IMG/VR virus record: IMGVR_UViG_3300026292_000602
Span: 1-64,000 of that record
From: a virus
Direction: 5' to 3' (one strand)
Length of the DNA: 64,000 bases
Below are positions 1 to 64,000 of the stretch, piece by piece. The notes under the pieces were generated by a model. That model did no database searches. It saw only the letters and a program-made list of their open reading frames with translations, and was not told the origin of the DNA. Positions within the stretch are counted from its first letter, which is position 1. Each line of letters opens with the position of its first letter. Made by a program: the position numbers and the translations under genes.

Positions 1-1591
1 TGTTACGAGTATCTACTTCTTCACGTTTCTTTTTATCAGCATCTTTATTAGCTTCAGCGTCTTTTACCATTTTGTCGATTTCTTCTTCTGATAATCCGCC
101 ATCTGATTGTATTGTAATCTTTTGTTCTTTACCAGTACCTTTATCTTTAGCACTTACACTTACAATACCATTTGCGTCAATATCAAATGTTACTTCGATT
201 TGTGGCATACCTCTTGGTGCAGGAGCAATACCGTCTAGCATAAAATTACCTAATGCTTTATTGTCTGCGGCCATTTCTCTTTCACCTTGAGTTACTACAA
301 TGTTTACTCCTGATTGATTATCTTCAGCAGTTGAAAAGACTTGACTCTTATTAGTTGGAATCGTTGTATTCTTTTCAATTAGTTTAGTTGCAACTCCGCC
401 TAGTGTTTCAATACCAAGTGATAAAGGTGTAACGTCTAATAACAATACATCTTTAACATCACCTTGTAATACTCCACCTTGAATACCAGCACCTATGGCA
501 ACAACCTCATCTGGGTTAACGCCTTTGTGTGGTTCTTTGCCAAAGAAACTTTTTACTGTTTCTTCAACTTTAGGCATACGTGTCATACCACCTACTAGGA
601 TAACTTCATCAATATCACTTGCAGTAAGTTCTGCATCTTTAAGAGCAGTCTTACAAGGTGTAAGTGTTCTTTCAATCAAGTCTCCTACTAGAGCTTCAAA
701 CTTTGCTCTTGTAAGTTTTACGTTTAAGTGTTTAGGTCCAGATGCATCAGCAGTAACAAACGGCAAACTAATTTCTGTTTGTGTAGCAGATGATAGTTCA
801 CATTTTGCTTTTTCAGATGCTTCTTTAACACGTTGCATAGCAAGTTTATCTGTTCTTAAGTCCATGCCTGAGTCTTTCATAAACTCATCACAAACATAGT
901 TTACAAGAGTGTTATCAAAGTCTTCACCACCTAATGATGTATCACCATTAGTTGACTTAACTTCAAATACTCCTTCGCCGATTTCTAAGACAGAAACGTC
1001 AAACGTTCCACCACCTAAGTCATAAACTGCAACTGTGCCTGATTTCTTTTTATCTAAACCATATGCAAGTGCGGCCGCGGTTGGCTCGTTAACTATACGT
1101 TCAACTTCAAGTCCTGCAATTTTACCTGCGTCTTTTGTTGCTTGTCTTTGTGAATCGTTAAAGTATGCAGGTACAGTAATAATAGCTTTATCTACTTTAC
1201 TACCTAAATACTCTTCAGCAGTTTCTTTCATCTTCTGTAAAGTGAAAGCAGAGATTTGTGAAGGCGAATACTTTTCACCTTTTGCTTCTATCCAAGCATC
1301 TCCGTTGTCTGCTTTGATTATTTTGAATGGAGAAGTTTTCATGTCCTTTTGTACGGACTTATCATTAAACTTCTTACCTATTAGTCTTTTAACTGCAAAG
1401 ATAGTATTCTCTGGGTTAGTTACTGCTTGTCTTTTTGCCGCAACTCCTACTAGCTTTTCATCGCCAAAAGATACGATTGAAGGCGTTGTTCTAACTCCTT
1501 CACTATTTTCTATGACTTTAGCATCACCACCTTGCATTACTGAAACACAAGAATTAGTAGTACCTAAGTCAATACCAATTATTTTGCTCAT
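1..1591 (-). CDS. dnaK: Chaperone DnaK (Hsp70), 3' end runs off the window
   Basis: Not in the ORF track. Minus-strand translation from ATG 1591 reads [15 protein letters not shown]...VRTTPS, with [19 protein letters not shown] and DLGGGTFD motifs; AGGAGGAG SD. Confidence 0.97.
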
Positions 1592-1650
1592 AGTTTTCTC
1601 CTCCTTATTAAGCAAAGAGTAGGGTGTGCATTACACACACCCTATCATTC
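1592..1650 (-). promoter_or_regulatory. ROSE-like RNA thermometer in the dnaK leader
   Basis: Upstream hairpin UAGGGUGUG/CACACCCUA, then CUCUUUGCUU-AAU-AAGGAGGAG with a bulged G opposite the SD. Confidence 0.7.
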
Positions 1651-1658
1651 TTTTTGTT

Positions 1659-2108
1659 TTATTTGATTTCAATAGTTTTAGGTTTTTTAGACTCTGGAAT
1701 TATTCTTTCCAAAGAAATTACCAATAAACCATCTTTCAACTCTGCACCTTTAACTTCTACGTCATCAGCAACTGAAAAAGACTTTGTAAAGTGTCTTTTA
1801 CTAATGCCTCTGTGTAGTACACCATCGTCTTGGGGTTTAGTACTAGAGTCAGTAATTGACTTAACAGTAATGATGTTATCTTCATACATTATGTCAATGT
1901 CTTTCTTATTGAATCCAGCTAACGCCAATTCAATATTGTAGGTGTAGTCACCTGTCTTTACAATATTGTATGGTGGAAAGTTAGATTGTACCATAGGTGA
2001 GTTGAAAACTTCGTTTTCAAACATTTTTTCGAATCTATCAAAGATAGGATCGAAACCTACTGTTACGGGTCTAAGTTGATTAAAAATTGATAGGGATTGT
2101 TTTGTCAT
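1659..2108 (-). CDS. Small heat shock protein Hsp20 (IbpA-like)
   Basis: FPPYNI, IELALAGF, HRGIS, GAELKDGLL motifs; start set at MTKQ (ATG 2108) after the AGGAG SD. Confidence 0.95.
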   Translation of the reverse strand: MTKQSLSIFNQLRPVTVGFDPIFDRFEKMFENEVFNSPMVQSNFPPYNIVKTGDYTYNIELALAGFNKKDIDIMYEDNIITVKSITDSSTKPQDDGVLHRGISKRHFTKSFSVADDVEVKGAELKDGLLVISLERIIPESKKPKTIEIK

Positions 2109-2170
2109 TGTTTTCTCCTTATTAAGCAAGTTAAAATTAAAGAACCCTATCAGGCATTCTTTAACATATT
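2109..2170 (-). promoter_or_regulatory. ROSE-like RNA thermometer in the hsp20 leader
   Basis: Hairpin UUAAAGAA/UUCUUUAA, then CUUGCUU-AAU-AAGGAG; TATAAATA promoter motif at 2173-2180. Confidence 0.75.
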
Positions 2171-2238
2171 AGTATTTATACTAACATACAAATTATATGC
2201 TAAAATAGGTCAAATATCAAGTATAAATCTAACCAAAT

Positions 2239-2793
2239 CTACCTAATATGGACAAAAAAGAAGTGATTTAAGCTATAACGACCTGATCCTTTAATAGGCT
2301 TTACTTCGTGTTGTACGAAGCTAGGAAACAGTATTAACGAGTTGTTTTTAAGATGTGGTACATAATTATAGTCAGAAAATGATAGTTGCCCACCTGTAAA
2401 TTGTTTTGGCTCTTTGAATAATAATGTTACTGCTGACAATACTCCTAGGTCAGGATGAAGGTCATAACTGCCATCTCCGTTATAGCAATTAAGTTGAGTA
2501 ACATCAAAGTTACACATCTTTAAATAATTTGAAAAGATGTTCTCTGACAAGTCTAGATCAAATATCTTTCTATTGTATCTTAGAATACTGCTTACGTATC
2601 TATCTTCTTTGTAGTGTTTATCTAAATGAACTGCGTTCATATTACTACTTTTAGGATCGCCATTGTCTTTTGTATCAGTGGCGTGTTGATTTAGATAATC
2701 TATTTCAGAAAATACACTAGGAAGTTCTGCGTCTTCAAAGAAATCGTCTATAATAGTGTGTACGAAAGGTTTCTGATGAGTACTAATCTGCAT
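2239..2793 (-). CDS. 2OG-Fe(II) oxygenase (P4H-like)
   Basis: HPD...GGQL...LFPS..HEV...R motif. Confidence 0.85.
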
Positions 2794-3832
2794 TGAACTG
2801 ATTGAATACTTGGTTAACCTGTTGTGTACATCTTACAAACGTTGTACACTTAGGCATATCTTTTAAACGTCTTGCACCAATGTAAGTACAAGCACTTCTA
2901 ACACCTCCAAGTATTTCAGTAATAGTTGCGTCGACAGGTCCTTTGTGTGGAATCTTAACTACTTTACCTTCAGCACCTCTGTATCCATCTTTTCTACGAC
3001 CATGTCTTTGCATAGCTTCATCTGAACTCATACCATAGAACGTAACTTTGCCATCTATAATTTCGCCTTCTGATTCGTCGTGTCCTGCTAACATACCACC
3101 TAGCATAACAAAGTGTGTACCTGCTCCAAAGGCTTTTGCAACATCACCTGGATATACACAACCACCATCAGCAATAATGTGTCCACCTATACCATTTGCG
3201 GCATCAACACATTCTATTACGCCTGACAGTTGTGGAACTCCTACACCAGTTTGTAATCTAGTTGTACATACTGAACCTGGTCCAATACCAACTTTAACAA
3301 TGTCTGCTCCACGTATAATAAGTTCTTCTGTCATCTCTGCGGTAACAACGTTACCAGCAATAATAGTTTTGTCTGGATAGTTATCTCTCATTCGAGCAAT
3401 AAAGTCTCCGAAGTTTTCATGATAAGCATTTGCAACATCAACAGTAATAAATTTAATATCTGGAAATGCTTCTAATACTCTTACCATAGTGTTATAATCT
3501 TTAGCATCTTTATCCCAGATATAACCTGTACCTGTGCATACACTAAGGTACTTCATTTTAATTCCTTGCGACTTTTGTTCCCAGTCTTCAAATGAATTGT
3601 GCTTACCTATTACAGTTAGCATCTTATGATCTTGTAATACTTTAGCCATACTAAATGTACCAACTCCGTCCATATTACTTGACATAATAGGAACACCAGT
3701 CCAGTGATTGCCACTATTGTGGAATTGGAAAGTTCTAATAAGATCAACATCTCTTCGACTTTCTAATTTAGATCTCTTCGGCTTGAATAAGACGTCTTTG
3801 TAGTCTAGTTTAATGTCATCTTCAATTCTCAT
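2783..3832 (-). CDS. guaC: GMP reductase
   Basis: [15 protein letters not shown] start, [24 protein letters not shown]. Confidence 0.95.
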
Positions 3833-4431
3833 TATTTCGCTCCATAGTTAAATGATATTGCTATACGTTCTGCATCCGACCTATTTTGTTTTACGGCGTG
3901 TTTTACCCAAGCTGGGAAAATAACAAGCATACCTGGCTTAGGCGGATACGTAGCCATAGTACTTGTAATAGTATTGTATGAACTTAAATTATCTGGAATA
4001 TAATATTGTGCATCGTCATCTCTATAAAATTGTAAGTCGCCCATATTCTCTGTTGGAACGTCTATATAAAATACTCCACTTAATAAAGCATCTTGATGAT
4101 TATGTAAAGTATGATATGCTCCTGGTGGATTAATATTAATCCAGAAGTTTTGTAACTTCAGCGGAGGAAACCCTACATTGTTTCTAACAGTATCAATAGC
4201 TTTATCAAATTCGATAACCATTTGATTGAAGATAGGTTGTATCTCTGGCGGTAGTAAATCTATATTTTCAATACTACGACTATGCCAACCACCTTCATTA
4301 CTGTTACCAGCAAGTTCAGGTTCTTTATTTTTCCAAGCCTGTGCAATTTGTTTTATAGCACCACGATTAATGTCTTCGTTAATACCTGCAAATACAATGC
4401 TAGGAAACCATAAATCCGCTTTCAGTTCCAT
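3832..4431 (-). CDS. TIGR02466-like 2OG-Fe(II) oxygenase
   Basis: WININ...HNH...LSGVFY...IFPAW.KH...RIAISFN. Confidence 0.85.
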
Positions 4432-4434
4432 ATT

Positions 4435-4674
4435 CTAAAATCCATGCTCCATTAATCTTCTACGTTCTTCTTTTTTAGCACGAGCAATTCCGGCCGCTTT
4501 AGCCCTTGCTCTTTTTTCACTTGGCTTGGAGTAGTATTGTTTGTCTCTATACTCCTGCAAAATACCATCTTGTGCTACCTTCTTTTTAAATCTTCTTAAT
4601 GCTCCATTAAAGTCGTTCCCACGAACTTTAACAGTAAGCCCTTCTTTAGGCTTGTCCTTGTTGAATCTTGAGAT
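4435..4674 (-). CDS. rpsU: Ribosomal protein bS21 with apparent non-canonical ATC start
   Basis: Missing from the ORF track. Reads ...LTVKVRGNDFNGALRRFKKKVAQDGILQEYRDKQYYSKPSEKRARAK...; GAGGAG SD 7 nt before ATC; in-frame TAG just upstream. Confidence 0.9.
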   Translation of the reverse strand: MSRFNKDKPKEGLTVKVRGNDFNGALRRFKKKVAQDGILQEYRDKQYYSKPSEKRARAKAAGIARAKKEERRRLMEHGF

Positions 4675-5053
4675 TGTTCTTCTCCTCTACAATCGTTCTA
4701 ACATCATAAATCCTATGATTGTTAATTATATTATAAGGCATTTCCTCTTGATTTGTCAAGTAGTATGTTTTGTCAAAGTTTAAAAGATAACCTACTAGCC
4801 ATGCAAACTCATTGCGAGTAGCATCAACATCTAATATAATATTATCAACTTGATTTACGACATCCAGCAACCAAATACTATTCGGTGAATCATTCTGATC
4901 AAACAAATAAACATTTAAGTCTTTGCCAATTTGTTTTGCTAACTCATTAAACTGTTCTTTAATAACTTCGCTAGGGTTTACTAACAAGAAACTCTTATTG
5001 TCGTTAAACAGTTTATCAGGTGGCGTGATCAAATTGATTACTGGCTCTTTCAT
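4646..5053 (-). CDS. Hypothetical phage protein
   Basis: 135-aa ORF in operon context. Confidence 0.75.
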   Translation of the reverse strand: MKEPVINLITPPDKLFNDNKSFLLVNPSEVIKEQFNELAKQIGKDLNVYLFDQNDSPNSIWLLDVVNQVDNIILDVDATRNEFAWLVGYLLNFDKTYYLTNQEEMPYNIINNHRIYDVRTIVEEKNNLKIQQGQA

Positions 5054-5131
5054 ACTATTACTTATTTTCTTGAATCTTTTGCCAAATAGAGTCTTGGCTT
5101 TGTTCTTGGTTTTGGACGTAATTTTCGGATT

Positions 5132-6925
5132 CTATGACTGTTGTGAAGTCGGGTCTGAGTCTTCCGGATTTGTCTGAGCCCGGATTTGCTTGTTGCTTAC
5201 CTTTGTTATGTAATTGGTTCCCTTCACCGTTTTTTTTTGAGCTTCGTCTATTTGTTTAACTTCTTCGCCATAAAAGATTCTGTTGACTGTGTCAGGAAAC
5301 TCTTTATCTTTTGCTTTTTCTTTATCTTCTTTAGCAACTTCTTCTTCAGCCGCCTCTACCCATTTATTCCATTTTTCAATATCTTGTGCTTCTTCAATAA
5401 CATTATCTTCTTTTTCTAAAGCCTCTTGCATTTCTTCATCATCTGGAATTGAAGGTAAAACTTCTGCTACTTTAGGCTCTGGACGAGGTTCTAGCTCTTC
5501 TTCCATCTGTTCGCTTACAGTTTTTTCTTCTTCTTTAGCTTCTTCTTCTATTTCTTCAGCAACTTTTTCTAGGTCTTCTTCTAGTTCTTGCTTTGTTTCT
5601 TCTTCAACTTCTTCTATACGTTTTTCTACTTCACGTTCTACTTCTTCAGTATCTTCTTTTTCTTGTATAGCTTGATTATCAATCTTTTCCTGAATTACAG
5701 GGTGGGTATATGGTGTGTTATATGATTGTTGAATGTCTTCACCTTCCCAAGTATCTTTACCGCTTGGGGGGTCGTTAGGATTTTCTGGATCTGGATCGGA
5801 CTTTGGGGGCAACTTCGGGCCCTTGTCCTCTCTAACGTATTGGAATGTATATTGTGAAGCAATTAAAAGTAATACTGCTAATGGATCAAATACAAATATA
5901 ATTATTATAATAACCCAACGTACTGCTGACTCTAGTAAGTCTTGGTTTGCTTGTTCACCATATATAAACTCTGCAATATACTTAATAGGACCTACTTCAG
6001 CTTCAAGTTTTCTGTAAGTCTTTTCGTAAGCAAACTTCTCTTCTCTAACACCATCAATAATAGTTTGTTCTTTATCAATGAATGTTTCTAATTCTGTTAC
6101 ACGAGCATCTAAGTCTTCTGTTTTAGCATTAGCTTGACCACGTAAATCTTGTATTCTCTCTTGTATTGCTTTAATATCATCTGCATACTTGGCATCAACT
6201 TTAGCAAGTGCTTCATTTAAGGCCGCATTAATTTTCTTTATTTCTTTTTGGGCATTACTTGCCACACTTAATTCATTAGCTTTAGCTTGTGCTACTGCTT
6301 CATCAAACTTCGCACCGCCACCAAATGAACCTTCAAATCTATCTTTGGCCGCTTGTATATCTGCGTCTTTACGTTCTTTAGCTTGTATTAGTCTTTGGTT
6401 CTGTAATTCTATTTGTTTATCAAAGTCTATTCTTACATCATCTTTTTCAGATTTAATTAATATATTAATTTTGTCTAATTCTTTTTGTTCACGATCAATT
6501 AAGTTATCAACACGAATATCTTCACCACCTAATAGACGTTCCATTTCTAATGTCCAACGTTCTATTTTACCTTCGGATCGTGCCATCTTATCTTCGATGG
6601 TTTCAATAAGAGCGACTTGCTCTTGACTCATTGATGTTTGTTCTATGTGGGCTTTAGATAAAAAGCCAAAGATACCCATACTTGTAATAAACATTAATAC
6701 AAATACTGCTAGGGCAAGATAAGTTCTTAACCACCAGGTTGCTCGTTGCCAATGTCTATGGAGCCATACTGCCGTGACTAGTTTACCGACTTCTAATGAT
6801 ACACCCATTATTATAATAGGTATAACAGCCGCCGCGAAAATTGCCGCCAATCCAGCGACCGAATAGTATATAGCTACCGCACTAATCGTTAATGCAGATA
6901 GAAATGTTAGTATTCCTAGTAACAT
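5132..6925 (-). CDS. Membrane-anchored coiled-coil protein with acidic tail; likely -1 frameshift extension to 5058
   Basis: N-terminal TM helices, long heptad region, further TM segment, E-rich tail; A9 run at 5230-5238. Confidence 0.8.
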   Translation of the reverse strand: MLLGILTFLSALTISAVAIYYSVAGLAAIFAAAVIPIIIMGVSLEVGKLVTAVWLHRHWQRATWWLRTYLALAVFVLMFITSMGIFGFLSKAHIEQTSMSQEQVALIETIEDKMARSEGKIERWTLEMERLLGGEDIRVDNLIDREQKELDKINILIKSEKDDVRIDFDKQIELQNQRLIQAKERKDADIQAAKDRFEGSFGGGAKFDEAVAQAKANELSVASNAQKEIKKINAALNEALAKVDAKYADDIKAIQERIQDLRGQANAKTEDLDARVTELETFIDKEQTIIDGVREEKFAYEKTYRKLEAEVGPIKYIAEFIYGEQANQDLLESAVRWVIIIIIFVFDPLAVLLLIASQYTFQYVREDKGPKLPPKSDPDPENPNDPPSGKDTWEGEDIQQSYNTPYTHPVIQEKIDNQAIQEKEDTEEVEREVEKRIEEVEEETKQELEEDLEKVAEEIEEEAKEEEKTVSEQMEEELEPRPEPKVAEVLPSIPDDEEMQEALEKEDNVIEEAQDIEKWNKWVEAAEEEVAKEDKEKAKDKEFPDTVNRIFYGEEVKQIDEAQKKTVKGTNYITKVSNKQIRAQTNPEDSDPTSQQS

Positions 6926-7001
6926 ACTGCTCCCTCTGTATTCTTTGTATAACATATTTAGCCTAATTTCTCCTTCTTCAGAAAATAGTTTAACAGTTAA
7001 A

Positions 7002-7445
7002 CTATCTTATAAAACGCCAACCATCATGGCCAGATTCTTTACAAGCGGTCTCTTTAAAGTGTCTTAATTTACCTTTGTAATTTAGTTTACTTAAAACTAC
7101 TCTACAATAACCACTTCCCATTGGATAGGTACTTGCAACAATTACCTCTCCGTTTGTTCCTGTATCATTGTTGTACCAACTAGTAGATTGTCCATTCTCA
7201 GCATTGTCTAGTGAGAAGTACATAGCTTGTTCTTGTTTCATTCTATCTGGTGCTGGTAATCTGTACCAATGCCATTTAGTTAAGTTAACAATAACACCTA
7301 CATAGCCGTTGCTAGGTTGATATGAAGATTGTACACTAGAGTTTGCAGTATCGCTAGTGTTGTACGTCTGTACTCCACTTGTTGAGCTACAAGCACCTAA
7401 TAGACTAATAAGGGCTAGTAACAATATACCATTTACTACTCTCAT
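7002..7445 (-). CDS. Lipoprotein, 17-kDa surface antigen (RT0821)-like C-terminal domain
   Basis: Lipobox LLGAC; LDNAENG..W.N..TG...YCR...AC...W pattern. Confidence 0.65.
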   Translation of the reverse strand: MRVVNGILLLALISLLGACSSTSGVQTYNTSDTANSSVQSSYQPSNGYVGVIVNLTKWHWYRLPAPDRMKQEQAMYFSLDNAENGQSTSWYNNDTGTNGEVIVASTYPMGSGYCRVVLSKLNYKGKLRHFKETACKESGHDGWRFIR

Positions 7446-7749
7446 AATCCTTCCCTTCAAATAGACAAGCATAGCCTTTTCTGTCAACCATCTTGCCACC
7501 TATGTTTATACTATACCAATGCTCACGACATTGTTTGCCCATACCCATTTTCGGGGGTAAGAGCTTTTTTACAGGATTGTCTGTGCATTTGGTGATTTGT
7601 TTACTATTTGTACTACCGTTAGTATCAGTAATAGTTTTTTCTGTATCACAATACTGGTGACCGCTTTCTTCTAGTGTTAGCTTATTACCCGTAGCACTAC
7701 AGGCGGTACATAGTAATACCAGAGCTAGTGTGTATAGAAGATTTTTCAT
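7405..7749 (-). CDS. Lipoprotein, hypothetical
   Basis: Signal peptide with CTAC lipobox. Confidence 0.7.
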   Translation of the reverse strand: MKNLLYTLALVLLCTACSATGNKLTLEESGHQYCDTEKTITDTNGSTNSKQITKCTDNPVKKLLPPKMGMGKQCREHWYSINIGGKMVDRKGYACLFEGKDYESSKWYIVTSPY

Positions 7750-7758
7750 TGCGAACTC

Positions 7759-8322
7759 CTAGTCGATTTGTTTAGCAGATTTATTGATTGAGTTAGTGTC
7801 TACTTTTACATTAGACGACCTAACAGCCACCGCTTCTGCGACTAATTGGTCTACTATCTCTTTATCAATCTTCACCATAATGAAGTGGTAATACTTGCCA
7901 TTTCTTTTATACAAGTAACCTTCATTTGAAGAATAGTGTCTTACTACTGTATCTGTGATTTTATTAACAACTAATACTTGAGATTGAGTAGTAGATACCA
8001 TTCCTTCTTCAGTACCACTATCGTTATACTCAATAGTTGTTCTCTTATTTACTGCACCATTAATTCTGTCAGCAATTTTAGTTTTCGCTAACTGTATGGC
8101 TTTGTCATAAGCGGCTTCTTTAAATCCACTTACTCCACTACCACAAGCATAGTAGTAATCTTTAGACCACCAAAACCAACCTTCGGTTCCAGTATCTTTA
8201 CACTTCATATACCAATTTGGTACTACGTCGTTTTGTTTTTCTACGACGGTCGTCATTGTTGAACAAGCTGATACTGTGATTGCTAATGCACCAACAAGTA
8301 ACAGATTTTTAATGCCTTTCAT
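7759..8322 (-). CDS. LPP20-like lipoprotein
   Basis: Lipobox VSAC; VPNWY...G.G.S....A..KA...AK..IA pattern. Confidence 0.7.
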   Translation of the reverse strand: MKGIKNLLLVGALAITVSACSTMTTVVEKQNDVVPNWYMKCKDTGTEGWFWWSKDYYYACGSGVSGFKEAAYDKAIQLAKTKIADRINGAVNKRTTIEYNDSGTEEGMVSTTQSQVLVVNKITDTVVRHYSSNEGYLYKRNGKYYHFIMVKIDKEIVDQLVAEAVAVRSSNVKVDTNSINKSAKQID

Positions 8323-8405
8323 TTAAGCCTCCGTAAGTTTTTGTTCATTATGTATATACTATAACACCGAATGTGGCTAGAGTCAACCTTTATTTTGCCA
8401 AAAAG

Positions 8406-8867
8406 TTAATTTCTTCGCATTGTTGCGATTTCGGTTGCTTGTTTTGATCCTGTCTTATCATCGTCATCTGCAAAAATTGGAACCATATTTGATTTGTGCA
8501 TAGTTGCTATGCCAACCAATCTACGTTCTCCTGTGTATTGCATTGGTTCTCTTTTGAGTGCAGGTTCAAAACCTTTCTTGCTAGTATGTGATTTGATATG
8601 TTCTTTTGGACGTTCAAAGGACTTGCCCGATTGGTGCCATGGTTCCGATATAACTCTTTGCTCTCTATTTTTTGGTTTGTAATTACCTTGACAATAATTA
8701 ATATATTCTTTTATATTCATTACAAGGTTATGACAACCAATTCGTTTCATTTCTTTATTATGCTTTCTCATATTAACTTCATATTTGGATAGCATACTTA
8801 AAGTTACTTTTTTCTTTTTACGTTTTTTGGTATTAAGAGTAGTTAGACCCTGTGCTAAATGAAACAT
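8406..8867 (-). CDS. Conserved hypothetical phage protein (GIATMHKSN motif)
   Basis: C-terminal YTG..LVGIATMHKSNMVP motif typical of T4-like phage ORFs. Confidence 0.7.
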   Translation of the reverse strand: MFHLAQGLTTLNTKKRKKKKVTLSMLSKYEVNMRKHNKEMKRIGCHNLVMNIKEYINYCQGNYKPKNREQRVISEPWHQSGKSFERPKEHIKSHTSKKGFEPALKREPMQYTGERRLVGIATMHKSNMVPIFADDDDKTGSKQATEIATMRRN

Positions 8868-8868
8868 A

Positions 8869-9276
8869 TTAAGTTATCCCGTGTTGTGACCAACGATACC
8901 AATATGGTTTTTGGTTAATACGTTGTTGTATGCGTTCTCTAATAATAGTAATGTCTTGATCTTTAGGTGTCCAATCCTTGTATAACTCATTAGGCCATTG
9001 TTCTGTTTTGAATTTACGAGTAGGATCAGGCTTCATACCTCTACGTTTCATTTCTGCAATAAGCTCTTTGTATCTTTTATGTAGATACTTGCCTTTATTA
9101 TAAAAGAACTTGACGTGTCCTTTGTTTAGTGTGAATTCTTTTGGAATGTCCGTTAATCCGTTTTTGGATTTTAATGATCGTTGTAATGCAGGGCCGACCA
9201 TAAAGATCTCTCTGTATTCTGCAACCAAGTGTTGATCTGACAAATCACCTGGGTCAACTAAATTAATCCTAGTCAT
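8869..9276 (-). CDS. denV: Pyrimidine dimer DNA glycosylase (T4 endonuclease V)
   Basis: MTRINLV...LSDQHLVAEYRE...GHVKFFYNK. Confidence 0.95.
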   Translation of the reverse strand: MTRINLVDPGDLSDQHLVAEYREIFMVGPALQRSLKSKNGLTDIPKEFTLNKGHVKFFYNKGKYLHKRYKELIAEMKRRGMKPDPTRKFKTEQWPNELYKDWTPKDQDITIIRERIQQRINQKPYWYRWSQHGIT

Positions 9277-9277
9277 G

Positions 9278-9427
9278 TTACCTACCTATAAGAAATGGTA
9301 TAGCTACAAAAAATGCACCAAAAGTAAGGGCAGTATCATACCATTCATGATCTAATGGCATTGATGTCGTCCAACCTAATAATACAACTCCAGTTAATAA
9401 AGATATTATTCCGAGAAATAGTTCCAT
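9278..9427 (-). CDS. Small two-TM membrane protein (49 aa)
   Basis: Manual translation MELFLGIISLLTGVVLLGW...FFVAIPFLIGR. Confidence 0.6.
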   Translation of the reverse strand: MELFLGIISLLTGVVLLGWTTSMPLDHEWYDTALTFGAFFVAIPFLIGR

Positions 9428-9477
9428 TGTTTTAAATATAACATAGTACCTAGTACTTTGTCAACTAAAATGGTAAA

Positions 9478-9741
9478 CTAAATTTGCAACCCCTTGATAG
9501 CTTTTGGACGGCCTAGCTCTAGTTGTTCTTTTAAACTTTCTTCGGGAACGCAGAACACATTCTCGATTGGTCTTCTGCCATAGTGTTCAGCAGTTTCCAT
9601 TATGATTGGACCAGGATTTGTCATAGCCCATTCTTTACATTCTTCGACGGTTTCAAATACAGGGTCAGTGAAAACGTATAAATCTCTTCCTCCGGTTTCA
9701 GTAACACCTACCATCAACACGACGACAAGTATTTTTAACAT
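9478..9741 (-). CDS. Hypothetical protein
   Basis: ORF abutting the nuclease gene. Confidence 0.65.
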   Translation of the reverse strand: MLKILVVVLMVGVTETGGRDLYVFTDPVFETVEECKEWAMTNPGPIIMETAEHYGRRPIENVFCVPEESLKEQLELGRPKAIKGLQI

Positions 9742-10173
9742 TTAAACAGTAACCTTTCCTTCTTTAATTAGGCGTTCTCTATTACTTAAATGTTTCTTTG
9801 CTACTTCGTCTTTATTCTGGCCATGATAAGCAACACCATAACCATCAGTGATCATTTGTTTAGTAAGTTTCTTACCATCGATAATAAAGTCGCCAAGTAT
9901 GCGACCAAACTTACCTTTCTTATCCTCGCCACTTCTATCTATTTCTGTTTTAAGGACTTGACTTGAACCAACTGGCATAACATCTTTAACATATTTCTTA
10001 GATGCTAAACCAAATTTTTTTTCTACTTTATCTCTTGTTCTAGATTCTGGAGTATCAATCCCCATCATTCGAACACGTTCTTTTTTCATCCATACACCAA
10101 AGCCCAAGTCAATGTCCACATCAACTGTATCTCCGTCTACAACTCTAAGAACTTTACATCTGTACTCGTACAT
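9742..10173 (-). CDS. Thermonuclease (SNase family)
   Basis: VVDGDT, R..GIDTPE, GKFGRILG. Confidence 0.92.
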   Translation of the reverse strand: MYEYRCKVLRVVDGDTVDVDIDLGFGVWMKKERVRMMGIDTPESRTRDKVEKKFGLASKKYVKDVMPVGSSQVLKTEIDRSGEDKKGKFGRILGDFIIDGKKLTKQMITDGYGVAYHGQNKDEVAKKHLSNRERLIKEGKVTV

Positions 10174-10178
10174 TCTTA

Positions 10179-10325
10179 TTACCTTCCTTGACCTCTATAG
10201 AACTTAAGGCTTCTTTTTTTACTCTTATTCATAGACGCTAATTTACAAGATCTTTTGCGTCCAGCTTGGGAAGTTTTTTTAGGTTGACTTACGTGTTCAG
10301 TATATCCACTGTGCATCCTTGCCAT
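10179..10325 (-). CDS. Small basic protein ending YRGQGR (48 aa)
   Basis: Manual translation MARMHSG...KKRSLKFYRGQGR; AAGGA SD. Confidence 0.7.
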   Translation of the reverse strand: MARMHSGYTEHVSQPKKTSQAGRKRSCKLASMNKSKKRSLKFYRGQGR

Positions 10326-10393
10326 AATTGTTCCTTTCGATTAACTATGCAGTTATTTACCAAAAAGCAACAGATGTTACGTTAGGACCCATT

Positions 10394-10496
10394 TGGCTCT
10401 GGGGGTAGGACTCGAACCTACACGGTTAAATATATTGCAGTACATTTAGCCATACGAGAAACAATCGTACGTGTCTACCAATTCCACCACCCCAGA
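10394..10496 (-). tRNA. Atypical tRNA with GUU (Asn) anticodon, class II body and very long variable arm (103 nt)
   Basis: Acceptor UCUGGGG/CCCCAGA, G73, CCA; Leu/Ser-like D arm; anticodon stem UACGA/UCGUA with loop UUGUUUC; ~30-nt variable arm; T arm GUAGG-UUCGAGU-CCUAC. Confidence 0.85.
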
Positions 10497-10499
10497 TCG

Positions 10500-10658
10500 T
10501 TATTTTACGTTTACTATCCTCTTTAATAGTTCAACGTACTTTTTAATATCTTTACGTTTCCTTTTCTTAACAACTTTTGGGTTTTCTTTCTTTTCAGGCA
10601 ATATAGCACCTGTTGTAATATAGTGTAATGTTAAAGGATTGTTAGGATCGTAAGCCAT
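10500..10658 (-). CDS. Small basic hypothetical protein (52 aa)
   Basis: MAYDPNNPLTLHYITTG...KKRKRK; ATG overlaps the upstream stop. Confidence 0.6.
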   Translation of the reverse strand: MAYDPNNPLTLHYITTGAILPEKKENPKVVKKRKRKDIKKYVELLKRIVNVK

Positions 10659-11533
10659 TAACAAGCCGCCACTGGATCGTGTGTTAACGATGCCATTTGC
10701 TCTACTCTTGTCTCTGGGTTCTCTAGTCTATCTAATGCACTTATCATACGTGTCATTCCTATACCACCACCTACTCTTGGAAAGAAGTCGTGTTTTAAGA
10801 ACGTTTCTAGTTCTTCTTCTACTCTTTCTTTACCAAACTTGTCAAACAGTAAGTTACTGTAAGCACCTTCAGTAATTGTATGGAAAGTATCTCGCATTTG
10901 CTCTACATCAGTTGAACGTTCTGCACTACCTATTGTTTCCATTCCACCTAGTATTACATCTATCTTTTTACTTGTACCATCAGTATTTCTACTCATGTTC
11001 CAGAAAGGACTTGTAAACTCTGGGAAGTCTGTAATCATAGTTGTATAATAGTTTTCAAACATTTTAGTTTCATGCTCTGCCGTTAGCTCTCCTTCAATGC
11101 CGTATTCTTCTTGCCATTCGGCATAAGTTTTTTCTGTGGGCATCTTAAAGCCTAAGTGTTGACATAGTTCGTATTCCATCTTTTTAAGATCATCTATGTC
11201 ACCTGGCATTTCAAATTCAAACATTGGAAATATTATATCATGTCTACCTGGTATTGCATTAGGTTCTTGTCTGTAGGAAGTGGAGACACAAAAAAACCCC
11301 TTCGAAGAGGGGCGTGTAAGTAATTCGTATTCTAGCCACATCTGGCCCGTTTGCGGTAACGGCCAAACTTGTCCTGCATAATTGTATGTTGCTACATTAA
11401 AAGGATCTTCACACGCCGCCAGTATGCTTAATCTGTTTTGTGTGTGTACTTCTTCAAATCCTTTATTCAAAAAAAATGACCTTAAAAGGCCAACTGTCTT
11501 CGTAAATTTACTCGGGTTTATTAATTGCGTCAT
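10658..11533 (-). CDS. Class IIb aminoacyl-tRNA synthetase catalytic core (AsnRS / archaeal-type AsnA-like), no anticodon-binding domain
   Basis: Motif 1 FF..KGFEEVHT, motif 2 YRQEP..GRH..F, motif 3 GGGIGMTRM; begins directly at motif 1. Confidence 0.85.
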   Translation of the reverse strand: MTQLINPSKFTKTVGLLRSFFLNKGFEEVHTQNRLSILAACEDPFNVATYNYAGQVWPLPQTGQMWLEYELLTRPSSKGFFCVSTSYRQEPNAIPGRHDIIFPMFEFEMPGDIDDLKKMEYELCQHLGFKMPTEKTYAEWQEEYGIEGELTAEHETKMFENYYTTMITDFPEFTSPFWNMSRNTDGTSKKIDVILGGMETIGSAERSTDVEQMRDTFHTITEGAYSNLLFDKFGKERVEEELETFLKHDFFPRVGGGIGMTRMISALDRLENPETRVEQMASLTHDPVAAC

Positions 11534-11636
11534 TTCTTTTTTCCTTTTTGAGTTATACGTCAAAAAAAATTTAAGTCAAAAAAAAACTTGACTGTGTTTC
11601 TTCTGTCTAGGTATTTATCATCTAGGCGAAAAAACG

Positions 11637-11713
11637 TGGCGGGAGTGAAGGGACTCGAACCCTCGGCCTTCCGCGTGACAGGCGGACGCTCTAACCAACT
11701 GAGCTACACCCCC
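11637..11713 (-). tRNA. tRNA-Asp(GTC)
   Basis: Canonical cloverleaf, CCA encoded. Confidence 0.95.
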
Positions 11714-11723
11714 ACTATTTTAG

Positions 11724-11798
11724 TGGTAGTCCCTAGGAGAATCGAACTCCTCTTTGCGGTATGAAAAACCGCTGTCCTAACCGATAGACGAAGGGACC
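11724..11798 (-). tRNA. tRNA-Glu(TTC)
   Basis: Cloverleaf with anticodon arm GCGGU-UUUUCAU-ACCGC, CCA encoded. Confidence 0.93.
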
Positions 11799-11806
11799 AC
11801 TTTAAG

Positions 11807-11882
11807 TGGTGGAGCACGAGGGAATCGAACCCACGACCTCCTGAATGCAAATCAGGCGCTCTCCCAACTGAGCTAGTGCCCC
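11807..11882 (-). tRNA. tRNA-Ala(TGC)
   Basis: Cloverleaf with G3-U70, CCA encoded. Confidence 0.95.
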
Positions 11883-12058
11883 ATAGTTTAATTAGTTATC
11901 CACAGCCTGATATACAGACTATAAGCAAACTTGGATCTATTGCATTTATAACGGCTCCTACCACTATAACGCCCAACCAAATTTCTATAGGTGTCATGTC
12001 ACACACTCCATACTAATTGAACTTACTAGAACTATTATAGCAGAGTTGCTATGGCTTG

Positions 12059-13126
12059 TCAACCTAATAATGGATTTGATGGATTAACTTCTAAATACTT
12101 ACCCCATTCGGCGTAATAATGACGCATACCAACTTCATCGTGTATAGTATGATTCTCGTGTCTACCATGTAAAATGTTTCTACGTTCAGTACCTGGAGCC
12201 ATTGATGCACCTTGTCCTGTAACGCCTAGCAAGTCTTCGTGTAAGTTTCTACCAAAAGGTCCCCAAATAGTATTATGGTGTCTAATACGAGTTTGTCTTT
12301 CTTCTGGTGTATCTTTCTTTAGTCCGTATCCTCTAAATTCAATTAGTACACTATTAGGTCCTAAAGGAGTTACACTATCTGAACGATATGCACTACCACG
12401 TAGGTTAAAGTTAAAGCCAGGAAATAAGTCAACCATATACCATTGATTGGGCGGTAAGTTAGGAAAACTTAATTCTCCTCTATCACCTTCCTTATCAAAC
12501 TCTGTATAGTTGACAGTAAAAGAACTAACATTAACGTGGCCGTTATCGAACGCAATATTCTTACGAGCAAAGTATTCATCATTAAATCCTGTTACACGAT
12601 TGAAGTAGTGCATAAAGTCATGATAAAATTCACTGTTAGTATCGTGCCATAGTTTATAGTTAGTAGGAATGATTGCTTTATGATAATGGAATACTTCTAA
12701 TTCCTCTGTATCAATAGCATCAGCTATACAATCAAATGCACCTGCTGTCCATTGTTCTACAGTTTGATCAGGTTCAGGGTTTAATGTTACCCATATCATA
12801 CCTCCGTGCTTTACTTCCAAATGCAACTGTGGTTCAACAGTTACAATAGGTGCTCCTAATGTTCCTGCTGGTGTTTGATTACCATAGTTACGATATGCTT
12901 TAAATCCTTTGCCTGTATTATATACAAGAACATTAACACCTGCTATCTGTGTTGTTCTAAAGTCTAACTCATTTGGTAGTTCACTTTTATGACACATAGG
13001 TATCCAAACCTTACTAAAGATTTGTTCTTGTTCTTTATCGTGTATGTCTTGATTGTTATAGCACTCGCTACTAATATATTCTACTTTTGGTTCTGCTAAC
13101 CAATTTCTATGATTGCGTGGTGGCAT
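12059..13126 (-). CDS. Ring-hydroxylating (Rieske-type) oxygenase alpha subunit homolog lacking the Rieske cluster ligands
   Basis: E..IFSKVW..CH.SELP N-terminus, NYK...EFYH...H and later ED catalytic residues; no CxH...CxxH. Confidence 0.8.
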   Translation of the reverse strand: MPPRNHRNWLAEPKVEYISSECYNNQDIHDKEQEQIFSKVWIPMCHKSELPNELDFRTTQIAGVNVLVYNTGKGFKAYRNYGNQTPAGTLGAPIVTVEPQLHLEVKHGGMIWVTLNPEPDQTVEQWTAGAFDCIADAIDTEELEVFHYHKAIIPTNYKLWHDTNSEFYHDFMHYFNRVTGFNDEYFARKNIAFDNGHVNVSSFTVNYTEFDKEGDRGELSFPNLPPNQWYMVDLFPGFNFNLRGSAYRSDSVTPLGPNSVLIEFRGYGLKKDTPEERQTRIRHHNTIWGPFGRNLHEDLLGVTGQGASMAPGTERRNILHGRHENHTIHDEVGMRHYYAEWGKYLEVNPSNPLLG

Positions 13127-13204
13127 TCTACTTACTCCTTCTCACCTAGCTAGATATTTATTTGTAGTATTCTAAAAGTATTATAGGCTTTGTCTATGTA
13201 GAAA

Positions 13205-13505
13205 TAGACGCAACGTTTCTGTTGCTAGGTACGTTGCCAACCCCGAGTGATTATGCCGCTAGGGCAAAATCCTCATTTACCGCAGTTACTGGCGCAGAAA
13301 AATCTACGAAAGTAACGTTGGTTAGTGCATTATCGTTTGCATCTATAACGTTTGTTCGCGTTAACGGAGCTTACATCCCGGTAATCTCGTTCAACCTTAA
13401 CAAGCCAGTCGATCCTATTTCTACCCCGTAGGGGGTGTATTGAAATGGTGGAGTAGCCGGGTATCGCACCCGGGTCCTGCTCTTGTGACATACGTTGCTG
13501 TCATC
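13205..13505 (-). ncRNA. ssrA: tmRNA, circularly permuted two-piece type
   Basis: Acceptor piece ...CCCGGGUGCGAUACCCGGCUACUCCACCA (3' end 13446) lies upstream of the coding piece GGGGUAGAAAUAGGAUCGAC (5' end 13427); tag ANDNALTNVTFVDFSAPVTAVNEDFALAA at 13340-13251. Outer boundaries approximate. Confidence 0.93.
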
Positions 13506-13577
13506 AATTACAGTAATATTTAGCCTTAATATGCTACTATTATAGGAAAAGAGATAACTAATGTCAAAGGAAAAACA

Positions 13578-13781
13578 ATGCCAAAAAATAGAATATTCAA
13601 ATTCACAGATGGTGAAGAAATAAAAGAAGTAACTGCTATGGGTTGGAAGAAGGCTGTAAAGTCATTCCAAGGCGGTGCAAAGGTTACATCAACAGTTGTA
13701 TCCTGGGTCGGCAAAAAAGGTAAAGAGTTAACTAAAACAATTAAGTTACCAATAGGCAGATCTAAAAAAATAGGAAAGTAA
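13578..13781 (+). CDS. Small basic hypothetical protein
   Basis: ORF with AAGGA SD. Confidence 0.7.
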   Translation: MPKNRIFKFTDGEEIKEVTAMGWKKAVKSFQGGAKVTSTVVSWVGKKGKELTKTIKLPIGRSKKIGK

Positions 13782-13782
13782 T

Positions 13783-13980
13783 ATGGCTGGGCATAAAGTA
13801 AGAGGGCCAAAGTCCGTTCATTACAAAAGAGAAGCTAAACGTGATGGCGAGATGATTGAAGTTAAACCCGTTAGATATTATGGACCTGGATCAAATGGTC
13901 GTATGTGTGGAGCATTCGCAGATACTGGCGAAATGATTATGGGCTCAGACGGAACTCCAAAGCCTTTTAAATCGATTTAA
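13783..13980 (+). CDS. Hypothetical protein
   Basis: ORF coupled to the previous gene. Confidence 0.65.
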   Translation: MAGHKVRGPKSVHYKREAKRDGEMIEVKPVRYYGPGSNGRMCGAFADTGEMIMGSDGTPKPFKSI

Positions 13981-13983
13981 AAT

Positions 13984-14211
13984 TTATCTATTGAAGTTAT
14001 CAGGGCGGACAAGATTTCCTGCTATCATTCTTCCCCTGTTATCAACAAGTTCAAACTCTAATAGCATCTTGTTCGAGATGTTTGTGATCTGTGCACCTTC
14101 AAAAGCAGATATATGTACGAACACGTCTTGTCCGCCATCATCTGGAGTTATAAACCCGTAACCCTTTTTAGCGTCAAACCACTTCAGTTTTCCAACTATT
14201 CTCTCACTCAT
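13984..14211 (-). CDS. cspA: Cold shock protein
   Basis: KWFDAKKGYGFI (RNP1) and DVFVHISA (RNP2). Confidence 0.93.
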   Translation of the reverse strand: MSERIVGKLKWFDAKKGYGFITPDDGGQDVFVHISAFEGAQITNISNKMLLEFELVDNRGRMIAGNLVRPDNFNR

Positions 14212-14382
14212 GTTTGTGTCTATTATCCTTAGATTGTTTAGTAGATTTTGTAATACTTCCTACTAGAGTATTTATTAATTTGTTGATGTAATTAAGTGAT
14301 ATTTTTATTGTGTGCCTGGGTGCCTATCACAAGTATAGGACTAACCCCAAACGAGGAAGTCCTATATTGCAAACCAAAAATT

Positions 14383-14562
14383 TTATAAAGAGTTTTTCTT
14401 TTCTTGGATTTCTTTTCTACGTTCCTTAGAAAGTTTACCTAAGTTACCTAAAGCCTTACGAGCTCTTGCCGCCGCGGCTTTTACATTTTTAGTATCGAAT
14501 GATTCTGACTCTTTTACGTAGCTTTCCATTTCAGAAAGTATTTGTTCATGAATAGTTGACAT
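14383..14562 (-). CDS. Histone H1-like (Hc1-family) small basic protein (59 aa)
   Basis: Manual translation ...KNVKAAAARARKALGNLGKLSKERRKEIQEKKN; AAGGAG SD. Confidence 0.75.
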   Translation of the reverse strand: MSTIHEQILSEMESYVKESESFDTKNVKAAAARARKALGNLGKLSKERRKEIQEKKNSL

Positions 14563-14649
14563 AATTATTCTCCTTGTTCTTAATTAATTATTTTATTTTA
14601 TGTTATTTACGTTAAATTGTGGCTTGTAGGTGCCGTAATTGGCGAAATA

Positions 14650-14940
14650 CTAGTCGCCAACGAATACATTTGGTGATCCACCTGCTGTATCTGGACCACA
14701 ATGTGGGGGAATTGGACAAAGTGCGTCTGGACTTGCACCATCTGGAGAGTGATTTACTACTGCAATACCTCCAGCAAAGACTTTATTGGATCCAGCACTT
14801 AAAGATCCTCCACCATGTGAATTTGGATCTCCATCTACACTTACTAATAAGTTATTTGCGAAAACTGTACTTTGTCCTGCAACATTTGTACTTGCTCCAC
14901 AAACTCGAGGGTCTGTATCTCTATGAATTGGTATTGTCAT
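14650..14940 (-). CDS. PAAR-like spike tip protein (T4 gp5.4-like)
   Basis: HR..D...CG, GS..VF repeats, GSPNVFVGD end. Confidence 0.85.
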   Translation of the reverse strand: MTIPIHRDTDPRVCGASTNVAGQSTVFANNLLVSVDGDPNSHGGGSLSAGSNKVFAGGIAVVNHSPDGASPDALCPIPPHCGPDTAGGSPNVFVGD

Positions 14941-14948
14941 GTAAGTAT

Positions 14949-15269
14949 TTATTTACGAACTAGATCTGCCATACCAGCGGGTGCTTGTACAATATTACTT
15001 GTCTGCTTGGTATATGCGTCTGCAAATTCTGAACGTGTCTTGTGTACTAAAGTAATCGCTTGATGTTTAATAACATATGATTTACCCATATCGGCAGTAA
15101 ACAAAAACTGTTGTAAGCCAATCCCTTTTTCACTAGCAACTAGTGTAAGTGGTTTGTTTACTTTAATAGTCTTGTCGTCATCTGCTTCAAACTTACCTAC
15201 AAGTTCTTCACCTGATGTAAGTTTAATTGTAATAACATCTCCTACTTTGTATGCTGGTTCAATTAACAT
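14949..15269 (-). CDS. Sm/LSm-fold-like hypothetical protein
   Basis: VITIKLTSGEELVGKF resembles the Sm1 motif. Confidence 0.5.
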   Translation of the reverse strand: MLIEPAYKVGDVITIKLTSGEELVGKFEADDDKTIKVNKPLTLVASEKGIGLQQFLFTADMGKSYVIKHQAITLVHKTRSEFADAYTKQTSNIVQAPAGMADLVRK

Positions 15270-15277
15270 AATTTCTC

Positions 15278-15562
15278 CTAGTGGTTGTGGTTCATTCCTG
15301 TATTTTCCATAACCTCAACTAATTGTTCATACCCTCCTACATACTTACCGTGTAGTATAATCTGCGGAGCAGTTCTTGGCATAGGTAAGTTATTCAGTTC
15401 AAACTCTTTTATTAAAGTTTCAACTTGGATATCCTTTCCAATTACACTTTCAGTATAAGGAATCTTCTTGTTATCTAATAACATCTTTGCTTTTACACAA
15501 GAAGGACAATTAGGTTTAGAATATACAACGGTAGTACTAGGTGTAGCTTGTTTAGTTTCCAT
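15278..15562 (-). CDS. Glutaredoxin
   Basis: CPSC, RTAPQI, GGY; adjacent to nrdAB. Confidence 0.92.
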   Translation of the reverse strand: METKQATPSTTVVYSKPNCPSCVKAKMLLDNKKIPYTESVIGKDIQVETLIKEFELNNLPMPRTAPQIILHGKYVGGYEQLVEVMENTGMNHNH

Positions 15563-16665
15563 TATAGTTTAAATCCTTTTAGTGAGTCAGTACTGACATC
15601 TTGTTTAATACCACCAACAATATAACTTTCAACTTCTGTTTCTTGTGGTGCTACTTGTAATCCTGAAGAACTCAACCAATGCTGTGTCCATGGTAGAGGA
15701 TTCTGTGTTGATGGTGTATCAAATATAGGTTTGTATCCTAATGCTTTAAGTCTTCTGTTAGCAATATATTCTACATAGTTTCCTAATAGTTTTTCATTAA
15801 GACCAATAATAGATCCATCTTTCATTAAATGATGTGCCCAAGCCTTTTCTTCTTCAACGCAGGTCTTCCACATTTCATAAACTTCAGCTTCACACTCTTT
15901 TGCAATAGAGGCTATTTCTTTATCGTCTTCACCACGCATCCAGTTCTTAATTATGTGTGAACTTAATGCAAGGTGTTGACTTTCATCTCTAGCTATTAAA
16001 CTAACAATCTTTGCAGAACCTTCCATAAGTTTTAGTTCACCAAATGCAAAGGTACAAGCAAAAGAAACATAAAAACGTAATCCTTCTAAGATGTTTACGT
16101 TCATCATCGCTAAGAACAACTTCTTCTTAACATCTCTCATTGTGCCTTTCTTTAAGTGTATAAACTTATCCGCGGCTTCTGTGAACGCATCATAGTTTTT
16201 AGTAACACTAATTGCACGTTCAATAATTTTATCATCTTCTAATATAGTATCTAATACTTCACTAGGGTCAGCATATACGTTCTTCATAATGTGTGTATAA
16301 GAACGACTGTGTATAGTTTCAAAGAAATCCCAAGTAACAATACAACCTTCTAGTTCAGGTATACTTACGTGTGGTAAGAAAGCTAAACATGGTCCTCTAC
16401 CTTGTACACTATCTAATAGTGTTTGGTATTTTAGATTTGCCGTGAAGATATGTTTTTGCTCAGGACGAAAATTTGCATAATCGCTTCTATCCTTTTGTAA
16501 TGAAACCTCTTCAGGTCTCCAAAAGTAACCTAGCATTGTTTGATTTAATTTATCAAATACTGGAAATTTGAATACATCATACCTTTGTGTATTCTGATCG
16601 GGTCCAAAGAACATGGTGCTCTTTGTAAAGTCTACTTTTTCTCTGTTAAATACTGTTTTTGCCAC
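15562..16665 (-). CDS. nrdB: Ribonucleotide reductase class Ia beta subunit
   Basis: FWRPEE, ETIHSRSY, EGLRFY, RDESQH, APQETE. Confidence 0.97.
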   Translation of the reverse strand: MAKTVFNREKVDFTKSTMFFGPDQNTQRYDVFKFPVFDKLNQTMLGYFWRPEEVSLQKDRSDYANFRPEQKHIFTANLKYQTLLDSVQGRGPCLAFLPHVSIPELEGCIVTWDFFETIHSRSYTHIMKNVYADPSEVLDTILEDDKIIERAISVTKNYDAFTEAADKFIHLKKGTMRDVKKKLFLAMMNVNILEGLRFYVSFACTFAFGELKLMEGSAKIVSLIARDESQHLALSSHIIKNWMRGEDDKEIASIAKECEAEVYEMWKTCVEEEKAWAHHLMKDGSIIGLNEKLLGNYVEYIANRRLKALGYKPIFDTPSTQNPLPWTQHWLSSSGLQVAPQETEVESYIVGGIKQDVSTDSLKGFKL

Positions 16666-16678
16666 TTATTGATCCTTC

Positions 16679-19012
16679 CTATATAGCACAACTGTCACAT
16701 ACTTCTTCTTCATCTTCTAGTGGTTTACCATCTGGAAGTCCAACTTGTGGTTCAAAAGAATTTGTAGTCTCCGTTTTAATTTCCTCTTCACTTGGATCAG
16801 ACTTGAAATCGTAAGTGTTTTGATAGTAAGATGTTTTCCAACCATACTTGTAAGTTGTTAACATATCTTGTAACATAACACTCATTGGAACTTCATTGTT
16901 CTCAAAGTGAGTTGGGTTATATGACCAATTACCACTAATGGCTTGATCAAAGAACTTCTGCATTACTGCTACGATATTTATGTAGCCTTCGTTACTAGGC
17001 ATATCCCATAACAAAGTGTAATTATTTTTTAATGTAGTATACTGCGGAACAATCTGCTTAAGAGGCCCTTTTTTACTCTTTTTAACGGACAAGAATCCTC
17101 TAGGTGGTTCGATTCCGTTTGTGGCGTTCGACACAATGGAACTGCTCTCCGAAGGCATTTGTGCGGACAATGTGCTGTGCCGTAGACCATGGGCTGATAT
17201 GTCCTTGCGAAGAGAATCCCAATCATATTTTAATGTTATTGAACATACTTCGTCCAACTCCTTTTTATATGTGTCAATCGGCATAATGCCATCACTATAT
17301 TTAGTGCGATCAAAGTACTCACATTTTCCTTTTTCTTTTGCTAATTCGTTACTTGCTACTAACAAATAATATTGAAATGCTTCAGATAGTTCGTGTACTT
17401 TAGTAAGTGCTTTCTTATCTGAATACTTACAACCTTGTTTTGCTAGATAATGTGCAAGTCCAATGTATCCTACTCCTAGTGAACGTCTAGCTTTAGTGCT
17501 AACCTCTGCGGCTTTCACTGGATACTTCTGATAATCAATAACTTCGTCTAAAGCTCTTACTGCCAAACCACATAAGTCTTGTAACTCATCTAAGTCTTTT
17601 AGTGTTCCAACATTAATAGCAGAAAGAATACATAATGCAATTTCTCCTTCTGGGTCATCAATGTGTTGTAAAGGTTTAGTAGGAAGTGTAATCTCTTGAC
17701 ATAAGTTACTCATATATACTGTGTCTTTAAATGAACTGTGTGTATTAGAATGATCAACGTTCATTAAATAGATACGTCCTGTTTCAGCTCTCTCCTTGAT
17801 TAGAGCAGAAAACAATTCCATTGCTTTAATCTTACGTTTCCTCAAAGAAGTTTTACGTTCATATTTTACATATAATTCTTCAAACAACTTTTGGTCGGCA
17901 TAGAAAGCCTCATATAAATCTGGTACATCGTGTGGTGAGAAAAGAGTTATGTCGGCGTCTTGTAAGAGCCTTTCGTACATTAATTTATTCAGTTGAATTG
18001 AATAATCTAATCTACGTACTCTGTTATCCTCTGTACCTTTATTATTTTTTAGTACAAGGATATCATCTATTTCATAATGCCATAAAGGGAAGTGAGTAGT
18101 TGCGTTACCACCACGTACTCCATTCTGCGTACAACATCTTACAGTTGACTCGAATTTTTTTAGAAACGGAATCAAGCCAGTGTGTGCTACCTCACCACCT
18201 CGTATCTTAGAATTGATAGCTCTAATACGTCCTGCATTAATTCCTATCCCTGCTCTTTGTGCCGTGTATCTACCAATGGCCATATCACTCGAAAAAATAG
18301 AATCAAGGGTGTCATCAGTATCAACAAGAACACATGAAGCAAACTGTCTAAGAGGAGTACGTACACCGGCCATGATTGGCGTCGGGATATTGATTTTAAA
18401 AAGTGAGGTCGCATCATAATATCTCCTTACATATTGCATACGTGTTTCTTTAGGATAGTCAGCAAATAATGTTGCCGCTATCATCATATACATAACTTGT
18501 GGTGATTCGTATATTTCTCCTGTACTTCTGTCTTGTACAAGGTACTTGTCAACAATTTGTCTTAGCCCTGCATAGGTAAAGTTTTCATCTCTATTATGTT
18601 TGATGTATTTGTTGAGTTGTTTTAATTCTGTTTCAGTATATTTTTCTTTAATAGACTCGTCGTAGACTCCGCCTTTTATATTTCTATCTATAATTTTAAG
18701 TAATGAAATCGGATTGTACTGACCAAACGTTTCTTTATAGATAGGGTAAAGTAATAATCTTGCCGCGGCGTATTGATAGTTGGGATTTTCCAACGTAATC
18801 AGATCGTTAGCAGACTTAATAAGTATCTCTTGTATTTCTTCTGTAGACATTCCATCATAAAATTGAATATTAGCCGTCATTTCAATTTGTGAGGCACTTG
18901 TTCCTGTTAGCCCTTCGGTGGCTTCTTCAACAACAAAATGAATTTTATTAATGTCTAGGGGTTCTACTGAACCATCGCGTTTTTTGATTTGTATACCAAC
19001 GCCATTTGACAT
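16679..19012 (-). CDS. nrdA: Ribonucleotide reductase class Ia alpha subunit with ATP cone
   Basis: KKRDG ATP cone, SNLCQEI, PSESSS, C-terminal CDSC. Confidence 0.97.
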   Translation of the reverse strand: MSNGVGIQIKKRDGSVEPLDINKIHFVVEEATEGLTGTSASQIEMTANIQFYDGMSTEEIQEILIKSANDLITLENPNYQYAAARLLLYPIYKETFGQYNPISLLKIIDRNIKGGVYDESIKEKYTETELKQLNKYIKHNRDENFTYAGLRQIVDKYLVQDRSTGEIYESPQVMYMMIAATLFADYPKETRMQYVRRYYDATSLFKINIPTPIMAGVRTPLRQFASCVLVDTDDTLDSIFSSDMAIGRYTAQRAGIGINAGRIRAINSKIRGGEVAHTGLIPFLKKFESTVRCCTQNGVRGGNATTHFPLWHYEIDDILVLKNNKGTEDNRVRRLDYSIQLNKLMYERLLQDADITLFSPHDVPDLYEAFYADQKLFEELYVKYERKTSLRKRKIKAMELFSALIKERAETGRIYLMNVDHSNTHSSFKDTVYMSNLCQEITLPTKPLQHIDDPEGEIALCILSAINVGTLKDLDELQDLCGLAVRALDEVIDYQKYPVKAAEVSTKARRSLGVGYIGLAHYLAKQGCKYSDKKALTKVHELSEAFQYYLLVASNELAKEKGKCEYFDRTKYSDGIMPIDTYKKELDEVCSITLKYDWDSLRKDISAHGLRHSTLSAQMPSESSSIVSNATNGIEPPRGFLSVKKSKKGPLKQIVPQYTTLKNNYTLLWDMPSNEGYINIVAVMQKFFDQAISGNWSYNPTHFENNEVPMSVMLQDMLTTYKYGWKTSYYQNTYDFKSDPSEEEIKTETTNSFEPQVGLPDGKPLEDEEEVCDSCAI

Positions 19013-19057
19013 TCTACGTGCTCCTAGTTAAAATTTAATTCCTAATTGATAATGTAT

Positions 19058-19483
19058 TTATTGTAGCCAGGGCATCTTATAAATGCGTTGTGAAACAAAG
19101 TTTGTGGGTAATTCAGTCTTTTGAACAACCTCATTGTAGTTGTAGCACAAAATATTATTTTCGATACAAACAGGATAACAATACTCCTCATTATCGTGGT
19201 CTCTAACAATATGTATCTCGAAATTACTTCGAGAAAACCTATTAGTTAATTGTAAAGTGTAACATACTCCGAGGCTATTTGTCAAGTCGCAAATGCTGTT
19301 TTGAGCAAGTAGTTCCCAAGGAGTAGGCCAAGTAGCTTGGTCCCATGGGTCAACACTTAACTTTGAACGGGGTAATTTGTTGTAATAGTCTACAACATCT
19401 TGATATGGGTTGAGACTTACCTCTAGTTGTTCTCTAAATTTAGTCCAGTTAACGAGTTTAACCTCGTAATTGTCATTTGGCAT
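19058..19483 (-). CDS. Hypothetical phage protein
   Basis: 141-aa ORF in operon. Confidence 0.75.
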   Translation of the reverse strand: MPNDNYEVKLVNWTKFREQLEVSLNPYQDVVDYYNKLPRSKLSVDPWDQATWPTPWELLAQNSICDLTNSLGVCYTLQLTNRFSRSNFEIHIVRDHDNEEYCYPVCIENNILCYNYNEVVQKTELPTNFVSQRIYKMPWLQ

Positions 19484-19484
19484 A

Positions 19485-21113
19485 TTAAGTTTTGTATCTT
19501 ACTTTGAATAATATATCGCCTGTGTCACTTGTAGTCGTGTTCTTCATTGATATAACTACTGTGTCTCTTGCTCCATTGGAGTCTTCGTCTGTTAATTCAC
19601 AACTAAATGTTAAATTTAATTCGTAAGTTGATGCACCTGAGTATGTAAAGTCATCTGTAATCTTTGTTGTATTGTCTGCAAGGTTACATACAATATCTAG
19701 TGTACCTTCTCTAACTGCATTAACTAATGAACTTTTGTAAATGTAGTCAACTACAACACCTCTAGTAGAGTAACCTGGTACTCTTAAAACTCTTGTTGCA
19801 GTATTTTGTTGTGTTACAGGAAATCTGTAACTAAATTCGTTATCAAATACGCCTGGTCCTTCTACTTCTGGAACATAAGCATATCCTGACATAAAGTTTT
19901 GATCATAACTTAAACTAGATGTTCTGTCAAACCAATCAGCAGTAGATGAGTTAGAAAGAGCAGTACCATCTGTAAATTTAATAATACTGTAAGTAGCATT
20001 ACCTTCGTTACCACCATTGTTTCCAACACCTATATATCTATTATTGTGTGAAGTATTAAAGTTTCCTTTATGTACCCAAAGAGCTTGTCTATCTATGTCG
20101 TGGAATTCACTCGTTGTAACTACGTTACGTTGCGGTCCAGTCGCCATTCCTGTTTGACCTATGTTTGTAGACTCACCCCAAGCAATTCCGTATCTTAACG
20201 TATCGAACTCACACTTGTCAAAAACGTTTTCTACTACGTCGTAATCTGAACGTACTCCGTAACCATTGCTTTTAAATTTAATATTTTTAAATGTATTTCT
20301 ATTACAAGAAACAGCAGTTGACAAACTAACCATTTTAATACCAATTTGGTTTGCTCCTGGTACTCCGCCACTTGCCCAAGTTCCTTGTATTTCTAAATCT
20401 TCGAATGTACTTTCTTTACATGAAGTTAGTAATATACCTGTGTTTGTAGTATTTTGTACTAAAGTCATACCCTTTAACAAAATCTTTTGTGCTTGAGTTA
20501 ACGTTGTACTTGAACTGTCTTGTGCATAACTTCCTGGTGTTGATCCTGAGTTAACAGTTTCAAATATAGGAACGTTGCCACCTTGTGTAATTTTTACTTT
20601 ATCTTTTCCTGCACCAACTAATGTTGCGTAAGGTGGAAGTTTCAAACTTGCACTTAATAAGTATTCACCTGCTGGTATAGTTAATGTTACTCTACTTGCA
20701 GTTGAACCTTTAGTTGCAGTATTAAGATATAATTGATCAATAGCTCTTTGTAATACTACTGTTTGATCTGATCCATCACCTGTAGCACCATAAGATTTAA
20801 CACTTACTTCTTCGTCTAAACGTTCTTGTAGTGTTCTTGTAACAGGCAACATAGCAGTTGCGCCTGTTTGCATTGTAGTAATTTCTTTTTGATATGTATA
20901 TTGATCTGCGAAGCTGAATAAGTTATCATGCTGAGTTAGTACTTTTGTATTACCAACTGCTGGAGATCCTTCTGAAACAGATCCGTTACCTATGTAAAGT
21001 TCTCTAGTATCAACTGCCCAACCAAACTCACCACCTGCTAATTGTGGTACGCCTGATCCAACGTTCTTTTGACCTCTACGTACTTGTATTCTTGAAATTT
21101 GTACTATCGCCAC
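19485..21113 (-). CDS. Virion structural / tail-associated protein (Mtd-like N-terminus, beta-helix)
   Basis: MAIVQISRIQVRRG...LAGGEFGWAVD; SVKSYGATGDG..IPAGEY pectate-lyase-like start. Confidence 0.75.
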   Translation of the reverse strand: MAIVQISRIQVRRGQKNVGSGVPQLAGGEFGWAVDTRELYIGNGSVSEGSPAVGNTKVLTQHDNLFSFADQYTYQKEITTMQTGATAMLPVTRTLQERLDEEVSVKSYGATGDGSDQTVVLQRAIDQLYLNTATKGSTASRVTLTIPAGEYLLSASLKLPPYATLVGAGKDKVKITQGGNVPIFETVNSGSTPGSYAQDSSSTTLTQAQKILLKGMTLVQNTTNTGILLTSCKESTFEDLEIQGTWASGGVPGANQIGIKMVSLSTAVSCNRNTFKNIKFKSNGYGVRSDYDVVENVFDKCEFDTLRYGIAWGESTNIGQTGMATGPQRNVVTTSEFHDIDRQALWVHKGNFNTSHNNRYIGVGNNGGNEGNATYSIIKFTDGTALSNSSTADWFDRTSSLSYDQNFMSGYAYVPEVEGPGVFDNEFSYRFPVTQQNTATRVLRVPGYSTRGVVVDYIYKSSLVNAVREGTLDIVCNLADNTTKITDDFTYSGASTYELNLTFSCELTDEDSNGARDTVVISMKNTTTSDTGDILFKVRYKT

Positions 21114-21137
21114 TTACTTGCTCCTTATACATTGTAT

Positions 21138-21818
21138 TTATGCGAAACGGTCATAGTACATATACACACGATCCCACCATTTTGACTCCCAATGTTTAAA
21201 ATCGTCTGGCCATAGGTCAAATTGCTGATACTGTCCATCACGAGAACACATAAAAACGTGGCCTTCTTGTATTTTAGTACCATATACTTCATTGTGGGCT
21301 AAGGCATAGGCGGCTAACTGTAATTTATAGTCATCTACCCATTCTTCTTTTTTAGGCTTGTTTGTTTGTTTAAAGTCCATGATACATTCCACGCCGTTAA
21401 ACACGCCTACGAGGTCTGTAGTACCGGCATAAATCTTCGGGTGGTATAATGCTACCTCAGAACCCCATATTTCGTTAATATTAGCTACTGCGTTATCTTT
21501 AATAACACTAGCCATACTATTTGCTTGTTGACTAAAAGGATTACTACCTGCTTTAGGCCATTCTCCTGTGTCAATATAATCTTCTAAGAATTTGTGCATA
21601 CGAGTACCAACACTTGCGGCTTCTGTAACAATCTCTTGTGCTTTTGCTTCACCTACTCTTTTACGCCAGTTATTAATAGCTGTCATATCTTTAGTTTTGC
21701 TTAATATAGTTGTTACACTTGCAACCTTATTTCCATCGGGACAAGCATAAAGCCTTTTTCCGTCTACGGATTCTCTCTTTAACTCTTTATAGTCAAACTT
21801 CTTTTTGATTAGACTCAT
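21138..21818 (-). CDS. PD-(D/E)XK exonuclease
   Basis: SVTTIL, GTRMH, AGTTD, MDFK, QLAAYA. Confidence 0.88.
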   Translation of the reverse strand: MSLIKKKFDYKELKRESVDGKRLYACPDGNKVASVTTILSKTKDMTAINNWRKRVGEAKAQEIVTEAASVGTRMHKFLEDYIDTGEWPKAGSNPFSQQANSMASVIKDNAVANINEIWGSEVALYHPKIYAGTTDLVGVFNGVECIMDFKQTNKPKKEEWVDDYKLQLAAYALAHNEVYGTKIQEGHVFMCSRDGQYQQFDLWPDDFKHWESKWWDRVYMYYDRFA

Positions 21819-22347
21819 TAGCCTCGCTCCATTTTGCTTTAAAATTAATTACAAGACAACGTCTTTTGTGCTTGTAAGGATAAGTTGCATGATTAACATT
21901 TCCGTTCATAATAATAGTCTTTCCTGGACTAGGTGGAAACTCATGAAATTCAATTTGTGTATTAGGGTGTGCCAACATTGTAACAAGACATCCGTCTTGT
22001 GTAAACATATCTTCTTCTTCTTTATTATCAAAATACATAACTGTACTAATTAAATTTGTTTTGTTAGTGTGATTGTGTATGCCTTGATAACCATATGGGT
22101 TATATGTAATATACCAAGACTGGTCTGGTTCAATATGTTCTATTGGAATATTTAATGCTTGTATTTTCTTTAAGACCCACATAACATAATCAAGTGATAT
22201 AGAATTTAAGTCTATACTGTTTTGTGTTCTGTCTGGATACTCTGTTGTTTCTGTGAAGGAGTTTAACATTACCTTGTGCATAGTGTCGTAATGTTCGTAT
22301 TCAGTTTCTATTAAAAACTGTCCAGAAGCAAAGTAATTATTGTCCAT
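21793..22347 (-). CDS. 2OG-Fe(II) oxygenase-like protein
   Basis: HNH...H.TYP..RR DSBH pattern. Confidence 0.7.
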   Translation of the reverse strand: MDNNYFASGQFLIETEYEHYDTMHKVMLNSFTETTEYPDRTQNSIDLNSISLDYVMWVLKKIQALNIPIEHIEPDQSWYITYNPYGYQGIHNHTNKTNLISTVMYFDNKEEEDMFTQDGCLVTMLAHPNTQIEFHEFPPSPGKTIIMNGNVNHATYPYKHKRRCLVINFKAKWSEANESNQKEV

Positions 22348-23191
22348 CTTTCATCCAGTCGTGCCTGTCAGGGTCTAGTGTATGTACCATACCAGGAAGT
22401 GTTTCATCTGGTGCAAAGTATTCAAAGTCAAAGTCAACAACAAATGTTCTACGTGGTTTCTTTGCAGGATAAACACCATGCCATACCCTGCCGTCCATAA
22501 TAACTGTTCTACCCGGATAAGGTCCAAACTGTGTCATTACCTGTGTTCCATCTGGGTTAGGCATTAATGTATATAACATACCATTGTCTGCTGATTGTTC
22601 GTTAGTACCTGTTGTAGGTTGTGCGTCCATGGCCATTACCATACTAATACATAGTGGACCATGATTGTGTATTGCTTGATAACCTCCGTCATCATAATCA
22701 ACACACCAACACTTACTAACTTTAATATTTTTTACTGGAATTCTATTTTTTCTAATTTGTTTCATTACCCAGTCAAGTAACTTATCCCAATTAAGTTTAT
22801 CAAACTTACTTTGATCTATTGGTGGAAAGTTTGATCCTTTGTTATCTTTATTAATATCAAATTCTGTTTCGTTTAATGTTTGTGAACTAGGAAAGCCTTT
22901 TTGTTCTGGCGTGTCTGGATTCATTTTATCTGAACGTACTACACTACCTCCCCACTCTGGTAAGTTTTTAGGAGTTACATCATATTGATATCCTCTAAAT
23001 GTAGTTTTAATTCTAGCTTCGTCTTCTCCTCTAAATTCTTCGTTCTCAAATAATGTTAAGAACTCATCATAAAAAGGACATTTCGTATCTATAATCCATT
23101 GATTCATTGCACTATGAAATTCCGTATTTGAATTAGGATTTCTATTTGCAAAATTCTCAGGTGCTATGTGTTCAGTCTTTTCCGTCGCCAT
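22337..23191 (-). CDS. 2OG-Fe(II) oxygenase-like protein (paralog of the previous gene)
   Basis: GYQAIHNH...WHGVYP..RR. Confidence 0.7.
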   Translation of the reverse strand: MATEKTEHIAPENFANRNPNSNTEFHSAMNQWIIDTKCPFYDEFLTLFENEEFRGEDEARIKTTFRGYQYDVTPKNLPEWGGSVVRSDKMNPDTPEQKGFPSSQTLNETEFDINKDNKGSNFPPIDQSKFDKLNWDKLLDWVMKQIRKNRIPVKNIKVSKCWCVDYDDGGYQAIHNHGPLCISMVMAMDAQPTTGTNEQSADNGMLYTLMPNPDGTQVMTQFGPYPGRTVIMDGRVWHGVYPAKKPRRTFVVDFDFEYFAPDETLPGMVHTLDPDRHDWMKDGQ

Positions 23192-23513
23192 CTTCCCGCC
23201 TTTCATCTACCCAGGGGTGTTCCCAACTTGTATAATAAGGATCATTAAAGTTAGGATCGTCCATACCTTCAACTCCTTTTACTTCTGGGATATAATGTTT
23301 AAGCATATTCTCTACGCCAAGTTTTAATGTTACTGTACTACTAGCACAGCCTGAACAAGCACCACTTAACAACATAGTCGCTATTCCGGTTTCCTCATTA
23401 AAGTTTTGTAGTTCTATTACTCCTCCATGCCCTGCCACTGCTGGTTTAATTTTAGATTCTACTACTTGTTCTATCTCTTTTATTATTTCTTCTTTTGATC
23501 TATCTACTATCAT
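23172..23513 (-). CDS. NifU C-terminal domain (Nfu) Fe-S carrier
   Basis: IKPAVAGHGG...LSGACSGC..S..TLK.GVE. Confidence 0.92.
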   Translation of the reverse strand: MIVDRSKEEIIKEIEQVVESKIKPAVAGHGGVIELQNFNEETGIATMLLSGACSGCASSTVTLKLGVENMLKHYIPEVKGVEGMDDPNFNDPYYTSWEHPWVDERREDGDGKD

Positions 23514-24103
23514 AATACTATATTACTTCTGTCTCTACCATCGCAATTGATAGTAAAGGTTATTCTATTTCCATTACTTTTACTTGCCTGTGTTTTGTGT
23601 GTTAACCAGCCAGGGAAAAGTAACACGTCATTTGTATTTACATTAACTTCTTTCCAGTAGTCATGTATTGTTTTCTCAGGTATACGTGAGTAGTGTGTCC
23701 AGTTAGTTCTCATTAATTGTTCGAACATTAAGTTACCACTATCTTCTGGAACTTGTACATAAGCCGAAACCACTACGTTAGTTGAACCATGATCATGAGG
23801 TAATGTATGAGCATTGATATTATGTATGTTAGTCCAACTACCCGTAGCGACAACGTCTGTATACTGAACGTCCCATTCACGTAAACAAATTTCTATCTTG
23901 GGTCGTAACCAAGTCATAAATTCTTGATTGCACTCCCACATATGAGGTGGGTTAGGATGGCCAGCAGTTGACTTGCCACCATCTGCTTCTGTTTGATGAA
24001 ACTCCGCTTCTTTAGATTGGTAATCTAAAAATGAGTCTACATCGAATCCGGGTGTGTAATTATATTTCCAAACTAGGTTTGGAACGATCTTTACTTCGCT
24101 CAT
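23510..24103 (-). CDS. TIGR02466-like 2OG-Fe(II) oxygenase
   Basis: W.N...HDH...LFPGWLTH...RI. Confidence 0.8.
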   Translation of the reverse strand: MSEVKIVPNLVWKYNYTPGFDVDSFLDYQSKEAEFHQTEADGGKSTAGHPNPPHMWECNQEFMTWLRPKIEICLREWDVQYTDVVATGSWTNIHNINAHTLPHDHGSTNVVVSAYVQVPEDSGNLMFEQLMRTNWTHYSRIPEKTIHDYWKEVNVNTNDVLLFPGWLTHKTQASKSNGNRITFTINCDGRDRSNIVL

Positions 24104-24153
24104 TGTTATACCTCATTACCTAATAGTATATAACAAAAAAACTAAAATGTCAA

Positions 24154-24495
24154 TTAAAGATTGGCGTTGGTTGCTCGTTTCGCCATTTGGTCTACTTGGT
24201 CGGGAGCATTACTTTGGACTGGTGCATCAGCATCAGCTTCTTTTTTAGTAGAAAGGCTAACACCTTTTTCATCAAAGTTCTTTACTAGATTTGCTAATTC
24301 TGGATTGGCATCATATATTTGTTTGAATCCATCATAGTCAAACTGTTGCATATCCATATTTTGCATTAATTGGTTAAGTGCTTCGAATGAAAGATAGGCA
24401 GGCTGATCTTGAGAATCAGCACTACCTATAGTGTTTCTAAAAATTTGAACGAGTGCGTCTTTGGAATTTGTTGCCTCAGTTACTTTACTGAAGTC
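24154..24495 (-). CDS. Hypothetical protein; open frame extends up to the slippery site and is probably the -1 frameshift extension of the upstream gene
   Basis: Frame is open from 24495 (DFSKVTEATNSKDAL...) into the annotated MQNMD ORF with no ATG/GTG/TTG before 24366. Confidence 0.7.
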   Translation of the reverse strand, partial: DFSKVTEATNSKDALVQIFRNTIGSADSQDQPAYLSFEALNQLMQNMDMQQFDYDGFKQIYDANPELANLVKNFDEKGVSLSTKKEADADAPVQSNAPDQVDQMAKRATNANL

Positions 24496-25355
24496 TTTTT
24501 TTTTGAAGTTTCGTTAGTCTTTTTTTTTGAGTCAGTAAGCATTTGGCCTAAGCGTCTGCTTCTTTGTACAGATTCACGTTTTTCTCTATCTGCAACTTCT
24601 TCACCGCCTGTTGCTGGTTCACTTGCTCCGAATTCATCTGCTACTGGTTCTTGTTCAGCACCTGCGTCCGCATCAACTGTTGGTTCCATATCTGCAACTG
24701 GATCCTCTGCAGGAGCCTCAGGGTCTGTTCCCATAGTTGCCGGAGCGCCTTCGCCTGTTACGATAGCTACGCCACCTGTCATTGCTTCTCTTGTAGTTTC
24801 AAAAACTGTATATAGATTTTCTAATGCTGGTTTTACAGTATTAATGAATTCTTCGCTCTTTTCAGAACCAAGTTCGTCTCTGATCTTATCGCCTAATTCT
24901 AGCATTGATTCAGTTTGCATTTCTGCTGTGTCTTCCATCCAGCCTGTAATTCTGTCAACCATGTCTTTAGCCGCCATAACCAAAGTAGCTTCTTCTTCAG
25001 CACCTTCTTTTACTTCTTCTTTAGCTTCTTTGTCTTTGATTGCTTTTTTCATTGGTTCTTTTTTGTCGCCATCTTTGTCAGCGTCAATAAAGTCTGGTTT
25101 TGCTTTTGATCTTTCTGCAATTTCTTGATTAATAACGTCTAGGAACATTCTGCCTTTTTGGTAAGCATCGCTAGTATGTACAGTATCAAAACTTTCATTA
25201 GTTTCAACTGCTGATAGCTGTGTACGTAATCTATTACGTGCATCTTCTAGCTGTTCATTAGTAAAATCATCTAAACGTAACTTTGTTCCGAATGTTTTTG
25301 CTAGTGACTCATTTAAGTCTTTAGCTGATACAATTTTAAGTTCTGTTATTTTCAT
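24480..25355 (-). CDS. Acidic putative head/scaffold-associated protein
   Basis: MKITEL start, E-rich, PDFIDADKDGD motif, late promoter motif upstream. Confidence 0.7.
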   Translation of the reverse strand: MKITELKIVSAKDLNESLAKTFGTKLRLDDFTNEQLEDARNRLRTQLSAVETNESFDTVHTSDAYQKGRMFLDVINQEIAERSKAKPDFIDADKDGDKKEPMKKAIKDKEAKEEVKEGAEEEATLVMAAKDMVDRITGWMEDTAEMQTESMLELGDKIRDELGSEKSEEFINTVKPALENLYTVFETTREAMTGGVAIVTGEGAPATMGTDPEAPAEDPVADMEPTVDADAGAEQEPVADEFGASEPATGGEEVADREKRESVQRSRRLGQMLTDSKKKTNETSKKKTSVK

Positions 25356-25389
25356 ATCTCTTGTTCCTAACTGTTATAGTTATTTATCA

Positions 25390-25833
25390 TCAATCGTCGA
25401 ATACATACTCGTCTAATTGGCAAATATAATCCCAAGTATGGTCTTTAGCTAGTTCAAACCGCATTTCCGCGGCTTCTCTACGGAATTCATCGTCTGTAGA
25501 CTCTATAGTATGCTTATGGAAAATACTGTCCATATAGTGTTTACCCAGGTTTTGATCCAATCTAAGCACCTCTACTTCTAGATTTGGGTTATTTCTAGCT
25601 CTTGCTTTAGAGTATGCTATTGCTCCACGTTTACTAAAGGTTGTAGCAATTCTTTTATGTGTCTTAACATCAAATAGTATGAACCCACCTTCTTTTTTGG
25701 ATTCTCTAAATATCGTATTCTTTATGCGTACTGACTTACCTTTACCTTTTACGTATGGCATATGAACTCTCTTGAGTCCACTTTCCATTATGTCGTCTAA
25801 GTCTGCTTTAAGTTTAGTCGGGTTCATTAGCAA
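25390..25833 (-). CDS. Hypothetical protein
   Basis: ORF in late operon. Confidence 0.7.
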   Translation of the reverse strand: MLMNPTKLKADLDDIMESGLKRVHMPYVKGKGKSVRIKNTIFRESKKEGGFILFDVKTHKRIATTFSKRGAIAYSKARARNNPNLEVEVLRLDQNLGKHYMDSIFHKHTIESTDDEFRREAAEMRFELAKDHTWDYICQLDEYVFDD

Positions 25834-26020
25834 CTACCACAATCATTCCATTACGATTAACTTTAGTTATTAGAGCTTTTCTAATAAGTCCTTCGATAAC
25901 GAATTGTTCTCTTTCAGGGAAACTGTTCATTGGTAACGGATTTTGTACTTTTGCTAGTACTTCTTTTTCTTCGTTACTTGTTTGAACGGTGAATTCTCCA
26001 ACTAGATCATTTATTTTCAT
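25814..26020 (-). CDS. Hypothetical protein
   Basis: MKINDL start, coupled stop/start. Confidence 0.7.
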   Translation of the reverse strand: MKINDLVGEFTVQTSNEEKEVLAKVQNPLPMNSFPEREQFVIEGLIRKALITKVNRNGMIVVVANEPD

Positions 26021-26475
26021 TAGACTACCTTACCTGCCATTGGATTAGTTCCTACGGCTTGGTCTGCTTTCTTTTTGACTATTGAATCTAGTTCTTTTCT
26101 ATTATATACAAATGCTTGAGGCTCTCCTGGTTTGGCCTCTGGATTTTTCAATGTTACTTGATCTCCTTTAACATCATCTATATCGAATTCAGTTTCTTTT
26201 CCCCCTTGAGTGGGTATTGCTATTTGTTTACCTTTTTTAAGTATAGCTTGTGAAACTTTGCTTTGTGCTTGTTTTACGGCTTTCACTGCCTTTGCGCCTA
26301 TGCCTTTTGCGGCGTTGGCACCGATCTTACCTAATTGAGCTCCCATCTTAACGCCAGCTTTTGCCGCCGCTGATCCCATCTTCGCACCAACACGGCCAGC
26401 AACGGCTCCTATTGCAGGTACTACTTCAACAATCTCTTGTTCTTTGATAGGTGATGTAAATTCTTTAGCTCTCAT
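26020..26475 (-). CDS. Hypothetical Ala/Lys/Gly-rich protein
   Basis: MRAKEF start, coupled stop/start. Confidence 0.7.
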   Translation of the reverse strand: MRAKEFTSPIKEQEIVEVVPAIGAVAGRVGAKMGSAAAKAGVKMGAQLGKIGANAAKGIGAKAVKAVKQAQSKVSQAILKKGKQIAIPTQGGKETEFDIDDVKGDQVTLKNPEAKPGEPQAFVYNRKELDSIVKKKADQAVGTNPMAGKVV

Positions 26476-26837
26476 TATTTTCTTCTCGGTATTTTTCTTC
26501 CAGTTCTAAATTTCTTTCTTCTTGTTGGAGCTCTTTTATATTTCTTCTGTGTCTGTGGCTTGTTAGCTTTTGTAAGTCGTTTAGTTAATGCTCCTGCTCT
26601 TTTAATACGTGCAGTCTTAACTTTCATTACACTAGCCTTACGTGCCTTAGCTCTCTTTATATTTATAGCACTTCCAACTCTCTTCTGTGCGTTACAGGTT
26701 GACGGTTGTGCTACAATTCTGCCCTTACGTGATCCACTTGTACATCTGTACTTACGAACCATTTTACCTTTATTTCTTCCCCAGATTTGAATAACACCTT
26801 CTTTGATAGATTCAGTCATAATCTCGTTGATCTTCAT
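26475..26837 (-). CDS. Highly basic protein (paralog 1)
   Basis: IW.R..K.VRKYRCT.G.RKGRIV motif shared with the neighbour. Confidence 0.75.
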   Translation of the reverse strand: MKINEIMTESIKEGVIQIWGRNKGKMVRKYRCTSGSRKGRIVAQPSTCNAQKRVGSAINIKRAKARKASVMKVKTARIKRAGALTKRLTKANKPQTQKKYKRAPTRRKKFRTGRKIPRRK

Positions 26838-27121
26838 TATCTTCTTCCGGCTTTATTCAATGCTTGTACTCTACGTGAAGCTGGGTTAGTACGTTTTGTA
26901 CGTCTAGCCTTCCTCATCATACGAGCACCTATTCTGGCTCTAGTTCTTTTTAATGTTAGTCGTGCCTTCATATTAGGAGCCGCAAAGCATTGTGACATCT
27001 GTTTAACAATACGTCCTTTACGTCTACCTACAGTACAACGGTACTTACGAACGACCTTTTTACCAGATCGAGCCCAGATTTGTTTTTCATCTATTGGTTC
27101 GTATATCTCACGTACTAGCAT
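26837..27121 (-). CDS. Highly basic protein (paralog 2)
   Basis: Same motif as its neighbour. Confidence 0.75.
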   Translation of the reverse strand: MLVREIYEPIDEKQIWARSGKKVVRKYRCTVGRRKGRIVKQMSQCFAAPNMKARLTLKRTRARIGARMMRKARRTKRTNPASRRVQALNKAGRR

Positions 27122-27180
27122 ATACGTATTTATGTTTGTTTTGGGTGTTTGTTTTGTTTTAGGAAGGGTGGTAAATTATA

Positions 27181-27414
27181 TTACATATTCATTAGTACGA
27201 CTACTAAAGTTGAAAGTAGTCCAGCTATAATAGTGCCTGTTGCACCTATTATAACTTTTACCATTGATTTATTTCCGTTTGTAATATCGGCGTGGATATG
27301 CTCTACTTTAGTCTCTATTTTAGAGAGACGAAGTTCTAAATTATTATATCTTTGTTCGCACAAATCAACGTGTGCTTCTAAGTTTTCTCGTTCTAAAGTT
27401 GTGGCTCTTGCCAT
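27181..27414 (-). CDS. Coiled-coil protein with C-terminal TM helix (XhlA/holin-like architecture)
   Basis: Heptad segment followed by a hydrophobic C-terminus. Confidence 0.55.
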   Translation of the reverse strand: MARATTLERENLEAHVDLCEQRYNNLELRLSKIETKVEHIHADITNGNKSMVKVIIGATGTIIAGLLSTLVVVLMNM

Positions 27415-27521
27415 CTTACACTCTCCATTCCGTTAATTATCGTGGAAGGGGCCTATATTCTAATCGCCTAAAATAGATGTAATGTTTGCCTTGTGCCTTT
27501 GTATTAATATTTATTTAATAC

Positions 27522-27938
27522 CTACGTTTTGTTATCTACTAACTTAAAAATGATATTTCTTGTTGCATCATCTTTAGTTCTAAACGCATTATTATTTATC
27601 GTAATAGACTCGGTAAGACCAGCAATTACTGGTACTAAATCAAAGTCATCTTTAAGAGCTTCTACACTTAAAGCACCTATTTGTTCAATAGTAAATGTGA
27701 AATACCACAGTCTTTGTTTACCTGTATATTCACTGCCAAACTCGCCATTAGTAATATCAACGTCTTCAACACATTTTGGTGAAGCGTCAAAGTATGGGTT
27801 TGCTCTCAGGCCTACAACTTGTAAGAAAGTGTTCCAATTTGCTTGTTGGTTGATAGCTTTCCTATCTTCACTTCTAAATTTGGTTTGTCCTGTTTGAGTT
27901 ATATCTATTAATGTAGCAATCTCAAAGTTCATACTCAT
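27522..27938 (-). CDS. Hypothetical phage protein
   Basis: TLIDIT.TG...QQANWNT..Q...LRANP; exact start uncertain. Confidence 0.7.
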   Translation of the reverse strand: MSMNFEIATLIDITQTGQTKFRSEDRKAINQQANWNTFLQVVGLRANPYFDASPKCVEDVDITNGEFGSEYTGKQRLWYFTFTIEQIGALSVEALKDDFDLVPVIAGLTESITINNNAFRTKDDATRNIIFKLVDNKT

Positions 27939-27950
27939 ACTTATAGTCAT

Positions 27951-27985
27951 AAAAAAAGGGCGGAACAAATAATGAACCGCCCTTT
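27951..27985 (-). terminator. Intrinsic terminator
   Basis: AAGGGCGG/CCGCCCUU stem followed by a U-tract on the minus strand. Confidence 0.75.
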
Positions 27986-28029
27986 AGTGTATTTGTTAAC
28001 TTAATTAACGTTTACTAATTAACTATGGA

Positions 28030-28392
28030 TTACGCCGCAGTTAAAGTAGTAGCCGCAACTACGTCTGAACCAGTAACGTCGATGTTGTTTGGTCCTACAG
28101 TAGTTCCTAAGTGTCTAACAGCCGCTTGTAAAGAAGCCGCGTCCCACTGAGATGAATCAACTAACAATGTAGCCGTTCCAGCATTAGAGTCAGTTACTGA
28201 CATTCCTAATGTGTTACAAGCCATTGCGATTGCTTCAACTGTTTCGTTAGCCGCGTCGTCTTCAGCTCTGATATCTTGTGCAGAGTTAGATGCGTTTTGT
28301 ACTGTTAGTAAGAAAGCGCCGATGTTAGCACTTGTTCTGTATGATCCAACAACGTAGTTGCCGAATCCGTTTACTCTTGTTATTCCAGCCAT
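28030..28392 (-). CDS. Putative virion (decoration-like) protein
   Basis: Own TATAAATA promoter and terminator, strong SD, Ala/Thr-rich. Confidence 0.6.
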   Translation of the reverse strand: MAGITRVNGFGNYVVGSYRTSANIGAFLLTVQNASNSAQDIRAEDDAANETVEAIAMACNTLGMSVTDSNAGTATLLVDSSQWDAASLQAAVRHLGTTVGPNNIDVTGSDVVAATTLTAA

Positions 28393-28479
28393 TTTATTTC
28401 TCCTATTTTCTAATGACCAACATACTTTTCTCTTGTATGATGTTACTAGTATTTATAAGATTTGGTAATAAAGTGTGGA

Positions 28480-29346
28480 TTAACGTCTTTTTTTAGCTCG
28501 ATTTTCTAGGGATCGTAGCATTTGAACGTATCCTGGCCCTGCTTTTACTATATTATCTATTATTAGTATTGCAGGTAGGTATTGTTTAACAAATGTACTT
28601 GGAATACTTTTGCCGTCTTTTGCAAGTTCTAAAAACTTTTTAGTACCTACTAAATTCCTTGCACCAACTAAAAATCTATACATAGATAGTTCTTGTCCTG
28701 TTACTCCTATGTCTGGACTTGATACTGTTGGCTCGTTGTCTTTAACTGTTGCTGTTTCTAAATCTCTTTCAGCAACAAGTTCTTCTAGGTAGATAATTAT
28801 ATCACTACTTCTAAGTTTGGCTCTAGTAGCAAGTGCTAATCTAGTTGCTACTTTTTTCTTTTCCATTGTTGATAGTCTATCAAAGTTGCCTAGGTATCTA
28901 CGAGTGGCTTTATAGTCTGCATTGGAGATATTTAATGCAGTTTCTATACTCATAAATGTTTCACTAGGTCTAGATACCATTCCACTTGATAGTGTTGTTA
29001 AGTATCTATTGATATTCATTTTTGGTAGTGTAGTTCTACGTGCTATCATTCTAGCACTATCAGGATCTTTAAGTTTTAGTAGAGCTTCATCATCTCCATT
29101 TACAAAGTAAATGAAGTTATGTAAGTCAGTACCATGCATTTGAAAACGTGCATAATTTGTATCTTTAGTTTTCTTTGCATAAGCTCTCGCATATGGTACA
29201 TACTTTGGATATTTGCTCAGAAGCTCAAGAACTAATAAAGACAAGTATAGTCTTTCACAGCAATCGTTATAGGTTAACTTTGCTGTATCCCCCGAGTTAC
29301 GGGTCATTCTAGCTTCGTATAGCTCTGATAAGAACTCCAGTTCCAC
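28480..29346 (-). CDS. Hypothetical phage protein
   Basis: 288-aa ORF with SD. Confidence 0.75.
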   Translation of the reverse strand: MELEFLSELYEARMTRNSGDTAKLTYNDCCERLYLSLLVLELLSKYPKYVPYARAYAKKTKDTNYARFQMHGTDLHNFIYFVNGDDEALLKLKDPDSARMIARRTTLPKMNINRYLTTLSSGMVSRPSETFMSIETALNISNADYKATRRYLGNFDRLSTMEKKKVATRLALATRAKLRSSDIIIYLEELVAERDLETATVKDNEPTVSSPDIGVTGQELSMYRFLVGARNLVGTKKFLELAKDGKSIPSTFVKQYLPAILIIDNIVKAGPGYVQMLRSLENRAKKRR

Positions 29347-29357
29347 TTAACTACTCC

Positions 29358-29816
29358 TTATACAAGTTTAGCTTGATATTGTCCTTCATATGAGCTTTTT
29401 GGTTGCTCTTTAGGACTATACATATCAAAGAACTTTGCTTTCATGTCTTCAGGTGTTTTTGCACCTAATAAAGCACCTAGTACTTCTTTCTTTTTGTTTA
29501 CATCATCTGTAAACTTTCTTTTCTGGTCTTGATTATAGTTCGAAGTTAACATAGCCGCGATCATTTTAGCCTGCCAACCAGTTATTGGAAACTTACCACC
29601 GTCTTCAGTTGAAACACTTTTAACTGGGTTAGGATTTCCTTGTGAGTCTATCACTTTGTGAACTTGGTTAATCATCGATACGTGCTTATCACTATATCCT
29701 TTATCTAAATCCCCATCATCTTTATCAGCAGGATCTATTTGTTTCTTTAAAGAATCAATAGCATCTTGATCTAAGTCATCAGCTTTGATCTCTTTAATAA
29801 AATCAGTTGCTTTCAT
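29358..29816 (-). CDS. Hypothetical protein
   Basis: MKATDFIKE start, AGGAG SD. Confidence 0.75.
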   Translation of the reverse strand: MKATDFIKEIKADDLDQDAIDSLKKQIDPADKDDGDLDKGYSDKHVSMINQVHKVIDSQGNPNPVKSVSTEDGGKFPITGWQAKMIAAMLTSNYNQDQKRKFTDDVNKKKEVLGALLGAKTPEDMKAKFFDMYSPKEQPKSSYEGQYQAKLV

Positions 29817-29825
29817 TTTTATCTC

Positions 29826-30950
29826 CTATCGTTGTACTGCTCTGTTAGCCGCACTAAAGCCAGCACGATTAACAAATTTAATATCACCATCTGGGTGAGC
29901 CAGTACATAGCCTTCCCCACCTGGTTTACTTCCTATTGATGCTTTAACATCAGCAGGTTGATTTTCTAGTTGAGCAATAATATTATTTTTAGTTTTCATT
30001 ATACCTTCAACTACTTGCCATAGAGCACCAAAGGCTCTTATGTTCGTTTTAACATACTCAGTCATCTTAGCTTTCTTCGGAGCCGAAACTGCCGAGTTCT
30101 GTAACCATTGCATAAAGTCTTTGCCTAAGTTGTCTAATCCTGTATCTGTTTTACTATTTACATATTGATATAAAACATTTGAGAAGTCTGTCATCTTCAT
30201 ACTTCTTAATTGTTCTTTGTTAAGTAATGAATCTATTGCACTTGCATTCTTTGTAACGATTGCACTAATTTTGTTTATGCCACTCATATCTACTTGTGGT
30301 GGCTCTTGTACAGTGACTGGCGGTAAAACTAATAATTGTTTACCTTGGAATATATCATAATCGGTTAAAGGTTTTTCACTACCATCTGGGTCAACTATTC
30401 TATGAATCACAACCCCAGCTTTACTTACTTGAATACGTTTTCCTATGTCACTGTCGGCTACAACTGTATAGGAAACTATATTTGGTTTAAAGGTATATGC
30501 TCCGTTACTTAAATCAGGTGTGTTAAAAAATAATAAGTCGCCTTTGAAGTAGCCTCTAAAGTCTTCTGGTATTGCCTTTTCAAACACAGGAAACACAGAT
30601 TTCATATTACCTGCAAATGCTTTGTAATCATCTGACTTCTCAGATCCTTTTCCTCTGTTTAATAATAATGCTTCTAAGTCATCTCCATTAGTTGCACGGC
30701 CATCATAACCTTTTGCAACAAAACCTGACTTGTCTGTAAATACAAATCTTCCTTCATCGTCTCTTCCAAATATAACTGCTGGAGAGCCGTCCCATTTAAC
30801 TGTAAGTGATTGTGTGTTACCTTTTGTTAATCCAATGATTGAATCAATAACACGTTTTGCACCTGCACTACCTTCCCAAAAGATAACGTCTTCGGCGTGT
30901 TGTATACGAGCATCTTCAAATACTGCTTTTCTAAATTCGTATAATCTCAT
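29826..30950 (-). CDS. DUF6267-like protein with ATP-dependent ligase-like motifs
   Basis: TVKWDGSPA (KxDG), FKGDLLF, GEGYV, IKFVNR. Confidence 0.65.
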   Translation of the reverse strand: MRLYEFRKAVFEDARIQHAEDVIFWEGSAGAKRVIDSIIGLTKGNTQSLTVKWDGSPAVIFGRDDEGRFVFTDKSGFVAKGYDGRATNGDDLEALLLNRGKGSEKSDDYKAFAGNMKSVFPVFEKAIPEDFRGYFKGDLLFFNTPDLSNGAYTFKPNIVSYTVVADSDIGKRIQVSKAGVVIHRIVDPDGSEKPLTDYDIFQGKQLLVLPPVTVQEPPQVDMSGINKISAIVTKNASAIDSLLNKEQLRSMKMTDFSNVLYQYVNSKTDTGLDNLGKDFMQWLQNSAVSAPKKAKMTEYVKTNIRAFGALWQVVEGIMKTKNNIIAQLENQPADVKASIGSKPGGEGYVLAHPDGDIKFVNRAGFSAANRAVQR

Positions 30951-31648
30951 TACGGTAACTTCAATCCATCTTTTTCAAAGTAGTCTTTAGCATCTTTAAC
31001 TAGGTTTTCATAGTTAGGATCTGTTTTAATTTTTGCATTAATAGTTTCAACACTTCTCATATCATCAGCACTTGCATTGTCACCTAATAAAATTTTAGCT
31101 ACTTCGTTTGGATCTTTAGTTACAGGCTCGTTAGTAATTCTATCTACTAATCCGTTTGTTGGTGACCATTTGTAACCTTGTGCTTTTGCAACAGAGGCTA
31201 TCATAATCATTCTGTGTTGTCCTTTAAATTCACTGTCAGCCGCACCACGTAAAGCAAACTGCATAAATTTAGGATCACCAAACATTAAATCTGTTTGTAC
31301 AAAGCCATTCTTAGCATCTCCGTTGATAGGTGTTTTAAAGTGTACACTAATACCTGACTTTGCTATCCAGGCTCTATCATCATCTTTAGGTGCGTTCTTA
31401 TCTTTCCAGGCTTTTAACTTTCCTACAAGAGCGTCTTTGTTTACTTTCTCTTTATCTACTGCAACGTCTAAATCACCACTAGTAGGTTTAATACCAGTTG
31501 AACCTAGCATAAAGTCTACGTGATTAATTCCTGTGATTTTTTCAAGCCATTTAAGTGTAGGCTCTACATCAGCTTGGTTTATTCGTTGAGTTGCCTCAGC
31601 ACCATCTGGTCCTTTAAATACGTTACCGCCCTCATTGAGTATCTGCAT
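30950..31648 (-). CDS. Pol-beta superfamily nucleotidyltransferase
   Basis: LGSTG....SGDLDVAV plus QTDLM third Asp. Confidence 0.75.
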   Translation of the reverse strand: MQILNEGGNVFKGPDGAEATQRINQADVEPTLKWLEKITGINHVDFMLGSTGIKPTSGDLDVAVDKEKVNKDALVGKLKAWKDKNAPKDDDRAWIAKSGISVHFKTPINGDAKNGFVQTDLMFGDPKFMQFALRGAADSEFKGQHRMIMIASVAKAQGYKWSPTNGLVDRITNEPVTKDPNEVAKILLGDNASADDMRSVETINAKIKTDPNYENLVKDAKDYFEKDGLKLP

Positions 31649-31910
31649 CGCCCTCGTCCTTTTGTTTAGATTCAATTATTTTGTCTATACCACGTTTAAA
31701 TTTACGAGGATCGCCACTTCTAATACTATTGATAAAACGTCTTTCAATCTCTTGTGCAGTTTCTGGATCATAGCTCTCAGTGATCCTATTTAATAAGTTA
31801 ATAGCACTTTCAATAATGTTATTTCCAGTAGATTGAATAAGAGCATCATTATTGGTAGTTCTATGAATGCTATTCAATTCTTCTAGTATTGATCTTGTAC
31901 GTTTTCTCAT
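31632..31910 (-). CDS. Conserved hypothetical phage protein
   Basis: MRKRTRSILEEL...; TAAATA motif upstream. Confidence 0.75.
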   Translation of the reverse strand: MRKRTRSILEELNSIHRTTNNDALIQSTGNNIIESAINLLNRITESYDPETAQEIERRFINSIRSGDPRKFKRGIDKIIESKQKDEGDADTQ

Positions 31911-32019
31911 GGCTTTTCGTTCCTTATACTGTATTTAGTGTTATCAAAATAAAAATAACTAACAAACCGGTTGACGTAGCTACTAGTATATAGTAATATA
32001 AGTAGTATTAGACCTAAAA

Positions 32020-32093
32020 GCGGGTGTAGTATAATGGTATTATGACAGCCTTCCAAGCTGATGATAGGGGTTCGATTCCCCTCACCCGCTCCA
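32020..32093 (+). tRNA. tRNA-Gly(TCC)
   Basis: Cloverleaf, U73, CCA. Confidence 0.95.
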
Positions 32094-32101
32094 TATCCTT
32101 T

Positions 32102-32178
32102 GGCAGAGTAGCTCAGGTGGTTAGAGCACCGGACTCATAAGCCGGGGGTCGCAGGTTCGAATCCTGCCTCTGCTACCA
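32102..32178 (+). tRNA. tRNA-Met(CAT), elongator type (Ile2 not excluded)
   Basis: Cloverleaf with loop CUCAUAA. Confidence 0.88.
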
Positions 32179-32180
32179 AT

Positions 32181-32254
32181 GTTACCGTGACAGAGTGGTT
32201 ATGTAGAGGATTGCAAATCCTTGTACGGTGGTTCGATTCCGCCCGGTAACTCCA
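32181..32254 (+). tRNA. tRNA-Cys(GCA)
   Basis: Cloverleaf, U73, CCA. Confidence 0.95.
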
Positions 32255-32333
32255 TATAACTTTAAGTTATATTACCTCTTGAAAAATATTATGTGTGCAG
32301 ATAAATATACTTGCACAAAGGGGGCAAGAGTAT

Positions 32334-32819
32334 ATGGGAAAATTTAATAATAAAATTATGGCAGAGTTCAATCCGCCTAGAAAATGGGTGTTAGGTCGTG
32401 ACTTGTCATACACTACAAAGGACCTTACAGTAGACGAAATCAAATCACTACAAGATGTTGGTGTTAAAGTTAAACGTGAAACTAATAAAACTGAAACTAT
32501 TACAGTTAAAACAGGTTTTGTTACAGATTTAGCTTCTGTGCCAAGAGCTATGTGGGCCTTTATTGCTCCATTTGACGTAGCAAGAGCGGCAATTATACAT
32601 GACTTATTATATAAAACAATAAGACAGTATCGTTGGAAACTTAAAGATAAAGAAGATGCAGACTTAATAGCAAGAGCAAAGAAAGCCTCAGATAGAGTTT
32701 TTCATTTAGCTATGCTTGATGCAGATCCTAAAGTAGCAGGATGGAAAATTTACTCATCTTGGAAAGCGGTAGATTTATTTGGGAATAGCTCAATAGTACC
32801 TAACAAAGATAATATTTAA
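32334..32819 (+). CDS. DUF1353 family protein
   Basis: GFVTDLASVP...AAIIHDLLY...D.VF..AM. Confidence 0.85.
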   Translation: MGKFNNKIMAEFNPPRKWVLGRDLSYTTKDLTVDEIKSLQDVGVKVKRETNKTETITVKTGFVTDLASVPRAMWAFIAPFDVARAAIIHDLLYKTIRQYRWKLKDKEDADLIARAKKASDRVFHLAMLDADPKVAGWKIYSSWKAVDLFGNSSIVPNKDNI

Positions 32820-32843
32820 CTTTTAACCACAAGAGGTTCAGTA

Positions 32844-33116
32844 GTGAATGTTTGGTTGGTATTTTATTTCTTGATTAATGGCGTTTGGACCCCGGGTGAC
32901 TTTGCTCAACCAGATGGATGGTCGAGCATGAAGTATGAGTCATTTGAAAAGTGCGAAGAACGTAAAGTATTTGCACAAGAGAATTTTATTCCAACTTTAG
33001 AAAAAGAAATGCAAGGACTAGTTAAAGTTACTTGTCAAACTAATGATCCTAAAATCTTTTGGAAACGTAAAGTACAAATCCCCCAGTTACCTGCAAGTCT
33101 TACCAATTCAGAATAG
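32844..33116 (+). CDS. Hypothetical protein
   Basis: GTG start after GAGG. Confidence 0.6.
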   Translation: MNVWLVFYFLINGVWTPGDFAQPDGWSSMKYESFEKCEERKVFAQENFIPTLEKEMQGLVKVTCQTNDPKIFWKRKVQIPQLPASLTNSE

Positions 33117-33288
33117 CAAACTTTTGTTTGTTCCAATGTTCTTCAGTAAAGCAACCAAAGGCCTTATGATTAGGTTGTAGTTGCTCTGCTATTTTTTTTC
33201 CTGTATCACAATCTTCTACTGAACCTATTATAACAGGGTTCTCGTAGTTATATGATAACCAAACGATAACAATAAATTTACTTAACAT
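33100..33288 (-). CDS. Hypothetical protein
   Basis: Short ORF. Confidence 0.55.
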   Translation of the reverse strand: MLSKFIVIVWLSYNYENPVIIGSVEDCDTGKKIAEQLQPNHKAFGCFTEEHWNKQKFAILNW

Positions 33289-33436
33289 TTGGAAAAGGTG
33301 CTACAGGTTTAGGTGCGACAACAACTTGTTCATTGTCTTGACCGTCAAAGGATTCAGCTAACCAGTCGTGTATCTCTACAAATATATTATATGCTAACCA
33401 GCCGAATATAACTAATTCTAAACTATAAAGTTTCAT
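33278..33436 (-). CDS. Small membrane protein (52 aa)
   Basis: Manual translation MKLYSLELVIFGWLAYNIF... Confidence 0.5.
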   Translation of the reverse strand: MKLYSLELVIFGWLAYNIFVEIHDWLAESFDGQDNEQVVVAPKPVAPFPNVK

Positions 33437-33451
33437 TTTATACGCCTTTCA

Positions 33452-33487
33452 TAAAAAAAGGAGCCTTCCCTATTGTGGGTTGGCTCC
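33452..33487 (-). terminator. Intrinsic terminator downstream of pqqA
   Basis: GGAGCC...GGCUCC stem followed by U7. Confidence 0.7.
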
Positions 33488-33531
33488 GAGTTAATATTAT
33501 AATAATACTATCAATGTATTATAATGTCAAC

Positions 33532-33609
33532 CTATATTTCAGCACAGGCATAAGAATTAATTTCTAATCCAATACATACCTCTACGATTTGTGGAGTGTT
33601 CCATTGCAT
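33532..33609 (-). CDS. pqqA: PQQ precursor peptide PqqA (25 aa)
   Basis: MQWNTPQIVEVCIGLEINSYACAEI: W..P...GxE-x3-Y signature; GGAG SD. Confidence 0.9.
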   Translation of the reverse strand: MQWNTPQIVEVCIGLEINSYACAEI

Positions 33610-33751
33610 CGTATGTCTCCAAGTTAGAAGTTACGTGCCGGTTGTCTAACGACCGCGGTCCACAGTACAATAAATGTACTAATAATATATATCTTTTTTA
33701 AAATGAACGTCTTATGAACAGAAAGGATATATACTATACAGGAGAAGAAAA

Positions 33752-34345
33752 ATAGTTTTTGCACATTTATCAACTGTTGCGTTTCTAATTCTTGGCTTTG
33801 CATTTGTACGTATGATGACAAGCATAACAAGTTTAATAGCAATCAATAACAGCACTAATAATGAGAAGGTCACTTTTTACTGGCCACATACATTGTTTTG
33901 CTTTATAACAATATTCACGATGATACTATTCTGGTGGACAGCAACACCACTTCAAGATGTAAACTTCTATCCTGATAGCAACTGGAATCTATTCACATAC
34001 ATATTATTTCTTGCAGTTCCAATGCTTATGTTTCTTATAGCAGAAGTAAGTATACCATATAACCACGATAATAAAAGTGTTAACTTACAAGACCATTACT
34101 ATCAATATCACAAAGTAATACTAGGACTTGCTTGGGTATTACAAATATTCTTAATAGCTAACTTCTTTGTATTTTATAACGAAGGTGATATAATAAGTGC
34201 TAAAGTAATAGGTCGTGTTGCTATGTTAATAATAATGTTACCTATGGTGCTATCTCCTAATAAACAGGTACACAGAATAGGAATGAGTATATTCTTTCTA
34301 GGATTTATATATACTATACTAAAGTATCACGTCTTTATAGCATAA
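33752..34345 (+). CDS. Multi-TM membrane protein with apparent ATA start
   Basis: Hydrophobic in-frame N-terminal extension VFAHLSTVAFLILGFAFVR ahead of ATG 33812; AGGAG SD 7 nt before ATA. Confidence 0.7.
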   Translation: MVFAHLSTVAFLILGFAFVRMMTSITSLIAINNSTNNEKVTFYWPHTLFCFITIFTMILFWWTATPLQDVNFYPDSNWNLFTYILFLAVPMLMFLIAEVSIPYNHDNKSVNLQDHYYQYHKVILGLAWVLQIFLIANFFVFYNEGDIISAKVIGRVAMLIIMLPMVLSPNKQVHRIGMSIFFLGFIYTILKYHVFIA

Positions 34346-34385
34346 GAAAGGGTGCCGATAAACGACACCCCGAGATGTTTAACAA

Positions 34386-35450
34386 TTAGAATTGTTTAGC
34401 TATTTCTCTCTCTGCTTCTGTGGCAAAGTTTTTATCCCAGTCGTCTAACTTGTCTTTCATAAACTTATCAAACAACGGAGGTATTAGTGCAAGTGCAAAC
34501 AAGGTGAAGTATCCTACTCCTGTGTTTGGTGCACCTACTTCATCTAGTTCCCAGAAGTGAGTTTCTCCTCTGTCATGATGATCAGCTTGACGACCAATCT
34601 CTATAAAGAACCATGAAGTAAACAATGTTGAGTTATCCCAACTGTGTCTATAGTCTATCGGTTGATTTTTAACACGAATTAAACCATAGTGTTCTAAATA
34701 GTTAAGTGCTTCTAACTCAAAGTTTGATATAACCCAAACAAGAGCCACACACGCAACACCTAACCATCCGCCTGCATAAAAGAATAATGCAAGTGTTGGT
34801 ATACTCATAAAGTAACCTCTAATCCATCTGTTACTTAACGTCAGGAAAGGTTTACCTAAACGTTTCAATCTAGCTCTTTCCATATCAAACAAGAACTTTG
34901 ATTGTCCTAGATGTGATTTGACATAGTGTGAATAGATATCGCGTCCACGAGGTGCAGTTGCAGGATCATCTTCAGAAGCTAGTTCTAAATGATGATTGTA
35001 AACATGAGCATAACAGAAATGTGCTGAACCACTTAACGCCATCATCCAACGACTTATAATAAAGCTAAAGCCTTTGGTGTGTGATAGTTCATGCCCATAG
35101 ATTATACCTATGCCTGCAAATATACCTGTTGATAATACAGCACCTAAAAGCTCTGCTCCGTGCATACCATTATATATTTGATAAGCTAGAGCAAGTTGAA
35201 GTGCTACAAAGACTGGTAACATCAAATACATTACTGCATTTTGTAACCAGGGGATCCCTAAGGTATCACCGTTCTCATCAAAACCTACACCACGTGTTTG
35301 GTGTGTGATAAGAGTGTCAAGTATAATGCCTGCTCCCAACAAGCCTACACCTGTCCATACCCAAACGCCTCCTGCTAACACTCCTGCGAGTGTTACTAAT
35401 ATCAACGTTGGTGCTATGAAGTACCTTATGTTTAATAGAAGTTTTCTCAT
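34386..35450 (-). CDS. alkB: Alkane 1-monooxygenase / XylM-type membrane di-iron monooxygenase
   Basis: His boxes HELSH, HVYNHH, NYLEHYG, ADHH; DPATA. Confidence 0.88.
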   Translation of the reverse strand: MRKLLLNIRYFIAPTLILVTLAGVLAGGVWVWTGVGLLGAGIILDTLITHQTRGVGFDENGDTLGIPWLQNAVMYLMLPVFVALQLALAYQIYNGMHGAELLGAVLSTGIFAGIGIIYGHELSHTKGFSFIISRWMMALSGSAHFCYAHVYNHHLELASEDDPATAPRGRDIYSHYVKSHLGQSKFLFDMERARLKRLGKPFLTLSNRWIRGYFMSIPTLALFFYAGGWLGVACVALVWVISNFELEALNYLEHYGLIRVKNQPIDYRHSWDNSTLFTSWFFIEIGRQADHHDRGETHFWELDEVGAPNTGVGYFTLFALALIPPLFDKFMKDKLDDWDKNFATEAEREIAKQF

Positions 35451-35594
35451 TGTGTTCTCCCGGCTCTTAACCTGTAGTTTCACAATGTATTACTATGTTA
35501 GCACAATAACAAATAATGTCAAGTGCATATTATTATTTATATTACCAAAAAGGAAAGTTTGTTCTTATAAGGATATTAGCATATTATAATATGC

Positions 35595-35843
35595 TTATGG
35601 CTTTAGCCACTTCTTAGATAGTTCGTACCAATACTGTCCACCTTCACGTAAAGCTTCGTTGTCTTTACGTAACTTTTCCATTCGACGCATTATAACATCG
35701 TGCTGGAATTGTGATAAAGTTTTGTTAGTGGATTGTAGTTTTTCTAAACGTGATAGCACATCGTCAATCGAGGGACAGGTTATATCAGGAACCTTAGGAG
35801 CCTTCCGCTTAATCTTTTGCCATACCTTTTTTTCGAGTGCCAT
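35595..35843 (-). CDS. Hypothetical phage protein
   Basis: APKVPDITCPSID...LR..G..W. Confidence 0.7.
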   Translation of the reverse strand: MALEKKVWQKIKRKAPKVPDITCPSIDDVLSRLEKLQSTNKTLSQFQHDVIMRRMEKLRKDNEALREGGQYWYELSKKWLKP

Positions 35844-35885
35844 TAATATTATTTAAAGGCTTACTTCGCCAAGTTAAAAAGTAAT

Positions 35886-36848
35886 TTAATGAAGTCCGTT
35901 TGGAACTATTATATAATGTATTGCTAAAACTATTCCTACTGAAGCACCTAAGCCAATCATCATCTTAAAGAAGTCTTTTGCAATAAAAGGAAACACACCT
36001 TTGAACTTTGTTTTGTCTGTAAATGTAGCAATAGCAAGTTCACGTCCTGTTAACAATCCTACAAAGACCCAAGTAGTTGACATAGGTATATCGTTAATCT
36101 CTTTAAAGAATAAAAGTATTACAAAGTAAAACAAGTCTATAAGACAAGCACTTCTAACATATCTTGTATTGTGTTTCTCTATGACTATCTGTTGTATCTT
36201 ACCGCCACGTTCTCTAAACATATAACCTAGCCCTAGTACAAATATTAATGATACCATTATCATCATATCTATAGGAACTTGTCTAGGTAGGTAAACTGCT
36301 ATGTTGGCCATGTCATGACTTAACCAAGTCCACCACAATACTCCTGTGGTAATCCATTGTCCTACTCGCCAATATGCTTTATGACTTTCTTTAACTGAAG
36401 CAGACTCGTCCATCACTTTAGTAATACCGTACCATATAGCATAAGCTGATACACCTGCTACTGCATAACCCATCATGCTTTTCATAAGCATCTTCTCTAA
36501 TACAAATGTACTAGCGAAAGCACTTAATACTAAAAATGATGTACTTACTGGAACGCCTAGTCTTGTTAATATTAATAGTAGTCCTGGAGCGGCCGCATGA
36601 TACCATTGTACTTCCTGCCACGGTATCCTGTTCAGTCGTCCATATGAAATATCCCCTCCATTAGTATACCAACCATACCATAGAGCCCATAGCAGGACAG
36701 CACTTGCGGCTCCCCACATGATTTTCCAGTCATATCGTTCATTGTTGGATGCAATCCACGTACCTAGGGTTTGTACGGAATCGTTTGCGATGACGGAGTA
36801 GGCCGCGAATAAAAAGCCTATGGCCATCCATAGTGTTAATACTTCCAC
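35886..36848 (-). CDS. PiT/PHO4-related membrane transporter
   Basis: ANDS...GVPVSTS and HDMAN...IPMSTT internal repeat; many TM segments. Confidence 0.7.
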   Translation of the reverse strand: MEVLTLWMAIGFLFAAYSVIANDSVQTLGTWIASNNERYDWKIMWGAASAVLLWALWYGWYTNGGDISYGRLNRIPWQEVQWYHAAAPGLLLILTRLGVPVSTSFLVLSAFASTFVLEKMLMKSMMGYAVAGVSAYAIWYGITKVMDESASVKESHKAYWRVGQWITTGVLWWTWLSHDMANIAVYLPRQVPIDMMIMVSLIFVLGLGYMFRERGGKIQQIVIEKHNTRYVRSACLIDLFYFVILLFFKEINDIPMSTTWVFVGLLTGRELAIATFTDKTKFKGVFPFIAKDFFKMMIGLGASVGIVLAIHYIIVPNGLH

Positions 36849-37049
36849 ATATACTCCTGTCTGAAGTTCGTATTCAAATATTAATTTACACTCTTATTTA
36901 CGTAAAGTCAAGAAAAGTTTTGTTGCAGTTTGATTACAATGTTGCCAAAAGTCATTAGTTACAAATTTGCAATTCAGAGTTGCAAAAAAAGTGTAGCTTA
37001 TTTGCTCAACTAACGCACAGATTTTATACGCAGATTATAAATAGCTATG

Positions 37050-37239
37050 TCGACGCAAGAGCTTGTCAAGTTTTTCCGATGACACACATACACACTGGGA
37101 TTGACCAGGGAGTTGAGAGCACTCCTAAAATAGCAAATGACGATGTCCAAAGTGACATTGACGGTGGAAAAGACCACTGACGCCTAGAAAAGACTAGGGG
37201 TATTGCTTTCCTTAAGCATCCATGATATAGGAGATAAAA
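37050..37239 (+). ncRNA. Structured leader or sRNA with a tandem hairpin array
   Basis: About six short hairpins after a TATAAATA motif (37036), three of them with a UGACG-stem-(A/C)AAAG(A/U) consensus. Confidence 0.55.
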
Positions 37240-37440
37240 ATGTCACACTTTTGGAGTGGCCTTGTGTCTTGGATGAATCACAAGTCTGTGAGTAATAGAC
37301 GAAGTGAAGAGTTTGAGAAATGGGCCAAAACTGAATATAAGAACGATTGGTACTATGCATATAATCATATGTTAGCCACCAATGGTAAACCACCCAAAAC
37401 TACACTTGAACTTAGAAAGGATTATGTCAAATGCTTATAA
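37240..37440 (+). CDS. Hypothetical protein
   Basis: AGGAG SD. Confidence 0.7.
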   Translation: MSHFWSGLVSWMNHKSVSNRRSEEFEKWAKTEYKNDWYYAYNHMLATNGKPPKTTLELRKDYVKCL

Positions 37441-37682
37441 TTAGACGTATAGTAAACTTTTGTGAGATAGTAGGCTACGCCAGAGCGGCTAGTGAATTAT
37501 CACGCCAAGGGTTTCATGATGAAGCTAAACACTTATTAATTAAGAAACTTGAGCTTCAAACTAAAAAAGAAACAGCGATTGTACGTTTAGAGAAGTTAAA
37601 AGCTATTAAGCGAAGTTATGATCCTTCAAAACATTATTTGAGAGGCAAACAAGTTGCTTTTTGGAAAGGTAAGGCGGCGTAA
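37431..37682 (+). CDS. Hypothetical protein (GYARAASELSRQG motif)
   Basis: Coupled ORF. Confidence 0.7.
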   Translation: MLIIRRIVNFCEIVGYARAASELSRQGFHDEAKHLLIKKLELQTKKETAIVRLEKLKAIKRSYDPSKHYLRGKQVAFWKGKAA

Positions 37683-37683
37683 T

Positions 37684-37737
37684 ATGTGGCCTTATACTAA
37701 CGAAGAAGCCGAATGGCTATCAGGTAAGAAAAAATAA
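37684..37737 (+). CDS. 17-aa peptide MWPYTNEEAEWLSGKKK
   Basis: ATG 1 nt after the previous stop and before the terminator. Confidence 0.5.
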   Translation: MWPYTNEEAEWLSGKKK

Positions 37738-37758
37738 ATTTATTTGTGTAAATTGAAT

Positions 37759-37790
37759 ATAGGGCAGTAGAAATACTGCCCTATTTTTTT
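37759..37790 (+). terminator. Intrinsic terminator
   Basis: AUAGGGCAGUA-GAAA-UACUGCCCUAU followed by a U-tract. Confidence 0.85.
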
Positions 37791-37797
37791 GATTAGA

Positions 37798-37908
37798 TTA
37801 TTGTGCTACTTCTGGAGCAGGTTGACCTGTCCACATAGTATATCCGAATATAATTACAACTACTGCAACTGCTATCCAGAACTTTTTTGATTTCATCATG
37901 TCTTTCAT
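37798..37908 (-). CDS. Small single-TM protein (36 aa)
   Basis: MKDMMKSKKFWIAVAVVVIIFG... Confidence 0.55.
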   Translation of the reverse strand: MKDMMKSKKFWIAVAVVVIIFGYTMWTGQPAPEVAQ

Positions 37909-37974
37909 GTTTTTCCCCTATAAGATAAAAAAAGGAGCAGTAAAACTACTGCCCCTAAATTAATTTAAGTTAAA

Positions 37975-38580
37975 TTAAAACGATACTGAAAATCCTACTG
38001 AAGCTTCAGTGTCTGTGGCGTTCCAATCCTTATCCATCTCTCTGTTAACACTCACTCTGATTGAGCTTGTTTCACTCAATGAAATTGAAGTTCCAACAGA
38101 TGCGTATGAATCAGCTTGGTCAAAGTCTCTGTAATCACCTTCAAGTGATTTCCAGTCATAACCTAATTCAACGAATGGTGTAAGGTTTGTACCCATTGAT
38201 GTTTCAGCACCAACGAACGGAGATAATCTCAACTCGTCTTTAGCCATTGTGTCACCAGTGGTAAAGTGAACGTCACCACCACCGTATACATTCATACTGC
38301 CAATTGTGCCTAAATCTTTTTCGCCACCAGCTGTATATCTGTAATCAGTGTTAGTTCCATCATCGATGTAAGCAACACCTACGTCAATAGTGTTACCGTT
38401 AGTGTGGATTTCAATAACTTGAGCATTATCGGCAAAATCACGAGTCGCTCCAGTACCAATTGAAAGTCCATATTTTTCTCCCTCAGCACTCATTGAGTAA
38501 CCAGTATTATCATAGTTCTTTGATAACGCCGGAAAACTAAACAATGCAAGAGAGAGCATTACAAATAATAATTTTTTCAT
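37975..38580 (-). CDS. Outer-membrane beta-barrel protein
   Basis: Signal peptide, amphipathic beta strands, C-terminal ASVGFSVSF beta-signal. Confidence 0.75.
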   Translation of the reverse strand: MKKLLFVMLSLALFSFPALSKNYDNTGYSMSAEGEKYGLSIGTGATRDFADNAQVIEIHTNGNTIDVGVAYIDDGTNTDYRYTAGGEKDLGTIGSMNVYGGGDVHFTTGDTMAKDELRLSPFVGAETSMGTNLTPFVELGYDWKSLEGDYRDFDQADSYASVGTSISLSETSSIRVSVNREMDKDWNATDTEASVGFSVSF

Positions 38581-38742
38581 TATTATATTTCTCCTTAAGT
38601 CTTACTTTAATAAATTATATAAGTTATTGTTTGTGAGGATTTCTTGAAAACATCTTCACTACTATTTAGCCTATATAATATTTCGGCTGTGGCAAGATGG
38701 TTATTACCCGCTCGCCACAACCTGTTTTAGATTGTTCTTATA

Positions 38743-38976
38743 TTATTTTTTTGTGTAAATTGAATATAGAACCCAAACTGCAACTAACCCAACTAAACCT
38801 TGTGCTGAGAAACCTGCAATTATTTGTTGAACGTTAGAAATAACGCTAATGTTTGGCCAGAACGGTATGTTCTGTCCAGAAAATAGAACTTCTAGTACTA
38901 TTCCTAATGCAAGTAAACTAACACCTACATCAGCTAATGCTGAAGCCCAATTTTTTACTTTAGTTAAGATATCCAT
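38743..38976 (-). CDS. Small two-TM membrane protein
   Basis: Hydrophobic helices, AGGAG SD. Confidence 0.75.
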   Translation of the reverse strand: MDILTKVKNWASALADVGVSLLALGIVLEVLFSGQNIPFWPNISVISNVQQIIAGFSAQGLVGLVAVWVLYSIYTKK

Positions 38977-39179
38977 ATGGATCTCCTTTCTAACTGTTAT
39001 ACAAATTCACTCTAACGTGAATTCGTGTAATATTTAAATACCAAATTCTCGAAGTAAACTGACCATAAATGGTCTAAGGTATCAGTTTTGGTGATCTAAA
39101 TTGTTGATTTTTATAAATAAAAGTGTTATATTAGTATATAATATAGCAACACACACAAACACAGAAAAAGGAGACAGCT

Positions 39180-39470
39180 ATGTCAAATCAGAAAGATAAT
39201 GTATCATCTAAGGTACAATTCAATAAAAACGGATACGAAATAAGAACAGATGTTTTGGAGATGGCCAAACAGTTCACAGAATTTGAATTTTCAAACAAGT
39301 GGATGGGCTGGGAACAAACAACTAAACGTAACAAGGAGACAGGCCAATTGGAAATTAATGTCAAGATGCCTGATGTTCCAACAACTGATCAAGTTTTGGA
39401 AAATGCGGAGAAGTTTTACAATTTCGTAAACGGTAATCCAAAAGAAGAAACAAGCAACAAGAAAGACTAA
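39180..39470 (+). CDS. Conserved hypothetical phage protein (KNGYEIR motif)
   Basis: Strong SD, CA-rich leader. Confidence 0.75.
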   Translation: MSNQKDNVSSKVQFNKNGYEIRTDVLEMAKQFTEFEFSNKWMGWEQTTKRNKETGQLEINVKMPDVPTTDQVLENAEKFYNFVNGNPKEETSNKKD

Positions 39471-39671
39471 CGAAGAACAAAGGACCAACGGTATATTAGC
39501 ATAATGACTAAAGAACTTTTATTAACGCCAACGTAGTAAAGACACGTAGGCATACGACTTAAAAAACAGAATGCAAACCTACTCATAGAGAGGTCTATAT
39601 ATACATATAAAGGCGGGAGGCCTGTTTCATTTACTTGGAGCAGGCCTTTAATTTTCTATAAGTATTTAACT

Positions 39672-40490
39672 ATGGGAACACGCGGTATTAGTTCATTAAA
39701 TAAAAAACAACAAGCTGAATTATTTGCTAAACTTACTTCAGCAAGGTCAGACATTAAAGACATACGAGCAACTAAAACACAGCTCAACAATCCCCCTATA
39801 AACTTATCTAACAACGAACTATTCGAAGAATATGTAAAAGATTTATCGTGGAAACCTATGCAGAATCACGGCCTAAATGATTCTAAGATTGTACTTAATG
39901 CAGAAGACATGGATTGGCCAATGCAAGTCAGGGCTTACCTTAACCTAGTTAAAGACGTAGATATAAGTGCTAAACGTATCGTTGATATGGGTTGTGGTTG
40001 GGGTCGCGGTGTTAATACTATTGCAAAATATCACAATGTTAGTATAACAGGTATTGACAACGAAGAACAATGTATTGAATATGCTAGACAACATTATCCA
40101 CAACAAAGATTCCTACAAGGCGAAGAACTAAACCAACAATACGATATTATACTATCGATGTGTTCAGCTCACTTGTTATTTGAAAAGGGGTTCTTTAATA
40201 CAAAGTATAATAGTACAATTATTGTTAGCGACTTCTTTGATAGAACTAGTATCAATGAGTTTAAAGATGCAGTTGAAAAGAATTATACAATAGAATTAGA
40301 AGAAGATCAAACACAAGAAACAATTTCAGCTATGGAATATGATATAGCAACTATTGATGGTAGGTTCAAGGATACAATACCACAAGAAGCAATTAATATT
40401 TTTAGAGATATTCAACAAAGCAGACTCCATTTATTTAGAATGGGTGGGCAAAGACAATATAAATATATACTATATGCTAAAATGGTTTAA
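39672..40490 (+). CDS. Class I SAM-dependent methyltransferase
   Basis: IVDMGCGWG, ITGID. Confidence 0.88.
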   Translation: MGTRGISSLNKKQQAELFAKLTSARSDIKDIRATKTQLNNPPINLSNNELFEEYVKDLSWKPMQNHGLNDSKIVLNAEDMDWPMQVRAYLNLVKDVDISAKRIVDMGCGWGRGVNTIAKYHNVSITGIDNEEQCIEYARQHYPQQRFLQGEELNQQYDIILSMCSAHLLFEKGFFNTKYNSTIIVSDFFDRTSINEFKDAVEKNYTIELEEDQTQETISAMEYDIATIDGRFKDTIPQEAINIFRDIQQSRLHLFRMGGQRQYKYILYAKMV

Positions 40491-40683
40491 AGTTTTAAAA
40501 GATTTTTGGAAACAATGCGATCAAGTCAGTAAAGAATTGCACCAGAATGGCTATCAAGTCCACTATCATCACGGAGGAGTGTTTGTTCATCATATAGAGC
40601 CTCCAAAGAAAACTACCCACATAAATACTACAGATGATAGACTTAACAAAGTTCAAAGAAAAGATACAAGAACTAAAAGATAA
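40474..40683 (+). CDS. Hypothetical protein
   Basis: Fills the gap between the methyltransferase and hemA. Confidence 0.5.
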   Translation: MLKWFKVLKDFWKQCDQVSKELHQNGYQVHYHHGGVFVHHIEPPKKTTHINTTDDRLNKVQRKDTRTKR

Positions 40684-41812
40684 CGGTAATTACCGTGTCT
40701 TTAACGATATACTCCGCGAGAGGGGAGATTATCCCAATGCGATATGGTACGGGAAGTACGCAATTAAAAACATTGTAAATTGGTGTTCTAATGATTATCT
40801 TGGAATGGGACAACACAAAGTGGTGCTCGATGCCATGCATACCGCCCTTGATCAAACAGGTGCCGGTTCGGGTGGAACTAGAAACATCGCTGGAACAAGT
40901 CATTATCATGTAGCACTAGAGCACGAGTTAGCCAAATTGCATAGCAAACAGTCAGCTCTACTCTTTACATCAGCTTATGTGGCAAATGAATGGTCACTAA
41001 TTGCTTTGAAACGTATCATTCCCGACATTGTGTTTTTAAGTGATAGCAAGAATCATGCTTCTTTAATACAAGGAATAAGACACAGTGGTGCTGAAAAGAA
41101 AATTTTCAAGCACAATGATCTAGAGCAATTAGAGGAACTACTGCGAGACGTCAAAGGAACACCTTGCATAGTCTTTGAGTCCGTGTATAGCATGGATGGA
41201 TACGTCAGTAAATTACCAGAAATTGTTGCATTGGCTAAGAAGTACAATGCCATCACGTACCTCGACGAGGTTCACGCCGTTGGCCTGTATGGTGAAACAG
41301 GTGCTGGATATTCAGCAAAGCTAAGATCACAGGATCAAATCGACATACTGAATGGCACATTAGGTAAAGCCTTTGGAGTTCAGGGCGGATACATAGCAGG
41401 GAAGTCTGACGTTATAGACGCAATTCGTTCTGTCTCCTCTGGCTTTATTTTTACAACATCAATGAGTCCAGTTATTTGTGCAGGAGCATTGGCAAGTGTC
41501 AAGTACTTAAAAGATCACAACGACCTAAGAGAAAAACATCAAGAACGTGCTAAAAGATTAAAGAATTTATTTAGAAACAGAGGAATTCCAATAATGGAGA
41601 ACGAAACACACATTGTTCCGGTTACTGTGGGCGATGCCAAAAAGTGTAAACAGATTAGTGATGAATTAATAAATGAATATGGAATATATGTTCAGGCAAT
41701 AAATTATCCAACTGTTGATGTAGGCACAGAACGTCTACGTTTTGCTCCGACTCCATTCCACACGAATGCAATGATGCATTCACTATGCGATGCTCTAGAA
41801 AAAGTATTGTAG
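40634..41812 (+). CDS. hemA: 5-aminolevulinate synthase
   Basis: WCSNDYLGMG, GSGGTRNI, NHAS, DEVHAVG, GTLGKAFG, INYPTV. Confidence 0.96.
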   Translation: MIDLTKFKEKIQELKDNGNYRVFNDILRERGDYPNAIWYGKYAIKNIVNWCSNDYLGMGQHKVVLDAMHTALDQTGAGSGGTRNIAGTSHYHVALEHELAKLHSKQSALLFTSAYVANEWSLIALKRIIPDIVFLSDSKNHASLIQGIRHSGAEKKIFKHNDLEQLEELLRDVKGTPCIVFESVYSMDGYVSKLPEIVALAKKYNAITYLDEVHAVGLYGETGAGYSAKLRSQDQIDILNGTLGKAFGVQGGYIAGKSDVIDAIRSVSSGFIFTTSMSPVICAGALASVKYLKDHNDLREKHQERAKRLKNLFRNRGIPIMENETHIVPVTVGDAKKCKQISDELINEYGIYVQAINYPTVDVGTERLRFAPTPFHTNAMMHSLCDALEKVL

Positions 41813-41829
41813 CAACACGAAAGAAAACA

Positions 41830-42249
41830 ATGAATAAAATAAAGAAGTATATGTATATGGGAATAGGTTTCCTGTGTGTGGGTATTGCTTACATAGGATT
41901 TATTACTCCTGGCATACCATTTAGTATATTCTTAGTCATTGCCGCTTGGGCATTTGCCAAAAGTTCTCCACGTATGGAGGCTTGGTTATATAATCACCCT
42001 TGGTTTGGCAAGTTTCTAACTAACTGGACTAAGAAAAGAGTATTCCCTACTAAAGGGAAATATGCAATGATTCTAGTCATGGCATCAACCTTGGTGTTTA
42101 CCTGGTTCGCAACAGAGAATCTTAAAGCTATTATGTGGAGCGGAGGCTTTATGGCACTCGTGGCTATATGGGCTTGGAGATACCCCGGCTCTGTCGAGGA
42201 ACACTCACGTAGAATAAAAGCAGGCGAAAAAGTTGCCTGGTTAAAGTAA
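41830..42249 (+). CDS. DUF454 / YbaN family membrane protein
   Basis: G...PG.P...F...A..AF.KSSPR...WL..HP.FG. Confidence 0.88.
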   Translation: MNKIKKYMYMGIGFLCVGIAYIGFITPGIPFSIFLVIAAWAFAKSSPRMEAWLYNHPWFGKFLTNWTKKRVFPTKGKYAMILVMASTLVFTWFATENLKAIMWSGGFMALVAIWAWRYPGSVEEHSRRIKAGEKVAWLK

Positions 42250-42495
42250 AGAGTATTTCTTTAACTTTTTAATTAAATTAGTCCTGCCAATGCCTAATGC
42301 AATGGCTGTTTTTGTTCTATTACCATCATAATGAGCAAGGTTATCTTCAATAGCCCTGCGTTCTAGTTTTTCTAATTCTTCAGGTAATGTTTTTTCTTGA
42401 AAATCGGGACCTGTAAACCACTTATCGAATTCATCAACGATTTCGTTCTGTTCACGGTAGTTTTTAGCTAGATCTGTCCACGAGATTTTAGACAT
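42241..42495 (-). CDS. Fis-type HTH DNA-binding protein
   Basis: LE...I..L....GNRTKTA.ALGI.R..L..KLKKY. Confidence 0.85.
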   Translation of the reverse strand: MSKISWTDLAKNYREQNEIVDEFDKWFTGPDFQEKTLPEELEKLERRAIEDNLAHYDGNRTKTAIALGIGRTNLIKKLKKYSLL

Positions 42496-42658
42496 AATGC
42501 CTCCTTAATATGTGCCTCTAAGGGTCGCTAATAATATTTAGTCTATTAAGTACGCATTTAAATTAAATAGGTACTAAACGGTGTAACTTTTGTTACATCT
42601 GATAAATAATAATACGAAGGGCACAACTCTACCAGATTAGGGATTACACGGAAAATAT

Positions 42659-43210
42659 ATGAAAATTAAAATGTTAAAACTTATATTGACAGTAGCAATA
42701 CTTGGTTTATTTACGAGCAACCTAGCTTATGCTGAAAATACAGTAACATCTACTGTTACAGGAACAACAACTGTCGATAAGACTCCACCAACTGCATCAG
42801 CACCAAACGTAATGATTAATAATCAAGATGTTTGTTCAACTGGTACAAGTGCCGCAGTACAAACCCAGGTGTTTGGTATTGCAGGTGGAACTACAATAAG
42901 AGACTTAAACTGTGAAAGACTGAAACTATCTAGATCATTATATGGTATGGGTATGAAGGTTGCGGCGGTCAGTCTATTATGTCAAGATGCACGAGTATTT
43001 AATGCTATGGAAATGGCAGGAACACCTTGTCCGTATAAAGGAAAGATTGGTATTGAGGCCGCTAAGGCTTGGGCTGAAAATCCAGAGAAACGTCCTGATT
43101 ATGAGAAATGGTTAAAAGAAAATGATCTTGAAGCATACGAAAAAGAATGGAAGAATAAGGCAACTACTTGGAGCATCGGTATTGGTGCTATTCTGTTGCT
43201 TTTACTCTAA
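42659..43210 (+). CDS. Secreted/membrane protein typical of marine phages
   Basis: Signal peptide; PPTASAP..QDVC..NCERLKL..GMKVAAVSLLCQD. Confidence 0.75.
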   Translation: MKIKMLKLILTVAILGLFTSNLAYAENTVTSTVTGTTTVDKTPPTASAPNVMINNQDVCSTGTSAAVQTQVFGIAGGTTIRDLNCERLKLSRSLYGMGMKVAAVSLLCQDARVFNAMEMAGTPCPYKGKIGIEAAKAWAENPEKRPDYEKWLKENDLEAYEKEWKNKATTWSIGIGAILLLLL

Positions 43211-45188
43211 TCCAACCCTAGCATACGATCAACAATATACAGTCGGAGGCACAGGACCCAATGGCGGTGTTGTAACTTCTGTGGCTGTAACTAGTGAAGT
43301 TACAGGAACTTCTACTTCACAGGTTGGTGATAACTTAGAAACTATTACTACAAACAAATATACAGAAACAGTTGTAGAAAATGTAACTACAACTAACCAA
43401 ATAACTCAAACGGTCATTACTGTAACTGAAGAAGATAAGTCTACAGGTGATATTATTACAAGTTCTAACCTTAATAGTACTGGAGTAAACAGTCCAGCTA
43501 ATGCTAAAGTAAATTGTCAATACGGTGATCCAAGTGCCCCGCAATACGGAGTTTTTTATAATGATCCAGCAGGTTGTGGACGACATACTGCCGCTTGGGA
43601 CGACCTTCATGTTAAACAAGGTCCAGGGTCACACGTATATACAACTGACATGGATCATTGGATGACTCAGGAGGAAATGAATTATGGCTTTAGTGCTACT
43701 GCTAATGCAGAAATTAGAGATTCCTATCCCAACACAACTAACCCTACAACTTTTACAATTTCGTTAAAACTTTATGATCCAGACACAGGTGCTAATACAA
43801 TAGAAACTAATACTTGGAACATAACGCACTCCTCCCACCAAACATATAGTACAACTTTAGATATTACTACTAATACCTATGGTGAAAATTCACAGCTAAT
43901 AGCAACATACCTTGCACAAGATCCAAGTTGGTCTACTCAGTACGGAAATCATGGCTGGTCCACAGATGTAGAAAACTTTAACCTGATCTTAACTTATGAT
44001 GTAATAGAATCAGTAGTACAAACAATTAATCAGACTATTGTAAATAGTGTAAGTTCTGCTTTAGAAACAATAGAAAATGACACTTCTTTAGTTTATAGTC
44101 CTATTATACAACCAGGTACAGATACAAATACAACTCCAATGACACAACCAGTTGAGTCATTTGAAGTAGAAATAGCTAGTACCGAAGGTAGTGGAATGAA
44201 TTTAGAATTCACTGTTGAGGTTGACGAAACAGCTGGTAATGTAAATGTTGAGATGGCTTCAACAAACTTAGAAACAGGTGTAGTTACAATTGATGCAGTT
44301 GCGTCAATAAGTTTAGATTTTAGTGCTGACTCAGGTGGAACAACAACAACTGAAATGCAAGTTGAAGTGGCAACTGTTGAAGCATCAGTTGGAGCACAGG
44401 TAGGTGGAGCAATTGAAAGTGCAGTTGCAGAAGCAACAACTGAAATGCAAGTTGCAGAAGCAACAACTGAATCAACATCAACAGAATCAACAACGTCGGC
44501 GACAAGTGAGGTAAGTACAAGTGAGGGGAATAATAATGAGTCGTCAACGCAAGAGAATGTTTCCGAAAGCGAAAGCTCAGAGAGTACAGAAACGTCTGAG
44601 TCGTCAACAGAAAACGTACAAGAGTCCAGTGAAAATGCTGAACAGCCAGTGGAAAGTAGTAACAGTGAATCAGAGGAATCAGCAGAGGGAGATACTGACG
44701 CTGATGGAGATTCCAGTGAATCAGAAACCGAATCCGAAACCGAAGATACAGGAAATACAGAATCCGACGGGGACAAAGACGAATCTTCTTCCAGGGGAGA
44801 AAAGTCTGAAGGAAAAGACGGAGATTCTAAATCAGACAAAAATAACAAGGGGAAAAACGAAAAATCCAAGTCTGAGAAGAAAAAGATTATAGCAAAGAAA
44901 GTAGAAGAAGCTAAACAGAAGATTGCTACTAAAATACTAGCCGCAATGGCAGATACTTATAGTGCTATTAACGAAACAACTAAAATTGCACTTATATCTA
45001 GCTTAACAGATACTAAATCATTCAAAGCATATCTAGACAAACAAAATTCATTACCATTAGATTGGTATACTGATGTGCAAGTATATCAAGATATGCCTAT
45101 GCTATTAGATCCAGCAGGCATACTATATGATATGGCACAAGACAAAATTATGGACGAAATGATCATGATGCAATACGATTTGAACTAA
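43122..45188 (+). CDS. Large secreted protein with Ser/Glu/Thr low-complexity region
   Basis: Signal-like N-terminus, acidic linker; start uncertain. Confidence 0.75.
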   Translation: MILKHTKKNGRIRQLLGASVLVLFCCFYSNPTLAYDQQYTVGGTGPNGGVVTSVAVTSEVTGTSTSQVGDNLETITTNKYTETVVENVTTTNQITQTVITVTEEDKSTGDIITSSNLNSTGVNSPANAKVNCQYGDPSAPQYGVFYNDPAGCGRHTAAWDDLHVKQGPGSHVYTTDMDHWMTQEEMNYGFSATANAEIRDSYPNTTNPTTFTISLKLYDPDTGANTIETNTWNITHSSHQTYSTTLDITTNTYGENSQLIATYLAQDPSWSTQYGNHGWSTDVENFNLILTYDVIESVVQTINQTIVNSVSSALETIENDTSLVYSPIIQPGTDTNTTPMTQPVESFEVEIASTEGSGMNLEFTVEVDETAGNVNVEMASTNLETGVVTIDAVASISLDFSADSGGTTTTEMQVEVATVEASVGAQVGGAIESAVAEATTEMQVAEATTESTSTESTTSATSEVSTSEGNNNESSTQENVSESESSESTETSESSTENVQESSENAEQPVESSNSESEESAEGDTDADGDSSESETESETEDTGNTESDGDKDESSSRGEKSEGKDGDSKSDKNNKGKNEKSKSEKKKIIAKKVEEAKQKIATKILAAMADTYSAINETTKIALISSLTDTKSFKAYLDKQNSLPLDWYTDVQVYQDMPMLLDPAGILYDMAQDKIMDEMIMMQYDLN

Positions 45189-45206
45189 ATACAAACGGAG
45201 AAAAAT

Positions 45207-45677
45207 ATGGCAGAAATAGAATATAAGGGCATAAAAGTTGGTGGTAGTAAACTATTATTAGTACTGCCATTAGTAGGTACTATTATTGGTGGTCTTTGGG
45301 GAGGCTTTGAGCTTTTCAATAGATACCAAATGATGGAAGAAAAGATTAATACCTATGTTGCTCCTGATTTAAGCACCTTTGATAAGAAGTTAGCAACTGT
45401 ACAAGCAGAGCTTGATATGGTACTAGAAGAAGTAACACTAGTGGCTGATGTAGCCAAAGAGCTTAAAAACGACTTACGTGGTGATGTAAGACGTATCGAA
45501 AAGATCGTAGAAGATGTTGAAAGTAGAGTTAAGAACGACAGTAGAGAACTTAACACAGACATCAGCGATGCAATTAAAGACATCAAACAAGAAATGGCTG
45601 ACCTTGAAGCGAAGATCGAAAAGCAAATTAAAACTGCTTTAGAAAATCCTTTAAGTAATATGGCTACTACGAAGTAA
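45207..45677 (+). CDS. TM-anchored coiled-coil protein
   Basis: MAEIEYKGIKVGG, one TM segment, heptads. Confidence 0.75.
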   Translation: MAEIEYKGIKVGGSKLLLVLPLVGTIIGGLWGGFELFNRYQMMEEKINTYVAPDLSTFDKKLATVQAELDMVLEEVTLVADVAKELKNDLRGDVRRIEKIVEDVESRVKNDSRELNTDISDAIKDIKQEMADLEAKIEKQIKTALENPLSNMATTK

Positions 45678-45686
45678 CTTTAAACT

Positions 45687-46088
45687 TTACGTACCGCTAT
45701 TAGGATTAACTGGGGTAATACCTATCCCATTCTGTAAGACACAGGCTCCATTAGTTTCTGGAAATAAAGCAACTAAAGTCCAAGTTAATGTTCTAGTATT
45801 CATAAACATAACTCCTGGCTGTTTTAGTATTGATCCACCTGGTATTTGAATTGATACTTCCATCTGTAAGAAGGGCACTTCTTCGTACCTTTTAATCATA
45901 TCTAATGTTGCTTCTGCACTACTACAATCAATTAGCATAGGCAATTTTTGAAATGGCCCTGCTTCAGGTTGTGGTCCTAGTTCAGGTGTTGGTGTTGGAT
46001 TAACATTATCTTCTTCGTCTGTATGACTGGCTAATGCACTAAATGATATGGTGGACACTAGAAATAGTATTGTTAAGAATTTAAACAT
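45687..46088 (-). CDS. Secreted hypothetical protein
   Basis: Signal peptide, AGGAGG SD. Confidence 0.7.
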   Translation of the reverse strand: MFKFLTILFLVSTISFSALASHTDEEDNVNPTPTPELGPQPEAGPFQKLPMLIDCSSAEATLDMIKRYEEVPFLQMEVSIQIPGGSILKQPGVMFMNTRTLTWTLVALFPETNGACVLQNGIGITPVNPNSGT

Positions 46089-46114
46089 GGTAATATACCT
46101 CCTACGTATATTTC

Positions 46115-46663
46115 CTAAATGTATTTAGAAAATGTTTGTCTACTGCACAGTTCAAGAGCTTTTAAGTATTGCTCTTCTTCATTAAAGTCAAACACACTAT
46201 GGTTACTAGGCTGTGCAAACAACCAAGCACCTTGTCGTATTTCATTAGCTAATTGGTCTTCAGTCCATACACTCATACCAGCAAACATTCTCCAACCCTT
46301 AGGAGTGTTACCAGTTGATAGTTTTTCTATCATAAGCATATCACTTGTCATAGCTAATTCATTGCCGCTCTTTAATGTGTTAGTACTTTGCCATTCATTC
46401 GTATGTAACAACAGAACTGATGTATCATTAACAGGTCCGCCTTTGTGAACAAATGTTTCTTCCAATGCAGGATCAAAAGGTATATCTTTAAGAAGTCCTA
46501 GACTTGAACATCTAAACTGACTTGGCTTATTTAAAATGACTCCCATGACTTCGCCGCCGTCTACTCTATGCTCGTAGATATAAACTACAGAACGAGCAAA
46601 CACGGGACTACTGTTTAGTACAGGGCCAGCAATTAATAACTGCCCACTATATTTCGTATTCAC
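46115..46663 (-). CDS. YqgE/AlgH (DUF179) family protein
   Basis: LLIA.P...F.RSV...G.ILNKP...GGPV...G...W...QL..E...GAW; GTG start after GGAG. Confidence 0.88.
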   Translation of the reverse strand: MNTKYSGQLLIAGPVLNSSPVFARSVVYIYEHRVDGGEVMGVILNKPSQFRCSSLGLLKDIPFDPALEETFVHKGGPVNDTSVLLLHTNEWQSTNTLKSGNELAMTSDMLMIEKLSTGNTPKGWRMFAGMSVWTEDQLANEIRQGAWLFAQPSNHSVFDFNEEEQYLKALELCSRQTFSKYI

Positions 46664-46667
46664 GTTT

Positions 46668-46907
46668 CTAACTCCAGTCTGGTAATGGTCCGCCATACTT
46701 TTTGCCTTTTATTTTCTTTCCGCCTACCGTTACACGTTTCTTGCCAACCTTATGGCTTTTACTTCCTGATCGTGTTCGTAGACCTTGCGACTTACAAGAA
46801 GCTAAATTCGATGCACCTAATGAACTATCAGGTCTAGAAGACCTACATAGTTTCTTCGATGCTTGAGCTTCGAGCTCTGCCTTAGTGTCTAAATCAACTA
46901 TTTTCAT
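46668..46907 (-). CDS. Small basic hypothetical protein
   Basis: ORF ending KYGGPLPDWS. Confidence 0.65.
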   Translation of the reverse strand: MKIVDLDTKAELEAQASKKLCRSSRPDSSLGASNLASCKSQGLRTRSGSKSHKVGKKRVTVGGKKIKGKKYGGPLPDWS

Positions 46908-46918
46908 TGCAAATATAT

Positions 46919-47134
46919 TTATCTATATTTGTCTGCTGGGTTGTCGTATCTGTCTCCATCGTCACATAGTTTAAATGTTAGCACTTTACGAGGACCTTTC
47001 GTTGTATTAATAGAAATGTCTCCTGATTTCTCGAAGTATTCGATCTTTGTAATCTTTGCTTTGTCATTGTATTTCCCCACTTGTATTTCTTGCCCAACCT
47101 CTAGGTTGATTGCTAGGTTTCTTAACTGTGTCAT
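46919..47134 (-). CDS. Hypothetical protein
   Basis: AAGGAG SD. Confidence 0.7.
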   Translation of the reverse strand: MTQLRNLAINLEVGQEIQVGKYNDKAKITKIEYFEKSGDISINTTKGPRKVLTFKLCDDGDRYDNPADKYR

Positions 47135-47197
47135 TGGAGTTCTCCTTCCGGTACTACTAGAACGTAGTACTGTCTTTCTTGTATTAGTATTTAACCA

Positions 47198-47210
47198 AGG
47201 CCCCGCTGTA
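47198..47210 (+). repeat. AGGCCCCGCTGTA 13-mer (copies also at 47871-47883 and 59360-59372)
   Basis: Three exact intergenic copies, same orientation. Confidence 0.85.
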
Positions 47211-47272
47211 CGGTTTTCAAATAACCTATTTTAGTTGTTTAACCTAGAACTTGTAGCTAAATATTTCAGCAT

Positions 47273-47860
47273 ATGATAGTTTATACACAAATAAACGAAC
47301 CAAATAACCTAAAAGAGGGTGAAATTTGGCTACCTTGCTTGGAAACTAGCCCAACTAAACACCGACAGAGTTGGAAACAACCACTATTAATTACTCATAT
47401 TGATGCAATTAAGCACTATGACTACGATATAGTACCGTTGTTAGATCAAGTAGTACATTGTATAGGTCCTAAAACTTACGATAGATTAAAGGATATGGGC
47501 TTTACACAAGTACACTTACACGGTCTAGTTGCAGAGGACATCAAGATAAACCAAATGCCTATAACACCTTGCACGTGGTTACACGGCGATCGTTACAGTA
47601 AAGACTTTAGTACCTATAATGGGGTCACTGCTATAAAAACCTTCACTACTTCATTATGTGAGGGGTCACTGTCCAAAATAAAAGAGATGGTCACTACTGG
47701 AAAACCACCATCTAAAATTTTTGTCTACTCAGATTTAGTTTGCCAGGCCCTCCAAGAATTTGGTGACTGGCCCCAGACTGAATTGGGCTTGACAGAGAGT
47801 TGTGAAGCAGATTCGTCTAAGTGGTTGAAATTAAACACTTTTTACCCCGGCGAAGAATAA
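47273..47860 (+). CDS. Divergent uroporphyrinogen-III synthase (HemD)-like protein
   Basis: LP.LE, IT...AI, CIGPKT...L..MGF, WLHG, VYS pattern matches the HemD layout. Confidence 0.55.
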   Translation: MIVYTQINEPNNLKEGEIWLPCLETSPTKHRQSWKQPLLITHIDAIKHYDYDIVPLLDQVVHCIGPKTYDRLKDMGFTQVHLHGLVAEDIKINQMPITPCTWLHGDRYSKDFSTYNGVTAIKTFTTSLCEGSLSKIKEMVTTGKPPSKIFVYSDLVCQALQEFGDWPQTELGLTESCEADSSKWLKLNTFYPGEE

Positions 47861-48027
47861 TTTTACCAAAAGGCCCCGCTGTAAGGGTCACCGCCTGAGA
47901 CCAAAAACCTTCCATTTTATGGGCGGTACAGCAGGTCAAGGTGTCATCCACAGCCTCTCGATTTATTTTTAACTAACCTTGCCAAAATAGGTTGACTTTT
48001 TTAGACGGTGAGCTTATTATAAAGTAT

Positions 48028-48249
48028 ATGATGAGAACACTTATGATTCTGACATTTGCGGTAGTCGTTGGTATTGCAATGATTTCAAATGTAAATGCAG
48101 AAGAGGAAAACTGGTCTAACAAGATCAATAATTGGGTCGTCACTGAAAAACAGGAGATTATAGAGTACCAAAAAAATAGCTGGGCAGAAGGTAAAGCTCA
48201 ATTGGCTAGAAACTGGACTCAAATAAAATCCTTATTTCAAGGCAAATAG
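48028..48249 (+). CDS. Secreted hypothetical protein
   Basis: Signal peptide; ATG directly after the promoter -10. Confidence 0.7.
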   Translation: MMRTLMILTFAVVVGIAMISNVNAEEENWSNKINNWVVTEKQEIIEYQKNSWAEGKAQLARNWTQIKSLFQGK

Positions 48250-48296
48250 GCTCAATTAAATTAAACTACTATAAAAGAGGCATTAGGAGGCCCGTA

Positions 48297-48554
48297 ATGA
48301 AAAAATATATTGCAATAATATTGTTAGGAATCTTCACTACGGGTTGCTCCGTTTCCACTATGTCCACTAACCCCAAATATGAATGGCTCACTGGCTCAAC
48401 AGCCGCCTATGGTGACAAAGAAGGCGATGTCTGTTATACTTGTGGAGAGAATTTTATCTTTATTCCAAATGAAGATTTAGGCTCTCTGAAGTCAGCGAAG
48501 CGAAACGGCTTCCAATGGGGTTGCAATTCAAAAGATTGTGTCCCAGGTTATTAA
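48297..48554 (+). CDS. Lipoprotein
   Basis: Lipobox TTGC. Confidence 0.7.
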   Translation: MKKYIAIILLGIFTTGCSVSTMSTNPKYEWLTGSTAAYGDKEGDVCYTCGENFIFIPNEDLGSLKSAKRNGFQWGCNSKDCVPGY

Positions 48555-48559
48555 GTTAA

Positions 48560-48633
48560 GGGGGAGTGGTATAATGGTATTACACGGGTCTCCAAAACCC
48601 TAGATCAAGGTTCGATTCCTTGCTCCTCTGCCA
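48560..48633 (+). tRNA. tRNA-Trp(CCA)
   Basis: Cloverleaf with loop CUCCAAA, G73; G1-U72 and G3-U70 wobbles. Confidence 0.9.
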
Positions 48634-48760
48634 AATCTTTTTTTAATCTTTTTTCAATTATCCAATAAAATCAATGGTTTACAAGGCCAAAAAAAGGTTG
48701 ACCTTTTGGATCTTTGACCTTATACTATATATAACAATTAGGAAAAAGAGGGCTTAAAAT

Positions 48761-49276
48761 ATGTTAGAATTACTTCAAGAAATTAAATCCAGAAACATTA
48801 AAACAAAGGCTTGGATCGCGGAAGATCCTAAAAACCGTTGGGCTGGTTTATACCCTGAAGATAAGGCGTATTGGGTGGAAAGAAAAATCACTACTCTTGA
48901 TGAGTTAGAGAGAGATGAGTTGGCCACTTATATATATGATGCCCACAAGACTGCCTTTGGCTGTAAAGGTCGTCATTATGATTTTAATGCTATGAGCCTT
49001 CAAGAGTTGAAGGACGAAGCCGACTATATTTCTAAGGCTTGTGATGAGCAAATGGAACTTGAAGCCAAGATGGAAAAAGAGGCGGTCGAACGATTTGAAA
49101 CTTCTATCAAAGAATATCTTCCAATGGCAGGTAGCAGGGAAGATGCTATTCGTTGGATACTTCAAGCAGAAGATTTAGATAAGGAATGGGATGCCGGTTA
49201 TATTTGTTATAACTTAGGTCTTCCATATAGCATGGAGAAAGAATTTCAACCATTAATAACCAAGGAGGTAGCATAA
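48761..49276 (+). CDS. Early hypothetical protein
   Basis: Follows a promoter cassette. Confidence 0.8.
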   Translation: MLELLQEIKSRNIKTKAWIAEDPKNRWAGLYPEDKAYWVERKITTLDELERDELATYIYDAHKTAFGCKGRHYDFNAMSLQELKDEADYISKACDEQMELEAKMEKEAVERFETSIKEYLPMAGSREDAIRWILQAEDLDKEWDAGYICYNLGLPYSMEKEFQPLITKEVA

Positions 49277-49530
49277 TGGCATTTGAAAGAGAAGCGATGG
49301 ATTTCGTGAAATTTGATGTGGCTATGGAACATGGCCAAAGAATTAAACCCTGGTTCGAATATGGAACTATGTGGTGCGATCACATTAATGAAGAAGAGGC
49401 AGATACAATAGTTTCTTCATTAGAAACTTTCACTGGCTACAAGGTGAAAAAGTCTTTACTGAGACCTAGCAAGACAGAACCATGGAATCAGTGGGCATTT
49501 GATATTACCAATTTCAATTTACTCGCATAG
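49276..49530 (+). CDS. Hypothetical protein
   Basis: AAGGAGG SD, coupled. Confidence 0.75.
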   Translation: MAFEREAMDFVKFDVAMEHGQRIKPWFEYGTMWCDHINEEEADTIVSSLETFTGYKVKKSLLRPSKTEPWNQWAFDITNFNLLA

Positions 49531-49614
49531 ATATTGGTAAAATAATGGTTGACTTTTATAGCGACTGGCTTTATTATTAAACAATAGGCAAACAAAAAAG
49601 AGAGGCAAAAATAT

Positions 49615-49986
49615 ATGATACAAGGGCAAACAATAACACCAGACATGGTACCAAGCATAACTAACGAAGCAGAAATGGCGGCGAAAACAGCCATTCTAAA
49701 TTATCTTAATGATTGGAATGAAAAGACGGGCGGAAACGAATACGGCGAACCAATGTATTGTGGTTTTGCCTGGGTTGAACTTCCACAGATGAAATTGTCA
49801 ACGAAATTAGGCAAGGCATTTGAGGCAGTAGGTTTTAAGAAGTCTTATTCAAGAGGCGTCACTAAATGGAACCCGGGTAATCACAACGGTCAATCAATGG
49901 ATTGTAAAGAAGTTGGTGCTCAGGCTTATGCTGAGGTTTTAGAAAAATACGGCGTGAAGGCGTATATGGGATCGAGGGCAGACTAA
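49615..49986 (+). CDS. Conserved phage hypothetical protein (CGFAWV...QS...KE..A.AYA)
   Basis: Motif typical of T4-like early ORFs. Confidence 0.8.
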   Translation: MIQGQTITPDMVPSITNEAEMAAKTAILNYLNDWNEKTGGNEYGEPMYCGFAWVELPQMKLSTKLGKAFEAVGFKKSYSRGVTKWNPGNHNGQSMDCKEVGAQAYAEVLEKYGVKAYMGSRAD

Positions 49987-50375
49987 TGTCAGTAGATACC
50001 GAAGTATATTATAATGTCGAAGACCTAGGTAAGAATCTTTACAGAAAGAAAACTTATTATACGGTCTGCGTCGAACAAGATGTTCTTGCTAAAGACAAGG
50101 ACGAAGCTGATCAAAAATTCCTAGATGGCGGTGGAATTAATCATAGCGAAATATCTAGAAACATCACAGAAGAAAAAGACGGTGTTGAAACTTATATGGT
50201 TGATACCAACTATCAGGAATCAGGCGATACTGAATTCATAGGCAAGGTTGCATATGAAGATGATGAATATGCTAAAGAAGATGGCATGGTTGAAATAGAT
50301 ACCTATGCTGAGGAGCATGAAGCATCGCCAATGAAAGACTTTAAAGAAAAAGTTTTAGAGGGAGAAACAATATGA
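49986..50375 (+). CDS. Acidic hypothetical protein
   Basis: Coupled ORF. Confidence 0.75.
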   Translation: MSVDTEVYYNVEDLGKNLYRKKTYYTVCVEQDVLAKDKDEADQKFLDGGGINHSEISRNITEEKDGVETYMVDTNYQESGDTEFIGKVAYEDDEYAKEDGMVEIDTYAEEHEASPMKDFKEKVLEGETI

Positions 50376-50587
50376 TTAGATCGAAAACGACACCAAAAGA
50401 ATTAGTCATCGACTTAACAGGTCCTCAAGGTAATGCTTTCTTCTTGTTAGCCAATGCATCAAAGTTGGCCAAACAATTAGGGCTGAATCCATTCCAAGTT
50501 TTAGAGGAAATGAAGGAAGGTGACTACGAACATTTAATACAAGTCTTTGACAAATATTTCGGAGACTATGTGGTATTAGAAAGGTAA
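50372..50587 (+). CDS. Conserved phage hypothetical protein (IDLTGP.GNAF)
   Basis: Coupled ORF with recognisable motif. Confidence 0.8.
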   Translation: MIRSKTTPKELVIDLTGPQGNAFFLLANASKLAKQLGLNPFQVLEEMKEGDYEHLIQVFDKYFGDYVVLER

Positions 50588-50591
50588 TTGT

Positions 50592-50825
50592 ATGTGGGAA
50601 GATGAATTATTTGATGAAATTCGAAAAGGCGATACCGTTTGGTATAAAGACTCGTCAGGATCGAATCTAAAAGGCAAGGCAATTTTGTTTGGCCCTATGG
50701 GTTGGGTTCTAAAAACTGAATTTGGCACTTCACAGGTAGTAATGGAAGGTGACAATTATTTAGGCCATACACCTGGCAAAGGCGAACGAGTTGACGACCA
50801 CTTGGGAAAGTTCTTAAATGCCTGA
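50592..50825 (+). CDS. Hypothetical protein
   Basis: ORF in operon. Confidence 0.7.
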   Translation: MWEDELFDEIRKGDTVWYKDSSGSNLKGKAILFGPMGWVLKTEFGTSQVVMEGDNYLGHTPGKGERVDDHLGKFLNA

Positions 50826-50920
50826 TTGGATTATGCTTATATTATATTCCATCTTAATAGTTGGGGTACCATATGGGTTTATAAGTTTATTATTATTAAG
50901 TTGGAACAAGGAGGACCCGA

Positions 50921-51130
50921 GTGATAGAAAGTGATATAAATTTACTTTTTAAGGTTTTTATATATTCAAGTCTTTTAGTAGGTTGTGGATATTTACTAGG
51001 AAAAGATAAAGGCGTGAAAGTAGGAGCCGGAAGAGCGGTTGATAGTCTATGTGAGAATGGATATTTGAAGCATAAGAAACAGCCAGACGGAAATGTCGAA
51101 TTAATCAAACTGAACGGAGAAATAGAATGA
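50921..51130 (+). CDS. Small membrane protein
   Basis: AGGAGG SD, one TM segment. Confidence 0.65.
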   Translation: MIESDINLLFKVFIYSSLLVGCGYLLGKDKGVKVGAGRAVDSLCENGYLKHKKQPDGNVELIKLNGEIE

Positions 51131-51363
51131 AATGGTTATTGATTTCGATGGCACTAAATCTACAAGTGACTTATCCAGACCAAAAGGTTTGCATGACAGC
51201 CCTTGAGCAAGTTAAGACTCAAGATATGGCGGCGATATGTATCCCGGCAGGAGAGGATAAGATTGAAACTCAAATGAACTCTGTTTTCACTAATTTTTTA
51301 GGATTGGTTAAAGAATTACAGAAAATGGAATTGGAAAACTCCAAAGAAAATGGCACAAATTAG
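51127..51363 (+). CDS. Hypothetical protein
   Basis: ATGA overlap. Confidence 0.7.
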   Translation: MKWLLISMALNLQVTYPDQKVCMTALEQVKTQDMAAICIPAGEDKIETQMNSVFTNFLGLVKELQKMELENSKENGTN

Positions 51364-51446
51364 GGGTTGACCTTTTGAGCAAGAGGCCTTATACTTAAAG
51401 AATAATAAGGCATATTAACATTATGAAAAAGAGAGGCACAAATAAT

Positions 51447-51737
51447 ATGAACAATCTAGTCACAAAGGCAAGCGAACTAATATATCAAATGGACAACGAT
51501 CAGTTGAACCAGGTTATCGATGCAATTAAATTGAAAAGAACTCACATAGCCAAACAGGCTGTAAGGTCTTTTAGAATTGGTGATATTGTAGGATTCACTG
51601 GTAAGAGAGGGAACCAGGTTTCAGGTAAGGTTAAAAAGATTAATCAAAAATATGTTTTGATTGATTGTGGTACACAGGGTCAATGGAGAGTTCCAGGAAA
51701 CCACCTTACTAAATTAGGCATCGGAGAAGAGGCCTAA
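51447..51737 (+). CDS. Hypothetical protein, SH3/KOW-like C-terminus
   Basis: FRIGDIV.F...GKV.KIN.K...WRVP. Confidence 0.7.
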   Translation: MNNLVTKASELIYQMDNDQLNQVIDAIKLKRTHIAKQAVRSFRIGDIVGFTGKRGNQVSGKVKKINQKYVLIDCGTQGQWRVPGNHLTKLGIGEEA

Positions 51738-51738
51738 T

Positions 51739-51900
51739 ATGGATAAATTGGAATTACTAAATCAAATTAGATTGAACGGTATCGACGGTGTCGATGGTAT
51801 TATTGATATGATTATAGACACTATTGATGATGGTGATAAGGAAGGAGCCAAAGATTGGCTTCTTCAATTAAAAGACGAAATTTACGAGGCAAGTTTATAA
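51739..51900 (+). CDS. Small acidic protein (53 aa)
   Basis: Manual translation MDKLELLNQIRL... Confidence 0.6.
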   Translation: MDKLELLNQIRLNGIDGVDGIIDMIIDTIDDGDKEGAKDWLLQLKDEIYEASL

Positions 51901-52106
51901 TGGGACCTTTCTCAGAAGAGAAACAATTTCAAAGAGCCAAGGCTATCGAAAGGCTCATAAAAAATAATCCAGATCTTGATGAGATGACTCTCAATATGTG
52001 GAAGACCAAACTTAAGAATCTCGCTCTAGACGAAGAACGATATAATGCTAGGGTGAGATCTATTTTTGAAAATATGAAAAAACACCCACTGGTCAAATGG
52101 AACTAA
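51900..52106 (+). CDS. Hypothetical protein
   Basis: TAATG coupling. Confidence 0.65.
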   Translation: MGPFSEEKQFQRAKAIERLIKNNPDLDEMTLNMWKTKLKNLALDEERYNARVRSIFENMKKHPLVKWN

Positions 52107-52516
52107 AAGAAAATCAATTCATTAAGGTTAAGGTAGAAAATGTAATGTATCCTTATAGGGATCGTTATGCTTTTCATATTCCAGAATTTAATTATTACGA
52201 AGGTAAGGTAATATATCAACAATGGTTCAAACCCGGAGAGGTTGGAATCACAACCGGAGATCCTAATTTTGAATTTAGGGTTATCCAAAAAGAAAGGATT
52301 GTGGAGGTGAACGATGAAAAATCCGAATTCCCCAAACAATCGCTTTCGGCACGAAAAGATAGTGAAGGACAAAGAATCTCTGTTAAGGGTAAGACAGGAA
52401 ATCTATACGAAGTCCAAATCGGAGGGAGATGGGGATCATCTTGCTCTTGTAAAGGCTATCAATTTCGTAGGACTTGCAGACACATCGCCGAAGCGGAATC
52501 ACAGATCGCGGCGTAA
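52097..52516 (+). CDS. SWIM zinc-finger protein
   Basis: CSCKGYQFRRTCRH. Confidence 0.8.
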   Translation: MELKENQFIKVKVENVMYPYRDRYAFHIPEFNYYEGKVIYQQWFKPGEVGITTGDPNFEFRVIQKERIVEVNDEKSEFPKQSLSARKDSEGQRISVKGKTGNLYEVQIGGRWGSSCSCKGYQFRRTCRHIAEAESQIAA

Positions 52517-52592
52517 AAAAAACCGAAATTAATGGTTGACTTTATCGGTCAGTGACCTTATAATAAAAGAATAATAAGGAAGAGGCAAAATT

Positions 52593-52766
52593 ATGGCAAA
52601 CGAATTAGTTGAACAAATTGCAAGAATGAACTTGGAGCAAAGAGACGATTTTGTAAAGACTCTCGTAAGAAAATGGCCACATATGGCAGAGAGTTTAGGT
52701 AATGGTATCGGTCTAGAACTGATGATCAAATTTAACCAACAAGAGAAGGAGGCATCAAGTGATTAG
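52593..52766 (+). CDS. Small hypothetical protein (57 aa)
   Basis: After a promoter cassette; MANELVEQIARM... Confidence 0.65.
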   Translation: MANELVEQIARMNLEQRDDFVKTLVRKWPHMAESLGNGIGLELMIKFNQQEKEASSD

Positions 52767-52902
52767 AGCAATCATTTTTATGGGCTTAGGCGCTTTGGCT
52801 TTTTATCTTTATCAGAACCCGGGTGAAATGGACACGGTAGTTCAACAAGGTAAAGATTTATTGAACCAAGGGGCAACGATAGTTCAAGAAAAAACTAATT
52901 AA
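52759..52902 (+). CDS. Small membrane protein
   Basis: GTG after AGGAGG, N-terminal TM segment. Confidence 0.55.
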   Translation: MIRAIIFMGLGALAFYLYQNPGEMDTVVQQGKDLLNQGATIVQEKTN

Positions 52903-52919
52903 GAACCAGGTAAGGGCAA

Positions 52920-53354
52920 ATGGATATAATATTCGACATCGATGGGACTTTGATGAATATCGAACATCGTAAGAAGTTCGTAGAGCAGAGACCAAAAGAC
53001 TGGAAGAGCTTTCGTGAGCTTACGAAAGACGATACTCCAAACGAAGATGTCTTTGCGATAGCCATTGCCTTGCAGAAACAGGGTCATAATATCTTAATCG
53101 CTAGTGGGAGGAACAAGAGTCAACGAGCAATCACTTTGATGCAATTGATGGGCCAGAAGTTGGTCTTCAGAGATATTAAATTAAGAAGTGATAAAGACTT
53201 TCGTCCAGATCATTTTGTGAAGAAAGATATGTTAGATCAGTTTCGAGCAGAAGGATGGAAACCTGAGTTGGTCTTTGATGACAGAACTTCTGTCGTTGAG
53301 ATGTGGAGAGAAAACGGTCTTCGTGCAGTTCAAGTCGCACCAGGAGACTTTTAA
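52920..53354 (+). CDS. HAD-family phosphatase (T4 Pnkp 3'-phosphatase-like)
   Basis: FDIDGT, SGR, K, FDDR. Confidence 0.88.
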   Translation: MDIIFDIDGTLMNIEHRKKFVEQRPKDWKSFRELTKDDTPNEDVFAIAIALQKQGHNILIASGRNKSQRAITLMQLMGQKLVFRDIKLRSDKDFRPDHFVKKDMLDQFRAEGWKPELVFDDRTSVVEMWRENGLRAVQVAPGDF

Positions 53355-53475
53355 TCGGTAGTGGAGTAGAAACCCTGTTAGACCTAACACCTATGTCAGA
53401 AATTAAGTTAGGCGAGTCACAGGGGGGCGACTTTCTAGGAGAGGCCCCCCACCTTTTAACTGAGAGAGGCAACCA

Positions 53476-53691
53476 ATGGCATATTATATCCTACCGTCAA
53501 TAGACACCAAAAGATACACGAAGATTCCAAATCTAGAAGGACCCTTTATGTGGCGATCCGGAAAGGTGGTCTACTACGACCCAATGGAAGGTAAGTATTA
53601 CGATAGAGATACAGATATGTATCTAGACGATTCAGAACGAGAAGCCCACGATGGGTTTGATAGTTTCTTTAAAGGAGAGACCAATGCTTAA
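53476..53691 (+). CDS. Hypothetical protein
   Basis: LEGPF...YYDP.EGKYYD. Confidence 0.75.
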   Translation: MAYYILPSIDTKRYTKIPNLEGPFMWRSGKVVYYDPMEGKYYDRDTDMYLDDSEREAHDGFDSFFKGETNA

Positions 53692-53956
53692 ACCAGAAGA
53701 TATTAAACCAGGCAAATCTTATGCTTGTAAATTTAAGGCTGAGATGATGTTAGACATCTATGGTCGCCCACCAGGATTAAGTGATACACCTTTGGCTGGC
53801 CCAGGGTGGTATGAGAGTTTTGGCTTGATTACAATCCGAGATATGAATACCAAGTTATTCAAAATCACTGATCTAGAAGGTGAAGCGAAGGGTAAGACAT
53901 ATACCGTTCCTTTCGATCAATGCTGGGATATAGACGAAGCGAATTTGGTAAAATAA
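53684..53956 (+). CDS. Hypothetical protein
   Basis: AGGAG SD. Confidence 0.7.
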   Translation: MLKPEDIKPGKSYACKFKAEMMLDIYGRPPGLSDTPLAGPGWYESFGLITIRDMNTKLFKITDLEGEAKGKTYTVPFDQCWDIDEANLVK

Positions 53957-54022
53957 GAAGTTGACATTTGAGCTTTCTGGCTTTATAAATTAAGAATATA
54001 AAAAATTAACAGAAAGGCAAGA

Positions 54023-54211
54023 ATGTCAATCCAACCACCAGTAGGCCCATTAGAGCTAGAAGAAAGACAAAGAAAACTTGATGCGATGTTGAAGGACTTC
54101 ATCAAGAAGGGCGGTAAAATAGAAATAATCCCACCAGGAATGACCGGCGAAATGTACCGGGAAAATCAAAAAGGCACAAAAAAGAAAAAAGGAAGGAAAA
54201 CTAGGAAATGA
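54023..54211 (+). CDS. Small basic hypothetical protein (F..KGGKI motif)
   Basis: After a promoter cassette. Confidence 0.65.
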   Translation: MSIQPPVGPLELEERQRKLDAMLKDFIKKGGKIEIIPPGMTGEMYRENQKGTKKKKGRKTRK

Positions 54212-54402
54212 GAATTGTCCTAAATAGACCTAAACTCTTCATCTTTGAGATCGAAGGTAATGAAGAAATAGAAGTCAATGCGATGGATTTCAAAGATGCT
54301 TGTCTTACATTAGAAGAACAGGCTCCAGATCTTAAAATTAATGACATAATTTCAATCCAGGAGATTCATTCTCCTATTCCAGGTGTTGATACTATTCATT
54401 AA
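54208..54402 (+). CDS. Hypothetical protein
   Basis: ATGA overlap. Confidence 0.65.
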   Translation: MRIVLNRPKLFIFEIEGNEEIEVNAMDFKDACLTLEEQAPDLKINDIISIQEIHSPIPGVDTIH

Positions 54403-54483
54403 TTTTGGTAAAATAGTGGTTGACTATATGAGTCAAAGGCTATATTATAATATTAACAATAAGGCAAACAGAGAGGCAAAAAT

Positions 54484-54984
54484 ATGTCAACAAGGGCAAG
54501 AATAGGGTTTCAAAAAGCAGACGGATCAATCATAGGTGCTTATCAGCATTTCGACGGATATCCAGGTGGACTTGGATACCTTTTAGTAGATCATTGGGAA
54601 GATAGCAAAAAGACAGAATCGGCTATTAAGTTAGGCGATGCATCTTTTTGGAGATATCATGAAGGTAAGAAAATAGACTTTGATGATAGAGGTCATCCTA
54701 TGTATGAGATTCAGAATCTTTACTATGGTAGAGATAGAGGCGAAAAAGATGTAGGAGCAAAAACCTATAAAGACGAGAAAGAATATTTGTCAAAGGGTTT
54801 TAATAGTGGAGAAGATTATATCTATCTCTTAAAGGATGTAGGCGAGCAAGATTTTTTAGGTAAGCCGAAATATACTTGGTTCTATACGAAGTATGACCAA
54901 ACGGATAGTCTTAAACCTTTAGAAGCTGATGCGATTAAAGATAAGATTGAAATGTTAAAATATCATCTTAAGGAGAACAAATAA
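54484..54984 (+). CDS. Conserved phage hypothetical protein (MSTR.RIG...Y.H.DGYP)
   Basis: Recognisable motif, follows a promoter cassette. Confidence 0.8.
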   Translation: MSTRARIGFQKADGSIIGAYQHFDGYPGGLGYLLVDHWEDSKKTESAIKLGDASFWRYHEGKKIDFDDRGHPMYEIQNLYYGRDRGEKDVGAKTYKDEKEYLSKGFNSGEDYIYLLKDVGEQDFLGKPKYTWFYTKYDQTDSLKPLEADAIKDKIEMLKYHLKENK

Positions 54985-55421
54985 TGTCAGACCATTATGA
55001 AGTTAAAGAATTAAGACATACCGACGGAAATTTTGATGTGAAGGTTGGATACTTTTATGAAGACATTCACCCATCGGACTTATTTGATAATTCACCTAAC
55101 CCAGACAATGATGGCAAGCCATATTATGACACGGACGAGATGGCAAAAAGAATTGATTCGGGCAACGATGCTTGGTTTGGCTTTTGGGCGAAATATTTTT
55201 ATAAAGGTCACGAAGTAGGTTATGCTAACCTAGGTGGTCTTTATTATGAGAATGATCATGCAGAAGGCGTTATTGAAAAAGAAGCCAAGTCAGGAGATCA
55301 TTGTTGGTATAAAGATGTGGTCGAAGAAGCAAAAGATCAAGCGATTAAGGAAGTTGGTGATCTGCATAGGCAGATGGAGTTAGACTTCGGTAAAGGATTT
55401 TCGACTCAGGCTGTTGGTTAG
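54984..55421 (+). CDS. Hypothetical protein
   Basis: Coupled ORF. Confidence 0.75.
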   Translation: MSDHYEVKELRHTDGNFDVKVGYFYEDIHPSDLFDNSPNPDNDGKPYYDTDEMAKRIDSGNDAWFGFWAKYFYKGHEVGYANLGGLYYENDHAEGVIEKEAKSGDHCWYKDVVEEAKDQAIKEVGDLHRQMELDFGKGFSTQAVG

Positions 55422-55703
55422 TCTGGGAAGGAAGGTTTTCGTCCGATGCGGACGGTTTCCCCAGAGCATAGCTCAAATAAACCATAAAGCGGCGAAGTAG
55501 AAGTAGGAGAATGGCATTGAACGAACGGATTCTACCAACAGAAGAAGGGGGAGATATTGCTAGAGCTGGGGATACCCAGGGCGACTTCAAAAACTCAAGA
55601 TCCTACAATTATTTTGGTAATATGGCCAGTTGACTATTAGAGTGAAAGGTTATATTATAAAAGAGTAATAAGGCAAACAAGGCACAAATAAAAGGAGGGC
55701 AAT

Positions 55704-56366
55704 ATGCCAAATTGGTGTAATAATAATATTAAAATTGAAGGACCTAAAGAAAAGATCAAAGCGATCTGGGATAAGGTTCAAGCAGACGATGACAAGGGAT
55801 TTTTCAATCATCTTGTTCCGATGCCAAAAGAACTAGATAACACGACTAGTCCAACCCCTGAAAAAGGATCAGCGAATTACAAAGGACCACAGCCGAAGAT
55901 AGATGGCTTTGATAATTGGTACGATTGGAGAGTTGACCAATGGGGAACTAAATGGGATATTTCAACAGACGATTCAGGATTGCAGTATAGAGAAGATGGT
56001 GACTTAGGTTTCATAGAAGGTTGGTATGATACGGCTTGGGCACCGGCTTTGAATTGTTTTGATACATTCCAAAGAAAGCATAACGACATCTATATCACTA
56101 ATTGGTATTATGAAGGTGGTTGTGATTTCGCAGGGTGTTATACCGATGGTAGTGACGATTGTATTAACCCAAGCGATCATCCTAAAAGCGAAGAGTGGTT
56201 AGATGCTGACAGAGATAGTTTCATAGGTCAGTTAGATGATATGTTTGGAATAGGTGAGTCAATAGCTCAATATGAAGAAGAACAAGAAACAGAAGCGGAG
56301 CGAAAGGTTAGAGAACTGGTAGTTGAGAAGAAAGCTCAAAATATGCCAGAAGGAGAATTAGCCTAA
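55704..56366 (+). CDS. DUF1281/YubB-like protein
   Basis: MPNWC.N...WYDWR...WGTKWD...DTAW.P. Confidence 0.8.
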   Translation: MPNWCNNNIKIEGPKEKIKAIWDKVQADDDKGFFNHLVPMPKELDNTTSPTPEKGSANYKGPQPKIDGFDNWYDWRVDQWGTKWDISTDDSGLQYREDGDLGFIEGWYDTAWAPALNCFDTFQRKHNDIYITNWYYEGGCDFAGCYTDGSDDCINPSDHPKSEEWLDADRDSFIGQLDDMFGIGESIAQYEEEQETEAERKVRELVVEKKAQNMPEGELA

Positions 56367-56740
56367 TGCCAGATAACTTACCGAGCATTCAGAGAGATGG
56401 GGGTCAACAGACTTCCACTTCTCACGATTATATTCACACTGACAAACACGATATGGAATTGAGTCATTATGTAATGGCTGAAAGATGTATGTTAGTTGAA
56501 TACCATACGATTAAAAATGAAATAGAAACAGATGGAACTTCTGATACATTGATTTATATCCTAGAAGGCGGTCATAGAGGGTTTCACAAATATATGGATG
56601 CCCACTTGATAGAAGAATATAATGATGTTGAAGATAAGTTTTATCAGCTTCATGCAGATGGAGAATTACCATATAGTCTTTATGACGGTGATCCACTTGT
56701 AGAAGACGAACCAACAGAAGGGCAGGTATCAAATGGCTAA
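56366..56740 (+). CDS. Acidic hypothetical protein
   Basis: Coupled ORF. Confidence 0.7.
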   Translation: MPDNLPSIQRDGGQQTSTSHDYIHTDKHDMELSHYVMAERCMLVEYHTIKNEIETDGTSDTLIYILEGGHRGFHKYMDAHLIEEYNDVEDKFYQLHADGELPYSLYDGDPLVEDEPTEGQVSNG

Positions 56741-56924
56741 ATTTAGATTGAATTGTGATGTGGATTCTATCGTAGAAGAAGCAGAACATTTAGAAGATCT
56801 ATTTAAGGACGGCGTAGAAGCAGAGTCCGAAGAAGAAGCCGAAAGAATTGTTTCGGCAAAGGTTAAAGAGCTTATGTATGGCGGACCTTATTATAACTTA
56901 ACCGAGGAGGGCAACGATGAGTAA
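56733..56924 (+). CDS. Hypothetical protein
   Basis: Coupled ORF. Confidence 0.65.
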   Translation: MAKFRLNCDVDSIVEEAEHLEDLFKDGVEAESEEEAERIVSAKVKELMYGGPYYNLTEEGNDE

Positions 56925-57084
56925 GAAGATAATAGGAATCAATGAAGATTTCAATAACAGAGATAAGGAAACGGTATCCGAAATTATATGGGAAGCCGTT
57001 AGGGAACATCCTGACTTTCAGGACACCCCTGGTATAACTGGAATCAGTTATCAAATAAATGTGACAGTCACGGAGGAGAAATGA
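56917..57084 (+). CDS. Small hypothetical protein (55 aa)
   Basis: GAGGAGG SD; manual translation. Confidence 0.6.
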   Translation: MSKKIIGINEDFNNRDKETVSEIIWEAVREHPDFQDTPGITGISYQINVTVTEEK

Positions 57085-57224
57085 GTTGGTTTGATGATGC
57101 GACTTGGACTTGTCCTATATGTGATTACACTCTACACGGCGAAGAACCGGCTGTTCATGTGATCTGTGATAATTGTAAAGAGGGAGTTGAGGAAGTGGCA
57201 TTTCCTTTCCCGGGAGATTGCTAA
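57081..57224 (+). CDS. Small zinc-ribbon protein
   Basis: CPIC...CDNC; manual translation. Confidence 0.6.
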   Translation: MSWFDDATWTCPICDYTLHGEEPAVHVICDNCKEGVEEVAFPFPGDC

Positions 57225-57793
57225 TGGAATTCTATCCTAAAGACAAAGATCCTAGACTAGACGAGAGAACGGCTAGGTTCCATGGTAGGGTTATGAAAGA
57301 AGACCTAGCGACTCTTTCTTATGTTCCTAACACTCCTAATAGAGATATCAATGTTCAAAGAGCGACAAATCATGTGACTTGGGACTACGACAAAGATATG
57401 TGGTGCGAAGTTGATCATTTAATGATTGGTCTTTATATTAAAGCGAAGACAACCGATACAAGAGAGTTCCTAGAAGATAGGTTGTGTCGTGATGTCGTTA
57501 AGCTGATCAAAGGACCTAGGTACTATGAACAAGCGAAGGTCTATTGCATGATTGATATGTTTTATCCAGAAGATGAAAGCATCTATGATATCGTTAAGAA
57601 GCCAAAGAAAGATAGAGAGGCTCATAGCATATCAGGAAACGAAGGTGAAGTCACTTATTATGTGACACTTCATATTCAAGAATGTAATGCAATGGATTTG
57701 ATTGTATATGAATCTAGAAATAAAGACGGGTCCGAAAGAGGCGACTATTTTAATCTACACGGAACGAATTTAGAAGGAAAGGTGGCGGCATGA
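57224..57793 (+). CDS. Hypothetical protein
   Basis: TAATG coupling. Confidence 0.7.
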   Translation: MEFYPKDKDPRLDERTARFHGRVMKEDLATLSYVPNTPNRDINVQRATNHVTWDYDKDMWCEVDHLMIGLYIKAKTTDTREFLEDRLCRDVVKLIKGPRYYEQAKVYCMIDMFYPEDESIYDIVKKPKKDREAHSISGNEGEVTYYVTLHIQECNAMDLIVYESRNKDGSERGDYFNLHGTNLEGKVAA

Positions 57794-57927
57794 ATAAAGA
57801 TATGAAATGTCTTGATTGCGGAACCGATATACCAGCATCAACAGATCATTCATCAGATGAACCTTATATGTTTGTCTGTAATGATTGCAGAGATGAGATA
57901 GGTAATGGTAAGCCCTATGAAGAATAA
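57790..57927 (+). CDS. Small zinc-ribbon protein
   Basis: CLDC...CNDC; manual translation. Confidence 0.55.
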   Translation: MNKDMKCLDCGTDIPASTDHSSDEPYMFVCNDCRDEIGNGKPYEE

Positions 57928-58126
57928 GAAATACTCAATAGGGCATACCTATACGGTCTGGAAAGATGTGACAGCAAAGAACGAAGAAGAAGCAATCGAT
58001 ATCGCTTGTAATTCGAATTATTCTGTGAATGTCTACATAGGTAAACAGGATCCTAGATGCACGGTGAAAGCGACAGCAGAGCTGAACGAATACGAAGATC
58101 CCAAAGTCCACGAATACGACAAATAG
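57905..58126 (+). CDS. Hypothetical protein
   Basis: V.AKNEEEA motif. Confidence 0.6.
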   Translation: MVSPMKNKKYSIGHTYTVWKDVTAKNEEEAIDIACNSNYSVNVYIGKQDPRCTVKATAELNEYEDPKVHEYDK

Positions 58127-58161
58127 ACCAGATAAATACTCGTATAATAGGAGTAAGACAA

Positions 58162-58605
58162 ATGGTTAAATTATCAGTTCATTGGAAGGATATGCTTTCA
58201 GTCAAGAATGCTATGGCAAGAGCTGACGCAGGTCTACCAGTCAAAGAAGCTCAGAATAGATACAGAGTTAAGTGGGATCACCCTGATTGGGACAAAGGCG
58301 AAAAGGTTGAAGAAAAGATATTCAGCAGTATGGAAGACGCCAAAGAGTATGGTGCTTGGGTGGCTCGTAATTACGATCTCAGAAGAGAAGGAAAAGACGA
58401 GAACTCATTAGATGTTAGAACAGGATATAACACCGTACCTGAACCTAGTTCAAATGTACCAGTCGCAATAGAAACTCCATTCGGCCTATACGAGCTTACA
58501 GAGATAGATGTCTTTGGGCAAGACTCAGGCAAGTGGAGTCTAGTAGACGCCTTGGTTAAAGAAGGCGCCATCAAGAAGGTCGAAGACAATTTTAGATCAG
58601 GATAA
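58162..58605 (+). CDS. Hypothetical protein
   Basis: AGGAG SD before MVKL; TAAATA motif upstream. Confidence 0.7.
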   Translation: MVKLSVHWKDMLSVKNAMARADAGLPVKEAQNRYRVKWDHPDWDKGEKVEEKIFSSMEDAKEYGAWVARNYDLRREGKDENSLDVRTGYNTVPEPSSNVPVAIETPFGLYELTEIDVFGQDSGKWSLVDALVKEGAIKKVEDNFRSG

Positions 58606-58818
58606 TAGCGGAGGCGAGAAAAGCCATTTAGAGCCTACGGTCGGAAAGCCAAAATTTCAGACCAGGGTTATAAACAGAGTGCGAAGCACGGACGGTCGCG
58701 ATTTTTGTTCCGGAGTCTACGCCTCCTACACCAAAAGTCGCTCCGCTGATCCTATTCCACATAGAACCACCACATCATTTACCTTACATACCACCGACCC
58801 CCAGGAGTTTTATCTACT

Positions 58819-59160
58819 ATGGCTGATAAACCTATTCTCTACTCGATAGACGACGAGACAAAAGAACTCTTAACCGAAATGCTTAATCTGTTAGAAGGCC
58901 TCGCGGACCTACAGATGACAGATGAAAGCACCGAAGAAATGCGACTCCTTAATCGTAGTGTCGGGGAACGGTTCGGGATAGAGTTCCGTGATATCGTGCT
59001 AGAGAGTGATCAAGATAGTGACGGCAATCCTAGGTTCACGGTAATGTCCTATAAAGAGCCTTCGTCTAGGAGAGACCCCTCGGAATACCTAAGGCTTGTT
59101 TCTAATCGTGACTTAGAAGGTGCGTCTGATGGGGTGCCTAAGAATGACAATAATGAGTAA
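58819..59160 (+). CDS. Acidic hypothetical protein
   Basis: AGGAG SD. Confidence 0.7.
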   Translation: MADKPILYSIDDETKELLTEMLNLLEGLADLQMTDESTEEMRLLNRSVGERFGIEFRDIVLESDQDSDGNPRFTVMSYKEPSSRRDPSEYLRLVSNRDLEGASDGVPKNDNNE

Positions 59161-59794
59161 GGGTAGATCTAGAGTGACACCTACGGTGCTCTATTGGCTG
59201 TTAGTCTTTTAATCCTTTCTACTACACGCCAGGAATTTTAGAATTTCCATATCACATAGATTAAGTTTTGTCTATCATTTGCATAATAGAATAGGTCAGC
59301 TACGCCAACCTATCGTGTTATCTTACTATTTTTAAGAGTCAGATTGCTAAAAAAAGCATAGGCCCCGCTGTAAGTATAGTAGATGAACGAACAAGAACAG
59401 ATTAGATTCCGTTGGTACAAGAGTGATGATGCACGGTTTTGGATTGTGGATGAAGTCTTGGGTATCAATATAGGGTCTTGTCGCAGTCAGTCGGTTGCTG
59501 AACGACTATGTGAGAAGCTGAACTTGTTAGAGCAAGAGGTAGTTTGGAATTGAATGGCAGAGTATTCAAACTATGCCTGTCGCCACCGTCCCCAATCCTT
59601 TTTTTATATTTTTTGAAACCTATTTCCACCGTATAAGAACGGTCCAAAACCGTGGGGCCATGGTCGGCCTCGAGAGCGGGTGCTAGGGATGCCTCGGCCT
59701 TTATTAACCATTTAAACGGTGCTTCTACGGTTGGGCCTTCGGCCCCTTATAGTATTAAATGTGGCTAGTCGCTGAGCTCTACTACTATAAGCTT

Positions 59795-59895
59795 CGCCTC
59801 ACTAGCTATATAGGGCTCACTGACGCTTATATAAGCTCACTAGCCGTCATTAGTCACTACGAAGCTCACTAGGTATTCACTACCGTTCACTATTG
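59795..59895. repeat. TCACTA tandem motif array (iteron-like)
   Basis: Eight copies or variants at 59799, 59817, 59837, 59847, 59854, 59866, 59877, 59887. Confidence 0.7.
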
Positions 59896-59907
59896 GATCT
59901 TCTTTAT

Positions 59908-60126
59908 CTACTTCTTTTTGGATTTCTTTGTGATCTCTTTGGAGCCCCAGATTCTTCTCAGGTTCGCTATAAGTTCTTTGGTCTCTTCTATTGGAATATC
60001 TTTGACCGGTTCTTTCGTGGTCGATCCAGGATTTTTCAGATGTAAGTCTTTGAAATCCTTAGACTTTTTGGCCGAACTTAATTCATCTTTCAAGCTCTTT
60101 TTGAATGGTACATTCTTTAATCTCAT
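59908..60126 (-). CDS. Basic hypothetical protein
   Basis: TTGAC...CATAAT promoter directly upstream on the minus strand. Confidence 0.6.
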   Translation of the reverse strand: MRLKNVPFKKSLKDELSSAKKSKDFKDLHLKNPGSTTKEPVKDIPIEETKELIANLRRIWGSKEITKKSKKK

Positions 60127-60588
60127 GGTACCTTATATTATGGCATCATTATTGATAAAAGTCAAGGAGGAGGTTTACCAAAAATTCTCTATATTTTTCA
60201 AGAGGTTAGGACCCTGAGCCTCAGGTCAGAGTTCGGCCCACCCTTTGAGTATCGAAGTTTTTCTGTCCTGGTTTGTCTTAACCTTACCCTTTTTTTGGTG
60301 GGCGGATCTCTTGCTCCGGCTTATACTATTATAATATGATCTCTTGGGGGATTTGTCAACCATTTTCTTTGTTTTGGCCCCATCTTTTTTTGGCACTAGA
60401 TCTAGTGGGTGGGGGAGGTATAAACCACAAGCGGAAATCAGCCCATCGGGAGCGTGGCAGTCTTTATTATAGCATATTTTGGATTGGATGTCAACCAAAA
60501 AAAAATGGTATTTTTTGGAAAAAAGAGGTTGACCTTTTGGATTAGAGACTGTATTATAATATTAACAATAAGGAAATAGGAGGGCTAC

Positions 60589-60945
60589 ATGGCTAGAGAA
60601 ATTACTTTAAAACCTAATATACAAATAAGTCTCGATGGGACTAGCATTTGGGATAGAGCAGGGACCAACCCTGAGACCGTAAATGTCAGCAGTATTACAT
60701 TGAGGGAAGAGACCTACGATGATGATAGCTGGTGGGACATGGTTATAGAACACGATGGTCCCTGGGAGATCTATACTGATAAGGGATTCGTTAAGGGGAT
60801 CTCGGATTTAGTAGGTCCCGGTTGGGATGTTGACTTTAGTGAGCAAGGTCTACAAGAGGATGGTAGAGCTCATTTTGACGTGCATTCTACACCCGATGAG
60901 ATCACGCATGAGGTTAAAGAATCGCTAGAAATGGAAGGAAATTAG
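60589..60945 (+). CDS. Acidic hypothetical protein
   Basis: Promoter cassette plus SD. Confidence 0.75.
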   Translation: MAREITLKPNIQISLDGTSIWDRAGTNPETVNVSSITLREETYDDDSWWDMVIEHDGPWEIYTDKGFVKGISDLVGPGWDVDFSEQGLQEDGRAHFDVHSTPDEITHEVKESLEMEGN

Positions 60946-60999
60946 GGGTTGACAGATCCCTATTTTGGTTATATTATAATAGTATAAAGAGAGGGCAAT

Positions 61000-61665
61000 A
61001 TGAATAAAAGAACTAAATTTTTCGCAACCGTGGCATTGATGGCAGGCATGAGCTCCTATGGGGTGGCCGCTGATAAGTTAGATTCATTTGATCACGCCGC
61101 AGAGTTGACATCGCAGGCCAAGACTATATTATTTCAAGAATTAAACGAAGCAAAGGCTCCTAACCACAGCCACCAGGCTATTGTATGTTTAGCAGAGAAC
61201 ATCTACTTTGAAGCTAGAGCAGAATCAATGGAAGGCAAGGCGGCTGTGGCAAACGTCACAAGGAACAGGGTAGAGGACAAGAGATGGCCTGGTACCTACT
61301 GTGAAGTGGTTCAAGAGGGACCTGTTAGGGAGAGCTGGAAGACCAAGAAGGATCCAGATCTAGCAAAGGAAGACAGAATTTATTATCCTAGAAAGCATAG
61401 ATGTCAGTTCAGTTGGTATTGTGATGGTAAGAAAGATATCATATGGGCCAACAAGGAGAAGTCAGGCCAGACCATAGAGGCCAATGCAAGGGCTTGGAGA
61501 GATGCAGTGAAGGTGGCTATCTATACTCTAGGTTATGGATCGTATAGGGTCAACGATAATACCCACGGGGCTGTGTTCTACTATAATCACCACCTGGTGA
61601 CACCTAGTTGGAGCCACGAGAAAGAGTTCATTAATATCATTGGCAACCACACTTTTATGAAGTAA
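61000..61665 (+). CDS. Cell wall hydrolase (SleB / Hydrolase_2)
   Basis: CLAENIYFEAR.E...AVA.V..NRV...QFSW...GNH.F. Confidence 0.92.
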   Translation: MNKRTKFFATVALMAGMSSYGVAADKLDSFDHAAELTSQAKTILFQELNEAKAPNHSHQAIVCLAENIYFEARAESMEGKAAVANVTRNRVEDKRWPGTYCEVVQEGPVRESWKTKKDPDLAKEDRIYYPRKHRCQFSWYCDGKKDIIWANKEKSGQTIEANARAWRDAVKVAIYTLGYGSYRVNDNTHGAVFYYNHHLVTPSWSHEKEFINIIGNHTFMK

Positions 61666-61750
61666 AATAAGGGGAAAATAATGGTTGACAAATTGGATAA
61701 AAGAGTGCATAATATACATATAATAAGAAATAACAGAAGGGCAAAAATAT

Positions 61751-61936
61751 ATGAGTAAAACAGGGCAATGGGTATTAGAGATGCAAGAAGACAGTTGGCA
61801 TCTTAACAGAGATCAGTTCATAGAGAAGCATGGTATCAACCAAGTTGATGTATGGGATGATGAGCATAAGAAGATGGAGGACGAGGGGTTCTCTAAAGAA
61901 GAAATCAATCAAATGTATATGACGAAGGGAGTGTAA
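61751..61936 (+). CDS. Hypothetical protein
   Basis: Follows a promoter cassette. Confidence 0.7.
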   Translation: MSKTGQWVLEMQEDSWHLNRDQFIEKHGINQVDVWDDEHKKMEDEGFSKEEINQMYMTKGV

Positions 61937-61938
61937 GT

Positions 61939-62166
61939 ATGAAGTTGAATCAACAAGGGTCGAATATGACCGAGATAGTGACTAATGCAGGCAAGAGGAT
62001 TTTATTCAGTTATGAAACTCCTGTCGCAGGATGGTGTGAGCAGGGTGCTTTCAGAACAGAAGATAAGTTTTCTGTCACAACGTCGAAACACATTAACAAA
62101 TACCTAGGTGGCAAAGACGTAGGTAGGGTAGTTCCCCAGGCTTGGATAGAAGGGTTGGTGAGCTAG
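61939..62166 (+). CDS. Conserved phage hypothetical protein (LFSY.TPVA...S.TTS.HIN)
   Basis: Recognisable motif. Confidence 0.75.
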   Translation: MKLNQQGSNMTEIVTNAGKRILFSYETPVAGWCEQGAFRTEDKFSVTTSKHINKYLGGKDVGRVVPQAWIEGLVS

Positions 62167-62357
62167 TGAAGAAGATTCTAATCTTGATTATGATGGTCCC
62201 CTTATTGGGGGCCTGCACTATGACAGGGAAGGATATGATCAAGACAGCGAACTTGATCAAGAATACCTCTAAACTAACCAAAAGCGGTGTATCGGAATCG
62301 ATCATCGTTAAGACGAAAGACATTTTGGATCCGAATAGAGGTGGAGGCAAGTGGTAG
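62166..62357 (+). CDS. Lipoprotein
   Basis: GTG start, LLGAC lipobox. Confidence 0.65.
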   Translation: MKKILILIMMVPLLGACTMTGKDMIKTANLIKNTSKLTKSGVSESIIVKTKDILDPNRGGGKW

Positions 62358-62450
62358 ACATTTTGGAAAGATAATGGTTGACATTTTCAATCCAATGTGT
62401 TATTATATATAAACTAATGAATAGGCAATTTTCTAATAAAAGGAGGCATT

Positions 62451-62789
62451 ATGTCTACAAGTAAAATGTATACCGTAGCAGGTACAAGTACCTTTAATGG
62501 TAAAACAAAAGTAAGATTCGCGAATGACTATGTGAGTAGGTTCAAGATCCTTACTAAGAACGGTCACGATAATATCGAGATCCTGGAATTGGATCATCCA
62601 ATGTCCAAAGGTGATGTGTGTAAATTCTTATCCACGCACGAAAAATTCCAAAACGAAGCACAACAATCTGCAATCGCAGAGTTCGTCGTTAGGAATGTTA
62701 AAGTTGACACGACTCCAGCAGTTGAACCAGCTCTTAACGATATCGTTAAGCAAGAAGCTGAGGCAACACCTGAAGTAGAGTCTGCTTAA
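62451..62789 (+). CDS. Conserved phage hypothetical protein (VAG.S...KVRFAND)
   Basis: Promoter cassette, AGGAGG SD. Confidence 0.75.
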   Translation: MSTSKMYTVAGTSTFNGKTKVRFANDYVSRFKILTKNGHDNIEILELDHPMSKGDVCKFLSTHEKFQNEAQQSAIAEFVVRNVKVDTTPAVEPALNDIVKQEAEATPEVESA

Positions 62790-62879
62790 TCTAGCACAGC
62801 AATCAATCGAATAAGTCCCGGGGTGAACCTCCGGGCATCGATCCCCAGAACAGAAGAAGGACCAGGACAGTAATCTATC

Positions 62880-62964
62880 GCTCCCATGATGGAATAGGTA
62901 GACATAACAGACTTAAAATCTGTGGCCAATTGGCGTCCCGGTTCGAGTCCGGGTGGGAGTACCA
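62880..62964 (+). tRNA. tRNA-Leu(TAA)
   Basis: Class II cloverleaf, A73, CCA. Confidence 0.95.
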
Positions 62965-62975
62965 ACCTTTGATAT

Positions 62976-63052
62976 CTACCCGTAGCTCAGCAGGATAGAG
63001 CAACGGTCTTCTAAACCGTGGGTCGGGGGTTCGAATCCCTCCGGGTAGGCCA
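62976..63052 (+). tRNA. tRNA-Arg(TCT)
   Basis: Cloverleaf, CCA. Confidence 0.95.
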
Positions 63053-63119
63053 AAGGTGTTGCAAAAATACAACAAAAATAATGGTTGACAAAATGGATAA
63101 GATCTGCTATTATTATAAT

Positions 63120-63224
63120 ATGAAACAATTAAAAGAGATCATAAAAGAAACCTTAGATTTTTGGCCTATGACGATCGTAGTGCCAGGTCTATTAATTCTT
63201 ATTCTTTTTAATAATATTGGTTGA
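63120..63224 (+). CDS. Small membrane peptide, probably leaderless
   Basis: ATG immediately after the promoter -10. Confidence 0.5.
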   Translation: MKQLKEIIKETLDFWPMTIVVPGLLILILFNNIG

Positions 63225-63281
63225 CATTAGGTCAATTAGGTGTTATATTAAGAGTATAATAAGAAACAGAAAGAGGGCAAA

Positions 63282-63467
63282 ATGTTATCACTAATAGGTT
63301 TATTCGCAATCGCGTTCGTAGTAATCAAGTATTTTCCAGACATATTGATGTTCTGTGTGAAGGCGGCTATCGTATTGATTGGCTTGTACTTTTTACTTGG
63401 AGCTCTATTGTGGATATTTGGGGCTTCGATCGCTATACACATGAATGGCGTTTTATTAGGATTATAG
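63282..63467 (+). CDS. Small membrane protein
   Basis: Hydrophobic ORF after a promoter cassette. Confidence 0.7.
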   Translation: MLSLIGLFAIAFVVIKYFPDILMFCVKAAIVLIGLYFLLGALLWIFGASIAIHMNGVLLGL

Positions 63468-63538
63468 AAAAATAATGGTTGACAAATTGGTTTGTTGACT
63501 GTATACTGTAAGTATAACAATTAGGAAAGAGGGCAAAA

Positions 63539-63835
63539 ATGAGTCAAGATTTTAAAAGTAGAAATCCAAAGTTCGTAGGCTTAACCAGGTTTTGGGGAGG
63601 TCAGAAGAGAGGTTCTTGTGTGCAGGTGACTGTTGCAAGGAACTGGAGAAAAGAAGGTGACGTAGGTCCCGCAGATAAGTTCTTCAACTCCATAACATTG
63701 TCGAAGCAAGAAGCAGTGGCGTTGGCCCAGGACTTGTTGGACTTCGCAAGTGGGACTGAAGTAGACGAATTCGACGCACCAGTTTTGGAGTGTCAGACAG
63801 ACTTTACACCAGCAGATAAACCGAGGGCAAATTAG
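63539..63835 (+). CDS. Hypothetical protein (LTRFWGG..RG.CVQ)
   Basis: Follows a promoter cassette. Confidence 0.75.
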   Translation: MSQDFKSRNPKFVGLTRFWGGQKRGSCVQVTVARNWRKEGDVGPADKFFNSITLSKQEAVALAQDLLDFASGTEVDEFDAPVLECQTDFTPADKPRAN

Positions 63836-63890
63836 GGGTTGACAAACCAATCCCTATATGCTATTATAATATAATAATAAGGAGGGCAAC

Positions 63891-64000
63891 TTGAAACAAG
63901 TAATTCAAATTTTAGGATATTTTTTAATCGCACTAGGCTTGATGGCAGTAGCAGGATCAGGCGGAGACTGTGATGGAAGATGTGGCCCAGGGAATTCAAT
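63891..64000 (+). CDS. Membrane protein, partial
   Basis: TTG after AGGAGG; runs off the window. Confidence 0.55.
   Translation, partial: MKQVIQILGYFLIALGLMAVAGSGGDCDGRCGPGNS

Follow-up and report, generated by a model that had tools for sequence, protein, structure and literature searches.

The tau/gamma isoforms of Escherichia coli dnaX arise through a -1 frameshift on A_AAA_AAG, with an SD-like element upstream and a stem-loop downstream. In phages, programmed frameshifts are well documented mainly for tail-assembly chaperones, and ribosomes have been reported to slide on poly(A). Slippage runs of nine A's or T's (A9/T9) are used by Thermus dnaX and by Shigella type III secretion genes (PMC5009743), and in Roseiflexus IS630 a hairpin immediately precedes the slip motif on its 5′ side (PMC5009743, its ref. 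99). For phage T4, a capsid-targeting sequence and gp21 cleavage after Glu have been described (PMC5694885, PMC3012670); Alt is cleaved at ITE-6 and LTE-619, and CTS-fused cargo loads into T4 heads (PMC3012670, PMC5694885).

The window analysed here is the whole stretch of 64,000 nt spanning positions 1-64,000 of the virus record IMGVR_UViG_3300026292_000602, and the feature under study lies on its minus strand, as do all coordinates given below. ORF1 (24480..25355) encodes a 291-aa acidic, all-helical protein, the short isoform, which we call the carrier. It has a weak PHROG match to 'virion structural protein', and its AF2 model is all-helical at low confidence (pLDDT 62, pTM 0.29). A T4 late-promoter-like box read from the sequence, GATAAATA (25381..25388), agrees with TATAAATA at 7 of 8 positions and lies about 25 nt upstream of the ATG. 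Searches of Pfam, PDB sequence profiles and Rfam returned no match for either the carrier or its extension; among cultured-phage records tblastn found no match, and blastn matched just 83 nt of Prochlorococcus phage P-TIM68, in a hypothetical gene that is unrelated. The source group consists of uncultured giant T4-like marine phages, which are very abundant in the ocean. With more than 5000 marine metagenome homologs of the carrier, and the slip site present on hundreds of viral contigs, the arrangement is widespread among ocean phages.

Within the 64-kb window, TCAAAAAAAAAGACT (15 nt) has exactly two copies, at 24516-24530 (site 1) and 24492-24506 (site 2), 24 nt apart at the end of ORF1; 0.03 chance matches were expected from shuffles, and two copies were obtained in 0 of 100 of them. 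In the 0-frame the tail of the gene reads CTT ACT GAC, then TCA AAA AAA AAG (site 1), ACT AAC GAA ACT, again TCA AAA AAA AAG (site 2), and finally ACT TCA GTA AAG before the stop TAA (24480..24482). At both sites an A_AAA_AAG heptamer of the X_XXY_YYZ type is in phase with ORF1, and at both the coding strand carries a run of nine A's (24520-24528 and 24496-24504, respectively), a length typical of transcriptional slippage (about nine or more A/T). The first-pass annotation had described this doubling, together with opposite outcomes of slipping at the two copies, and both observations were reproduced. Once past site 1, the -1 frame continues with GAC TAA and closes two codons on (TAA at 24514..24516), giving a product of residues 1-279 plus D (280 aa), while after site 2 it remains open for 113 codons and lacks a start in the first 43, the first ATG being codon 44 at 24366. 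The bare heptamer AAAAAAG is not rare in the window (40 observed, 32 expected), and the significance of the sites therefore lies in comparative data rather than in the motif.

The locus resembles E. coli dnaX in its in-phase heptamer, its nearby 0-frame stop and a ratio of isoforms with a common N-terminus, and in some clades of relatives also in a GGAG or GAGG 10 nt upstream and a stem downstream. It differs in that the shifted frame gives the long product, in having nine A's where dnaX has six, in lacking an SD-like element in the window and in a hairpin distance of 2 nt compared with 6 nt in dnaX; the two systems are not homologous. Like phage lambda G/GT and other tail-assembly-chaperone frameshifts, the locus has a conserved -1 shift towards the 3′ terminus of a late gene; its position is kept across very diverged phages, and a minor isoform with a longer C-terminus would be made in a fixed ratio. 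Unlike lambda G/GT, the gene belongs to another module (no tape measure gene is adjacent), the proteins are different, and the extension is a free-standing gene in sister lineages. The recoded gene probably also differs from tail-assembly chaperones in encoding a protein of the head interior.

The extension encoded in the -1 frame (24154..24495; 113 codons plus stop) contains a winged-helix-like core and has 647 representative homologs, many of which stand alone with a leader of their own. Its AF2 model has a pLDDT of 74, and Foldseek ranks winged-helix domains first (MCM8 WH, JetABC, Stn1, BirA), all as weak matches (E 0.1-1, TM 0.3-0.47). The start-less part is conserved as protein (alignment A2), with dN/dS of 0.28-0.46 over codons 4-43, and the profile of the extension aligns to the stand-alone proteins from their residue 6-10 on. 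The frame thus combines a conserved protein with the absence of its own initiation signal, and the earlier proposal that a real domain lies in it is borne out by its homologs, its dN/dS and its stand-alone counterparts. Gene callers at present split the locus, giving a shortened ORF of 70 aa that begins at the first ATG.

It is very unlikely that no recoding takes place and that the downstream domain is a separate gene with a non-ATG start near the run, the A-rich tract serving as an unstructured ribosome landing or re-initiation site. Such an arrangement has some basis in L170, L220, L245 and L140, where GTGA follows the run and a GTG overlapping the TGA stop would encode M-(K/R)-I-S-E-V, matching the leader motif perfectly, and separate genes do exist in sister lineages. 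However, most lineages have GTA, GTC, GGN, GAC, ATA or CTA directly behind the run, none of them a start; the window reads GAC TTC AGT AAA GTA and contains no ATG, GTG or TTG before codon 44, which itself sits in a predicted helix and lacks an SD; and protein-level conservation extends over the residues that separate the run from the first possible start.

We surveyed 112 distinct junctions from related viral contigs, anchoring the run statistics on the run itself and not on a MAFFT codon alignment, in which the KKK columns were misaligned. The junctions comprised A9+G (88), A10+T (6), A9+C (4), A8+G (3), A6+G (5) and no run (6), such that eight to ten A's were present in 101 and nine or ten in 98. 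In lineages with a run of eight or more, no M occurs in the first 14 residues after the junction. An own ATG with a leader of the M-K-h-x-E-h type was found only in the six run-less lineages and at the A6G locus L235; these leaders are MKIFEL (L165), MRVSDI (L237/243/252), MLVSDI (L235), MKVSEIL (L280), MKVYEL (L325) and MRFAEI (L009-14). Homologs with an independent ATG and no run, which the first-pass annotation had listed as evidence against recoding, exist only as sister lineages, and a strict choice between run and own start with leader supports recoding rather than refuting it. L235 had been considered as a frameshifter with the heptamer alone and was rejected, its own ATG and leader being present.

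A synonymous change that breaks the run was seen in 0 of 53 distinct genes, compared with a minor codon frequency of 16-40% in six other invariant Lys columns, and the third Lys codon is AAG though AAA accounts for 72% of Lys codons. The codon before the run is TCA, CCA, GGA or CGA, always ending in A. Of the first 94 distinct junctions, 72 have the heptamer in phase, phase-0 variants giving A_AAA_AAA; in one clade the run has moved by one base (TCG AAA AAA AAA G) with nine A's kept, and the ten junctions without AAG (A10+T, A9+C) still have at least nine. Four relatives carry TCA AAA AAA AAC followed by a stop, a form absent from the window and similar to the A_AAA_AAC frameshift site of IS1. 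Second in-phase A_AAA_AAG heptamers with six or seven A's are found just before the stop in L017, L030, L043 and L202, and the clade of L172, L312, L320 and L327 has only GGA AAA AAG and a stop, with no ATG. Taken together, the prevalence of the run and the start-less frame behind it strongly support site 2 as a family-wide conserved -1 recoding site that yields a long isoform, in line with the earlier reading.

The doubled A9 tract is real sequence and not an assembly slip. While reads with a different run length had been named in advance as evidence against recoding, the A9/A9 lengths were matched by an independent IMG/VR contig (L001/L016) and by two Logan contigs, one of DNA from run X3 and one from an RNA library of run X16, each of which passes gaplessly through both A tracts. 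The 291-aa product was recorded from 37 contigs (P0001-P0004), and at least 11 studies, with DNA runs dated 2014 to 2025, contain the doubled stretch. The RNA evidence comes from Logan contigs assembled from RNA libraries, in which minor variants are dropped; such contigs cover ORF1, with none over 24100-24453, and the one that spans both runs lists no indel. Two of them end within the tracts, X15 at the ninth A of site 2 (24496) and X17 at the ninth A of site 1 (24520). These ends were considered as signs of slippage or of transcript ends and set aside, as oligo-dT internal priming, strain branching or library DNA explain them equally well.

The same ends, together with the error-prone and mutable nature of homopolymers, are what could be cited for an artefact or a DNA-level switch, meaning either homopolymer errors within a single in-frame gene or phase variation of run length in the population. 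We consider this extremely improbable: A9+G was found in 88 distinct junctions from many samples and assemblers and in-frame A10+G in none, the X3 DNA contig passes both runs unchanged, and contig ends on an A-rich tract, with coverage confined to their 5′ side, are equally explained by oligo-dT internal priming. Moreover, among the best 150 of the 647 representative hits to the domain, neither a C-terminal in-frame fusion of carrier and extension nor a fused protein of about 400 aa was present.

Site 2 is followed by a hairpin, G.CUUCAGU-AAAGUA-ACUGAGGC (24473..24495), that starts from the G of AAG and holds the 0-frame stop in its loop and 3′ arm. As previously noted from the letters, it lies closer to the slip site than typical stimulators: it folds at -7.9 kcal/mol (z = -1.9), begins 2 nt after AAG, comprises 7-8 bp and is more stable than 98% of synonymous -1 frame recodings (p = 0.02). 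An SD-like element was not found at the window's sites, nor was a hairpin immediately 5′ of either (upstream of site 1, -4.7 kcal/mol, z = 0.08; upstream of site 2, 0 kcal/mol); an ancestral upstream hairpin was lost in the window through two synonymous changes, GGT CAG to GGC CAA. Relatives show other structures. In three clades, whose stems differ, a hairpin stops 1 nt short of the run. Pairing holds in 93% of its cells and both partners have changed at 4 of its 8 pairs, a level that 0 of 500 shuffles reached; the hairpin beats synonymous recodings in 19 of 39 sequences. In L058/L090 and L068-71 the stop directly follows AAG and strong stems lie 4-6 nt downstream, and in the 'SSEAT' clade GGAG or GAGG stands 10 nt before the heptamer, the spacing seen in dnaX; L047 and L054 have GGAG at 10 nt. 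Structures exceeded synonymous recodings at p < 0.05 in 17 of 46 sequences overall. Candidate stimulators thus differ by clade, among covarying upstream hairpins, downstream hairpins and SD-like loops.

Both the run and these structures bear on which machine slips. A mainly transcriptional mechanism, in which the host core polymerase reiterates on A9, a length matching its 9-bp RNA:DNA hybrid, and the resulting A10 transcripts encode the fusion, is possible but in our judgement not probable; with the same reserve, the event at site 1 could give the truncated product, and the 5′ hairpin of the nascent RNA could stimulate or pace slippage in many relatives. Runs of nine A/T slip efficiently in vivo (PMC5009743). 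As in the A9/T9 transcriptional slippage of Thermus thermophilus dnaX, Shigella mxiE/spa13 and IS elements (PMC5009743), there are exactly nine A's and the length is kept whatever the phase. Among the recoding junctions, 98 of 105 have nine or ten A's despite changes of codon or phase or loss of AAG, and this conservation of exactly nine A's beyond the heptamer weighs against a ribosomal reading. Slippage at site 1, with stops near in both other frames, would truncate the product in the manner of Thermus gamma. Three clades have the hairpin with compensatory changes that stops 1 nt short of the run, a geometry that fits polymerase slippage better than ribosomal frameshifting. Roseiflexus IS630 likewise has its hairpin immediately 5′ of its slip motif (PMC5009743), and the stable hairpin of the relatives forms with the tract the geometry of a terminator hairpin plus tract; that element, however, slips on U5C5 by deletion, compared with A9 here, and the window's two sites have no such hairpin.

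Several observations point instead to the ribosome. The four-member clade has only an in-phase A6G and no ATG, and three junctions are A8G; unlike in A9/T9 transcriptional slippage, a sister clade manages with six A's and the AAG third Lys codon is conserved against codon bias. The stops next to AAG and strong downstream stems of L058/L090 and L068-71, the classical spacing of downstream stems in several clades, the SD-like element of the 'SSEAT' clade at dnaX spacing and the second heptamers of the L017 type, with their six or seven A's, are also of this kind. In the window, the upstream hairpin is gone after the change from GGT CAG to GGC CAA, the RNA-library contig over both runs reads A9/A9 (though contigs hide minor variants), and A9/T9 runs, whose avoidance served as a proxy for polymerase slippage, are not avoided (5 found, 2.9 expected). 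On A_AAA_AAA_AAG the E-, P- and A-site tRNAs can all re-pair, and given this and the sliding of ribosomes on poly(A), nine A's are not diagnostic of polymerase. The ribosomal reading has difficulties of its own in the window, where the hairpin, at 2 nt from the heptamer, sits nearer to it than classical stimulators do and an SD-like element is absent. We lean towards the ribosome as the slipping agent. The first-pass annotation took the mechanism to be purely ribosomal; nine A's are also a classic tract for RNA polymerase slippage, which may take part.

These results are consistent with a model in which most translation would end at the 0-frame stop and give the 291-aa acidic protein, while a minority of events would shift by -1 on A_AAA_AAA_AAG at site 2 and add 113 residues with a winged-helix-like fold, giving a 400-aa isoform. 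The slip would be mainly ribosomal, by tandem tRNA-Lys re-pairing on A_AAA_AAG aided by the hairpin that follows, and RNA-polymerase slippage on A9 probably contributes. The best explanation overall, which we hold with moderate confidence, is mainly ribosomal -1 recoding of a carrier-borne passenger domain, with site 1 as a by-product.

Motifs at the N-terminus of the carrier suggest where this passenger may go. The leader MKITELKIVSAKDLNE (25308..25355) fits M-K-h-x-E-h, and its L14-N15-E16, an h-x-E site, is invariant (alignment A1), a combination of leader and candidate Glu cleavage site; neighbouring late genes share the leader type (MKINDL, MRAKEF, MKINEI, MLVREI). The window's 82-kb fragment (23% complete) yielded neither a gp21-family prohead protease nor gp23; a split-gene relative encodes both on a contig of 201 kb, the gp21-like protease matching PF03420 (E = 1.5e-26) and the gp23 major capsid protein PF07068 (E = 2.3e-99). 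The locus thus resembles T4 internal proteins and Alt in the M-K-h-x-E-h leaders on its late-gene block, in its h-x-E sites and in the gp21-like protease of a relative. The resemblance is one of motif; in sequence there is no homology to T4 IPI-III or Alt. Having lost its own start and leader, the downstream domain would reach the prohead only as a passenger on the leader-bearing carrier. It may then be freed by the prohead protease at an h-x-E just past the junction: in the window V-T-E occupies extension residues 5-7 (24475..24483), a candidate protease site or a relic of a leader, and an h-x-E starts no more than 8 residues from the junction in 86 of 87 distinct extensions (shuffle mean, 18). 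Capsid targeting and protease release of the passenger are what we infer from these motifs; we know of no description in T4 of domain loading through a frameshift fusion. The family offers a natural experiment, in that the same domain is provided either by a free-standing leader-bearing gene or by a start-less frame reached by slipping on nine A's.

Compared with the single-site relatives L018 and L020, the window carries a clean 24-nt in-frame insertion that lies within 24493..24519, its placement being ambiguous within the repeat (alignment A3). The tail segment is indel-prone, measuring 0, 12, 18, 21 or 36 nt among close relatives, and the insertion would have created the second identical tract, site 1, at which slips would lead to a 280-aa dead-end product that differs little from the ancestral short form. 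Somewhat less of the long form would be made, since slips at site 1 are lost to it. A recombinational origin from the clade with TCG-A9-GACTAA was considered and dropped, as the common 16-mer A9GACTAAC may be due to chance. The first-pass annotation had cast site 1 as a drain that tunes the isoform ratio; the dead end follows from the sequence (GAC TAA), but selected tuning is unproven, and in the window's clade the doubling is confined to one near-clonal lineage with proteins 99-100% identical.

A second, distant clade (L150, L279, L159, L155, L152; 71-81% mutual identity) carries, 48-57 nt ahead of its productive run, a further A9G whose -1 frame reaches a stop within 2 codons; the nine A's of L152 stand in another phase. 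The combination of dead-end and productive site has thus arisen at least twice, and its conservation in this clade speaks against site 1 as a mere by-product. It could then be a selected decoy that diverts a set fraction of shifting ribosomes or slipped transcripts and keeps the ratio of long to short product below the single-site level. The dead end read directly from the sequence, the wide and stable presence of the doubled allele (37 contigs, DNA runs from 2014 to 2025, at least 11 studies) and the upstream dead-end A9G of the L150 clade, including the rephased nine A's of L152, are in keeping with this. The in-frame fusion A10+G occurs in no lineage, so that the isoform ratio seems to matter, and the two synonymous changes that destroyed the ancestral hairpin beside site 1 would weaken a decoy and fit fine adjustment. 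Nevertheless, we regard selection of site 1 as a decoy as unlikely. In the window's clade the doubling is a single near-clonal allele and close relatives vary freely in the segment; L017, L030, L043 and L202 carry two productive sites, which would have the opposite effect; and the truncations share no protein logic, 11 residues being lost in one clade and about 17-20 in the other. From S-K-K-K and the family's codon use, a fraction of about 0.43 of lineages would be expected to show at least nine A's, and a fraction of about 0.13 exactly A9G, a frequency that makes the second clade only suggestive. The drain also does no more than multiply the long form by (1 - f1), a small effect except at very high slippage efficiency. 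We see site 1 most probably as a by-product that is tolerated, not as a regulator under selection.

A more far-reaching proposal, which we think quite improbable, would join these elements into an evolvable 'dosing' cassette. Here the A9G tract, the clade-specific hairpins and the optional dead-end copies would combine polymerase and ribosome slippage to set the capsid copy number of a DNA-binding-like cargo, carrier-borne and freed by protease at h-x-E; the dead ends of the window and the L150 clade would act as selected attenuators, and the extra heptamers of L017 and L030 as enhancers. The layouts sampled by the family, namely a single site, two productive sites, a dead end followed by a productive site and the heptamer only, along with hairpins on either side according to clade, provide material for separating ribosomal from polymerase slippage and for testing whether tandem sites tune the ratio.

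Homologs of 367-459 aa were considered as in-frame fusions of carrier and extension and rejected: their extra length consists of central insertions, and all end in ...SKKK followed by 0-8 residues. Odd tails were seen in P0034 (…SQKK…), P0075 (…STKK) and P0101, and P0193 looks like a chimeric gene call.

The 291-aa late gene ORF1 (24480-25355, minus strand) ends in ...CTT ACT GAC TCA AAA AAA AAG ACT AAC GAA ACT TCA AAA AAA AAG ACT TCA GTA AAG TAA. The tandem slippery copies described here by the first-pass annotation were confirmed: read directly from the sequence, the 15-mer TCAAAAAAAAAGACT occurs at 24516-24530 (site 1) and at 24492-24506 (site 2), both on the minus strand, and the A9 runs (24520-24528 and 24496-24504, minus strand) are both in phase as A_AAA_AAG. 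There is no third copy of the 15-mer anywhere in the 64-kb window, where shuffles give 0.03 expected matches. Since the heptamer is common in this AT-rich genome (40 occurrences versus 32 expected), the motif on its own is no proof. The outcomes of a -1 slip are opposite, as had been claimed: past site 1 the frame reads GAC TAA, while past site 2 it remains open for 113 codons, ending at 24154, with its first ATG at codon 44. The hairpin claimed after site 2 is real, though modest (-7.9 kcal/mol, z = -1.9), and starts 2 nt past AAG. Translation in the 0 frame is predicted to give 291 aa. Slipping at site 1 would yield 280 aa (residues 1-279 and a final Asp), a product barely different from the ancestral short form, and slipping at site 2 would yield 400 aa (residues 1-287 followed by the 113 of the extension). 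The doubling is not an artefact of assembly, because the allele also occurs on an independent IMG/VR contig (L001/L016), the 291-aa product is recorded from 37 contigs, and both runs are unchanged in one DNA contig and one RNA-library contig (assembled contigs, in which minor variants are hidden).

Marine metagenomes contain over 5000 matches to the carrier protein, and relatives drawn from viral contigs in five scans yielded 112 distinct junction sequences. A9 followed by G is found in 88 of these, A10 then T in six, A9 then C in four, A8 then G in three and A6 then G in five; six lack a run. HMM matches place a homolog of the downstream domain in the -1 frame at every run-bearing junction, with the 0-frame stop 0-12 codons past the run. 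Homologs with an independent ATG, which the first-pass annotation had set against frameshifting, do exist as two ordinary genes in the six run-less junctions, L235 and the distant L009-L014 clade, where the second gene begins with ATG and a leader (MKIFEL, MRVSDI, MLVSDI, MKVSEIL, MKVYEL or MRFAEI); in lineages with a run of at least eight A's, the 14 residues directly past the junction contain no Met. The comparison of junctions thus splits all 112 strictly, and this either/or distribution, run versus ATG plus leader, is the strongest evidence that the A run acts as a recoding signal. Within about 60 nt either side of the ORF1 stop, L170, L220, L245 and L140 show a run followed by GTGA, in which initiation at a GTG overlapping the TGA stop would give the perfect leader M-(K/R)-I-S-E-V. 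These loci could use re-initiation, slippage or both, and may be intermediates between the two-gene and frameshift states.

Codon choice indicates that the run is under selection at the nucleotide level. Across 53 distinct genes no synonymous Lys change breaks it, while six other invariant Lys columns carry the minor codon at 16-40%. The third Lys codon is AAG, although AAA accounts for 72% of the family's Lys codons, and the codon preceding the three lysines specifies different amino acids (TCA, CCA, GGA, CGA) and keeps its final A. Conservation likewise indicates that the start-less part of the extension is translated: its protein-level alignment holds across all clades, and dN/dS against close relatives is 0.28-0.46. 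A profile search with the domain returned 647 representative proteins; many are stand-alone (110-130 aa), align from their own residue 6-10 onwards and carry leaders of the form M-[KR]-h-x-[ED]-h, and others are truncated gene calls of 65-75 aa from the first internal ATG, as in the window.

Both the ribosome and RNA polymerase probably contribute to the slip, and we lean slightly towards a mainly ribosomal event. Predominantly transcriptional slippage by RNA polymerase, a less probable but serious alternative, fits poorly with the clade L172/L312/L320/L327, which has only GGA AAA AAG TCG TAA, an in-phase bare heptamer with no ATG and the K-K-V-x-E junction kept. The ribosome is further favoured by the 'GTILSKKK*' clade, where the stop immediately follows AAG and strong stems lie 4-6 nt downstream (p = 0.003-0.04 versus synonymous recodings), by the 'SSEAT' clade, where GGAG/GAGG lies 10 nt ahead of the heptamer, the same spacing as the dnaX stimulator, and by several clades that have a second in-phase A_AAA_AAG, of only six or seven A's, shortly ahead of the stop. 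In favour of the polymerase, nine A's are kept in L051, L062, L063, L086 and L160 (TCG AAA AAA AAA GAC TAA), where the run has moved one base with respect to both frames, and length is kept where AAG is replaced (A10 then T, A9 then C). A_AAA_AAA_AAG permits re-pairing of all three of the E-, P- and A-site tRNAs, and ribosomes are reported to slide on poly(A), so nine A's are not decisive for either machine. Runs of nine A/T are known to slip efficiently in bacteria, and slippage in the Roseiflexus IS630 is driven by a hairpin 5' of the motif (PMC5009743), a precedent for the polymerase. Such a hairpin, covarying and directly 5' of the run, is indeed present in three clades, with 8 bp, a triloop and its end 1 nt ahead of the run. 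Its stems differ by clade (GGUCAGUU/AACUGACU, GGUUUGCU/AGCAGACU and AAGUAGC/GCUACUU); across the first two, 93% of cells are paired, 4 of 8 pairs are altered on both sides, and none of 500 shuffles reached the pairing score. Upstream folding was better than 95% of own synonymous recodings in 19 of 39 distinct sequences. RNA-library contigs from runs X15 and X17 (two metatranscriptome studies) stop exactly at the ninth A, at 24496 (site 2) and 24520 (site 1), and no RNA contig covers the extension farther down. These ends resemble what internal oligo-dT priming within the A-rich tract would leave, a pattern that could mask genuine run-length heterogeneity.

As the first-pass annotation proposed, site 1 is a dead end that logically takes a fraction f1 out of the flux ahead of site 2. 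We nevertheless consider it unlikely that site 1 is a selected attenuator. In favour of selection, the doubled allele is found widely, in DNA runs dated 2014 to 2025 and belonging to at least 11 studies, and an in-frame A10G fusion is absent from every lineage examined, which suggests that the isoform ratio matters. A distant clade (L150, L279, L159, L155, L152; 71-81% identity among members, about 60% to the window) also carries A9G 48-57 nt upstream of the productive run, its -1 frame shut after two codons; in L152 the upstream run is in a different phase and still has nine A's. Against selection, close relatives show the opposite, two productive sites, and the two dead-end clades lose different C-terminal pieces. 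From family codon use, S-K-K-K is estimated to produce at least nine A's in a row in about 0.43 of lineages, with exactly A9G expected in about 0.13, so the second dead-end clade is only suggestive.

Compared with the nearest single-site relatives, L018 and L020, the window carries a clean in-frame 24-nt insertion. Within this clade, the length from A9G to the conserved TAACTGAGGC is hypervariable, and every value is a multiple of three: 0 nt in the L138 type, 12 nt in L018, 18 nt in L024, 21 nt in L017 and L030 (with a second, productive A6G) and 36 nt in the window, which includes a complete second A9G. Small duplications have thus recurred around the run, and the doubling is one of their results. 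Upstream of site 1 the ancestral context is retained, but the ancestral hairpin has been abolished there by two synonymous changes (GGT CAG to GGC CAA); the window contributes 4 of the 9 unpaired cells in the hairpin alignment, and the site 1 fold has z = 0.08. Upstream of site 2 there is no hairpin; downstream of it the ancestral hairpin is retained, its internal mismatch repaired by one C-to-U change. The 16-mer A9GACTAAC after site 1 (24511-24528) is identical to the L063/L086 junction (TCG AAA AAA AAA GAC TAA C), where GAC TAA is the normal 0-frame end of the phase-shifted clade; the match may be coincidental or may reflect recombination between junction types.

ORF1 is acidic and predicted to be all-helical with disordered acidic linkers (structure model); it has a weak PHROG match to a virion structural protein and none in Pfam or PDB. 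Its N-terminus is MKITELKIVSAKDLNE, with L14-N15-E16 invariant in the family. The four genes directly upstream begin MKINDL, MRAKEF, MKINEI and MLVREI, four consecutive small late genes (25814-27121, minus strand) with one leader type. The last two of these, at 26475-26837 and 26837-27121, are very basic paralogs that have VRKYRCTxGxRKGRIV in common; they are candidate packaged DNA-binding internal proteins. An 83-nt patch (25018-25100, minus strand; 4001-4083 in L015) has 77% identity to a hypothetical protein of Prochlorococcus phage P-TIM68; it encodes a calcium-loop-like DxDKDGDKKEPMKKA motif and is the sole DNA-level match to a cultured phage. In T4, internal proteins and even foreign cargo are loaded onto the prohead core via a short N-terminal capsid-targeting sequence, and the gp21 protease cleaves after Glu, for example at ITE and LTE (PMC3012670, PMC5694885). 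A gp21-family protease and a gp23 capsid protein are encoded on the 201-kb contig of a split-gene relative, and neither is on the window's own 82-kb fragment (23% complete). The model of the extension (moderate confidence, pLDDT 74) has a long helix leading into a compact alpha/beta unit, and its closest structural neighbours are weak matches to winged-helix domains. The candidate cleavage motif h-x-E lies within 8 residues past the junction in 86 of 87 distinct extensions (shuffles: mean 18, maximum 26), and at the first residue in 45, so the fused chain K-K-K-V-x-E equals the stand-alone leader M-K-h-x-E minus Met. At the level of motifs, we infer a scheme in which the domain would have lost its own start and leader, would enter the head as an ORF1 passenger and might be freed by the prohead protease at the junction h-x-E. 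In the homologous proteins P0122 (261 aa), P0125 (463 aa) and P0128 (771 aa), the winged-helix-like domain and its own leader make up the N-terminal end of a far longer protein. This domain is therefore a mobile module, found as a free protein, an N-terminal domain or a frameshift-fused C-terminal domain.

The ORF1 site works like dnaX and IS-element -1 frameshifting and/or A9 transcriptional slippage, and resembles in biological logic the ratio-setting frameshift of lambda G/GT, with homology to none of them. No description of it was found in the literature searched, and no cultured phage in the collection searched has the gene. New here are the doubled layout of dead-end and productive sites, its origin and a second clade of the same layout; the covarying upstream hairpin (lost in the window), the heptamer-only clade and the h-x-E junction motif; and the strict run-or-ATG dichotomy over 112 junctions.

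A near-consensus sigma-70 promoter is predicted at 24125-24153 (minus strand; TTGACA, 17 nt spacer, TATACT; 11 of 12 matches), beginning one base past the extension stop and ahead of a 2OG-Fe(II) oxygenase-like gene (23510-24103), so the end of the extension is a transcription-unit boundary. ARAGORN found nine tRNAs, none for Lys (genes at 11637-11882, 32020-32254, 48560-48633 and 62880-63052), and a permuted (two-piece type) tmRNA-like gene at 13160-13542 (minus strand; tag AVNEDFALAA), which would point to an alphaproteobacterial host. Another A9 run (5230-5238, minus strand; GCT CAA AAA AAA ACG) lies 33 codons ahead of the stop of ORF 5132-6955, encoding a membrane/coiled-coil-like protein of 607 aa, where one alternative frame (5058-5255) is open for 25 codons beyond the 0-frame stop.

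Follow-up and report, generated by a model that had tools for sequence, protein, structure and literature searches.

The synthesis of PQQ uses up one PqqA peptide per cofactor molecule. Phage helper genes may be placed under host regulatory sites, as in the case of cyanophage pstS, which is preceded by Pho boxes. The pqqA passages of Coutinho et al. (2020, Microbiome 8:163) describe PqqA together with methanol dehydrogenase in phages of Lake Baikal, for which Methylophilaceae were predicted as hosts, and the corresponding passages of a reservoir-sediment paper (2026; PMC13188868) place viral pqqA among phosphate-related helper genes. Neither an RNA leader nor common cis-elements are mentioned in these pqqA passages. 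Viral alkB is known as well, with 275 alkB-bearing viral contigs presented in a preprint (10.64898/2025.12.08.692962). As a category, the stand-alone viral pqqA is already published. For the features described below, i.e., the alphaproteobacterial peptide type, the AlkB-like neighbour, the leader hairpin named here P1, and the link to a GTTCAT repeat, no published or Rfam description was found.

The window, which is the whole stretch of DNA analysed here, is taken from an IMG/VR record of 81,967 bp, of which it covers the initial 64 kb. The completeness of the record was estimated with CheckV at 23%, implying a genome of about 350 kb, and the record is a fragment of a marine jumbo phage of that size. 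It contains replication and head genes (DnaB-like helicase, primase, exonuclease, and ClpP-type head-maturation protease), genes for both ribonucleotide reductase subunits (15562-19012, minus strand), and GMP reductase (2783-3832, minus strand). The helicase shows 52% identity with those of the jumbo phages PA5oct and Atu_ph07. Two viral records serve for comparison: G004, which is collinear with the record at mostly 70-99% amino-acid identity, and G013, a terminase-containing record of 356 kb and 96% completeness, which has 42 proteins in common with ours in a partly kept order. Seawater metagenomes that contain the stretch number at least 14 and come from 11 studies. A gene for 5-aminolevulinate synthase, an enzyme typical for Alphaproteobacteria, is located at 40634-41812 (plus strand; TIGR01821, 580 bits), and about 10-11 tRNA genes are spread over 10397-11882, 32020-32254, 48560, and 62880-63052. 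The two-piece tmRNA at 13206-13571 (minus strand; RF01849, 125 bits), encoding the tag AVNEDFALAA, is of alphaproteobacterial type; such two-piece tmRNAs were already known in marine phages, including Melnitz (PMC9004378).

The pqqA gene occupies positions 33532-33609 on the minus strand, a strand on which the initial annotation was silent, and consists of 25 codons and a stop. Its 25-aa product, MQWNTPQIVEVCIGLEINSYACAEI, falls in the length range of PqqA peptides (about 20-30 aa) and contains the cross-link residues Glu16 and Tyr20 (Glu-x3-Tyr), which in PqqA are turned into PQQ. The identification as PqqA, based initially on the W..P...GLE-INS-Y signature, was borne out by both curated models, with 30.6 bits for Pfam PF08042 (cut-off 21.1) and 36.4 bits for TIGR02107 (cut-off 20). 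In the complete 81,967-bp record, this open reading frame is the sole PqqA match, and the pattern W-x2-P-x7-G-[LMF]-E-[IV]-[NT]-x-Y, searched at the DNA level, occurs once in the window, where shuffled sequences give an expectation of 0.00. The 7-residue spacing between the Trp-x2-Pro leader part and the core is identical to that of cellular PqqA copies. A GGAG Shine-Dalgarno sequence, as claimed before, can be read at 33617-33620 (minus strand), 7 nt 5' of the ATG, and is kept in the aligned leaders. The phage carries a bona fide pqqA. The exact 25-aa peptide had no match in the protein collection, and neither tblastn with the peptide nor blastn with the cassette gave a match in 50,697 GenBank phage records, which for a query so short is weak evidence of absence. 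The initial annotation had reported no pqqB-E genes in the window; the finding extends to the full 82-kb record, in which no PqqB, PqqC, PqqD, or PqqE was detected, nor any PQQ-dependent dehydrogenase or radical SAM gene.

Viral pqqA is widespread. At least 120 viral contigs in IMG/VR encode PqqA with the correct Pro-Gly spacing, all as short frames starting with M(x)W, and a control search with the spacing enlarged by one codon (8 residues from Pro to Gly) gave 3 chance matches only. With a second pattern, in which the codons for Glu and Tyr were left unconstrained, 190 viral copies of the record's 25-aa peptide type were collected. Loss of the Glu/Tyr pair in viral homologs had been named beforehand as the outcome that would speak against a functional PqqA; the pair was retained in 190/190 copies, as were all the positions conserved among cellular PqqA proteins. 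The pN/pS ratio calculated for unconstrained codons over 122 distinct DNA sequences was 0.37, and viral pqqA is under purifying selection. In one viral locus (L416), a PqqA-like N-terminus (MEEWNTPEVTEEAVGLEINSYACA...) continues, with no stop, as a long acidic tail rich in Asp, Ser, and Gly.

Because the record is only 23% complete, the stand-alone status of its pqqA has to be argued from relatives. PqqC was found in 0/54 pqqA-bearing viral records tested, 11 of which are 94-100% complete (phages of 32-59 kb and the 356-kb G013), and PqqE in 0/50; in cellular genomes, the same searches, used as positive controls, detected PqqC in 31/38 and PqqE in 5/5. The proposal that the phage supplies only the precursor is thus supported by the relatives, with 23% of the phage's own genome at hand in the record. 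The near-complete jumbo relative G013 carries a pqqA of a different type in a different place, and at 218-250 kb it has at least 8 clustered radical SAM genes, none of them at the PqqE cut-off. A viral record of 72 kb (G021, containing locus L074) encodes a 628-aa PQQ-dependent dehydrogenase at 34103-35707, about 6 kb from its pqqA, and resembles the Lake Baikal phages in this respect.

The region 5' of the ribosome-binding site is predicted to fold into two hairpins. The GC-rich hairpin leader that had been noticed in the sequence was confirmed at 33664-33634 by RNAalifold and a covariance model; this stem-loop, P1 (33634-33664, minus strand), is built from three short helices stacked on each other and has a GA bulge as well as an internal loop that is conserved. 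It has a length of 33 nt and the sequence GUGGACYGCGGUC-(loop)-GRCAACCRGCAC, and the covariance model match at 33633-33665 (49.8 bits) is the only one in the window. RNAalifold independently gave the same three stacked helices and the two-base bulge. When the leaders were aligned to the covariance model, pairing held for 98.9% of cells and both partners had changed in 5 of 10 pairs, with pairing dropping to 24-60% in a control in which the partners were slid; compensatory changes are seen in all three helices of distant variants. The presence of G-U pairs points to an RNA made from the minus strand rather than to a DNA palindrome. The second hairpin, P0 (AGUACA...UGUACU; 33664-33680, minus strand), is a predicted fold whose pairing is kept in the clade with altered letters (GUAC/GUAC vs GUAG/CUAC), and we infer that it probably lies close to the transcript's 5' end or directly at it. 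A helix hiding the ribosome-binding site and start codon was predicted for the single sequence and is missing from the consensus fold of 40 leaders; therefore, no switch is claimed.

P1 was seen almost exclusively in viruses. The motif was found in 100 viral stretches, and 63 of 67 distinct instances are followed by an intact pqqA 19-32 nt downstream; two of the other four are cut by the contig end and two are chance occurrences in GC-rich coding DNA. The model matches 65/81 loci of the record's peptide group, once per locus; across 837 kb of further viral DNA, which included G013 in full and the remainder of the record, it gave zero matches. The covariance models of Rfam 15 matched the leader at chance level only (E > 3). 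The leader-pqqA cassette was found in phages of 56-59 kb as well as in the jumbo clade, and it therefore appears to move as a unit. When 100 cellular pqqA loci were searched with the P1 model, matches were obtained in two (L132 and L196) and the other 98 had none. Both are low-GC contigs assigned to MAGs that carry the labels Maricaulis and Flavobacteriaceae, the two genomes lack PqqC, and the contigs are probably viral DNA misbinned into bacterial genomes. One genuine cellular P1 copy was found (L445; G093:C2:10945-10980). It belongs to the chromosome of a streamlined marine alphaproteobacterium, where it forms part of the 5' leader of rpoH (TIGR02392, 343 bits), a gene located between rluD and purA. 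The order of this alphaproteobacterium also includes many of the PQQ-making single-cell genomes; among 42 genomes of the order, no other contains the leader. A shortened leader pattern applied to 401 alphaproteobacterial genomes gave matches in 59 genomes, which are read as chance in GC-rich DNA since reversed-pattern controls gave similar results and the covariance model rejected the 30 loci tested.

The 3' end of the cassette is formed by a predicted intrinsic terminator (33453-33487, minus strand), whose presence the initial annotation had also indicated and which was confirmed as a GC-rich hairpin directly followed by T7, with a predicted energy of -17.3 kcal/mol. The stem of 6+3 bp (GGAGCC...GGCTCC at 33487-33460, with an inner CCC/GGG helix) precedes the T tract at 33459-33453. 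The site was missed by a simple terminator scan because the stem has an internal loop. At the same place in G004, a hairpin of quite different sequence still folds and the T tract is kept. Across viral pqqA genes, terminator-like sites were found 3' of 91/285 vs 7/285 in shuffled controls. Between the pqqA stop and the terminator, a promoter scan revealed a sigma-70-like site, TTGACA-17-TATTAT (33502-33530, minus strand; 11/12 matches), with -35 and -10 hexamers constant across the clade and a variable spacer. This promoter-like site is a poor fit to a simple cassette. Transcripts starting there would meet the terminator hairpin before reaching the next gene (33436-33278), which encodes a 52-aa hydrophobic peptide. 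Concerning transcription of the locus, a 194-nt metatranscriptome contig covers exactly 33445-33637, i.e., the gene and its 3' end, RNA-library cover also extends over 33617-33767, and the AlkB-like gene discussed below is covered in three RNA studies. As assembled contigs carry no strand, ends, or levels, and DNA carry-over is possible, this cover is consistent with expression and nothing further. Parts of the locus for which such contigs are missing should not be read as silent.

A direct repeat GTTCAT-N5-GTTCAT, to which a host transcription factor may bind, is located at 33703-33719 (minus strand), upstream of the pqqA promoter region. The window contains this repeat once, vs 0.03 expected. 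In the jumbo clade, the repeat is present in 19/27 pqqA upstream regions in its strict form and in 27/27 when one variable base per half-site is permitted, at a constant position of 91-99 nt (about 95) before the ATG; it was found in 0/260 other viral pqqA loci. Genomes of the candidate host order contain 82 matches in 39/42 genomes (about two per genome), vs 11 for a reversed control. In 13 genomes for which coordinates were cross-checked manually, 21/26 sites lie just 5' of rpoH, a PQQ-dependent dehydrogenase gene, or the pqq operon, and the second half of the host sites is mostly ATTCAT. Five host PQQ-dehydrogenase promoters (L528, L534, L527, L529, and L536) have in common GTTCAT-N5-ATTCAT-N8-CTTGAA and a conserved GGGAGGAAAUCAAAUAACC leader; judged by their sequences, they resemble promoters of the sigma-32 type preceded by a repeat. 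The sequence GTTC-N7-GTTC is known as the alphaproteobacterial LexA box. The LexA-box reading of the repeat was set aside, as the host sites are mostly ATTCAT and are found at rpoH and PQQ-dehydrogenase genes, not at repair genes. The repeat is the best clue to the host and to a possible co-regulation, and it remains suggestive because it is a 12-base pattern combined with a manual cross-check.

The best candidate for the host would be one order of streamlined marine Alphaproteobacteria. The pqqA peptide type is common to marine Alphaproteobacteria, many of them with low-GC genomes of 1.3-2 Mb, and those with the same peptide type possess PqqC and PqqE. PQQ-dependent dehydrogenases are encoded in 35/38 marine alphaproteobacterial genomes, often about 5 kb from pqqC, and pqqB-E are present in the candidate host group. 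The pqq operons of marine Alphaproteobacteria have their own pqqA, and some genomes contain more than one pqqA copy. Protein similarity gave no host assignment. The 5-aminolevulinate synthase shows 48-59% identity to all alphaproteobacterial candidates alike, and the AlkB-like protein matches only 3/38 genomes at 27-31% identity, with no close host homolog among them.

Directly upstream of pqqA, at 34386-35483 (minus strand), a membrane di-iron oxygenase related to AlkB is encoded, with the FA_desaturase fold (PF00487, 96.7 bits). The protein matches the solved alkane 1-monooxygenases 8SBB (5e-29) and 8F6T (2.7e-27) and contains the motif NYLEHYGL (NYxEHYG). Eight of nine canonical His ligands are present; in the third His box, Gln takes the place of the initial His (RQADHH vs RHSDHH); the NCBIfam alkane hydroxylase models gave zero matches, and no rubredoxin is encoded on the 82-kb record. 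Because of the missing ligand, the lack of rubredoxin, and the lack of an NCBIfam match, the label AlkB-like is used rather than AlkB. In this phage lineage, pqqA always follows the AlkB-like gene. The direct neighbourhood was observed in 15 related viral loci, whereas 0/120 cellular pqqA loci contain the AlkB-like gene. In the record, a 177-aa membrane ORF (33812-34345, plus strand) is placed between the two genes on the opposite strand. The near-identical locus L337 has the same gap of about 780 nt between the AlkB-like gene and pqqA, and in G004 the gap amounts to about 160 nt only. An attractive reading is that an alkane-to-alcohol step may feed a PQQ-dependent alcohol dehydrogenase, which would give a possible alkane-to-alcohol-to-aldehyde route.

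It is probable, in our assessment, that the phage carries a functional pqqA on its own short transcript and uses it for precursor supply to the PQQ synthesis of the host. The cassette, transcribed alone, would comprise the upstream repeat, two 5' hairpins, the ribosome-binding site, 25 codons, and the intrinsic terminator. During infection, the phage would provide the component that is consumed, one peptide per PQQ molecule, and we infer that the peptide would then be converted by host PqqD/E, PqqB, and PqqC. The benefit to the phage might be that periplasmic PQQ-dependent dehydrogenases stay loaded and keep respiration supplied with electrons during the copying of a very large phage genome, with the alcohol made by the upstream AlkB-like oxygenase as a possible substrate. 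The control region of pqqA would reuse cis-elements which in the host belong to PQQ-dehydrogenase genes and rpoH. Since one peptide is destroyed per PQQ, a phage can in this way sustain a whole cofactor pathway with a gene of 78 bases, a length that is skipped by ordinary gene callers.

A further step would be to consider P1 and the GTTCAT repeat as a host-borrowed control module, by which pqqA is wired into the stress and alcohol-oxidation regulon of the host, with P1 as a new regulatory RNA. We regard this extension as tentative and, on balance, rather doubtful. Under such a module, P1 may act as a thermosensor or as a protein- or ligand-binding switch, and not as a mere stabilising hairpin. 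Independently of this, P1 is a small, well-supported RNA element which together with the repeat ties a phage gene to the control regions of host PQQ-dehydrogenase and rpoH genes, and the leader and the repeat provide testable handles on host identity and on the timing of helper genes by the phage.

The supply of a precursor by the phage has to be weighed against other explanations. The whole pathway might be phage-encoded, with pqqB-E located in the approximately 270 kb outside the record, so that pqqA would not be stand-alone at all. The 23% completeness (CheckV) of the record leaves space for this, and at least eight radical SAM genes are present in the jumbo relative G013; however, G013 at 96% completeness encodes no PqqC and no PqqE above the cut-off, eleven near-complete pqqA-bearing records lack PqqC, and the cellular operons that were checked keep pqqA close, whereas no pqq gene lies within 33 kb on one side and 48 kb on the other side of this pqqA. 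We consider a phage-encoded pathway quite unlikely. The same holds, even more strongly, for a passenger gene derived from the host or for cellular DNA misfiled as viral, which seems extremely unlikely. The host-like cis-elements around the gene and the two leader-pqqA contigs in bacterial genome bins could be cited in its favour, but the record contains phage replication and head genes and shows synteny with a terminase-bearing 356-kb record, the stretch recurs in seawater (at least 14 metagenomes, 11 studies), the leader is missing from the other 98/100 cellular pqqA loci, and purifying selection acts over more than 120 distinct viral sequences.

The remaining alternatives concern the action of the peptide. 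A short leader-plus-core peptide could, as an argument and not as a direct result, bind PqqD with no turnover, and the viral peptide might thus be a decoy that occupies host PqqD/PqqE and lowers PQQ synthesis, or a tool in phage-phage competition. The conserved positions of cellular PqqA and both cross-link residues are nevertheless intact in 190/190 viral copies, one viral record encodes a PQQ-dependent dehydrogenase as well, and methanol dehydrogenase occurs together with PqqA in a phage population of Lake Baikal, as stated in the pqqA passages of Coutinho et al. (2020). These dehydrogenases point to a boost of PQQ-dependent oxidation and not to a block, and the chance that the peptide is a decoy is very small. 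It is comparably improbable that the peptide serves another modification or signalling route, tied for instance to the AlkB-like oxygenase, instead of PQQ. The adjacency of the AlkB-like gene, conserved in 15 loci, and the atypical character of the oxygenase would be in line with such a route, but phages of 56-59 kb have the same cassette and, within the fetched surroundings of pqqA, lack an AlkB-like gene, the record lacks a radical SAM gene, and the peptide is indistinguishable in sequence from cellular PqqA.

The locus can be compared with several known systems. With the cellular pqqA of marine Alphaproteobacteria, it shares the length, the W-x2-P...G-L-E-I-N-S/C-Y-A-C-A-E pattern, and up to 21/23 identical residues; it differs in that the P1 leader is missing from all 100 cellular loci searched except L132 and L196, which we read as viral, and in that the cellular genomes encode the converting enzymes. 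Compared to the pqqABCDE operon, the phage pqqA has no adjacent pqqB-E. This adjacency is typical and not defining, as pqqA copies away from the operon exist; PqqC or PqqE was detected within the fetched stretch in only 47/120 cellular pqqA loci. With the viruses of the alkB preprint (10.64898/2025.12.08.692962), the phage shares a gene of the AlkB family, here as the neighbour of pqqA; marine viruses are known carriers of such genes. In contrast, PQQ and pqqA have 0 occurrences in that preprint, and the alkB-pqqA pair, seen in 15 loci, was observed here. As for cyanophage pstS, a host cis-element located 5' of a phage metabolic gene would couple its expression to a host regulon. The difference is that, unlike the Pho boxes, GTTCAT-N5-RTTCAT has no known binding factor, and in the candidate host it marks promoters of PQQ-dehydrogenase and rpoH genes. 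The closest relatives in concept are the phages of Lake Baikal, since in the pqqA passages concerned with them pqqA is likewise carried with the rest of the pathway missing and is read as a boost to the PQQ-dependent dehydrogenases of the host. Those phages, according to the same passages, have predicted methanol-eating hosts and encode a methanol dehydrogenase, whereas this record is devoid of a dehydrogenase and combines a peptide of alphaproteobacterial type (GLEINSYACAE core) with an AlkB-like neighbour in a marine jumbo phage of about 350 kb. The principle, so far published for phages with methanol-eating hosts, is thereby widened to include giant phages whose hosts are probably streamlined marine Alphaproteobacteria.
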